A stretch of DNA of 32,618 nucleotides, from NCBI GenBank assembly GCA_008369845.1, contig MRSU01000274.1, forward strand, positions 1 through 32,618, written 5' to 3'. Source of the stretch: Trichomonas gallinae. Its lineage: Eukaryota. This document shows positions 1 to 32,618 of the stretch, in pieces. Each line of letters opens with the position of its first letter. Position 1 is the stretch's first letter. The notes under the pieces are model-generated. The model saw only the letters and a program-made list of their open reading frames with translations, was not told the DNA's origin and ran no database searches. A program made the position numbers and the translations under genes.

Positions 1-866
1 TTTTGTTGATCATTTGCAAAATATGTATTAAGTTGTTGTTTTAGACGATTCATTGTGCGCATGCGTTTAACTGCATATGGCTCGTCCAAATCATCTTCTG
101 CAACTTCTTCTTGCACTTTTTTAAGAATTGATTTTGGATATCTGTGAACATCGACTTGGTGTTGAAGTAGTTCCTTCTTCGTAGCGAATACAATGAATCC
201 CTGCATAACACAGTTCGGATGCTCGCATGCATAGTGTTCAGTGTGAAAATGAACTTGAATAAGTTCCAAAGAATCAAACCAGTTCTCTTTACCTAAAGAT
301 GCGCAGATATCACACTTAAAGTGGTTCTCTTGTAAGTGTTTCGTTAAAGTATTTCCATCAAATCCGATATATTTGCAGCAAGGGCATTTTGGATGCTGTT
401 TCATGTGCTGTTGCATTTCATTTTTGCTAAATAGTGGTGTTTCGCATGGTAAAAATCGTTTTGAATCGAAACAAATTTCGCATGGCTCTTTCTTATGAAG
501 TTTTCTTGTATGTCCTTTAAGAGTCTGAAAGTTCGCACAAACTGCATTACATTCGGTGCAAGTAATCTTTCTAAATCCTGATACTTCCTGAATATCATCT
601 TTTGAGTCGTAATAGATATGATAAAATGTATCATGTGGTCTAGATTTCTGTACCTCGACTTCATATGACTCCAGCTCTTTCGATGTCGAGACGATTGGAT
701 CGGTCGTTACCTCTCTTTGGCAGAATGGGCATTTAGATTCATTGTAGCACATGACCATCGTCTCGTAGCACTTCAAACAGAAGTTGCTGTGATTGCACGG
801 AAGCAGTATTCTGCGCTTGATTGGCTCCCCACAGATAAGACAGTCGCCGAATCCGGAATCACTCAT
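1..866 (-). CDS. Hel2/ZNF598-like RING + C2H2 zinc-finger E3 ubiquitin ligase (3' end truncated by window edge)
   Basis: My translation from the ATG at 866 is open to base 1: MSDSGFGDCLICGEPIKRRILLPCNHSNFCLKC...CPFCQ (RING), then HPKCPCC...HLQENHFKCDIC...HFHTEHYACEHPNC...FATKKELLQHQVDVH, matching the Hel2/ZNF598 zinc-finger array. Inr-like TCATTT at 874-879. Absent from the ORF track because there is no stop inside the window. Confidence 0.85.
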   Translation of the reverse strand, partial: MSDSGFGDCLICGEPIKRRILLPCNHSNFCLKCYETMVMCYNESKCPFCQREVTTDPIVSTSKELESYEVEVQKSRPHDTFYHIYYDSKDDIQEVSGFRKITCTECNAVCANFQTLKGHTRKLHKKEPCEICFDSKRFLPCETPLFSKNEMQQHMKQHPKCPCCKYIGFDGNTLTKHLQENHFKCDICASLGKENWFDSLELIQVHFHTEHYACEHPNCVMQGFIVFATKKELLQHQVDVHRYPKSILKKVQEEVAEDDLDEPYAVKRMRTMNRLKQQLNTYFANDQQ

Positions 867-1307
867 TTTTAATAAATGATTCTTAGCCAAAATTTTTGAA
901 AATTTTCGAATAAGGTTAATTACGATTTTACAAAAATGTCATATTTCAAATAAGGTTAATATTTCATAATCTAAGATATCAATTCTACAAAATATATTCT
1001 AAAAAAAATGCTTAAAGGACAGTTTTCGAACATCCATAGTTTATATTTATAAATAAACAATCATAAAATCTATCAAAAAATTCTGTCTACACAGCTTTGA
1101 TGTTTGCACCAAAAAATGTTCATCGCAATGTTTCATAACGTAAAACAAATGAGCATATGAAAATGACCAAATCTATAAATTCCATATCACATAGATAGGA
1201 ACGTGTTGAGGGTTTTTTTTTTCATTGCTTATTTGACGATGCACACGTCCTGTATTTTTGCGTAAATGTTGCATCAGTAGAAACTGATATTTTTTTAAAA
1301 TTTCTTC

Positions 1308-1326
1308 ATATATATATATATATATA
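1308..1326. repeat. (AT)n microsatellite
   Basis: Run of about 9 AT units. Confidence 0.8.
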
Positions 1327-1378
1327 CACAACCGAAAAAAAAAAGCTTTTACGCAAAATAAAAATAACAAAACATATT

Positions 1379-2776
1379 CTAATTTTCATGATCCAAATAA
1401 GAAAGAATCCTTTCAGCAATCTCAGTAGTCGCCGAAGACATGGCATTGGCTATCTCTTCGATTCTGTCTCTGTCAATCTGCTGCACGATAAATTCTGCGG
1501 CTTCGAGCAAAATTTTGCTTCCGAAATTGCTTGAATCAATAATTTTAATTATAGAATGGCATATTACAAGAATCAATGTTTCCTGCTCTGTGTTGATTAG
1601 CTCTAAGAAGGTTGGAAGGAAAGTGTATTTGCTGATAACAGTTTCAAGAGTTTGGATTGAAGCTGTGGTCAATAAATTCGCTAAAGCTATTGATGCTTCT
1701 GTTTGTACCTCAAGGAGCCCGTTGTTCAACAAAAAGACAATCATTTCGACTACTCCTTGAGATATCAAAAACTCATGATTGCTTTCGAAGCTGAAATAAA
1801 TTGCAAGAATTCGACAAGAAATTGATTGCAGGCTTGGATCAATTTTGTCTTGGTGTGTATCAAGATGTGGTCTGAGATTGTTGAGTAGATGAAGTAAATC
1901 GAAATATTCTGGCATTTCCGCACAAATAAAATAAATTAAATCTAATGATGATCTAACTATGTCTAAATCTGAATATCTAATATATGTCATAATCTTATTA
2001 TTATACTCAGTCACTGAAATAATAGGAGTCAAAACTTGAGCATCATTCGAAGCAATTACAGCTAAACCTCGAAGACATTGTATTAATAGCGAAGGAACTT
2101 CATCTTTGACGATCCATGACATATACACGTTAATCAATTGCTGTGTTAGTTCATCTGTAAAAAATGTCGGACTATTATAATATAGACGAGTGAGGTTTGC
2201 TAAGCAGCAAGTTTCAACTGTTTTGTATATGTCATTCTCCCAATACTGTGTTAACTCAGAATATTTGGTTTCTAATTGGAATAATGTTTCAACAAGTCCA
2301 TTTTCTAGGAAAAATGATGTAATGTTTGGATTTGAAAATAGAATTGAGTCTATACATTGCATTGCTTTTTGTAAAACTACGCGTTCTGTAGCTTCTTTTA
2401 GAATTTTAAAGATGTCTTCAAAAATATCATGCGGAACTAGCTGTAAAAACATCGGATCTTTGCAATATTTCGTAAATATCGTGTTTAATGTATCAATTAA
2501 GTCTGAAATTCGTACATCATCGATATTCGTTAAAAATATTTTGTGAATTCCGGCATAAAATTGAGTGTTTATCAATATTGGAAATGTTGTATCATCACTA
2601 TTCTCTATAATTTCGATCAGATTCTCGTTATTTTTGTTGAAATCTTCGGAATCTTCTGCAAGTGACTGTGCAAAGGATTCCACAACATTTACAACATCCT
2701 CTGGAGATATATTACATTCCTTCCGGACACCTTTTAAACAAGATGAACCAGAAAAGTCTGTTTTATATTCCGTCAT
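1379..2776 (-). CDS. ARM-repeat/importin-alpha-like helical protein
   Basis: 465-aa ORF with ARM-like segments (ISQGVVEMIVFLLNNGLLEVQTEASIALANL; FLENGLVETL). Confidence 0.7.
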   Translation of the reverse strand: MTEYKTDFSGSSCLKGVRKECNISPEDVVNVVESFAQSLAEDSEDFNKNNENLIEIIENSDDTTFPILINTQFYAGIHKIFLTNIDDVRISDLIDTLNTIFTKYCKDPMFLQLVPHDIFEDIFKILKEATERVVLQKAMQCIDSILFSNPNITSFFLENGLVETLFQLETKYSELTQYWENDIYKTVETCCLANLTRLYYNSPTFFTDELTQQLINVYMSWIVKDEVPSLLIQCLRGLAVIASNDAQVLTPIISVTEYNNKIMTYIRYSDLDIVRSSLDLIYFICAEMPEYFDLLHLLNNLRPHLDTHQDKIDPSLQSISCRILAIYFSFESNHEFLISQGVVEMIVFLLNNGLLEVQTEASIALANLLTTASIQTLETVISKYTFLPTFLELINTEQETLILVICHSIIKIIDSSNFGSKILLEAAEFIVQQIDRDRIEEIANAMSSATTEIAERILSYLDHEN

Positions 2777-2982
2777 ATTTTTGCTCCAAAATCTTCGTCA
2801 CTTTTCATGATGATGCATATTTCAGGGGTATATATTTTAATGAAGGGGTGAATTATATTTCAAAACCTATGTCACAAAAATAAATGCATCCATATTTACT
2901 CAGGTGTCTAATATATGATTACACGAATTTCGAGATCTGATTTGCATTTAAATGTAAACAAATGTGCTTTTATTTGTCAAAA

Positions 2983-3052
2983 ACTCACTAGGTTAATGTT
3001 CGACGTCTCCTAACGTAGGTGATTAGAAATGAACTAGCCTAGTGGGTAAACA
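2983..3052 (+). ncRNA. Candidate structured ncRNA hairpin followed by ACA (H/ACA-like?)
   Basis: ACTCACTAGGTTA (2983-2995) pairs with TAGCCTAGTGGGT (3035-3047) with two G:U pairs; inner GTTC/GAAC, TCT/AGA and CCTA/TAGG stems; ACA at 3050-3052. Confidence 0.3.
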
Positions 3053-3280
3053 TGATAGTATACTATACACTCTAATAGCAAGATAGAAATTAATTCATAT
3101 TTATTCGATTTTCTTGAAGAATATTCGACGATAAAATTAACATCGTTGTTCTCACTCAAACTCTAGGATTTTGCTGGGAAGATCAGGGTCCACACCTTTA
3201 TGTAAATAATACAATATAAGATATAGATAAATAATAATATTTACAAACAAACTAAAAAAAAGATTAAAAATGGAGAAACT

Positions 3281-4042
3281 CTAATTAGCTAGTTCATTGT
3301 CAGCCGAATCTGAAAGAACACCAATGGGAGAACGAATATCGAAAGTTGCAATAATTGTTCCTGGTAAATTGAATGGTACTGTGGTATCTTCGTTCTTTTT
3401 TAGTGCCACTGGATCAGAAGTACCCCAAAGACGCCTTAGTCCTTTGCCAACAAGGAGCCAATATGTATATCCAACAGTAAGCGCGCAAATATGCGCAAAT
3501 GTAGACACATTATTAAGTGCAACATGATACGTAAGAGAAATTGCAACAGGGAGCCACTTTGTTGGTACATGAATTAAGCCAAGAAGTGACGAGTATGGAT
3601 TAGAGGATAATTGTGATTCTATTACGTTCAAAGCAAGTATAACCGATGTCATTCCTACTATTGGTCTGTAATATAAAGAAAAGCATCCTGCAATTGAGAA
3701 TAATATTATGATTCCTGAGTATGTTAAGCCTATAAGTGCGCTAAATAAGAAGATATGAACAAATAAAAAGGCCATACCTGCTCTTTTTTCGATATGTGAA
3801 AAACGTTGCCAAATAAATACGATGTTGAGTATCAAATGCTGTATTGATGAGTGTACAAAAGGAGAAGTAAACAATTTCCAGAAATTTCGGATCTCTATTT
3901 CGTATGGAATTAATGCATATTTCCAATATTCGCGATATTCGACTTTCATTTGCAGTGAAATATATACAATAACAAGAGCTGTTATTATGCATATTGTTGC
4001 AGGTTGTGGTTTATTAATTGGATTTTTCGCAATTTGTTCCAT
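3281..4042 (-). CDS. Rhomboid-family (RHBDD1/RBL-like) membrane protein, possibly inactive
   Basis: Multi-TM ORF with FWKLFTSPFVHSSIQHLILN (HxxxxHxxxN), IVGMTSVILAL at the GxSG position, VPTKWLP and STFAHICALTVG. Confidence 0.8.
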   Translation of the reverse strand: MEQIAKNPINKPQPATICIITALVIVYISLQMKVEYREYWKYALIPYEIEIRNFWKLFTSPFVHSSIQHLILNIVFIWQRFSHIEKRAGMAFLFVHIFLFSALIGLTYSGIIILFSIAGCFSLYYRPIVGMTSVILALNVIESQLSSNPYSSLLGLIHVPTKWLPVAISLTYHVALNNVSTFAHICALTVGYTYWLLVGKGLRRLWGTSDPVALKKNEDTTVPFNLPGTIIATFDIRSPIGVLSDSADNELAN

Positions 4043-4065
4043 TTCTAAAAATAGAAATTCTGATT

Positions 4066-4213
4066 TGTAAAGTGTCGAATGAAATGTAAAGCGTCAAATA
4101 TATTGTAAAGTGTCAAAATATTTGAAAAGTTTCAAAGTATTTGTAAAGTGACAAATGTTTTGTATTTTGCCAATTTTTTGTAAAGTGTCAAATGAAATGT
4201 AAAGTGACAAAAA
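4066..4213 (+). promoter_or_regulatory. Eight-copy, 19-bp-period array of TGTAAAGTGWCAAA (motif-2-like) in a divergent promoter
   Basis: Units start at 4066, 4085, 4104, 4123, 4142, 4161, 4179 and 4198; lies between ATGs at 4042(-) and 4244(+). Confidence 0.75.
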
Positions 4214-4243
4214 AATTAAAACAGACTTTTTCAAAATTAAAAT

Positions 4244-4570
4244 ATGAATCACGCAGCAGAAAGACTTGCAAATGTTGCACAAATAAGACGCTTGCTCGCG
4301 GATCTTGAAAGGTTGGGGTTATGGAAATCTACAAATATAACAGATCAAGGAACAATTGACGGAACAAAGGATGAAATCATTCGTATCTTAAATCTCGTCG
4401 AAACAGAGCTTGAAAGAGCTGGTCTTTGGGATAGAAGCATCGATACTGATGATAGTTGTTCAGATGTCGATCAGAATAGAATGAGATCACCTCCAATCAC
4501 AAACGAACAAATTTTACAACATACACAAAAAGCTCTCAAGTGCATTAATCAGAAGAAGACCCAAAAATAA
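4244..4570 (+). CDS. Hypothetical protein with internal LERxGLW repeat
   Basis: 108-aa ORF with coding-like composition; DLERLGLWK and ELERAGLWD are 35 aa apart. Confidence 0.7.
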   Translation: MNHAAERLANVAQIRRLLADLERLGLWKSTNITDQGTIDGTKDEIIRILNLVETELERAGLWDRSIDTDDSCSDVDQNRMRSPPITNEQILQHTQKALKCINQKKTQK

Positions 4571-4695
4571 TTTTCGTCAATTTTATTTTGTTATAAATAA
4601 AAATACTTTCTTAAATATTTCATTAAATACTACAGCAAAACACTACGTAACTAGAATTTATTTATAAACATACAATATATAGATAAAAACAAAGA

Positions 4696-6231
4696 TTATG
4701 AGTTTAATACATCTGAATAATGGTATTCTGCTTGTATTACATCATAATCCATAATATACTCGCCAGGCTCATAACTTTCAACCTTAGAATGTAATAATTC
4801 AGAAATAGTAGAAAATTCAGGATCATCAACTAAAGAAGTAACATTTTCCATCTGATTATCAAAGTCATCTGTTAGCAATAACTCTATATAATCCCGGAAT
4901 GTTATGGATTCAAAAGGATTTATTATTTCCAAATATTGATTTTTTTGTTTTGGGAACAGAATGAATGAATCTATGGTTTCTTCACTAGGTTTATAATCAA
5001 ATCCTACTTTCTCGGCGAGTGTATATATATTTAATAAGAAATGTACAATTTCTTTCATTAATTGAACATTATCGTACTCGAGTAACTCTAATATTTTTTG
5101 AATGTGTTCTTTTCTGAAAACAATAAGTATTAAATCCGGTTCAAATGAATGAACACCCAAAAAAGTTGCAAATAACCTAAATAACCTGCTGAGCATATCA
5201 TAATTGTTTGTACTAAAGCATATGTCAATATATCTTCTTAATATTGGCGAATAATATCCATAAAATTGCATTGTTGGTAAATATGAAAGGAAAACAGTTA
5301 ATAATTCAATGAACGTATTATTTGGCCATAACATATTGATTTCGTTCATATCTTCCTTAAAAATAGCACCATGGATGAATTCCATAATATTTGTTTGAGC
5401 AACAACTGGGCAAAACTCTGTTGCGTCATCCTGATTGAAAAACTGCATCACAATCTCCATAATAAGCCTAACATTTTCAATGTGATTCGTACAAAATTTA
5501 AGATTATCAATGAATTCAACATTTTTAAAGATAGAATGCTGTTGAGGCTCTGAGTTCTTAATATAATCCAAAATAAATGGTATTACACCTTCAATGAATA
5601 ACAATTTCTTTTCTATCATGAAAGTAAAGAAATTATCATAAAGTGATTGATCTTCAATGTCAAAATAGAAAAATGAATTAAATATCTGACACATGTACTG
5701 AAAGCATTTGTATTTTAATGCACTGAAATCTTCATCTATTGAATCAACTAATTCCATAAATTGATTATAAACATTTGATTCATAAATAATGGCGCATTGT
5801 TGTTCATGATCACTTATTATATTCGCTATAATAGAAAGAGCTATAGATATTAACTCAATATCGTTATTCGGTTTTAATATGAAATTAATGATATTAGAGA
5901 AGAAATTTTCATCGACTTGTATTGTTATGCCTTCTACAGCAGTTATATTTGATAATAAATTAAGAATAGGTCTTATATTTCGATTAAACATAATTAAATC
6001 TGAAGTTTTTCCTTGGAGAAAGAGATCAAAACATGGGAATTCGAACAATTTTGAAGCTTTACTGAAATCTGCTTTTAGTATATCATTTATTTGTCCAATA
6101 ATTAAATTTAATTCTTCATCATCCATATCTACTTGAATATTGCTTAGAAGTTCGCTAAAATAATCTTTTGGAACAGATGAAAGAGCTTTGTCATTGTTAA
6201 TATCAACATTTTCTTCATCTTTAAAATACAT
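4696..6231 (-). CDS. Hypothetical ARM-like helical protein
   Basis: 511-aa ORF; LISIALSIIANIISDH is ARM-like; Inr TCATTT at 6248-6253 (-). Confidence 0.65.
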   Translation of the reverse strand: MYFKDEENVDINNDKALSSVPKDYFSELLSNIQVDMDDEELNLIIGQINDILKADFSKASKLFEFPCFDLFLQGKTSDLIMFNRNIRPILNLLSNITAVEGITIQVDENFFSNIINFILKPNNDIELISIALSIIANIISDHEQQCAIIYESNVYNQFMELVDSIDEDFSALKYKCFQYMCQIFNSFFYFDIEDQSLYDNFFTFMIEKKLLFIEGVIPFILDYIKNSEPQQHSIFKNVEFIDNLKFCTNHIENVRLIMEIVMQFFNQDDATEFCPVVAQTNIMEFIHGAIFKEDMNEINMLWPNNTFIELLTVFLSYLPTMQFYGYYSPILRRYIDICFSTNNYDMLSRLFRLFATFLGVHSFEPDLILIVFRKEHIQKILELLEYDNVQLMKEIVHFLLNIYTLAEKVGFDYKPSEETIDSFILFPKQKNQYLEIINPFESITFRDYIELLLTDDFDNQMENVTSLVDDPEFSTISELLHSKVESYEPGEYIMDYDVIQAEYHYSDVLNS

Positions 6232-6400
6232 ATTGCATCAAAATAAAAAATGAATACCAAGTTTGTGTATATTGCTTCTACACCAGCATATATGAGTATT
6301 TAACTCATTAAGTTGAATGATTTATAAAAAGAAAAAAAAAATGAAATAATATAAGAACTTTATCAAAAAATATATATACAATTTGAACATATTACACATG

Positions 6401-6808
6401 CTATGCAGGTTTCTCTTTCTTTGCATCTTTTAACTCTTTGATTTTATTTTTCAATTCTTTCATTCTCGCAATTTTCTCTTTCATTTGAACCCATTTGTCG
6501 TATGTATATAAATCTTCTGGCCTACTGATATTGTTCTTGTTGTTTTCTGTATCTTTAAGATATTTCTGTATTTCTTCTTCTAATTTAGAGTATTCATCAC
6601 AGAGACTGCTAATTTCCTCAATCTGGCTGTCAGTAAACTCTTCTAGTTCATTTGGACGAATTTCACCATTCTTTAAAGATTCTTCGTTTTCTTTTTGCTT
6701 TGCTTGTCTTAAATATTCCTTATCAGCCTCCATAGATCTGATAGCCGCATCAAGTCTGTCAGCTATCTCGTTGACTTGCTGAGCAGGACTAAGTTCTTTC
6801 TGAGTCAT
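6401..6808 (-). CDS. Hypothetical coiled-coil protein
   Basis: 135-aa E/K-rich helical ORF. Confidence 0.7.
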   Translation of the reverse strand: MTQKELSPAQQVNEIADRLDAAIRSMEADKEYLRQAKQKENEESLKNGEIRPNELEEFTDSQIEEISSLCDEYSKLEEEIQKYLKDTENNKNNISRPEDLYTYDKWVQMKEKIARMKELKNKIKELKDAKKEKPA

Positions 6809-6820
6809 GAAAAAGACTAA

Positions 6821-6974
6821 AATAGTGTCAAAAATTTAATTTACATGTCAATAATATACATTTACACATTAAATTTAAAGTGTCAAAAGTACAATTTACT
6901 TATCGAAAATCTATATTTACATGTCAAATATCATACTGTCAAAAGTGAATTTACATGTTAAATTACGTGTCAAA
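6821..6974. promoter_or_regulatory. Cluster of TTTACRTGTCAA / AAGTGTCAA motifs upstream of the gene starting at 6808
   Basis: Copies with TG core at 6826, 6846, 6881, 6922, 6937, 6956 and 6968. Confidence 0.6.
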
Positions 6975-7184
6975 TATTCTAGACAACATCAAAAGGAGCT
7001 TTGAAACAATGTAGCTTTAATATATGCTGGAAAATGTTGATATTTTTATGATTTTATATCTCTTGAAAATAATTTCATTCCTATATATTTATCGAGTATC
7101 AAAATATTTATATTGAATTCAAAAAATAGATGGATATCTACAACAAAATGAAAGAATTTTATTATAATAATAACAAAATATAAA

Positions 7185-8258
7185 TTACTGCTTGATAGAA
7201 GTAAAATTATGAATTAACGAATCCAAGTTATCTAATTCTTGAATAAGATTGTTCTTGTCTTTATCTTCTATATTTTCAGACAAGTTCTGAAGATATTGAG
7301 CAATTTCGCCTCCAACAATCGTGTTGTGATTTCCAAAGGCTTTCTTAAATGCTCTCGGAAGTAAAACGACTGGATATTCATATTTATAAAGCATCCATAC
7401 TAATCCTTTTCCTGGATCATTCAAAATATCATGAGAAGCAGTGTACAATGCTTCATGGAAGCATACATCGCATAAGGCAGCTAAAAAGCTTGTGCTTGGG
7501 AATGTAGCGTAAATCAATGTATGAACATATTCGATGTGGCTCTGAAAAGCTTTTTCAAACAAGCCTCGGACCCAGCTACGCATGAATGAGTCATTAATTG
7601 ACTCACTTAACTCTAAAACTTGTTCTTTGGCTTCTCCGTTGTAATGTTCTATGACGGATTTATATATTACAGCAACAAAACTTTCAATTTGGAGGATAAC
7701 ATCTCGCATTACCTCTAAAATGTAGTATAGAATCCAGAATGCATCGGATTCTATCTCATTTTTGTCATATAAAATGTCGAATGGTTTTGGATTTTCAGGA
7801 TCGGGAGTTCTTGTCATTTCTCGAACAAAAATAACTATAATTTCGCCTGATATGTTTGCAAATTCCTGGCAATAATGATTTTGGTCCATTCCTTTTTTGT
7901 ATAAATAAACTTGAATGTTTCTGAGTGAGTATGGCTGCATATCTTCTTCCAAACCTGGATATCTTTGTATATCGGTTTGAATTATCTCGTGAAGTTCAGC
8001 ATTTTCTGATTGTTTTTCAAACTCGTTTTTTAATTTTTTATATTCTTCGCGTTTTTCTTGGATGATTTTAAGCCATTCATCCTCCAATATGTACGGTTTG
8101 TCGATGGTTTGGTTAACTGTTAAAATAAATTTCCAAATTGCAGATGTCAATCCTGTTTCAACGATGCCTGGGTTCTCAAATATGCGATTAATGAGTGCAG
8201 ATTTAAGTATTACTCCTTTCTGAAATATATCATAAAATAATTTCTCGCGTTCACTCAT
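7185..8258 (-). CDS. Divergent TBC-domain Rab GAP
   Basis: IQTDIQR (IxxDxxR arginine finger), HYCQ (YxQ glutamine finger) and ESDAFW motif. Confidence 0.7.
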   Translation of the reverse strand: MSEREKLFYDIFQKGVILKSALINRIFENPGIVETGLTSAIWKFILTVNQTIDKPYILEDEWLKIIQEKREEYKKLKNEFEKQSENAELHEIIQTDIQRYPGLEEDMQPYSLRNIQVYLYKKGMDQNHYCQEFANISGEIIVIFVREMTRTPDPENPKPFDILYDKNEIESDAFWILYYILEVMRDVILQIESFVAVIYKSVIEHYNGEAKEQVLELSESINDSFMRSWVRGLFEKAFQSHIEYVHTLIYATFPSTSFLAALCDVCFHEALYTASHDILNDPGKGLVWMLYKYEYPVVLLPRAFKKAFGNHNTIVGGEIAQYLQNLSENIEDKDKNNLIQELDNLDSLIHNFTSIKQ

Positions 8259-8566
8259 GATCGATAGAAAACAATATAATTATAACCCCTTAATTAATTT
8301 TTATTTGGGGGCTGACACAATTAAATTTGAATAATTAGATTAATTGGGGGTTTAGTTTATATAATTTGGGGTCTTGAGTGAATAACTTTGATAGTGATAA
8401 ATATGATATCACCTGTTCTAGTTTAATATTCATAAGTATTTTTTTTTTTATCAAATTTTATTAAAATACGTCTGTACAATTGTCTCATCTGTATATTTTG
8501 CTATCATAACTGCAAGTGGATACCAATATCTATAACATTTTTACCACCAATTACATTAATGATATA

Positions 8567-8659
8567 TTTTACATGACAAAAACATTATTTCGTGTCATAA
8601 AAAATATTACATGACAAGAATGATATTACGTGTCAGAAAATTGTTTACGTGACAAAAAG
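8567..8659 (+). promoter_or_regulatory. Five copies of TTACRTGWCA at exact 19-bp period
   Basis: TG cores at 8574, 8593, 8612, 8631 and 8650; the last core is 41 bp before ATG 8691. Confidence 0.75.
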
Positions 8660-8690
8660 ATTTTTAAAAGACGTTTAATTTATAGGAGAT

Positions 8691-11600
8691 ATGAATGAGA
8701 TCGTTTCCTCAATGGAAAAGGATCTCAGGGATGTAGATAACCTTGTAAGATGTCTAGATTTACTGATAAAAGCAGCTGACACAGAAAAAAATGTCGATTC
8801 TTTCGAAAAAGCATTGCAATGTGTAAATAACTCAGCAAAAGTGAATCAAAAAGTCGGTACATATATAGAAGCAGTAATAAATTTCTATAGGCAACTCCTT
8901 TCTATGAAATCTTGCCAAAGATTGGTAGATTCAGTTCCTATTCATGCGTTACTTACGAATCTTTTAATAATTGTCAGAGAAAAGCCAATAGAATCATCCG
9001 AAATGCTATCTGTTATTTCAATTTCGATCGAAAGTCCACGACATTGTCCATCTTATTCAAATTCTCAATTTATTTCGCAGTTAGTTTACATAGCAAGACT
9101 TAATTCGAAAATTTACAAAATAATTAAAAAGATCTGTAAAATTACTCAGTATCTACACCCAAGACTCGGTGCAGAATACAAAGATCTTTGTACAATCATT
9201 GTTTTAATCTCTAGATCATTAAATCCACAAGATTCAAAACAATTATCATTCATGTCTGCCTTTGCCCAAGTTTCAAATGAAAAAGTCTTACTTGAAGTCG
9301 GAAATATTGCGATTCCACTTTTCACAGATATTTGCATGAAACAACCAACAAATTTCAAGATATGTAAATGTCTATTTTCAATCGCGTCAAAATGCCAGCC
9401 AGAACAATTCGATAAACAAATTATTCAATTAATCGATTACAACTCTAAATCAATTCGTGAGGATTCATCAGCACTTGCATCAGTCATAAGCATTTTGTCA
9501 ACAAAAGTCAATCCACACGAAATGCCAGCTTTTGTTGTTCCAATCGCTTATACTGCGCTACAACTTTTCATTTCCGACAAAAAAGTTGTTGAAGACAGTT
9601 TAACTGTTTGCTTCCGCGGCCTTGCTGCATCTGACCAGTCCACACACATATCTTCCAGTCTAGCAGCAATTATTACCTCCGTTATGTCTCAATATATTCG
9701 CGAAAAAGGTATCGTGAGACGTGGAGCTGCAATTTTGCATTCTTTGTCCGCAGATCCAGAGAACGACATTTCCCTTATATACAACGCTGTTCCTCAGACG
9801 CTTGTGCAAGCAATAAACGCTAACCAAGATGATCAACACACAGTAATGATGTGCACTTCATCATTGAGCAATGTCATTCTCGAAAATAAAACACTTGCTT
9901 CGCAAATTTCCAGTCCTGAAACTGTACAACTGTTCCAAAATCTCGCGAGATCTCATTCAAAGAATCCCAAAGTCATTAAACATATCGTGATGATTGTCGA
10001 GTCGATTATTCGCGTCAATTACGAAATAACTCAATTCATTGATATGCCAAAAGACTCAAAGAAAAGGTACCAAATTGATTCGAAATATGTTGCTCCAAGT
10101 CTCAAAAACGATTCAGATGATGATAACTTCGTACGTGCAGCCCTTCTCGTTATGTCTCCACGTGAGCAAAACATTCTGCTAATTTCTTCACTGATGATGA
10201 AGTTCTCGAATGATTACGATATTGTTGTTGAATCTCTTGCTTTCGGAATCAAAGATATCGGTGCAATAAACAGAGCATTGATGACAGCTGGTGAAGATGG
10301 CTTCAGATTTGTCGCCGAAACATTATTAAAGACAGAAGAGCCAATACCAATGCAAACAATCAATTTATTGTTGTCGCTGGATAATCCTGATGCTGTTGAA
10401 ATTCTAATGAAACAACTCGAACACGGAAATGATTCTGCCATCGCTAGCCAGTTCATTATGAGGTATCCTTGCCAAGTATCATTAGCCAGGAAGCTTCTGG
10501 ACGCTGGCTTGTGGTCACCGAATGAAGAAATCGCTGATGTTATTCTTGACAGTTTATGTTGTTCAAAGAATGACTCACAAAAGGTCAGCGATGTCTTAAG
10601 TCTTTGTTCTGTTGTTGGATTAACAAGGCAAATGCTTCCTTTGTTGCTTGATTTAATCAGCCTTCATTCTTCTAATACATCTGTTGTTGAAATATGCATA
10701 AAATTCGCCCTTAAATTCCCAGTTGATCCAGAAACAATAAGAGTTTGCAGGGACTTTAATTCAGTCATTAACATCGCATCAGCCATTTCAAAAATGTACA
10801 AATATGAGAAAATCACATTTCTGTTGTTAGCATTCTTAGATATTGTAGCTTCAGCGCCTGAATTAACATCGCAATTCTCCGAGCCAATGGTTTTGAGCGT
10901 TATTGCAAATTCTGCATCTGTATCCGACAGATGCGCGATGGAAACAAGTAGAATCCTGTCTTCTCTGTCTCATTCGAATGTAACCGTTGACATTTTGTCG
11001 AAACTTGGTGCATTGGACATCGCTTTCAAGAGTTTTGGACCAGCAAGTTTCAGATTAGTTCACAATTTAGTTTCTCGTGGATGCAAATTAAATGATAATC
11101 AAACAGAAACAATAACAAGTGAATTTGATTCACACGCAGCTTCTCATGACCCAGAAACTGCTTTGGCACTTGCAGAACTTATGCTAGATCTCGTTGAAAC
11201 ACAAGAAAATCTTCCAAATTTGCCAAGCAAGAAATCTCTATGTCAAATCTTAACAACGCACGCTAGCGATCCATCTCTCATTGAAACAGCAGCTAGAGTT
11301 GTCTCTTATTTGAAGATAGAAGCAGATGATGAAGAATTGGTTTTCGCTATGTCAAACGCGATGAAAGCAAATGCGAATGTTTTTAGAACAGTCTTTGCCA
11401 TTGTTACTGTTTTCAGTTCTGTTAATCGCCTTGATGTTCCATCACTAGATTCGCCAACAGTTGTTCAGGGACTTGCTGATATTGCTGAGATATATGGAAA
11501 TGATTCGGCGATTGTTGTTCCTGTCCTTCAGATATTAAAAGGAAGAAAAGAAGCAGTAAAAGTCGCCTGCAAATGTCTATCATTGTTCAATGGTGATGAA

Positions 11601-12587
11601 GAAGTTGCAGCAATTGCACAGTATTTATTATCATGCGGCCAATGCGATTACACTCATTTTATTGGCGACATTCTCAATGCAATTGCACAGCATAGAAATT
11701 CATTTGACGTTGTCACTTGTTTGGCTCCTGTTGTTTATTTCGCGAGTGAAAACGAAAAGATCCATAAAAATATCTTGCAATTCCTCCCAACATTACTCGA
11801 TGCGAGTGCCAGATTCGTATCAAGCAACAGATTGTCGAGAGCTGTTCCGGCAATCATTTATAAGTTATCTGAAAATCTAGATGTTGTTCAGCAACTTTCT
11901 GACTGTCCACAGCAAATAGCATCAATATTAAGAGCATGGCCTAACGATGCACAAATCAACCAGGCATGTACTGGTATCATTGCCAACTTCGCAGCTGCTG
12001 GATCCGCTGAATTGTTCAGATGCTGTCTTCCAATGATTGTCTTGAAACTTGACAAACCAGAATTCATCGAAACAACATGCGAAGCTGTTATGAGTCTATC
12101 TCCTGTCTGCGGTGCATATGCTCCTGCAATAACAGATAAACTGTTTGGCATTTTGATACAATCAATGGGCTCTGAAGATGAAAGTCTCACGAAAATTGTT
12201 TCTGAGTCTCTCCAGCAGTTATCTAAGAACGATAACGTCGAAGTTTGCATCTACGCAAAGCTCAAAGACGTTTTTGAAATACTTAGAAGTGATGCTGCCG
12301 ATGACCTCAAGATCAACATGATTGGCTTCTGCATGAATCTCCACAGTGTGAGAAGAGTTGACGACTTTAAGCCATACATGGAATATTTGATGAAATTATT
12401 GGAGGGACCAAAGCTAAAAGTGGCAACAAGTGCTGGAGGACTGATGCTACAAATTGCTCGCTTGAAGCCTGATCTCGTAGACCCGTTCTTGAACAGAGTT
12501 ATGGCTGTTGGAAAAGTATCGAGCGGAGATCAGTTGAGAATGTGCATTGCTATCAAAGATCAGATATTCGGACTCAAGAAGAACTAG
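8691..12587 (+). CDS. Large ARM/HEAT-repeat protein
   Basis: 1298-aa all-helical ORF with ARM-like segments (e.g. IASILRAWPNDAQINQACTGIIANFA). Confidence 0.75.
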   Translation: MNEIVSSMEKDLRDVDNLVRCLDLLIKAADTEKNVDSFEKALQCVNNSAKVNQKVGTYIEAVINFYRQLLSMKSCQRLVDSVPIHALLTNLLIIVREKPIESSEMLSVISISIESPRHCPSYSNSQFISQLVYIARLNSKIYKIIKKICKITQYLHPRLGAEYKDLCTIIVLISRSLNPQDSKQLSFMSAFAQVSNEKVLLEVGNIAIPLFTDICMKQPTNFKICKCLFSIASKCQPEQFDKQIIQLIDYNSKSIREDSSALASVISILSTKVNPHEMPAFVVPIAYTALQLFISDKKVVEDSLTVCFRGLAASDQSTHISSSLAAIITSVMSQYIREKGIVRRGAAILHSLSADPENDISLIYNAVPQTLVQAINANQDDQHTVMMCTSSLSNVILENKTLASQISSPETVQLFQNLARSHSKNPKVIKHIVMIVESIIRVNYEITQFIDMPKDSKKRYQIDSKYVAPSLKNDSDDDNFVRAALLVMSPREQNILLISSLMMKFSNDYDIVVESLAFGIKDIGAINRALMTAGEDGFRFVAETLLKTEEPIPMQTINLLLSLDNPDAVEILMKQLEHGNDSAIASQFIMRYPCQVSLARKLLDAGLWSPNEEIADVILDSLCCSKNDSQKVSDVLSLCSVVGLTRQMLPLLLDLISLHSSNTSVVEICIKFALKFPVDPETIRVCRDFNSVINIASAISKMYKYEKITFLLLAFLDIVASAPELTSQFSEPMVLSVIANSASVSDRCAMETSRILSSLSHSNVTVDILSKLGALDIAFKSFGPASFRLVHNLVSRGCKLNDNQTETITSEFDSHAASHDPETALALAELMLDLVETQENLPNLPSKKSLCQILTTHASDPSLIETAARVVSYLKIEADDEELVFAMSNAMKANANVFRTVFAIVTVFSSVNRLDVPSLDSPTVVQGLADIAEIYGNDSAIVVPVLQILKGRKEAVKVACKCLSLFNGDEEVAAIAQYLLSCGQCDYTHFIGDILNAIAQHRNSFDVVTCLAPVVYFASENEKIHKNILQFLPTLLDASARFVSSNRLSRAVPAIIYKLSENLDVVQQLSDCPQQIASILRAWPNDAQINQACTGIIANFAAAGSAELFRCCLPMIVLKLDKPEFIETTCEAVMSLSPVCGAYAPAITDKLFGILIQSMGSEDESLTKIVSESLQQLSKNDNVEVCIYAKLKDVFEILRSDAADDLKINMIGFCMNLHSVRRVDDFKPYMEYLMKLLEGPKLKVATSAGGLMLQIARLKPDLVDPFLNRVMAVGKVSSGDQLRMCIAIKDQIFGLKKN

Positions 12588-12901
12588 TAGTATTTTGTAT
12601 TATTATGTATAGATTTTAAAATTTGTTTTGTTTATTTATCAAAATTAATAATTTTTCATTTGATTCAAGAACAGCTAAAAATATAAAATGTATGATATGT
12701 AAAATGAGTAAATTTACATCGGTGATGATTGTAAGTCGTTTATTAAAAAATTATAAAAATTTAATTCGAAAGTTGTTGATTGGTTATTAGGTGAAGTTGC
12801 TAGTTTGTTTGTTCCTAGGCTAAAATATGTAAATATTTGATAATTGAGAGATAAAAATTATCAAGCTTGATTTTTCTTTAAAACAGGACAATATTGATAA
12901 A

Positions 12902-13381
<480 letters not shown>

Positions 13382-14333
13382 TCAAATTGAATTTTTTCTT
13401 TCTGTATTTTTATCATTCATTTCATTCTACATATTTATGTTTGTCACTTTTAAACTTTACAAAATTTTAAAATTTACATGGCAAATTTTTGGATTAATAA
13501 ATTATATTAACTGCATATTCAAATTAAGCATATTAAAGCGGCGATTTCGATGTAAACGATAATCATTATACATGTCAAATATAATCGATGTTGCCAAATA
13601 TGTTTTCAATCTACATATTATTTGACAGAAAAATAGTTTACGTGTCAATAAAAAAAATCAATTTCCGATCCCCTTTATTCAATTGATGTAAGGAATGTTG
13701 GGAAACTATGAATTAACTCTATAGGAGTAAACTTATCATTTTGCAAAATTAGAGAAAATTTACAGTCTTTTTTTGAATGGTAATATTTTGTGAAATTATG
13801 ATTTTGCGATTTTTAACATTATTATCATTAGCACAATCTATTAACATGATGAATTTATTATATTAAAATTAATAAAAATTAAAATATAGGCTAAAAACTA
13901 TATTTTTAAAGTTTAAATTATTAATATATTTTAAAAATTAAATTCAATTAAAATTGATTTTACCGCGTGAAAAATTCTCTACATATGTCTATCAACTGGA
14001 ATTTTAAATATCAGGCGAAGATATAAAATTTATCCGTTATTTGAGGAATTTTACCGAAATCATGATATAAAGCAATTTCTCATGTAAAATAATAATAATT
14101 ATAGGCTCCTTTACACAAATATACACATTTCAGTCAGTTTTATCAGTTTTTCAATGAAAATCTGAATGTTTTCTGATTAAATTTTTCTCATTTGAACCGC
14201 AGAGTAAGTCCAGTAGGCGGTGTGCCTCAAGTATTTGCAGGCTTTAATAAACAAAATGTGCTCAATGGTGTTTACTTTTGTATAAACGATTATTTTTGTT
14301 GTAAACTATACAAGGGGAAATTTAAAAATCCTC

Positions 14334-15332
14334 ATGGGAGATCTGATTGGTCGCGCATGCCTCTTATCAGTCCCCCATGAGTTCTTCGGGTATAGGTATG
14401 AAAGCATAATCGGGCGAGGATCGTTTGCCATCGTTGTTTTAGTAACTCGCATGTCGGATGGACAGCAGTTTGCATGCAAAGTGATCTCGCAAGAATACCT
14501 AATAGAGAAGAAATTGGTTGAATCATTCAAAAGAGAAGTCGAAAATTTCGGAAAATTAAATCATCCAAATATTTTACAACTTGTTGATTTTCTTTCAGAC
14601 GAAAAACTCATTTACATGATCATGACACTTTGTCCTGCAGGTGATTTGCATGGATATATTGCAGAACACGGTGCTTTCCCTGAATATCAAGCGAAAGCAA
14701 TATTCAAACAAATCGTTTCAGCCGTTGATTATCTACACATGATGAACATTGCACACAGAGACTTGAAACCAGAGAACATTTTACTAGAAAAAGACATGAC
14801 AGTTAAATTAGCTGATTTTGGTTTTTCAAAAGAAACTACAGGAAATCAGCTGATGAAGACAAAATGTGGTTCGCCGATATATACAGCGCCAGAAATCATT
14901 ACACAGCCTGAATATGATGGAAAAATGGCTGATATGTGGTCTCTCGGTGTTATTTTATTCGTAATGCTGACAGGAAAAGTACCTTGGGAATCAGTATCCA
15001 ACGAGACACAGCTGTTTTTCCAAATTAGAACAGCGAGATACCATATTCCAGAAAATATTAATCAAATGGCTGCAAAATTAATCGGTGAACTAATGACCCC
15101 ACAGCCCGAGATGCGATGCACAGCAAAGGAAGTACTCACACATCCTTGGTTGCAGGAGAATTCAAGAAATTATTGTGCTTCACATGTTATTCAAAATAGA
15201 AGGACTCTGCTTCAAGAATCAGGCAGGCAGTCCGTTAGAGTCATCCAAAAGAGAATTGGAGCATCAATGAGAATGAAAGATCCGCCATTAACACGAAGAG
15301 TTCAAACACATGAGCCAGAACCTCTTCTATAA
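14334..15332 (+). CDS. CAMK-family Ser/Thr protein kinase
   Basis: GRGSFA, FACK, HRDLKPEN, DFG, CGSPIYTAPE, DMWSLG. Confidence 0.93.
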   Translation: MGDLIGRACLLSVPHEFFGYRYESIIGRGSFAIVVLVTRMSDGQQFACKVISQEYLIEKKLVESFKREVENFGKLNHPNILQLVDFLSDEKLIYMIMTLCPAGDLHGYIAEHGAFPEYQAKAIFKQIVSAVDYLHMMNIAHRDLKPENILLEKDMTVKLADFGFSKETTGNQLMKTKCGSPIYTAPEIITQPEYDGKMADMWSLGVILFVMLTGKVPWESVSNETQLFFQIRTARYHIPENINQMAAKLIGELMTPQPEMRCTAKEVLTHPWLQENSRNYCASHVIQNRRTLLQESGRQSVRVIQKRIGASMRMKDPPLTRRVQTHEPEPLL

Positions 15333-15629
15333 TTGTTTCTTTTTTGTATCTAATAAATGTTTGTTTTGTTTGTATAGTTAATCATAAAAATTTTATTCAT
15401 TGTTTTTCAAAACATCGGATTTAAAGAATTTGTCATACAAAAATGTACATAACATCAATCAGATAGCACGAATTTAACTCACTTTTAATATAAATCAGTT
15501 AATTTTTTCTTGAACAATTATATTTTCTAATATCTCATGATATTTTTAAAGTTTTTATTTGAATAAAGCTATGATAGATTAGTTTTTGTAGACGAAAATA
15601 CTTAAATTCGCTTCAAAAAATATTTTAGT

Positions 15630-16460
15630 CTATAATGTAATTTCTTTCGCCGCTTCATCGAAATCAGCATCAAGCTCCTCAATAGTACCAGAATATTGAC
15701 CCTTTGAAGATCTGATGAGTGTAATATCATTCGAAACTCTCTCTGCATCAGCCTGTTGGAAAGAGAGAGCGAGATTGTTGATAGTCATGTTAATATCGCT
15801 TGGGAACTGTTCTGTTGCATTCTTTAAATCATCTTCTACTTTTTCATATTCTTTGTTCAAAAAGTGGCATGTTGCAACCAAGCTATCAAGTAATGGAGAT
15901 GTTAAACCATCATACCTATCCTTCTGATCGAGAAGATTGTTGAGAGCATCAGTAATATCTTCTTGTGTTCTAATTGCAATAACCGCGCGAGCAATATCAG
16001 AAAGAGATTTCGTATTGATATTTTTGTACTCTTCTAATGCTAAGTCTGTTCTGTTAAGACCTAAAAGAGCCTGAATTCTAATCAATGATGCTTCCGGGTA
16101 TTTAGAATCAGCGATTGCGACAAGAGCTTCGCCTGGTTTGTTGCAGTTTAATAAGCAGATAGCGCAACAGACAGCATAATATGAGCTTGTCGCTTTAATT
16201 TGTGGATCCATATGATCTTCGTAGTATTTTTCAATTTCTTCATTTGAATTTAATTTCATTACATTTGCTAACAAGTTTATTCCTTTGCCCATTGGCGTAT
16301 CAAGTTTCTTCGTTTGATTGATTACGAAATCAATTTTGCCTAAAGCAAGGTTTGATCTGAATGCCATAAACTGGCCATCTTCAGGCATACCTGCTTTTGA
16401 GCCTTCTACAGATGCCTTTTGATAAAAGCCGAGATAGTAATAATCTTGGAGATCCTCCAT
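15630..16460 (-). CDS. Coatomer epsilon subunit (COPE)-like TPR protein
   Basis: N-terminal LQDYYYLGFYQKA, LLGLNRTDLA and C-terminal DADFDEAA match the epsilon-COP pattern; 276 aa. Confidence 0.8.
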   Translation of the reverse strand: MEDLQDYYYLGFYQKASVEGSKAGMPEDGQFMAFRSNLALGKIDFVINQTKKLDTPMGKGINLLANVMKLNSNEEIEKYYEDHMDPQIKATSSYYAVCCAICLLNCNKPGEALVAIADSKYPEASLIRIQALLGLNRTDLALEEYKNINTKSLSDIARAVIAIRTQEDITDALNNLLDQKDRYDGLTSPLLDSLVATCHFLNKEYEKVEDDLKNATEQFPSDINMTINNLALSFQQADAERVSNDITLIRSSKGQYSGTIEELDADFDEAAKEITL

Positions 16461-17197
16461 TTTTTTTATTTTTTTTGCAATTAAATTTTATTATAAAATA
16501 TAATAGAATATACAAAAATTTTCACTTTTTACCAATAAATGTTCGCTCAAATATGAAGATTTTTTTAATTATTTTTTTTGACAATTTTACATGTCAAATA
16601 GTCACTTTTTGATAAATTTTGTCAAAAATCATTATTTTCAAATCACTTATAATTTTGCAAAAATCTATGGAGTTATAGTATCCCTATGACATACATAGTT
16701 TACTATATAAGCTTGGTAAAGCTTATTTAACTTTTGATTTCTATCTTGATAGTAATTCAACATTGTAAAAATGGCTTAAATACAATCATATACAAATATA
16801 AATTATCGAATATAAACTATATGTAACTCAAAAAGTAATAATTATGAAGAAGCTCCAGACAATTCTTGTATTGCTATATTTTTAAACACTAATACTCTAT
16901 TTTATCAATATTTAGAAACTATATTCTATATATACTATTAAAATATTCTTACAATATGAATTAAATGCAGATTTTTTCAGTTGAAATATGATATGCTCAG
17001 AAATTTGTGTATAACAACAATATTGCTCTTCATTATTCAACAGTGTAAGTCAATATATAAATTCCGGTAGAATTTGGGAAAAATATGAAATTAATAAAAT
17101 CTCGAAATAAATTAAAAATCGCATTTGAGTGTCGCTAAACTGTAAATCAATAAACATATTTAATGCGGAAGTGAAGTAAAAAGAGAAATAATAAAAT

Positions 17198-17773
17198 TCA
17201 GCAGCAAGCACGCTCTTTTTGTTCTTCCAATGGAGATTTTGGAATGAAAACAGTTGTTTGCTGTTGGCATGCATCAGAAGCAAGACTTTTCGTAGCAACT
17301 GAATAGAATAATGTGTCAATTCCTGCTCCTGTGACGGCAGAAGTTTGCAAAAATTCCATTTCTGTTCCTTTATATTCTATTATTAAATTATCCGCATCAG
17401 TAAAAGAATCGAGATCGCATTTGTTTCCGACGACAATGATGTTTGGAATAGCAAAATCATCAACGACACTTTCTATCCAACTGTATACGTGATCATATGA
17501 TTCTTTGTTTGTTAAATCAAAAACTACAATCGCAACTGTTGCACCTCTTGCGTACATTGGCACCAAGCACTTAAATTCTTCTTGTCCAGCTGTATCCCAT
17601 ACGCTTAAGTTGACAGTTGTATCATTAAGTTCAACAGAAAAAGAAAATGAATTCGCACCGATTGTTGGGACAGTTTTTTCATTCTTTTTCGCATAAAAGT
17701 TGACTATTGATGTCTTTCCCACTTGTGTATCACCAACAAGAACAACTTTCACCGGCTGGGAGTCATTCAGCAT
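17198..17773 (-). CDS. Rab-family small GTPase
   Basis: GDTQVGKT, PTIG, WDTAGQE, GNKCD, TSA, and C-terminal CC prenylation motif. Confidence 0.93.
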   Translation of the reverse strand: MLNDSQPVKVVLVGDTQVGKTSIVNFYAKKNEKTVPTIGANSFSFSVELNDTTVNLSVWDTAGQEEFKCLVPMYARGATVAIVVFDLTNKESYDHVYSWIESVVDDFAIPNIIVVGNKCDLDSFTDADNLIIEYKGTEMEFLQTSAVTGAGIDTLFYSVATKSLASDACQQQTTVFIPKSPLEEQKERACC

Positions 17774-18019
17774 ATTTTTGATTCTTTTGACACTTTTTAT
17801 AACGCAATCGTCTGATTTTATTTTTCTTCTGACTTCGATTGAAAATTATCATAAGATTAAATCTGTCTTATATAAATGCGTTCTAACAGACCCGTGGATC
17901 ATTGCTATGTGAACTATTTCCTCAAATATTATAGAGAAATCATGGTGACAATATTTTTGACATGTATACTTTACAATGTCAAAAATATGACACATTTCAT
18001 CCGTTAGAAGTAAGAGAAT

Positions 18020-18987
18020 ATGGAGCTATTTCAGGCAGCAAAGGCGAATCAGGTTGATAAGATTACTGAGTTACTAGGAAATGGAGCAGATGTTAATACC
18101 AAGGGAATTTATTATATTTTTATTTTGTTTATTTTTATTTTCATAATATTCATTAATTTTTCATGACGAAACTCCTCTTCACTGGGCTGCAATTGCTGGA
18201 TCTGTTGATGCTGCAAAGTTACTTATTGAAAAAGGCGCTGATATTAATGCACAAACAGAAATTCGTTATTAACTTTTTACTATATTCGTCATAAAATCAA
18301 AGAGAAACACCATTACAACTCGCAGTACAAGAAAATAAAGTTGAAGTTGTTGAATTACTTATTGAAAATAAAGCTGATCCAAATATTAGAAATTATGATG
18401 GTGAAAATTGCATATTTACTGCAATAAGATGGGGCCATCCTGACCTACTCAAGCCACTTATCGATGCTGGCGCTGATCCAAACCAATACAACAAGAAATC
18501 ACAATCACCCTTACACGTTTGCGTAGAATACAAAGCAGAACCAGAGGCACGCACACTTATGCTATACAAGGCTGATCCAAGATATCAGGACTCCCTTGGA
18601 CGCACGCCTTTCCATACAGCAGTTTTAAATCGCGATTCAGAAATGTCTAAGTTATTCCTCGAATGCGGCGATGATCTCGCACTTATACGTGACCATAGTC
18701 TCAAAACAGTCTGGGATGGCGTCCCAGAAGAGTTCAAGAAAACAGTTATTCCAAAAGATATTCCTCAGCCAGAAAATAACGGAAATAATAAGGAAGCTCC
18801 ACCAGAGGATGAATACCAGTGGCTTAAGGACAAGAAATGCTTCATGTGTCGTAAAATGGACGCTGAGAAGATTGTTTTGCCTTGCCGCCACTGCGTTTTG
18901 TGCAACAACTGCACGCCAAAGTTCTTAGAAACGCATTTCCAATGCCCACAATGTAAGATGGCAATATTCGGATCTGCCAGAGCATAA
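18020..18987 (+). CDS. Ankyrin-repeat + C-terminal RING protein, split by two non-canonical inserts (~18110-18161 and ~18261-18297)
   Basis: Three frames join into MELFQAAKANQVDKITELLGNGADVNTKG // HDETPLHWAAIAGSVDAAKLLIEKGADINAQTE // QRETPLQLAVQENKVEVVELLIENKADPN...GRTPFHTA...CFMC..PCRHCVLC..C..CPQC. The ORF track captures only 18559-18987. Confidence 0.8.
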
Positions 18988-19568
18988 TGTAAAGATTTTT
19001 GGATTTATTATATTATTATAATTAACTAAGGAATTCTGGAATAATGTGAGTTTTGAGTTGATTCACAATGTTCATGAGTATTTGTTTTATTATTCGATGA
19101 TATCTGATTTATATAATACTAAAGATTTTAAGATATTATCAAGACTTCATACCTTATTATAATATACATAACAAAATTTCACATATGCCATTTCAACAGA
19201 ATATGAAAATAAAAAGAGCGGAATTTCCATTCTTTTGTTATATTTAACGATTAATGATGAATCATTTATATAAAACTATTATACATGCAATAACACAGGT
19301 TTGATCAATTAAAATATCAAATCAAATCTTGTGTTCATATTCGTAATTTTACTCCATAATATCATATTGGTCCCATCATATAAAGTTGGAGTTGTTTAAA
19401 AGGTTATTAGAGTGAATTCGAAATATTTTTCACAAAATAATAAGAATTTTAGAATTTTAATTGAATATTTGAGATAAATGACATATAGATAATCTACAGC
19501 AATTGCTATTTTTCATATTTAAAGAAAAAATAATCGTTGTGAACGTTAGTACCAAAAAATCGAAGAAA

Positions 19569-20189
19569 ATGTTTACCCAAATGTATTGTTCTGAGCAAAT
19601 TCAGATTCCACCTGATTTGCCGGCAATCCTCAAGGCCTACTGCAAGGCTGTGTACAAAGAAACGCAAAGTAGCCAAAATAAATCAGATCTCATCGCATTT
19701 TCAATCAAATACTTTAAAGAACAACTTGATAATCCGCCAAATTCAGCCGCTGGATATAGAGTTACACTATCAGATTTCCACGATTTGCAAGAAAACCTTA
19801 TGACTGTTAAGAAATTAAATCAAACTTTAAAGAGAGTCGATTATCAAGTAGCATGTGAGAAACTTGGTTTTTCACCAGAAATATTAGCAAATATTCTCCG
19901 CCTCGGTTTCCCTGATGAAGATGTTATTGATTTATATAAATTTATGGGAATTGGAGCTACCCTTTTATCTGCAAACTTTGAATCTTCTATAACAAATCTA
20001 TTTAAGATATTCGAAGACCAAAATTGCCAGGCTAAATTACCAACACAAGCTTTGATTGATTTTGTTACATTCCTGCAATCAAAGGATCCAAATATACCAT
20101 CTTCATTCCTTGAGAAACTAAAGGCTAGTGCCACAGAGGAAATGATTGATTTAACAATGTATAAACGTATTTTTGCTGCTGATGAGTAA
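19569..20189 (+). CDS. Ropporin-like / radial spoke RSP11-like RIIa D/D-domain protein
   Basis: MYCSEQIQIPPDLPAILKAYCKAV...DLIAFSIKYF; first ATG at 19569; stop overlaps TAAA. Confidence 0.85.
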   Translation: MFTQMYCSEQIQIPPDLPAILKAYCKAVYKETQSSQNKSDLIAFSIKYFKEQLDNPPNSAAGYRVTLSDFHDLQENLMTVKKLNQTLKRVDYQVACEKLGFSPEILANILRLGFPDEDVIDLYKFMGIGATLLSANFESSITNLFKIFEDQNCQAKLPTQALIDFVTFLQSKDPNIPSSFLEKLKASATEEMIDLTMYKRIFAADE

Positions 20190-20510
20190 AAACATTAAAG
20201 TTATTCGTATGCTTTTAATACCTCATTTTATCATGCAAATGGAGAATTCTAATCAATTCAATAATATTGAAAATTTTTAAAAATGTGATTAAATCACATT
20301 CTTCGTTCGTTATCTGTCTAATTTTTTGTCCTAGAGACAGACAACAAGCATAAATAGATAGATTTTCCGTTAAAACTATTGACTTTTTAATTTATTAACA
20401 AATATATAGGAGAAATCTTTTTGGTTCTCTATTTCTTAAATACATTTTCGCTAATTATGCTGTGGAATGCTAAAATAGATGGTTTTTTTTGGCTCAATTA
20501 ACAATCAATA

Positions 20511-21050
20511 TAATTTCTTATGAAAACAAAAGAAATCTTCCTGTAATAATGTAAGGCACATTGGAGAGATTTCGTAGTAATGAAGAAATTGATTATCGTT
20601 TGTTCAATATTGAGCAAATTTCGTGTGAATGTCTTAGGAATTCTTTCATGATATACAACACAAGGCAAAGCTTTAATGTATAGGTAGAATTTTGTATAAC
20701 AACTGAATGAAGAATTCACTGATATAAATTCGTGTGAAATCCAAGGAAATGTGATACTAATGTATAATTCAAGGCAGATCTTTTATAGTGAAGAAGAAAA
20801 GTATTGCATTGCTCAATAAAGATTTCAATATAAAAATTTCGTGTGATAGCTTTGGAAATCCTTTAATGATATACAATACAAAGAAAGAGATTTAAAATAA
20901 AAGCGGAATTTGGTTAAACTGTTCAAAGAAGCTTGAATCGAGATAATTTCGTGTGGAAGCCTTGGAAACCCATTAATGAAAAGCAACAAAAGGCAAAGCA
21001 TTAATATATAGGTAGTATGAATTAAACAGCTGAAAGATGAATGAAATGGT
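20511..21050. repeat. Degenerate ~109-bp tandem repeat (4 clear units + 1 decayed)
   Basis: TCGTGTG at 20621, 20730, 20839 and 20949; AAGGCA at 20553, 20662, 20771, (20880 variant) and 20990. Confidence 0.85.
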
Positions 21051-21054
21051 ATTA

Positions 21055-21088
21055 AAAGTGACACGTTAAGGAACATAGAAAAGTGACA
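21055..21088 (+). promoter_or_regulatory. Two AAAAGTGACAC (trichomonad motif 2) elements before the bromodomain gene
   Basis: Two exact copies within about 45 bp upstream of ATG 21100. Confidence 0.65.
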
Positions 21089-21099
21089 CCATCAGGGAA

Positions 21100-21570
21100 A
21101 TGTCGTTGAGCAAGTTCCAACTTACCAAGTGCTTACAGATTATCGAAAAACTTATTTCTTGGCAGATCTGCTCACCATTCGTCGAGCTTGTCGACCCAGA
21201 GCGTGACGGAGCCCCCGATTATTTAGATATTATCAAAAAACCAATGGCGTTACGTGAGGTTCAAAAGAAATTAAATGATGGAGCTTATAGTAATCTTGAT
21301 CAATTTAAGGATGATGTTGACTTAATTTGGTCAAACGCCCAACAATATAATGGTCAAGATACATTATTCACTCATATGGCACTCGAAGCCCGTCAGTGGT
21401 TTAACGAGAAAATGAAACGCTTCCCAAGCACCCCAGAAGAAGAGTGGACAAGAAAGATTCAGAGAACTACTCAGAAACTTTTAGGCGTTCTTTTACATCC
21501 ACCGCAAGAATTAGATCCAAATGGTAGCCTCACAGCTAGCCACGCCGATGAAGATAAATCTACAGCATAA
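21100..21570 (+). CDS. Bromodomain-containing protein
   Basis: PFVELVDP..GAPDYLDIIKKPMAL...DVDLIWSNAQQYN (conserved Asn); stop overlaps TAAA. Confidence 0.93.
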   Translation: MSLSKFQLTKCLQIIEKLISWQICSPFVELVDPERDGAPDYLDIIKKPMALREVQKKLNDGAYSNLDQFKDDVDLIWSNAQQYNGQDTLFTHMALEARQWFNEKMKRFPSTPEEEWTRKIQRTTQKLLGVLLHPPQELDPNGSLTASHADEDKSTA

Positions 21571-21929
21571 AAAGTTTATAATGTATTACTGTAAACGGAA
21601 TAAATTAATTTTCCTCCGATAACAACATAGCTGTTATACTGTGACTACATACTCAAACTAATTGGCCTATTCTCTTGGATTTTAATTTATATTTTATATT
21701 TACGTCAATGTTTTAGAATAAGTCTAAAATAACAATATTTACTTGTGAGTAAGCAAAAATATTTAGACAATTTGCTATCAATCACAAAATTTATTTTTTA
21801 TAATTTTTAATGCTGGTAATTAGCAAATTTATAGGTTATTATTGAAGATAAATTTATGAAAGTATTATAATGTATAAATATGAGGTAGAAATTACAATAA
21901 TAAAACACTTTTACAAATAATTATCGAAA

Positions 21930-22373
21930 TTACTGATTAAGCAATATATGAACAAATTTTTTGTAGTCAACCAAGTTATTCCATGGCTTTGTTTGTGTAA
22001 CGAGCTCGTCGATTTGAGCATCAGTAAATGGCCTCTTGATTGATGTTAAAACATTCTTGATATCCTTTGTTGGTATATAACCTGTTTCTTTTTCATCAAA
22101 TACATGGAATGCATCGATTAATTCTTGCTCAACATTACTATTTCTTGAGTGGCGATAAGAAATGTATAAGAAAGCGCTAAAAGAAATTGGTCTTCGTTGA
22201 ATATCTTCATAAATATCGGTCATTTCTGAAATACTAGGATTATATCCACAAGCCCTTAAAGCTCTTTCGATCAAATTAGGTTCAATGTATCCATCACCAT
22301 CTGTGTCGAAAGTGTCAAATGCTTCGTGGAGTGTTTGTAATTGTCTTGATGTGATAATCTGTGCTAAACTCAT
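21930..22373 (-). CDS. Calmodulin-like EF-hand protein
   Basis: 147 aa; EAFDTFDTDGDGYI, ELIDAFHVFDEKETGYI, VDYKKFV; the EF loops are partly degenerate. Confidence 0.88.
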   Translation of the reverse strand: MSLAQIITSRQLQTLHEAFDTFDTDGDGYIEPNLIERALRACGYNPSISEMTDIYEDIQRRPISFSAFLYISYRHSRNSNVEQELIDAFHVFDEKETGYIPTKDIKNVLTSIKRPFTDAQIDELVTQTKPWNNLVDYKKFVHILLNQ

Positions 22374-22773
22374 TCTGCCGTTTGTGTGACGATAAAACGG
22401 AAGAGTTTAGTTTACATGACAAATATTATATTAAAAACCTGTTTTGACACGTAAACTGTCAAAAATATATACCATTTTCATTTTATATAAAATAATGAGA
22501 TATAACTCTGAATACTGCAGTTTCTACTTTTTACTAATCAGCAGAATTGATTCATGAGATTAAAATCATATATATCATTTGAATATTTTGAATTATAATC
22601 AATTATCAAAAATGGTCTGACAAGTGCTAGAAAACTCTTAATTTGATCTAATACGATACATTTAGTTGGAAAAATTTTAATAATATACTTGAATATTTTA
22701 ATAAATAAAATTTTGCAATAAGTATTGTAAAAAATAAAAGGATTGAGATTTTCAATAGCAAATACAAACAATT

Positions 22774-23760
22774 TTACTTATAAACTGCTTCCCAAAAAAT
22801 ATCATCATCTTCATCTGGTTTGACAATTACTGGTGTGAAAATGCTCCAATCACTTGGGCACCATGTGGCAACGGAATTCCATGTTTGCCACAGCGCTGTG
22901 GCATCTGCTTCAGATGCGAGTTGAAAAGCATAAGATTGCTTTGTTCCAAGGACATCAACGACATTTTTCTCAGCTGGATACATTGAGGATTCAATGATCC
23001 ATGTATTTAACAACTTTGAAGAAATAATTAAATTATCTTCACGGAATAAAACAACACGATCTTCAAATATGAACAAATTTGCTGGGATATTTGATGGGGT
23101 AGTGACATGGAATCCTGACAAGCACCAAATCAATGGAGAATTCTTTGGAATGAAAACTTTTTGTTTATCACTGATTTTATATAACTTCGCAAGCTTTTCC
23201 TTGAATTGTTGAGCAACTCTAACATGTTTTGTTTCAAATTCAATCTTTTTAAGCTCAGATAAGCATTTTTGGTAAATTGAATAATATCCATCATCGATAG
23301 GAATAACTTCTAACACTTGTTTCCAAAAGACGGACCAAGATGCAACATATGTATATGGGAACATGAACCAATAGTTCAATGTTGAATTTTTTGAAGCAAG
23401 AACGTCTAAAAATGGCTTGTGCGACTTTGATTTTGAGATTTTTACGAGATCTGCAGTAGAAGGGAGATTTTCACTAAAGTTTTTGAATAATGTTTTAAGT
23501 TCTTCAAATGTTGAAAATTGGTCTACGATTGTATTAAGTGTTGGTGCATGTGCTTTAAAGAATTTTGTTTCGAAACTGATAATTTTCTTAACAAGATCAA
23601 CAAGAGTGGCAAATGAATTTGCGCAAACATTTCCTTCTTTTGTAAGTTCTTGGTAAAATGGTGTAAGAATCTCTAGGATTTGCTGAGCCATATCACATGT
23701 ACCAGCTGAAACATCAATTTGTAAATTAACTAAGTCTGTAATTTTTGAAACGGTATTCAT
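22774..23760 (-). CDS. Hypothetical protein, divergent DH-PH (RhoGEF-like) architecture
   Basis: LNYWFMFPYTYVASWSVFWKQVLEVIPIDDGYY resembles the DH CR3 region; LFIFEDRVVL...YAFQLASEADATALWQTW is PH-like. Confidence 0.6.
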   Translation of the reverse strand: MNTVSKITDLVNLQIDVSAGTCDMAQQILEILTPFYQELTKEGNVCANSFATLVDLVKKIISFETKFFKAHAPTLNTIVDQFSTFEELKTLFKNFSENLPSTADLVKISKSKSHKPFLDVLASKNSTLNYWFMFPYTYVASWSVFWKQVLEVIPIDDGYYSIYQKCLSELKKIEFETKHVRVAQQFKEKLAKLYKISDKQKVFIPKNSPLIWCLSGFHVTTPSNIPANLFIFEDRVVLFREDNLIISSKLLNTWIIESSMYPAEKNVVDVLGTKQSYAFQLASEADATALWQTWNSVATWCPSDWSIFTPVIVKPDEDDDIFWEAVYK

Positions 23761-23960
23761 ATATTGTCACTTTTATATTTTAAATAAGGTTAATATTCTC
23801 AAATCAATAATTTCTAGCGTAAACTATTATAACTGAGCTAACATAGAATGTAAACACGACAGAATATTCTAAAGCCCATCGGACAGTCTCAAGAAATGAA
23901 GCTCAAATCAAAGCTGTATTATTAAAATTGTTTTTATGATCATTTTTATTTGAGGAGGAA

Positions 23961-24070
23961 TTTGACAACTTCATGATGGCTCTATGCTTAATATACAACA
24001 TCTTTGATATAATCTCCTGCGTTGACAACTTTCATGATATATGATAATGAGTTTGACAACTTAATCAAAA
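23961..24070. repeat. ~30-bp period array of TTGACAACTT(T)CATGAT
   Basis: ACAAC cores at 23965, 23995, 24025 and 24056. Confidence 0.65.
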
Positions 24071-24358
24071 TGATATTCATCAAATTGAGATTAACTAACT
24101 AAATCTACAAGAATATGGTCGATAATAACGCTTTTTTATCGATGACAAAGTAGATATTTATATTTAAATACCAAATCCGGATTGATATCTTTTAGTTAAA
24201 AAATGATTTTTGACATGTAAATTATTTCTTTACATGGCATAATTACAAATTTTGATATTTCCCGCATAGTTATATTGCAAAAAGTGAATCTATTAGTATG
24301 CTTAATCCAAATCAGTAATTAAAAAATCTCAACAATTTAAAAAAAAACTCCAAAAAAT

Positions 24359-26611
24359 ATGGGCGACTTTGTGAAACAGCTCTCACAGCTGTCACAAAGC
24401 ATGGCGACGACAATGACCCTCAACAATCCGCCGTTCATTCATTGCTCAAAAATTAATGCTTTTAGTCAGCTTCTAAAAAAATTAGCCCCATTATTAGGAA
24501 CTTCAACGAAAAAAATTAACTGGGGCTTAAGTTCGGCAATGAAATCCGTAAACGACATACTTCACGAATTCAAACAGTTGCATTCTCAGTGTTTATACGA
24601 AAATTGTATTCATTATATATTAATAACGCCAATAAAAACCGCATACAACCAATTTACTGAAATGCTGAAGGAACTGAAGAAAGCTTTCGATCAATTAGGA
24701 GTCGCATCAGCTTTGCCGCTGATAGATCAAGCATTTGCAGATCTAGATCCGCAGGAAACTGTCGATTTAAAGAGAATTGCCGAAATATTCGTACAAATAC
24801 GCGAGAAAAACAGTAAATCATCGAGAAAAGATGTCCAGAAACAATTATTAGAAAGGACGACATCTTTAGAAAACCTCGGAATTCAATTTAACTACCAACC
24901 AGTTGATATAGTCGTTATACCAGAGCTGCCGAACTCGTTAAATCTCGTTTTGCAGCACGAAGACTTGGAATTTGGAAAACAAATCGGCGAAGGCATCAGC
25001 GGAAGGGTTTTGAAAGGCAGAATCAAGAGCACTGGAATGGTTGTTGCCATTAAAATCTTACACCTTCGTCAATTATCAGGTGCTGATATGGAAAGATTCA
25101 GAAATGAAATTTTTGCAATGTCAACGCTCAATCATCCATCATTGTTACCATTTTGTGGTTACACACAAGAAGCCCCTTACTGCCTTGCGACGAAATTCAT
25201 GGAGAATGGTTCTTTGTTCAGTATTTTGTCAACAAACCCTTCTTTTCTTTCTCCGACAGACAGAACATTGATAGCATACGATGTTGCGTGCGGTATGGAG
25301 TTTCTGCACTCCAGAGGTGTAATACACAGAGATCTCAAATCATTAAATATTTTATTAGACGAAAACAAAAGAGGAAAGATCTCAGACTTCGGATTCGTCA
25401 GGATGAAGTCTAGTGTTCCAATGACAGGCTTAGTTGGCACTTCTCATTGGATGGCTCCGGAAATATTGCTGAGTAGTCCAAATTACGACGAAAAAATCGA
25501 TATTTATAGCTACGGAATTGTTTTATGGGAGCTATTGACATCAGAGAAGCCATATGATAATGAAGATCCCAATACTTTGCCTCTAAAAGTTATTGAACAT
25601 AATTTAAGACCGAAAATACCAGATGGAACACCACAAAAGATCAGATCATTGATAGAGAAATGCTGGGCGGCGACTCCAGAGCAAAGACCTTCTTTCCACG
25701 ACATTATTAATTATTTCACAGATCCAGAATATCATTTTCCAGGCTCTGAGCGCTTTGTTTTGCTCAGAGAGACAGGTGCTGTCGTTTCTCACGCAAGAAC
25801 TGGCAGTGAAAACGAGTTTTTGAAGAGACCAATTCCAAGTATCAGGAGAAACATGAATATGAAGAGTGTATGCGTGTCCAAATCAGAGATAGGCACAACA
25901 CTCGTCAAGAGGATTGAAGATGCAATGAATCAAGGCCATATTGAAGCTTTTAGGAATTCAATTGCGACATTTCGATCAATGCTTGACATGAATAACATCT
26001 CATGGCCTGGAATTTCGCAGCAGTTCGTTAACCTTATACAACATGCACCACATAACTTCAAAGTCCAACTTGTTCAGCTTTTCTTCGAAATTATTTCTAA
26101 TACGAACCAATCTACGTTTTCAACGCCGAATTTGAGCTCCAAACAGCCAGAAACAGATAATATGGCAAGTTTGGTTATAATTCGCTTGTTAAATGATGAA
26201 GATCCGAATATTATCGAAATGTCTTTAACAATCTTATCTTTAACAGGCTCATCATGCATGAATACAGAAGATGTCATCAAAACACTCCTAGGATTCGTTA
26301 AATACGGCGATCAGAAGTTCAGAGTTAAAGCTTTGCACGCTCTTCTTGTTGGATGCACGACACAGTCACTTAAACCTCATCTTAACTCACTGCTGATGTT
26401 TGGAATGAGGAAATTACCACTGATGAGGCTTAGAACACTTCTTACAAAAACATTAGATATTCTCAATTCATCAGAAGCCTCTGAAATCGACAGCAAAGTT
26501 TTAGTTAAGCTTCAAGCAATACAACAAAACGCTCCACCTGAACTCAAAGACTTGTCCAACGAATGTATTAATACATACAATGATAAGAAAGATAATGCGC
26601 CACAATTTTAA
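24359..26611 (+). CDS. TKL-family protein kinase with N-terminal helical-bundle and C-terminal ARM-like regions
   Basis: GEGISG, VAIK, HRDLKSLN, DFG, GTSHWMAPE, CWAATPEQRPSF. Confidence 0.92.
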   Translation: MGDFVKQLSQLSQSMATTMTLNNPPFIHCSKINAFSQLLKKLAPLLGTSTKKINWGLSSAMKSVNDILHEFKQLHSQCLYENCIHYILITPIKTAYNQFTEMLKELKKAFDQLGVASALPLIDQAFADLDPQETVDLKRIAEIFVQIREKNSKSSRKDVQKQLLERTTSLENLGIQFNYQPVDIVVIPELPNSLNLVLQHEDLEFGKQIGEGISGRVLKGRIKSTGMVVAIKILHLRQLSGADMERFRNEIFAMSTLNHPSLLPFCGYTQEAPYCLATKFMENGSLFSILSTNPSFLSPTDRTLIAYDVACGMEFLHSRGVIHRDLKSLNILLDENKRGKISDFGFVRMKSSVPMTGLVGTSHWMAPEILLSSPNYDEKIDIYSYGIVLWELLTSEKPYDNEDPNTLPLKVIEHNLRPKIPDGTPQKIRSLIEKCWAATPEQRPSFHDIINYFTDPEYHFPGSERFVLLRETGAVVSHARTGSENEFLKRPIPSIRRNMNMKSVCVSKSEIGTTLVKRIEDAMNQGHIEAFRNSIATFRSMLDMNNISWPGISQQFVNLIQHAPHNFKVQLVQLFFEIISNTNQSTFSTPNLSSKQPETDNMASLVIIRLLNDEDPNIIEMSLTILSLTGSSCMNTEDVIKTLLGFVKYGDQKFRVKALHALLVGCTTQSLKPHLNSLLMFGMRKLPLMRLRTLLTKTLDILNSSEASEIDSKVLVKLQAIQQNAPPELKDLSNECINTYNDKKDNAPQF

Positions 26612-27398
26612 CACCCATCCAATTATATCAGTTCATACTATATTTATCATTGAAAATAACTTGATTTCGAAAATTAATTTATTGAAAATCAAGAGTTTCG
26701 AAGCAATCAATTGATGTATAATCTTTTTGACATGTTTGAAAAGATTTCTCTTTGATAATACGTCAAAAATCCAATAATTTTTAATATTATTTTGTTTGAT
26801 ATATTTATATACTTTTATTTACTTAGTAATAGTTTAAAATGTTTGTCTTTATACATAATATTCCATTATTTTTAGCAAACAATAAATTTTCTTTAACTAT
26901 TGATTAAATTTTATGTTTAAAAACATTATTTTTCTATATAAATATCAATAATAATTATAAATTTTCTATTTATTCATATGCCAGTATCTTCCATTTAAAA
27001 ATATAAAAATAAATCAATTCATCAAATATTTTATCCAAAATACTTGTTTTAGTACATGAGTACGCATAAATAAAAACGAATTATCTACTTATTAATATTT
27101 GACTGTGTTTTTATATAATATATAAAGATAATTAAAAGAATATAAAAATTGCATGTTTTATTGTATGATTACGCATAAAATAAATTTTAAAATGATATAA
27201 TAAGAATAAAACCAGAATAATATAACTATATCTCGCTAGAAAAAGATTTGGAAAATTAACGAAATACGATGTAAGAACAAGTTTTTCGCGACAAATATTT
27301 GCAAAAATAGTTGTTTATTCCAAAAATGCAATAAAAACTGAGACTTCGAAAACTTTAAAAAAATTAAAAACGTTCGGCGAAACGTGACAATTATAATA

Positions 27399-28007
27399 AT
27401 GAGCCAAGAAAATACTGAGCTCTTTCCAACAAGGAAGTATGCCAAGCCAGATGTTAAGCTTGTCCTCCTCGGCGACTCTGCCGTAGGAAAGACAAAACTC
27501 GTCGAACGCTTCCTCCTCAAAGATTATAATCCAATTACAAACTCTACATTCGCCCTCACACTCTATGAACACACAGAAAATCTCAGCGGAAAGGACGTAC
27601 AAGTCACTATTTGGGATACAGCCGGCCAGGGCTGCTTCGACGAACTTCACCCATCTTTCTTCTACGGCGCTGACGCAGCCATTCTCGTTTTCGACGCAAC
27701 AAGAAAGGAAACATACCAGCACTTAGAGTCATGGCACGCTCAGTTGATCAGCCAGCGTGGACAAATCCCAATCATCGTTGTTGTTAACAAGCAGGACCTC
27801 AACCCAACTATTACTCGTACACAGTTTAAGTGGGTAAAGGAGCATAACTATCCAATTTACTATACATCCGCTGCTAAGGGAACAAACGTCTTCCGCGTCT
27901 TCCAGGAAGCTATTAAACTCGGTTGGACACATAAGAACAACCCAGATGATGTTATGGGCGTTATTGTTGGTCTCCTTGCTAAGCAAGCTGAAGAATATAC
28001 GGAATAA
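27399..28007 (+). CDS. RABL2: Rab-like protein 2 (cilia/IFT-associated GTPase)
   Basis: LGDSAVGKTKLVERFL, STFALTLYEH, TSAAKGTNV and no C-terminal Cys are RABL2 signatures; first ATG at 27399; stop overlaps TAAA. Confidence 0.9.
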   Translation: MSQENTELFPTRKYAKPDVKLVLLGDSAVGKTKLVERFLLKDYNPITNSTFALTLYEHTENLSGKDVQVTIWDTAGQGCFDELHPSFFYGADAAILVFDATRKETYQHLESWHAQLISQRGQIPIIVVVNKQDLNPTITRTQFKWVKEHNYPIYYTSAAKGTNVFRVFQEAIKLGWTHKNNPDDVMGVIVGLLAKQAEEYTE

Positions 28008-28385
28008 AGAATTTTTTTTAGCAAACTTTTCTATAAAAATACGTTTACTTAACTACTTTACAGATCATCTTCTTGAAAACATTTGATTAAATCGAAAATA
28101 AAATACTTCAAATTTTTATTTTTAAGCGTCTTTTGAGAAATCGAGCTTAGTAACCTGATACACATGAGCTAATATGCATAAAGCTAAATTTTTGATTAAT
28201 GATCAAAAATATTTTCGAATCTTCAATTTTAGACTTAAATCAAAGTAAATTAGATGCCTTTTTCATATATCTTACCATTATCATATTCATTTTGTGTCTA
28301 TTTGCATTTGATAATAAAAAATATTTGATAAAATTTGGAGAAGAGAAATTTACAAACATGGCAAGTAACAAGAAGCGTAAAAAGC

Positions 28386-28910
28386 TTATTCGTTGTATTG
28401 ATTTAAGAAATTCATTGTTGAGTCAACGAATGTTGATAATTGATTAACTGTTTGAGATACATTTGAAGCCTTGACTTGTTTCTCTAAGGAGCTAATTTGT
28501 TCATCTAACTGATCAAATAACTGATTAACTTCATCAGGAATTTCGATAGGTTGATCCATATCAATGAAAGATAATTCAGGAAGCAGGCCATCTAAGTACT
28601 GATCTATCTTATTACGAATTGACTCTATAAATGCATTTTTGCGACCTTTAATTTGTTCTTGAAGGCGATAAGCTTGTTGTTGCATTTTTTCTATCTGTCC
28701 TTTGATTTGCTGGCCTTTAACCTCTTCAGCTGGTGTCTGAATAATTTTAACTCCTGTTCTTAATGTATTTTCGAATTGATTAACGACTTTATTTATATCA
28801 AATTCTGTTTCAGATGGTTCGCCAACAGCGTCTTTAATCGAATTCCTGAATATTTCTACTATGCTCATTAAATCGTCATTGGATATCTGTGGTAATGCTG
28901 TGGGCTCCAT
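28386..28910 (-). CDS. Hypothetical coiled-coil protein
   Basis: 174-aa Q/E-rich ORF; Inr TCATT immediately upstream (28911-28915, -). Confidence 0.75.
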   Translation of the reverse strand: MEPTALPQISNDDLMSIVEIFRNSIKDAVGEPSETEFDINKVVNQFENTLRTGVKIIQTPAEEVKGQQIKGQIEKMQQQAYRLQEQIKGRKNAFIESIRNKIDQYLDGLLPELSFIDMDQPIEIPDEVNQLFDQLDEQISSLEKQVKASNVSQTVNQLSTFVDSTMNFLNQYNE

Positions 28911-29431
28911 AATGACCGTTTAGAATTATTTTTGATTGTTTACATGACAAAAAATATTTTTCTTATTTACATGACATATTAAATTTTGAATATTTACAAA
29001 ATAAAAATCATATGTACAATTTGTAGCGTGTTTGCAGATCAAATACTTGCTGGTACAATATGCTAGCAAATATATATATAGAAATGATTTCTTATGCATT
29101 ATTAATTTGACAAAAAACTAAATTTTACAATATGAGTAGTAAATGGGAGTGCTAGGGCCTCAATCATATGAGTAAAGCTTCAGATTATTGTTGGGGATGA
29201 AATTTAGGCTATCAGTGCGCAGGGATTTTAATTTTCATTAGTTCCAAATACCTCTATTAACAATATAATTTATTAGAATAGCAATATCTATTCTCTTTCA
29301 TTTGATGCGTTTATTGAAACTTCTCTGCAGTAAACCTTGTTTATATTACATTACTTATATAGTAGACGTGTGGAAGAAAGATAAAAAATTAAATGAGTTA
29401 CAAAACAAAAAGAAAGTTAAAATTTATAACA

Positions 29432-31888
29432 TTATTTGGTCTTGTTGTCTGCGTCTGGACCGTTTGTGCTAACAGCGACACTGTGGACGACATCCCACAG
29501 AACCTGCATCTTCGACGACAAACTCTCTGAGAAAGTTGCCTGAAGAGAGTTAATCGCTTCGATTTCAGTGCAGTTAAGCAACAATGAGTTTTCAACTTGA
29601 GAAAGTCTCCTCATTGGGTTCTGCTGGAAGCACTCAAGTGGAGCTGTGAACATCAGCTCAATGAGAACCAATATAAGTCTAGCGCGTTTCCTCAATGAGT
29701 TGAAAGCCGGACATGCCCAGTCGCAGATCTTCTGAAGGCCGTTTTCTGGGTCAATGGTGTCAACCATTTCCCTGGATAGTTTAAGCGGTGGAGTGAACGG
29801 TTTTGTCACATCACCGAGAATGAAGCCATAATCGATATGCAATAAGTGTCCATCCCTTGTCACCAAAATATTGTTGTCGTGCCTGTCGCCGATTTTCAGC
29901 ACATATGTCATGACTGAATAAGCAGCGAGAGATTCAGTGAACAACTCGATTTTTGGTGGTAGTGGTTTGTTGTCAGCTGACAAGTATTTCCTGATAGATT
30001 TCTCGTCGTTCGCGATATTCAAGATTGCCTTAGAGTTGTCGATGAATTCACAGCAGCCGAACGTTGGCGAGAAAGCAAGAGTCTTGTAGGCAGTGATGTT
30101 TAACTGCATCGAAGCGCGCTTGAATATATTGTCCATGACAGAAAACAGCTGCAAAATCAACTGATCTTGTCTCATGTCGTCGCCGATCTTGAAGATGACC
30201 CTGTATGAGCCACCGTCAGCCTTCTTGAAGCAAATACAAGCTGGACGAAGTTTCGACTGGAAAACTTTGACATCTTCAGTATCTACACCAACGACAACGA
30301 TTTCTGGATCTAGTGGTAAACGTACTGGATCGAAATTCTGCAGCGATGAATGCACTGGGTCGTTCGTCAATAACTCAATGATTTTGGCGCGTTTCGCTTG
30401 TGTAGAATTAACATTTGTGTTTGCTTCTGTCAAAAAATTACACAAACGTTGAACTAAACTGATTTGATCATCGATTTGGCGCTTTACATCTGGATCAACT
30501 GATTCGTAAAGGTTTTTAACGAGAATTCCGATCGCTTCGTCTGTTTCCCTTTCGATTTGAGCAATCCAGTAGAAATTTGATGCGAAAATGATGTCGCTCT
30601 TTGCGTGTTCAATGAGAATATCAGCGAGACCAGCTGTATATGGAGCTTTTACAGCTTGAATCAATTGTGGCAAATATAATAATAATTCTTCACGAGGAAC
30701 AGACTTGATACATCTAACAGCATAAGCTCTGACAACTTCTATGTTGTATCTTGACGTAAAGAACTCGAGAGCGTATTCAACATCAATCGGTTCGCGTGTT
30801 TTGAGCGCTTCAACGATTTCCCTTGATTCCTCTGGTGAATCCCAGTTAACTGATCTGAATAATGCTGGCATAAGGCCCGGATCAGATAAGCAATGATAAT
30901 AATTATTGTATAAGTGTGTTTTCTGGATTGTAAGGAGTTCTGTGAGTGGTGGAAGTGCTTTAATTTTATTAAGAGTCTCTGTGATATTGGATTCTTTAAG
31001 CAATGACGATTTCGCGGGTCCTTGTGAATGAGCCAGGTCGTGATAAAGCCTCTGACATGGATTCAACGCTGAATTATTGTTACTTGGAGACAAAACAAGG
31101 TTCTCATGCACGATAATGGTTGATGGTTGAGCTGATTGAGGAGGCAGAATTATTATTCTTGCAAATTCGGATTGATTCGATAAAGTTGGTGGAGTTATCG
31201 GACTTAGCAGTGAATTGAAGAAGTTTTCAGCATCATCTGGATGCAAACATTCAGTTACAGAACGAATTTGATCATCGATAAATTCGTAAGTCTTTTCTTT
31301 TGTAGTATAAAGGCGACGAACGTGTTTCTGTAAGATATTTTTGGTTTCTTTTCCATCAAAAGTTAGAGTAAATGGGCCAGTTCGCAAATGACGATTTTTC
31401 TTTGTAAAAAGACGAACTTTTGCTTCACCAATTAACATTGGCTTTGCTTGGAATAAGCGTGCGTGGAATTTTAAGTATGCAATCGAATCTGGAGGGAGTT
31501 CGGAATATAAAATCGGAATTTGAATTGTTTGATCCCAGGTAAATGTATGCTGCTCTCTATTTATATTATGAAGAATCGAAATATTAGGGAATGTAGGATG
31601 AGTTCGCTGATATTGGTTTGATAGAAGTGTAACGGGACAAGTTAAAGGTCTGTCGCTTGAATATATTACGCACTCGACCTCGCATTTGAACGGAAGAGAT
31701 GAATCTGAGTCCCATTCTTCAATTAAATAGTCTGGAATTCTAATGCCGAAAAATTGGTAGATATCGAACGAAATATCATTTGCAACATCTACTGTTAGAG
31801 ATTTTATATCGAATTTCAGGTTTTCGGGAAACATTGATGATTTCTCCAACTTCCTGTTATTAGAAACGCGATTGGAGGCCTCCGTCAT
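29432..31888 (-). CDS. VPS34: Class III phosphatidylinositol 3-kinase (Vps34-like)
   Basis: C2-like N-terminus, helical domain (VRAYAV, LLLYLPQLIQA), FKIGDDMRQDQLILQ, IGDRHDNNIL, HIDYGFILGDVTKPFTPPLKL. Confidence 0.9.
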   Translation of the reverse strand: MTEASNRVSNNRKLEKSSMFPENLKFDIKSLTVDVANDISFDIYQFFGIRIPDYLIEEWDSDSSLPFKCEVECVIYSSDRPLTCPVTLLSNQYQRTHPTFPNISILHNINREQHTFTWDQTIQIPILYSELPPDSIAYLKFHARLFQAKPMLIGEAKVRLFTKKNRHLRTGPFTLTFDGKETKNILQKHVRRLYTTKEKTYEFIDDQIRSVTECLHPDDAENFFNSLLSPITPPTLSNQSEFARIIILPPQSAQPSTIIVHENLVLSPSNNNSALNPCQRLYHDLAHSQGPAKSSLLKESNITETLNKIKALPPLTELLTIQKTHLYNNYYHCLSDPGLMPALFRSVNWDSPEESREIVEALKTREPIDVEYALEFFTSRYNIEVVRAYAVRCIKSVPREELLLYLPQLIQAVKAPYTAGLADILIEHAKSDIIFASNFYWIAQIERETDEAIGILVKNLYESVDPDVKRQIDDQISLVQRLCNFLTEANTNVNSTQAKRAKIIELLTNDPVHSSLQNFDPVRLPLDPEIVVVGVDTEDVKVFQSKLRPACICFKKADGGSYRVIFKIGDDMRQDQLILQLFSVMDNIFKRASMQLNITAYKTLAFSPTFGCCEFIDNSKAILNIANDEKSIRKYLSADNKPLPPKIELFTESLAAYSVMTYVLKIGDRHDNNILVTRDGHLLHIDYGFILGDVTKPFTPPLKLSREMVDTIDPENGLQKICDWACPAFNSLRKRARLILVLIELMFTAPLECFQQNPMRRLSQVENSLLLNCTEIEAINSLQATFSESLSSKMQVLWDVVHSVAVSTNGPDADNKTK

Positions 31889-32585
31889 TTTTTTGTATTT
31901 TTATTTTAATTAAAATTTATTTATAAAATATACTCATAGTTACATTCACTTTTTGTCGTATAACTATATAAAAAATTTGTAGTTTTTAATTTGATTTTTT
32001 TGATTAAATGATTTCCATCGATTCTCTTATTAAAAAGTAATTTTTACATACTCTATATCTCTAATTTTTCTTCTTTAATAGAAAACCATGAGATTAAAAG
32101 AAAATTCAAATTAATAGGCAAAAACTTCTCATGAAATCGGTTTTTCTTAACATGGAAAAACTCTATCAGTTTAGTTTAATATAAAGATTAAAACATATGA
32201 TGTAGCACATAAAAATAAAGTTTTTAAAATAAACATCATGATATTTGATATGCTACTAAATTGTATTAACAACAGAATCCTTTTAAATTAATGCTGGAGA
32301 TACAATAAGGTTCACACACTAGAAAATCTCAAAAAGTTATTAGAGATTCACAGAGTTCGAAAAACTACATTTTTAAAGCAAATGTCAGAAATTTGCCAAA
32401 ATGACCATTTTAATACCACCATTACTGTCACGAAAGGCAGTACGCTTTTTTTAAAAAAATTAAATAACGTACAAAATGGTTTTAAAAATGCAAATTGTGA
32501 TATATTTATCCATAGACTGTTTTATCACCGGCCCGGGATGCTTAATTGAAGCATTCCATCAACGCACTTTTCTGATTTTAGTGTC

Positions 32586-32612
32586 AAAAAAAAAAAAAAA
32601 AAAAAAAAAAAA
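32586..32612 (+). repeat. Poly(A) tract (27 nt)
   Basis: Homopolymer run near the window end. Confidence 0.9.
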
Positions 32613-32618
32613 CTGTTT

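What the first reader, a model, noticed from the sequence alone, without database searches (positions are those of the whole stretch)
18020..18987. Ankyrin-RING gene interrupted twice at the same repeat position by non-spliceosomal-looking inserts: candidate novel splicing or recoding system
Seen: the gene lies in three successive frames, each shifted +1. Both breaks fall in the beta-hairpin linker of consecutive ankyrin repeats (GADVNTKG|insert|HDETPLH and GADINAQTE|insert|QRETPLQ). Both inserts begin with ATT, are AT/T-rich, contain TCATAA and contain or abut stop codons. The three uninterrupted linkers downstream all have 8 residues from N to the TPLH position; restoring that spacing needs removal of 52 nt and 37 nt, both 3n+1, giving an intact ~292-aa protein. 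Established: trichomonad introns are rare GT-AG introns with a conserved branch-point/3' motif (ACTAAC...AG), which is absent here. Inference: random decay would not hit the homologous site twice and leave the rest intact, so the inserts may be removed by non-canonical splicing, skipped by ribosomal bypassing, or be site-specific insertion elements targeting ankyrin-coding DNA.
Basis: partly seen in the sequence, partly recalled or inferred. Interest (0 to 1): 0.92.

Follow-up and report, generated by a model that had tools for sequence, protein, structure and literature searches.

The report
Tiny non-GT-AG introns in trichomonads
A conserved ankyrin-RING gene of trichomonad protists is broken by tiny U-rich inserts (17, 17 and 52 bases) that lack the near-universal GT-AG intron ends, keep their length in distant relatives and are missing from a likely RNA-derived contig, so they are likely introns of an undescribed kind that current motif-based annotation would discard.

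Summary
The break is real and old. The gene lies in three frames. A contig from a run only guessed to be RNA (X2, about 1% from the insert-bearing DNA run X1) lacks the inserts exactly and is open for 293 codons. The product aligns gaplessly with intact orthologs at both linkers. A distant ortholog (L001) is broken at both linkers (53 and 34 nt). T. vaginalis TVAG_383780 keeps the same 40-nt span. Tritrichomonas orthologs read as broken at the third linker (19 or 22 nt). Exons are under purifying selection (pN/pS 0.13). No span holds AG or CTAA; no hairpin or IRE1 motif. Pieces start RTY and mostly have an A 7-8 nt before the end. Verdict: RNA-level removal about 0.8; degenerate spliceosomal splicing slightly favoured over nuclease-plus-RtcB. 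Limits: one RNA-like contig, no reads, no spliced T. vaginalis or Tritrichomonas protein found, one gene only.

The parts
18020..18106 (+). Exon 1, 29 codons: start and first (partial) ankyrin repeat
   Evidence: X2 contig laid on 18015-18105 plus one letter; 14 of 29 residues identical to L001 exon 1
18107..18158 (+). Insert 1, net 52 nt, AT..TT as a single piece. An equally valid parse is 17 nt (18107-18123) + 3-nt Phe micro-exon (18124-18126) + 35 nt starting GT (18127-18161), favoured by in-register conservation with L001
   Evidence: absent from X2, present in X1; 96 parses fit X2, none canonical, none ending AG; alignment to L001 span, shuffle p 0.004
18159..18260 (+). Exon 2, one full ankyrin repeat
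   Evidence: Pfam Ank E 9e-11; X2 piece 18159-18260; 22 of 33 residues identical to L001
18261..18277 (+). Insert 2a, 17 nt, AT..TT, holds an in-frame TAA
   Evidence: absent from X2; unique placement
18278..18283 (+). 6-nt micro-exon coding Tyr-Tyr, matching Tyr-Phe of intact orthologs
   Evidence: these six letters stand between the two sides of the X2 joint (table 5c); compatible at the same offset with the off-frame N-terminus of T. vaginalis TVAG_383780
18284..18300 (+). Insert 2b, 17 nt, AT..AA (can slide by one base)
   Evidence: absent from X2; 2 parses in all for this junction
18301..18987 (+). Last exon: further ankyrin repeats, acidic/proline linker and C3HC4 RING finger, stop
   Evidence: Pfam; 76% identical to T. 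vaginalis TVAG_383780

Best explanation
The three inserts are likely tiny non-canonical introns cut out of the mRNA, most likely by the trichomonad spliceosome reading a degenerate RTY donor and measuring to an AG-less 3' end, which would give a 293-residue ankyrin-RING protein predicted to be a ubiquitin ligase. Shown: the gene is split in DNA; one close-relative contig lacks exactly these pieces and is in frame; the breaks recur in distant orthologs; no piece has GT-AG ends, a CTAA branch motif or stable structure. Inferred: that the contig is mRNA (about 0.8 for RNA-level removal); that an A 7-8 nt from the 3' end is the branch point; that a gene-specific factor supplies the specificity the weak signals lack; and, weakest, that the chain of 3-4 difficult splices works as an on-switch, since the unspliced message stops after 48 codons.
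For: Removal: X2 is one 882-nt contig = 18015-18105, one letter, 18159-18260, six letters, 18301-18980, with no loose ends, while X1 keeps both inserts and runs on into both flanks. The six letters are the centre of insert 2. X2 and X1 share 18 differences from the window in the exons; 6 are X1-only and 3 X2-only, so X2 is very close to an insert-bearing genome. A second run of that study (X4) gives an 897-nt ortholog-like contig unbroken at both linkers, again of coding length. Function: gapless match to intact 289-291-aa orthologs at both linkers; 18 silent to 9 replacement changes among 27 listed exon sites, pN/pS 0.13, p 3e-7. Age: L001 has spans of 56 and 40 nt where the window has 55 and 40; T. 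vaginalis has the same 40-nt span, 32 of 40 positions compatible; 6 Tritrichomonas-cluster proteins with 4 different off-frame N-termini all imply 22 nt at linker 3, T. foetus 19 nt. Spliceosome: 8 of 8 parsed pieces start RTY and the 3 RNA-fixed starts are all ATT (shuffle p 0.001), close to the type B donor GTWYWD (PMC13548475); A at -7 or -8 in 7 of 8 (post hoc p 0.02), as in trichomonad introns with a branch site fused to the 3' end (PMC12316389); 4 of 6 17-mers have A at position 10, the branch position of 15-nt Stentor introns (PMC9505925); no structure for a nuclease to read (z +2.8 and +0.5).
Against: Only one contig of one run shows the removal; the tool marks that run 'RNA?, a guess', and contigs carry no read-level junction or strand. 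One letter at junction 1 was not shown and is inferred to be the window's own. Three protein searches found no full-length T. vaginalis or Tritrichomonas product: 5 of 32 ortholog sequences examined are full length, none from those named species. Some lineages lack the inserts, apparently in DNA (intact proteins on 14-15-kb contigs), so insert-free genomes exist. For the spliceosome: 0 AG and 0 CTAA in all 4 spans; all 63 published T. vaginalis introns are GT-AG and at least 23 nt; piece L2a has no A at -7/-8; 5 of the 8 pieces are parsed, not RNA-fixed, and were chosen partly by the RTY start, so that count is partly circular; signals this weak should hit AT-rich mRNAs widely, yet the 20 other window genes checked are single open frames.
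Confidence: 0.45

Rival explanations
1. Same RNA-level removal, but by a spliceosome-independent cut-and-join route: an unknown endonuclease (possibly ribosome-coupled, since every RNA-fixed cut can lie at a codon boundary) and an RtcB ligase, in the manner of HAC1/XBP1 but without IRE1.
For: Gene-specific, frame-shifting, 17-22-nt pieces; no GT-AG, no branch motif; T. vaginalis appears to have four RtcB orthologs (PMC8718801, passage); the unspliced frame ends in a 19-residue hydrophobic tail, recalling the hydrophobic patch of unspliced XBP1 (PMC4891664, passage).
Against: IRE1 is listed as absent from excavates in a kinome comparison that includes T. vaginalis (PMC3218828, passage); 0 of 19 candidate cut sites fit CNG|CNG and 41-nt windows around 6 cuts fold at 0 to -0.2 kcal/mol; the RTY start and the A at -7/-8 get no explanation; the hydrophobic tail follows from U-richness alone and is weaker in L001.
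Confidence: 0.3
2. The X2 organism lost the inserts from its DNA (or X2 is a DNA run or a retrocopy), and insert-bearing species make the protein by translational bypassing or frameshifting.
For: X2 is only guessed to be RNA; insert-free orthologs occur on long contigs; no spliced product of T. vaginalis or Tritrichomonas in the protein collection; trichomonad recoding has been proposed (bioRxiv 10.64898/2026.08.31.748405).
Against: It needs three exact deletions that spare a 6-nt middle, within about 1% divergence from X1; such loss normally copies a spliced mRNA, which again implies splicing (inference). X2 and X4 contigs both have coding-sequence length. Matching take-off and landing codons are missing at inserts 2a and 2b.
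Confidence: 0.12
3. The X2 contig is a reverse-transcription or assembly artefact and the inserts are never removed.
For: Single contig, single run; insert 1 is low-complexity and partly skipped by the tool.
Against: No direct repeat at the ends of 2a, one base at 2b; no hairpin to skip; three skips that restore the frame and reproduce the linker length and aromatic residues of intact orthologs; depth 16 with no unspliced form laid from that run.
Confidence: 0.05
4. A decayed gene, or a gene whose real product is only the C-terminal part as annotated in T. vaginalis and Tritrichomonas.
For: Public annotations give 246-, 201- and 140-aa products; only 3 polymorphic sites fall in exons 1-2 between strains, too few to test them alone.
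Against: Exon 2 is 22 of 33 and exon 1 14 of 29 identical to L001, against 69 of 130 for the last exon, over a path of more than one change per site; insert lengths are held while their sequence drifts; annotated N-termini are off-frame reads of the inserts.
Confidence: 0.03

Closest known systems
Trichomonas type B spliceosomal introns (23-26 nt, GTWYWD N7 TCTAACAAACAG; PMC12316389, PMC13548475)
   Same: Short, T-rich, uniform length; 5' end resembles GTWY (one parsed piece starts GTTTAT); an A about 8 nt before the 3' end in most pieces
   Different: 17 nt is below the 23-nt minimum; first base A in all three RNA-fixed pieces; no CTAA, no AG; several pieces per gene with 3-6-nt exons, whereas the 63 published transcripts have single introns
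Tiny spliceosomal introns of Stentor (15-16 nt, branch A at position 10-11; PMC9505925)
   Same: Size; AU-richness; A at position 10 in 4 of 6 17-mers and at 11 in a fifth
   Different: Most Stentor introns are GU-AG and occur genome-wide; these lack both ends and were seen in one gene
HAC1/XBP1/bZIP60 unconventional introns (IRE1 + tRNA ligase)
   Same: One gene, short frame-shifting intron at a conserved place, possible on-switch
   Different: No twin hairpins, no CNG|CNG (motif recalled), IRE1 reported absent from excavates, several introns, target is a predicted E3 ligase and not a bZIP factor
Nonconventional introns of euglenids and diplonemids (PMC11170887, PMC12621601; search listings only, features recalled)
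   Same: Non-GT-AG nuclear mRNA introns in protists
   Different: Those pair their ends in a stem-loop and are widespread; these are unstructured and far shorter
U12-type AT-AC introns (consensus recalled)
   Same: Start with AT; fixed branch-to-acceptor distance
   Different: No ATATCC donor, no CCTTAAC branch box, ends TT/AA/AT, far too short
Ankyrin-repeat C3HC4 RING E3 ligases (Mind bomb, plant XBAT; recalled)
   Same: Ankyrin repeats followed by a zf-C3HC4_3 RING
   Different: No solved structure matches beyond the ankyrin part; substrate unknown; ligase activity untested

Membership tests
Trichomonad type A/B spliceosomal intron | GT donor and AG acceptor | tested here: not met
   0 of 96 and 0 of 2 parses that fit X2 are canonical or end in AG; 0 AG in 4 of 4 spans
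Trichomonad type A/B spliceosomal intron | Branch motif (A/T)CTAA fused to the 3' end | tested here: not met
   0 CTAA in 4 spans; 0 motif hits in the window. An A at -7/-8 is present in 7 of 8 pieces
Trichomonad type A/B spliceosomal intron | Length 23-26 or 50-196 nt | tested here: not met
   two pieces of 17 nt; published range
Spliceosomal intron of any kind | Lariat formation and snRNP dependence | not testable with these tools
   needs lariat sequencing or depletion
Intron (any mechanism) | Present in DNA, absent from mature RNA of the same organism | tested here: inconclusive
   present in window and X1, absent from X2; X2 is a different sample and only guessed to be RNA
IRE1-type unconventional intron | Cuts in CNG|CNG hairpin loops | tested here: not met
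   0 of 19 sites; no local hairpins; motif recalled
IRE1-type unconventional intron | IRE1 kinase-RNase in the organism | not testable with these tools
   no genome held; reported absent from excavates (PMC3218828)
Euglenid-type or tRNA-type (bulge-helix-bulge) structured intron | Stable pairing that brings the two ends together | tested here: not met
   whole region folds worse than 200 of 200 shuffles, L001 no better than chance; no Rfam hit in the window
U12-type intron | ATATCC donor, strong branch box, AC or AG end | tested here: not met
   starts ATTT/ATTC, ends TT/AA; consensus recalled
Introner or site-specific mobile insert | Near-identical copies, terminal repeats or target duplications | tested here: not met
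   none at the insert ends in window or L001; interiors diverged; genome-wide copy search not possible
Translational bypassing (T4 gene 60 type) | Gap kept in mRNA; matched take-off and landing codons; hairpin | tested here: not met
   gaps absent from X2; no hairpin; codons unmatched at 2a and 2b (by inspection)
Ankyrin-RING E3 ligase | Ankyrin repeats plus intact C3HC4 RING | tested here: met
   Pfam Ank_2 E 1.5e-22, zf-C3HC4_3 E 1.3e-8 above cut-off
Ankyrin-RING E3 ligase | Ubiquitin ligase activity | not testable with these tools
   needs an assay

The most novel reading that the evidence does not exclude
Parabasalids run a fourth kind of nuclear mRNA splicing: unstructured 17-22-nt U-rich units are measured out from an RTY start and excised one after another, without GT-AG, IRE1 or hairpins, by a nuclease and RtcB or by a specially licensed spliceosome. 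The system is old, has put introns independently into three different ankyrin linkers of one E3-ligase gene, serves as its switch, and hides other genes now annotated as split, read-through or pseudogenes in Trichomonas.
Probability: 0.35. Interest if true: 0.95.

Novelty: new variant of a known kind. Interest (0 to 1): 0.86.

Why it matters
Trichomonas is a textbook case of few introns with nearly invariant signals. Both recent catalogues filtered on those motifs (PMC12316389 discarded 99.7% of questionable junctions; PMC13548475 used motif scans), so an AG-less class could not appear in them. If these are spliceosomal, they break both terminal-dinucleotide rules at close to the smallest known intron size; if not, they are a new enzymatic mRNA-splicing route in a lineage without IRE1. 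Either way the case is directly testable in culturable T. vaginalis (TVAG_383780) with long-read data that already exist, and it offers a rival reading for some of the split or 'readthrough' gene pairs reported there.

Tried and rejected
No whole genome is held, so no genome-wide count was possible. Whether X2 covers intergenic DNA, and whether other window genes have such joints in X2, remains untested. HMMER over 50% representatives was swamped by long ankyrin proteins and gave no new ortholog in the best 150. Locus searches: metagenome contigs gave 16 loci, of which 2 (L001, L002, identical over the stretch compared) are orthologs; prokaryote genomes gave 2 unrelated ankyrin loci; viral contigs none. 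Canonical alternatives: a frame-restoring GT-AG of 40 nt (18265-18304) and several AT-AC pairs exist on paper but none gives the X2 sequence; rejected. Internal guide pairing: insert 2b is complementary to the start of exon 2 (12 nt, 92%), but L001 shows no counterpart; rejected as mechanism. Raised silent-site conservation near junctions: 7 of 13, 11 of 21 against 33 of 66 in the last exon; none. TCATAA as a signal: not in L001. Rfam: 0 hits. Earlier scan notes: nothing on this gene, genome or relatives. Literature: TVAG_383780 is in 0 papers and not in the main text of two intron catalogues or the 3 supplement files of one.

Full report
Setting. The window is gene-dense, AT-rich eukaryotic DNA. 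The last exon of the gene in question is 76% identical to T. vaginalis TVAG_383780, so the source is a Trichomonas relative. No whole genome is held. Twenty other genes of the window are single open frames; 11 of the 20 match a Pfam family at E up to 0.001.

Observation. The gene runs from ATG 18020 to the stop at 18987 in three frames, each shifted by +1. The pieces score as ankyrin (first piece weakly) and end in a zf-C3HC4_3 RING. Both breaks are in hairpin linkers. The inserts are not assembly errors: run X1 (guessed DNA) has one contig over 17930-19008 with both inserts, 37 other letters and one indel upstream of the gene.

Removal. Of 6 listed runs, 2 hold part of the stretch; I laid 4. 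X2, marked 'RNA?, a guess', gives one 882-nt contig: 18015-18105, one letter, 18159-18260, six letters, 18301-18980. So 52 nt are missing at break 1 and 34 nt at break 2. The six letters are the exact middle of insert 2 (18278-18283), with 17 nt on either side, both beginning ATTCGT. Only 2 parses give this junction, differing by one base; 96 give junction 1; none is GT-AG, GC-AG or AT-AC throughout and none ends in AG. The one letter at junction 1 was not printed, because the tool skips part of the low-complexity insert; I take it to be the window's own base, which the lengths allow. The result is 293 codons without a stop. Signs that X2 is RNA are indirect: the contig starts a few bases before the ATG and ends a few before the stop with no loose ends while X1 goes on; X4 of the same study gives an 897-nt contig whose loose ends read, by my translation, as an unbroken ortholog at both linkers; X3 laid nothing. 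In the exons X1 and X2 share 18 differences from the window, 6 are X1-only and 3 X2-only, so X2 is about 1% from an insert-bearing genome. Eight of X1's 37 differences were not listed by the tool and are not in these counts.

The product is the right protein. Intact 289-291-aa orthologs exist (P0003, P0046, P0047 and cluster members). The X2-type product aligns with them without a gap at both linkers: Phe-His-Asp against Phe-Asn-Asp at the first, Tyr-Tyr-Arg against Tyr-Phe-Arg at the second. The micro-exon thus supplies conserved aromatic residues. Among 27 listed exon sites 18 are silent and 9 replacement (pN/pS 0.13, binomial p 3e-7); only 3 lie in exons 1-2.

The breaks are old. L001 (a metagenome contig; L002 is identical over the stretch compared) encodes an ortholog on a long branch of the same supported 7-row clade as the window and T. 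vaginalis. It is broken at both linkers: spans of 56 and 40 nt against 55 and 40 in the window, net 53 and 34 nt. Exons 1, 2 and the first 130 codons of exon 3 keep 14 of 29, 22 of 33 and 69 of 130 residues. Span 1 is conserved beyond composition (global alignment p 0.004), span 2 is not (18 of 40, p 0.11). The in-register match in span 1 suggests 17 nt + a 3-nt Phe exon + a 35/36-nt piece starting GT in both species; this parse is inference. The annotated T. vaginalis protein starts off-frame just before break 2; back-translated, it gives the same 40-nt span with 32 of 40 positions compatible, the micro-exon included. In the Tritrichomonas clade the break is at the third linker: 6 proteins with 4 different off-frame N-termini all imply 22 nt, and T. 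foetus TRFO_23312 19 nt. Of 32 ortholog sequences examined, 5 are full length, 9 show such an off-frame start, and 18 begin internally or are partial and do not tell. Intact proteins on 14-15-kb contigs show that some lineages have no inserts. Against my reading: no full-length T. vaginalis or Tritrichomonas protein turned up in three searches.

Mechanism. Negative tests: no AG and no CTAA in the 4 real spans, no type A or B motif in the window, 0 of 19 candidate cuts with CNG|CNG, no local hairpins; the region folds worse than all 200 shuffles, L001 like chance; no terminal repeats; no Rfam family. Positive features: every piece starts RTY (8 of 8 parsed, partly circular; the 3 RNA-fixed ones all ATT, p 0.001) and 7 of 8 have an A at -7 or -8 (post hoc p 0.02). 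Trichomonad type B introns start GTWYWD and carry a branch site fused to the 3' end; metamonad introns are uniform in size with strict branch-to-acceptor spacing; Stentor splices 15-nt introns with the branch A at position 10, where 4 of 6 17-mers have an A. I therefore put a spliceosome that reads a degenerate donor and measures to the 3' end first (0.45 overall), a nuclease plus RtcB second (0.30): T. vaginalis appears to have four RtcB genes but IRE1 is reported absent from excavates. Both need a gene-specific factor that I cannot name. DNA-level loss in X2 with recoding elsewhere gets 0.12, artefact 0.05, decay 0.03. The unspliced frame stops after 48 codons in the window and 41 in L001, so removal is required for any full protein; that this is a regulated switch for an E3 ligase is speculation.

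What is known. Nine literature searches listed no report of such introns in parabasalids; the library lacks most subscription papers. Seen: PMC12316389 (passages, first half of Results, search of its 3 supplement files): 63 introns, all GT-AG, shortest 23 nt, junctions without motifs discarded. PMC13548475 (abstract, passages, two sections; supplements not searched): motif-guided, 48 introns. bioRxiv 10.64898/2026.08.31.748405 (abstract, first part of Results; supplements not seen, and its candidate table may list this locus). PMC6679479, PMC9505925, PMC3218828, PMC8718801, PMC4891664, PMC13149111: passages only. PMC6260720: listing and a term search without hits. PMC11170887 and PMC12621601: listings only. 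The IRE1, U12, bulge-helix-bulge and gene 60 rules and the Mind bomb/XBAT comparison are recalled.

Verdict. A real, conserved feature that works like an intron and fails the tested defining features of every intron class considered. I file it as a new variant of a known kind because the spliceosome is not excluded; if it proves independent of the spliceosome it is categorically new. Interest 0.86. The weak point is that removal rests on one contig whose RNA origin is a guess.

Noticed in passing
window 20600-21020: Intergenic degenerate tandem repeat of about 110-nt period, apparently four copies (three aligned at 61-77% over 82 nt), between two genes; no long open frame.
   Followed up: partly
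window 18159-18170 and 18285-18296: Insert 2b is complementary to the start of exon 2 (12 nt, 92%) and pairs with it in the predicted fold; 2a has a similar core. No counterpart in L001.
   Followed up: partly
window 18107-18166: Unspliced reading adds a 19-residue hydrophobic tail before the stop, like a tail anchor; probably a by-product of U-richness.
   Followed up: partly
window 18162: X1 has T here, turning His into Tyr at the first codon after span 1, or, under another parse, changing the last bases of a piece; X2 keeps the window's base.
   Followed up: no
proteins P0177, P0051, P0170-P0174, P0001: Public gene models of T. foetus TRFO_23312, T. musculus KAK8886461 and T. vaginalis TVAG_383780 are N-terminally truncated; two of them start with off-frame insert sequence and likely need re-annotation.
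   Followed up: partly
window 1-860 (minus strand): A second zf-C3HC4_3 RING gene runs off the window start; an E2 ubiquitin-conjugating gene lies at 12902-13366. No link to the finding shown.
   Followed up: no
L001 271-1110 and 2667-3065: The neighbours of the ortholog in L001 differ from those in the window and look like repeat-family genes; no synteny.
   Followed up: no

Follow-up and report, generated by a model that had tools for sequence, protein, structure and literature searches.

Results

The window (the whole 32,618-nt stretch of Trichomonas gallinae DNA analyzed here) is compact eukaryotic DNA with a GC content of ~33%, and carries on its plus strand a gene whose reading frame is split into three, at positions 18020-18106, 18159-18260 and 18301-18984. 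Based on its ankyrin repeats, its C3HC4 RING finger and its similarity to TVAG_383780 of T. vaginalis, to which positions 18301-18984 show 77% identity, the product is predicted to be an ankyrin-RING (C3HC4) ubiquitin ligase. Exon 1 (18020..18106) provides the ATG and the first ankyrin repeat in 29 codons, the last two encoding K-G; its Pfam ankyrin matches are weak (E 0.014-0.081), and its N-terminus is similar to proteins P0011 and P0012. The second ankyrin repeat is encoded by exon 2 (18165..18260; Pfam Ank, E 7.7e-11), which would start at 18159 if the preceding insert were read as a single piece. Exon 3 (18301..18987, with the stop codon at 18985-18987) carries more ankyrin repeats and the C3HC4 RING finger (Ank_2, E 2e-22; zf-C3HC4_3, E 1e-8), and is free of stops and frameshifts in both the window gene and T. 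vaginalis. Once joined, the reading frame is 293 aa long.

In the surroundings of this gene, the divergent promoter that it shares with a small GTPase gene holds a perfect 13-bp inverted repeat (17951-17988 of the window), whose core, TGTCAAAA, has 17 occurrences in the window where 5 would be expected (0 of 100 shuffles), frequently just 5' of genes, and is likely a promoter element. Elsewhere, a segment with no long ORF (20618-20956) contains four copies of A[AT]TTCGTGTG at a spacing of 109-110 nt, a degenerate tandem repeat, and on the minus strand, between two genes, positions 23896-23980 hold a decayed ankyrin-like fragment with stops, to which many contigs of run X1 (described below) give partial matches.

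Exons 1 and 2 are separated by insert 1 (18107..18164, plus strand), of which a net 52 nt is absent from the X1 contig. A first-pass annotation of this DNA had described the insert as very AT-rich, with no usable GT-AG pair, and both observations hold: positions 18107-18161 comprise 38 T, 14 A, 2 C and 1 G, and the sole GT, at 18127, finds its next AG at 18217, deep inside exon 2. Such AT-richness is exceptional, as none of 20,803 stretches of 52 nt drawn from 20 coding stretches of the window had three or fewer G+C. The direct repeat and the matched codons that had been noted are likewise present (AATTT at 18106 and 18155, ATT at 18107 and 18156). ATT, in fact, occurs nine times in these 55 nt, and among 50,000 shuffles an in-frame ATT landing codon was found in 44% and the AATTT repeat in 7%; the matched ATT codons are within chance level. 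As also annotated, the unprocessed frame encodes a 48-aa peptide with a hydrophobic tail, for which a homologue search and a look-up in the protein collection returned nothing. Insert 1 itself is known from the window alone. An AT-AC reading of 18107-18167 would be three residues short and is at odds with X1.

Evidence on what becomes of the inserts comes from one 882-nt contig of depth 16 from a single run, X1, whose RNA status is a guess. Run X1, the only run to cover the stretch (share 0.27), represents another strain, its contigs differing by 2-5% from the window and the ankyrin-RING contig being ~97% identical to it. For six of the six genes listed, X1 contigs extend no more than 34 nt beyond the coding limits, and depth is zero in two intergenic bins of 30; X1 behaves like mRNA, RNA being our guess. 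Letters 3-93 of the ankyrin-RING contig correspond to 18015-18105, letters 95-196 to 18159-18260, and letters 203-882 to 18301-18980, with TACTAT kept between 18260 and 18301. At site 1, a single letter is found between 18105 and 18159, the contig being shorter here by a net 52 nt instead of 49, with the joint placed from the limits of the alignment pieces in a low-complexity stretch that the read tool masks as repeat. The 52-nt excision that the first-pass annotation had offered as one option therefore agrees with the contig, in which exon 1 leads to exon 2 with 52 nt fewer, and the resulting spacing matches that of all five full-length orthologues; within this net 52 nt, several fits of the internal boundaries are possible. 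X1 is probably the mRNA of a gene still carrying the inserts. Over positions 12700-32618, with about a dozen genes, the sole clean joint listed for X1 is the one in the ankyrin-RING gene, so that the inserts appear gene-specific here, in line with an intron-poor genome. Runs X2 and X4 gave no match on the ankyrin-RING gene, and run X3 gave a diverged orthologue.

At site 2, exons 2 and 3 are separated by a 40-nt stretch, of which X1 keeps TACTAT (letters 18-23), the remainder being two 17-nt pieces that both begin with ATTCGT. Piece 2a (18261..18277, plus strand) begins with ATTCGTT and ends with TTT; piece 2b (18284..18300, plus strand) begins with ATTCGTC and ends with CAA; both are absent from the X1 contig. 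Between them lies a 6-nt microexon (18278..18283, plus strand; Tyr-Tyr), the exact letters of which are kept by X1 and the place of which is conserved in the T. vaginalis record, in a protein-level comparison. TACTAT arises inside a 40-nt stretch of the same make-up in 6.6% of shuffles. Two other readings of the site were tried and rejected: an intron from the GT at 18265 to the AG at 18304, which would be in frame but two residues short, and a 20-nt AT-AC reading of piece 2a, which would be one residue short; both are at odds with X1.

Orthologous proteins provided an independent measure of the spacing. At site 1, x-L-F-N-D-E-T is found in five of five full-length orthologues (three clusters), and at site 2, Q-T-x-Y-F-[RK]-E in eight of eight; the full-length orthologues measure 289-291 aa, compared to the 293 predicted here. 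The loose ends of the run X3 orthologue, read by eye, are K-V-F-N-N-E-T and A-Y-F-K-E-T. By this alignment, the predicted product has the right residue count at both X1 junctions, and a 49-nt hop would leave one residue too many. In other organisms, full-length ORFs are found on contigs of 14-15 kb (P0075, P0077). P0002 and P0010, which are 96-97% identical to the window, begin at the first start codon past the in-insert stop, as expected of an insert-bearing allele, although truncated contigs could be another explanation.

Another finding concerns the T. vaginalis record. The 246-aa model of TVAG_383780 (available under an EAX and a KAI accession, with a Logan contig giving the same reading) begins within exon 2 in the wrong frame and continues across an insert of its own, and it aligns gaplessly with the off-frame reading of the window, with the same 40-nt spacing. 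Identity is seen at four residues, precisely those covering the kept 6 nt and the start of the next piece, compared to one in nine among the insert codons outside them; shuffling produces such a run of four in 0.8% of cases. When back-translated, the record is compatible with Y-Y or Y-F in the kept piece, with RTTY opening the first piece, and with CAY closing the last. The same 17+6+17 layout can thus be proposed for site 2 of T. vaginalis, resting on a protein record from which the DNA was deduced, and a 34-nt GT-AG intron without branch motif may be an alternative reading of that record. In a Tritrichomonas cluster, proteins P0016, P0080-P0084, P0017 and P0079 are truncated at or past the third ankyrin hairpin, and six proteins (four distinct starts) of this cluster, among whose members is T. 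musculus, begin with M-E-x7-ENTVF and have variable T-rich codons. These starts suggest an off-frame piece of constant length (22 nt) one repeat further on, at the third ankyrin hairpin, where the window gene is intact; a 25-nt GT-GAG intron may be the alternative. Back-translations of the T. vaginalis and Tritrichomonas proteins keep RTTY or compatible letters only. Protein searches returned no full-length Trichomonas-like protein and no intact T. vaginalis paralogue; in the 50%-cluster search, long ankyrin proteins dominate, and P0003 is the sole orthologue recognized among the 150 matches listed. Scans for relatives' DNA gave two distant loci in metagenomes (32-34% identity), one bacterial ankyrin locus in prokaryotes, and none in viral DNA.

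ATTYRTY is common to the three starts that X1 fixes. The gene has one further match to it, at 18148, in a position exactly 17 nt 5' of the Asp codon and directly 3' of an Asn codon; with X1-defined starts only, a start at such a position was obtained in 39 and 50 of 20,000 shuffles. Allowing G at +1 adds 18127 and nothing else. The resulting RTTYRTY has five matches in the 976 nt from 18015 to 18990, all at piece starts and none in exons, although the motif was partly chosen after the data were seen and has 184 matches across the window. Of the nine RTTYRTY pairs in the window at a distance of 19-24 nt, six are in or beside intact ORFs. With these starts, insert 1 would consist of three predicted pieces on the plus strand. 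Piece 1a (18107..18123; 17 nt, ATTTATT to TAT) has its 5' end set by the X1 alignment limits and a deduced 3' end, and a variant of 18 nt plus a 2-nt exon fits equally. Piece 1b (18127..18144; 18 nt) begins with GTTTAT at the only G of the insert and ends with CAT, and piece 1c (18148..18164; 17 nt) would run from ATTCATT to CAT. Two putative one-codon microexons lie between them, Phe (18124..18126) and Asn (18145..18147), each of these residues being found in five of five full-length orthologues. Pieces of 17+18+17 nt around the Phe and Asn codons remove 52 nt and yield F-N-D, a three-piece solution found in 7 and 32 of 20,000 shuffles with a motif that is partly post hoc. With pieces of at least 12 nt, 85 decompositions of insert 1 agree with the sequence, and in 20 of these the pieces start with RTT. 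The simplest reading is a single piece (18107-18158). F-N-D and F-H-D are one letter apart and X1 is compatible with both, the deciding letter being among two unlisted differences near the piece ends. If removal occurs at the RNA level, the reading with two one-codon exons between three pieces, and hence F-N-D, is somewhat more probable; the alternative, one 52-nt piece, would give F-H-D.

Judged by these boundaries, the piece starts resemble the GTWYWD of type B introns with A in place of G, one start being a true GT. The ends are TAT, CAT, CAT, TTT and CAA, so that four of five read Y-A-H, which would be like YAG without its G. None of the five pieces ends in AG, and neither TCTAAC nor ACTAAC is found in them. 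Folding of the inserts revealed no structure and no hairpin (z +0.7 to +1.8), the insert region folding worse than its own shuffles, and Rfam gave no match in the inserts and one chance-level match outside them. Unstructured pieces that belong to no RNA family argue against cutting of the IRE1 or tRNA type and against bypass of the gene 60 type.

Piece 2b is, at 13 of 14 positions, the reverse complement of the joined site-1 junction (18103-18171), which is also its best duplex on the whole modelled mRNA (-14.5 kcal/mol). This energy was reached anywhere by 0 and 2 of 300 shuffles; pairing of such strength was found for 4 of 8,736 intergenic 17-mers and for 10-23 of 2,000 shuffles with the first eight letters fixed. 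Under the F-N model, piece 2a also pairs best in this register (-11.2, with G.U pairs), and with the first eight letters fixed its pairing was equalled by 272 of 2,000 shuffles, which is not significant. Nothing pairs with site 2, and pieces 2a and 2b are therefore without a guide of their own. The 2b pairing may be a working splint or guide, or the relic of an inverted templated insertion.

Discussion

Our results suggest that the inserts of this gene would be transcribed and then cut from the RNA as introns of 17-18 nt, by a U2-type spliceosome that accepts A where the first G would stand and chooses the 3' end through a near-fixed length measurement instead of AG. Removal at both sites would restore the 293-aa ankyrin-RING ORF with the spacing of its orthologues. 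As unspliced RNA gives only the 48-aa peptide, removal would gate expression of the predicted E3 ligase. We hold removal at the RNA level to be fairly likely and, given such removal, would assign the spliceosome about two thirds of the weight as the cutter; for the complete proposal, in which a U2-type spliceosome uses the 5' site and a near-fixed length, the chances appear balanced. The U2-type spliceosome is preferred because the starts resemble the type B 5' site, A at +1 and a last letter other than G are known for both spliceosomes (PMC1557818), and spliceosomal introns of 15 and 18 nt exist. Against it are the lack of a branch motif, the one TTT end (2a), exons of 3 nt, difficult to reconcile with a reduced spliceosome, and a length of 17 nt that falls below the 23-nt minimum of catalogued T. 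vaginalis introns.

The same RNA-level evidence would apply equally to removal by an endonuclease-ligase route, possibly with an antisense splint provided by piece 2b (and, more weakly, 2a) across the site-1 junction. The absence of AG and of a branch motif, the sub-minimal length, and the preference of 2b for the joined site-1 junction all favor such a route, which we nevertheless consider doubtful, in that the pairing was spotted post hoc, that of 2a is not significant, 2a and 2b lack a guide of their own, the back-translation of 2a from T. vaginalis does not, by eye, obviously keep the pairing, neither a hairpin of the IRE1 or tRNA type nor an Rfam match was found, and the pairing itself is possibly a relic of an inverted templated insertion. 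A more specific form, in which a spliceosome-free route of trichomonads cuts 17-22-nt non-GT-AG pieces at codon boundaries and joins one-codon exons with 2b as a splint, is quite improbable; if true, some of the frameshift-split genes of T. vaginalis would be intact, processed genes. These genes, which number 923 out of 1,465 split genes (bioRxiv 10.64898/2026.08.31.748405), also speak for lesions at the DNA level, whereby the window allele would be broken or encode truncated products and the X1 allele would be intronless. X1, indeed, is another strain and is known from presumed RNA, the full-length ORFs of P0075 and P0077 show that the gene can be intronless, and the inverted match of 2b would suit a templated insertion. 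However, T. vaginalis, an outgroup at 77% identity, apparently has the same layout at site 2, including conservation of the kept piece, so that X1 would need the exact loss of several pieces. Furthermore, exon 3 is intact in both species with no intact T. vaginalis paralogue found, and P0002 and P0010 start as an insert-bearing allele would have them start, even though truncated contigs could also explain this. We regard such lesions as unlikely.

The first-pass annotation had raised translational bypassing of the T4 gene 60 type, with take-off at the ATT at 18107 and landing at the ATT at 18156. The two codons do lie 49 nt apart in the right frames, but a matching ATT is found in 44% of shuffles, the product would be one residue longer than in five of five orthologues, no stop adjoins the take-off codon, and there is no hairpin. 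Moreover, the piece is missing from the RNA-like contig, with 52 nt gone instead of 49, and site 2 keeps an internal piece, which is impossible by one hop. Bypassing is already contradicted if X1 is the mRNA of an insert-bearing gene, and we find it scarcely credible. A target-site duplication, also raised by that annotation, does not fit either, as the AATTT copies are 49 nt apart compared to 52 nt lost and such a repeat occurs in 7% of shuffles; nor does transcription starting inside the insert, as one X1 contig, which starts at least 5 nt 5' of the ATG (18020), spans the two inserts. An artefact, such as misassembly of low-complexity sequence in the window or a skip during reverse transcription or assembly in X1, would be in keeping with the low complexity of insert 1, masked as repeat by the read tool, and with a Giardia ankyrin gene whose listed non-canonical junctions are rarely spliced in-frame skips of 93 and 273 nt (PMC10711314), which may represent repeat-mapping noise. 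The skips seen here, however, restore the orthologue spacing with single-residue precision at each of two sites, differ from whole-repeat lengths, have no stable structure, leave a microexon behind, and recur at site 2 in the T. vaginalis records, which makes an artefact very improbable.

Trichomonas is considered poor in introns, of which there are about 50-80, all strictly GT-AG and at least 23 nt long (PMC12316389, PMC13548475). The T. vaginalis catalogue of PMC12316389 comprises 63 introns, all GT-AG, of 23-196 nt and with a fused branch motif, and drops junctions without known motifs; that of PMC13548475 is motif-guided and, in its available parts, says nothing of non-canonical ends. As both recent catalogues are motif-guided, junctions like these would be filtered out, and tiny non-GT-AG introns around microexons would generally escape motif-based catalogues. 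Our literature search found no report of parabasalid introns that are non-GT-AG or shorter than 23 nt, with PMID 40865709, on T. vaginalis intron plasticity, known by title; the available parts of PMC6679479, PMC13735942, PMC12589397, PMC11978803 and PMC13149111 held no intron of this kind. No paper on TVAG_383780 was found, and the gene is not in the supplementary files of PMC12316389 (n=3) and PMC13548475 (n=5). If confirmed, a parasite would be seen to remove 17-nt A-started pieces around exons of 3-6 nt, which would lower the intron size limit in trichomonads, break the rule of terminal dinucleotides, point to a reduced spliceosome (or another enzyme) able to work by length, and correct the truncated 246-aa model of TVAG_383780. 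A question posed by the 2007 genome, whether genes split by frameshifts represent pseudogenes or are recoded or processed, also becomes testable, given that long-read RNA data exist.

Compared to known systems, the pieces are closest in several traits to type B Trichomonas introns, which measure 23-28 nt and read GTWYWD...TCTAACH1-2AACAG (PMC6260720, PMC12316389): they are short, T-rich, unstructured, near-uniform in length, and have a degenerate 5' motif, matched by the GTTTAT of 1b. That start, at 18127, is however the only one of five to match GTWYWD, the other four beginning with A and two of these also differing at +5; the type B 3' motif has no match in the window, and lengths are 17 + 17 nt at site 2 and 17/18/17 or 52 nt at site 1. 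Catalogued introns, moreover, number at most two per gene, as opposed to up to five here, around exons of 3-6 nt. In regard to type A introns (GYAYGY start, RCTAACACAYAG end, 50-196 nt), the 3' motif is nowhere in the window, and insert 1 has no AG. Published examples exist of U2-type AT-AC introns and of U12-type introns with AT-AA and AT-AT ends (PMC1557818). The feature shares with the former (type II) a U2-like 5' site with A at its first position, ATTYRTY at four of five starts being a loose match, and with both a last letter other than G (CAT, TAT, CAA). It differs from U2-type AT-AC introns in that none of the five pieces has a 3' AC and all are far shorter, and from U12-type introns in lacking RTATCC/ATATCC, its pieces starting with ATTT, GTTT or ATTC; U12 genes are apparently absent in T. 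vaginalis (PMC12316389).

T4 gene 60 resembles the feature in its ~50-nt gap and matched codons. In that gene, a stop codon directly follows the take-off codon, inside a stem-loop. Here, the stop is 19 codons on, the z-score is +1.6 with no hairpin, and the product would have the wrong length; the coding gap of gene 60 is kept in its mRNA, whereas here it is gone from the X1 contig, which is from another strain. Introns cut by IRE1 (HAC1/XBP1) and by the tRNA endonuclease have stem-loops or a bulge-helix-bulge at both junctions. The feature is similarly short, frameshifting and non-GT-AG, but has no flanking stem-loops or bulge-helix-bulge. From a transposon footprint it differs in the spacing of the direct repeat, 49 nt compared to 52 nt lost. 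The tiny ciliate and nucleomorph introns of Stentor and Bigelowiella, lastly, are GT-AG. The pieces described here are like them in length, at the lower limit of splicing, and differ from them in their ends; the introns concerned measure 15 nt in Stentor and 18 nt in Bigelowiella (as cited in PMC12316389). By the tests run, the feature is outside both trichomonad intron types and the bypass, U12 and IRE1 classes; it most likely behaves as a spliceosomal intron of extremely small size whose ends are not G.
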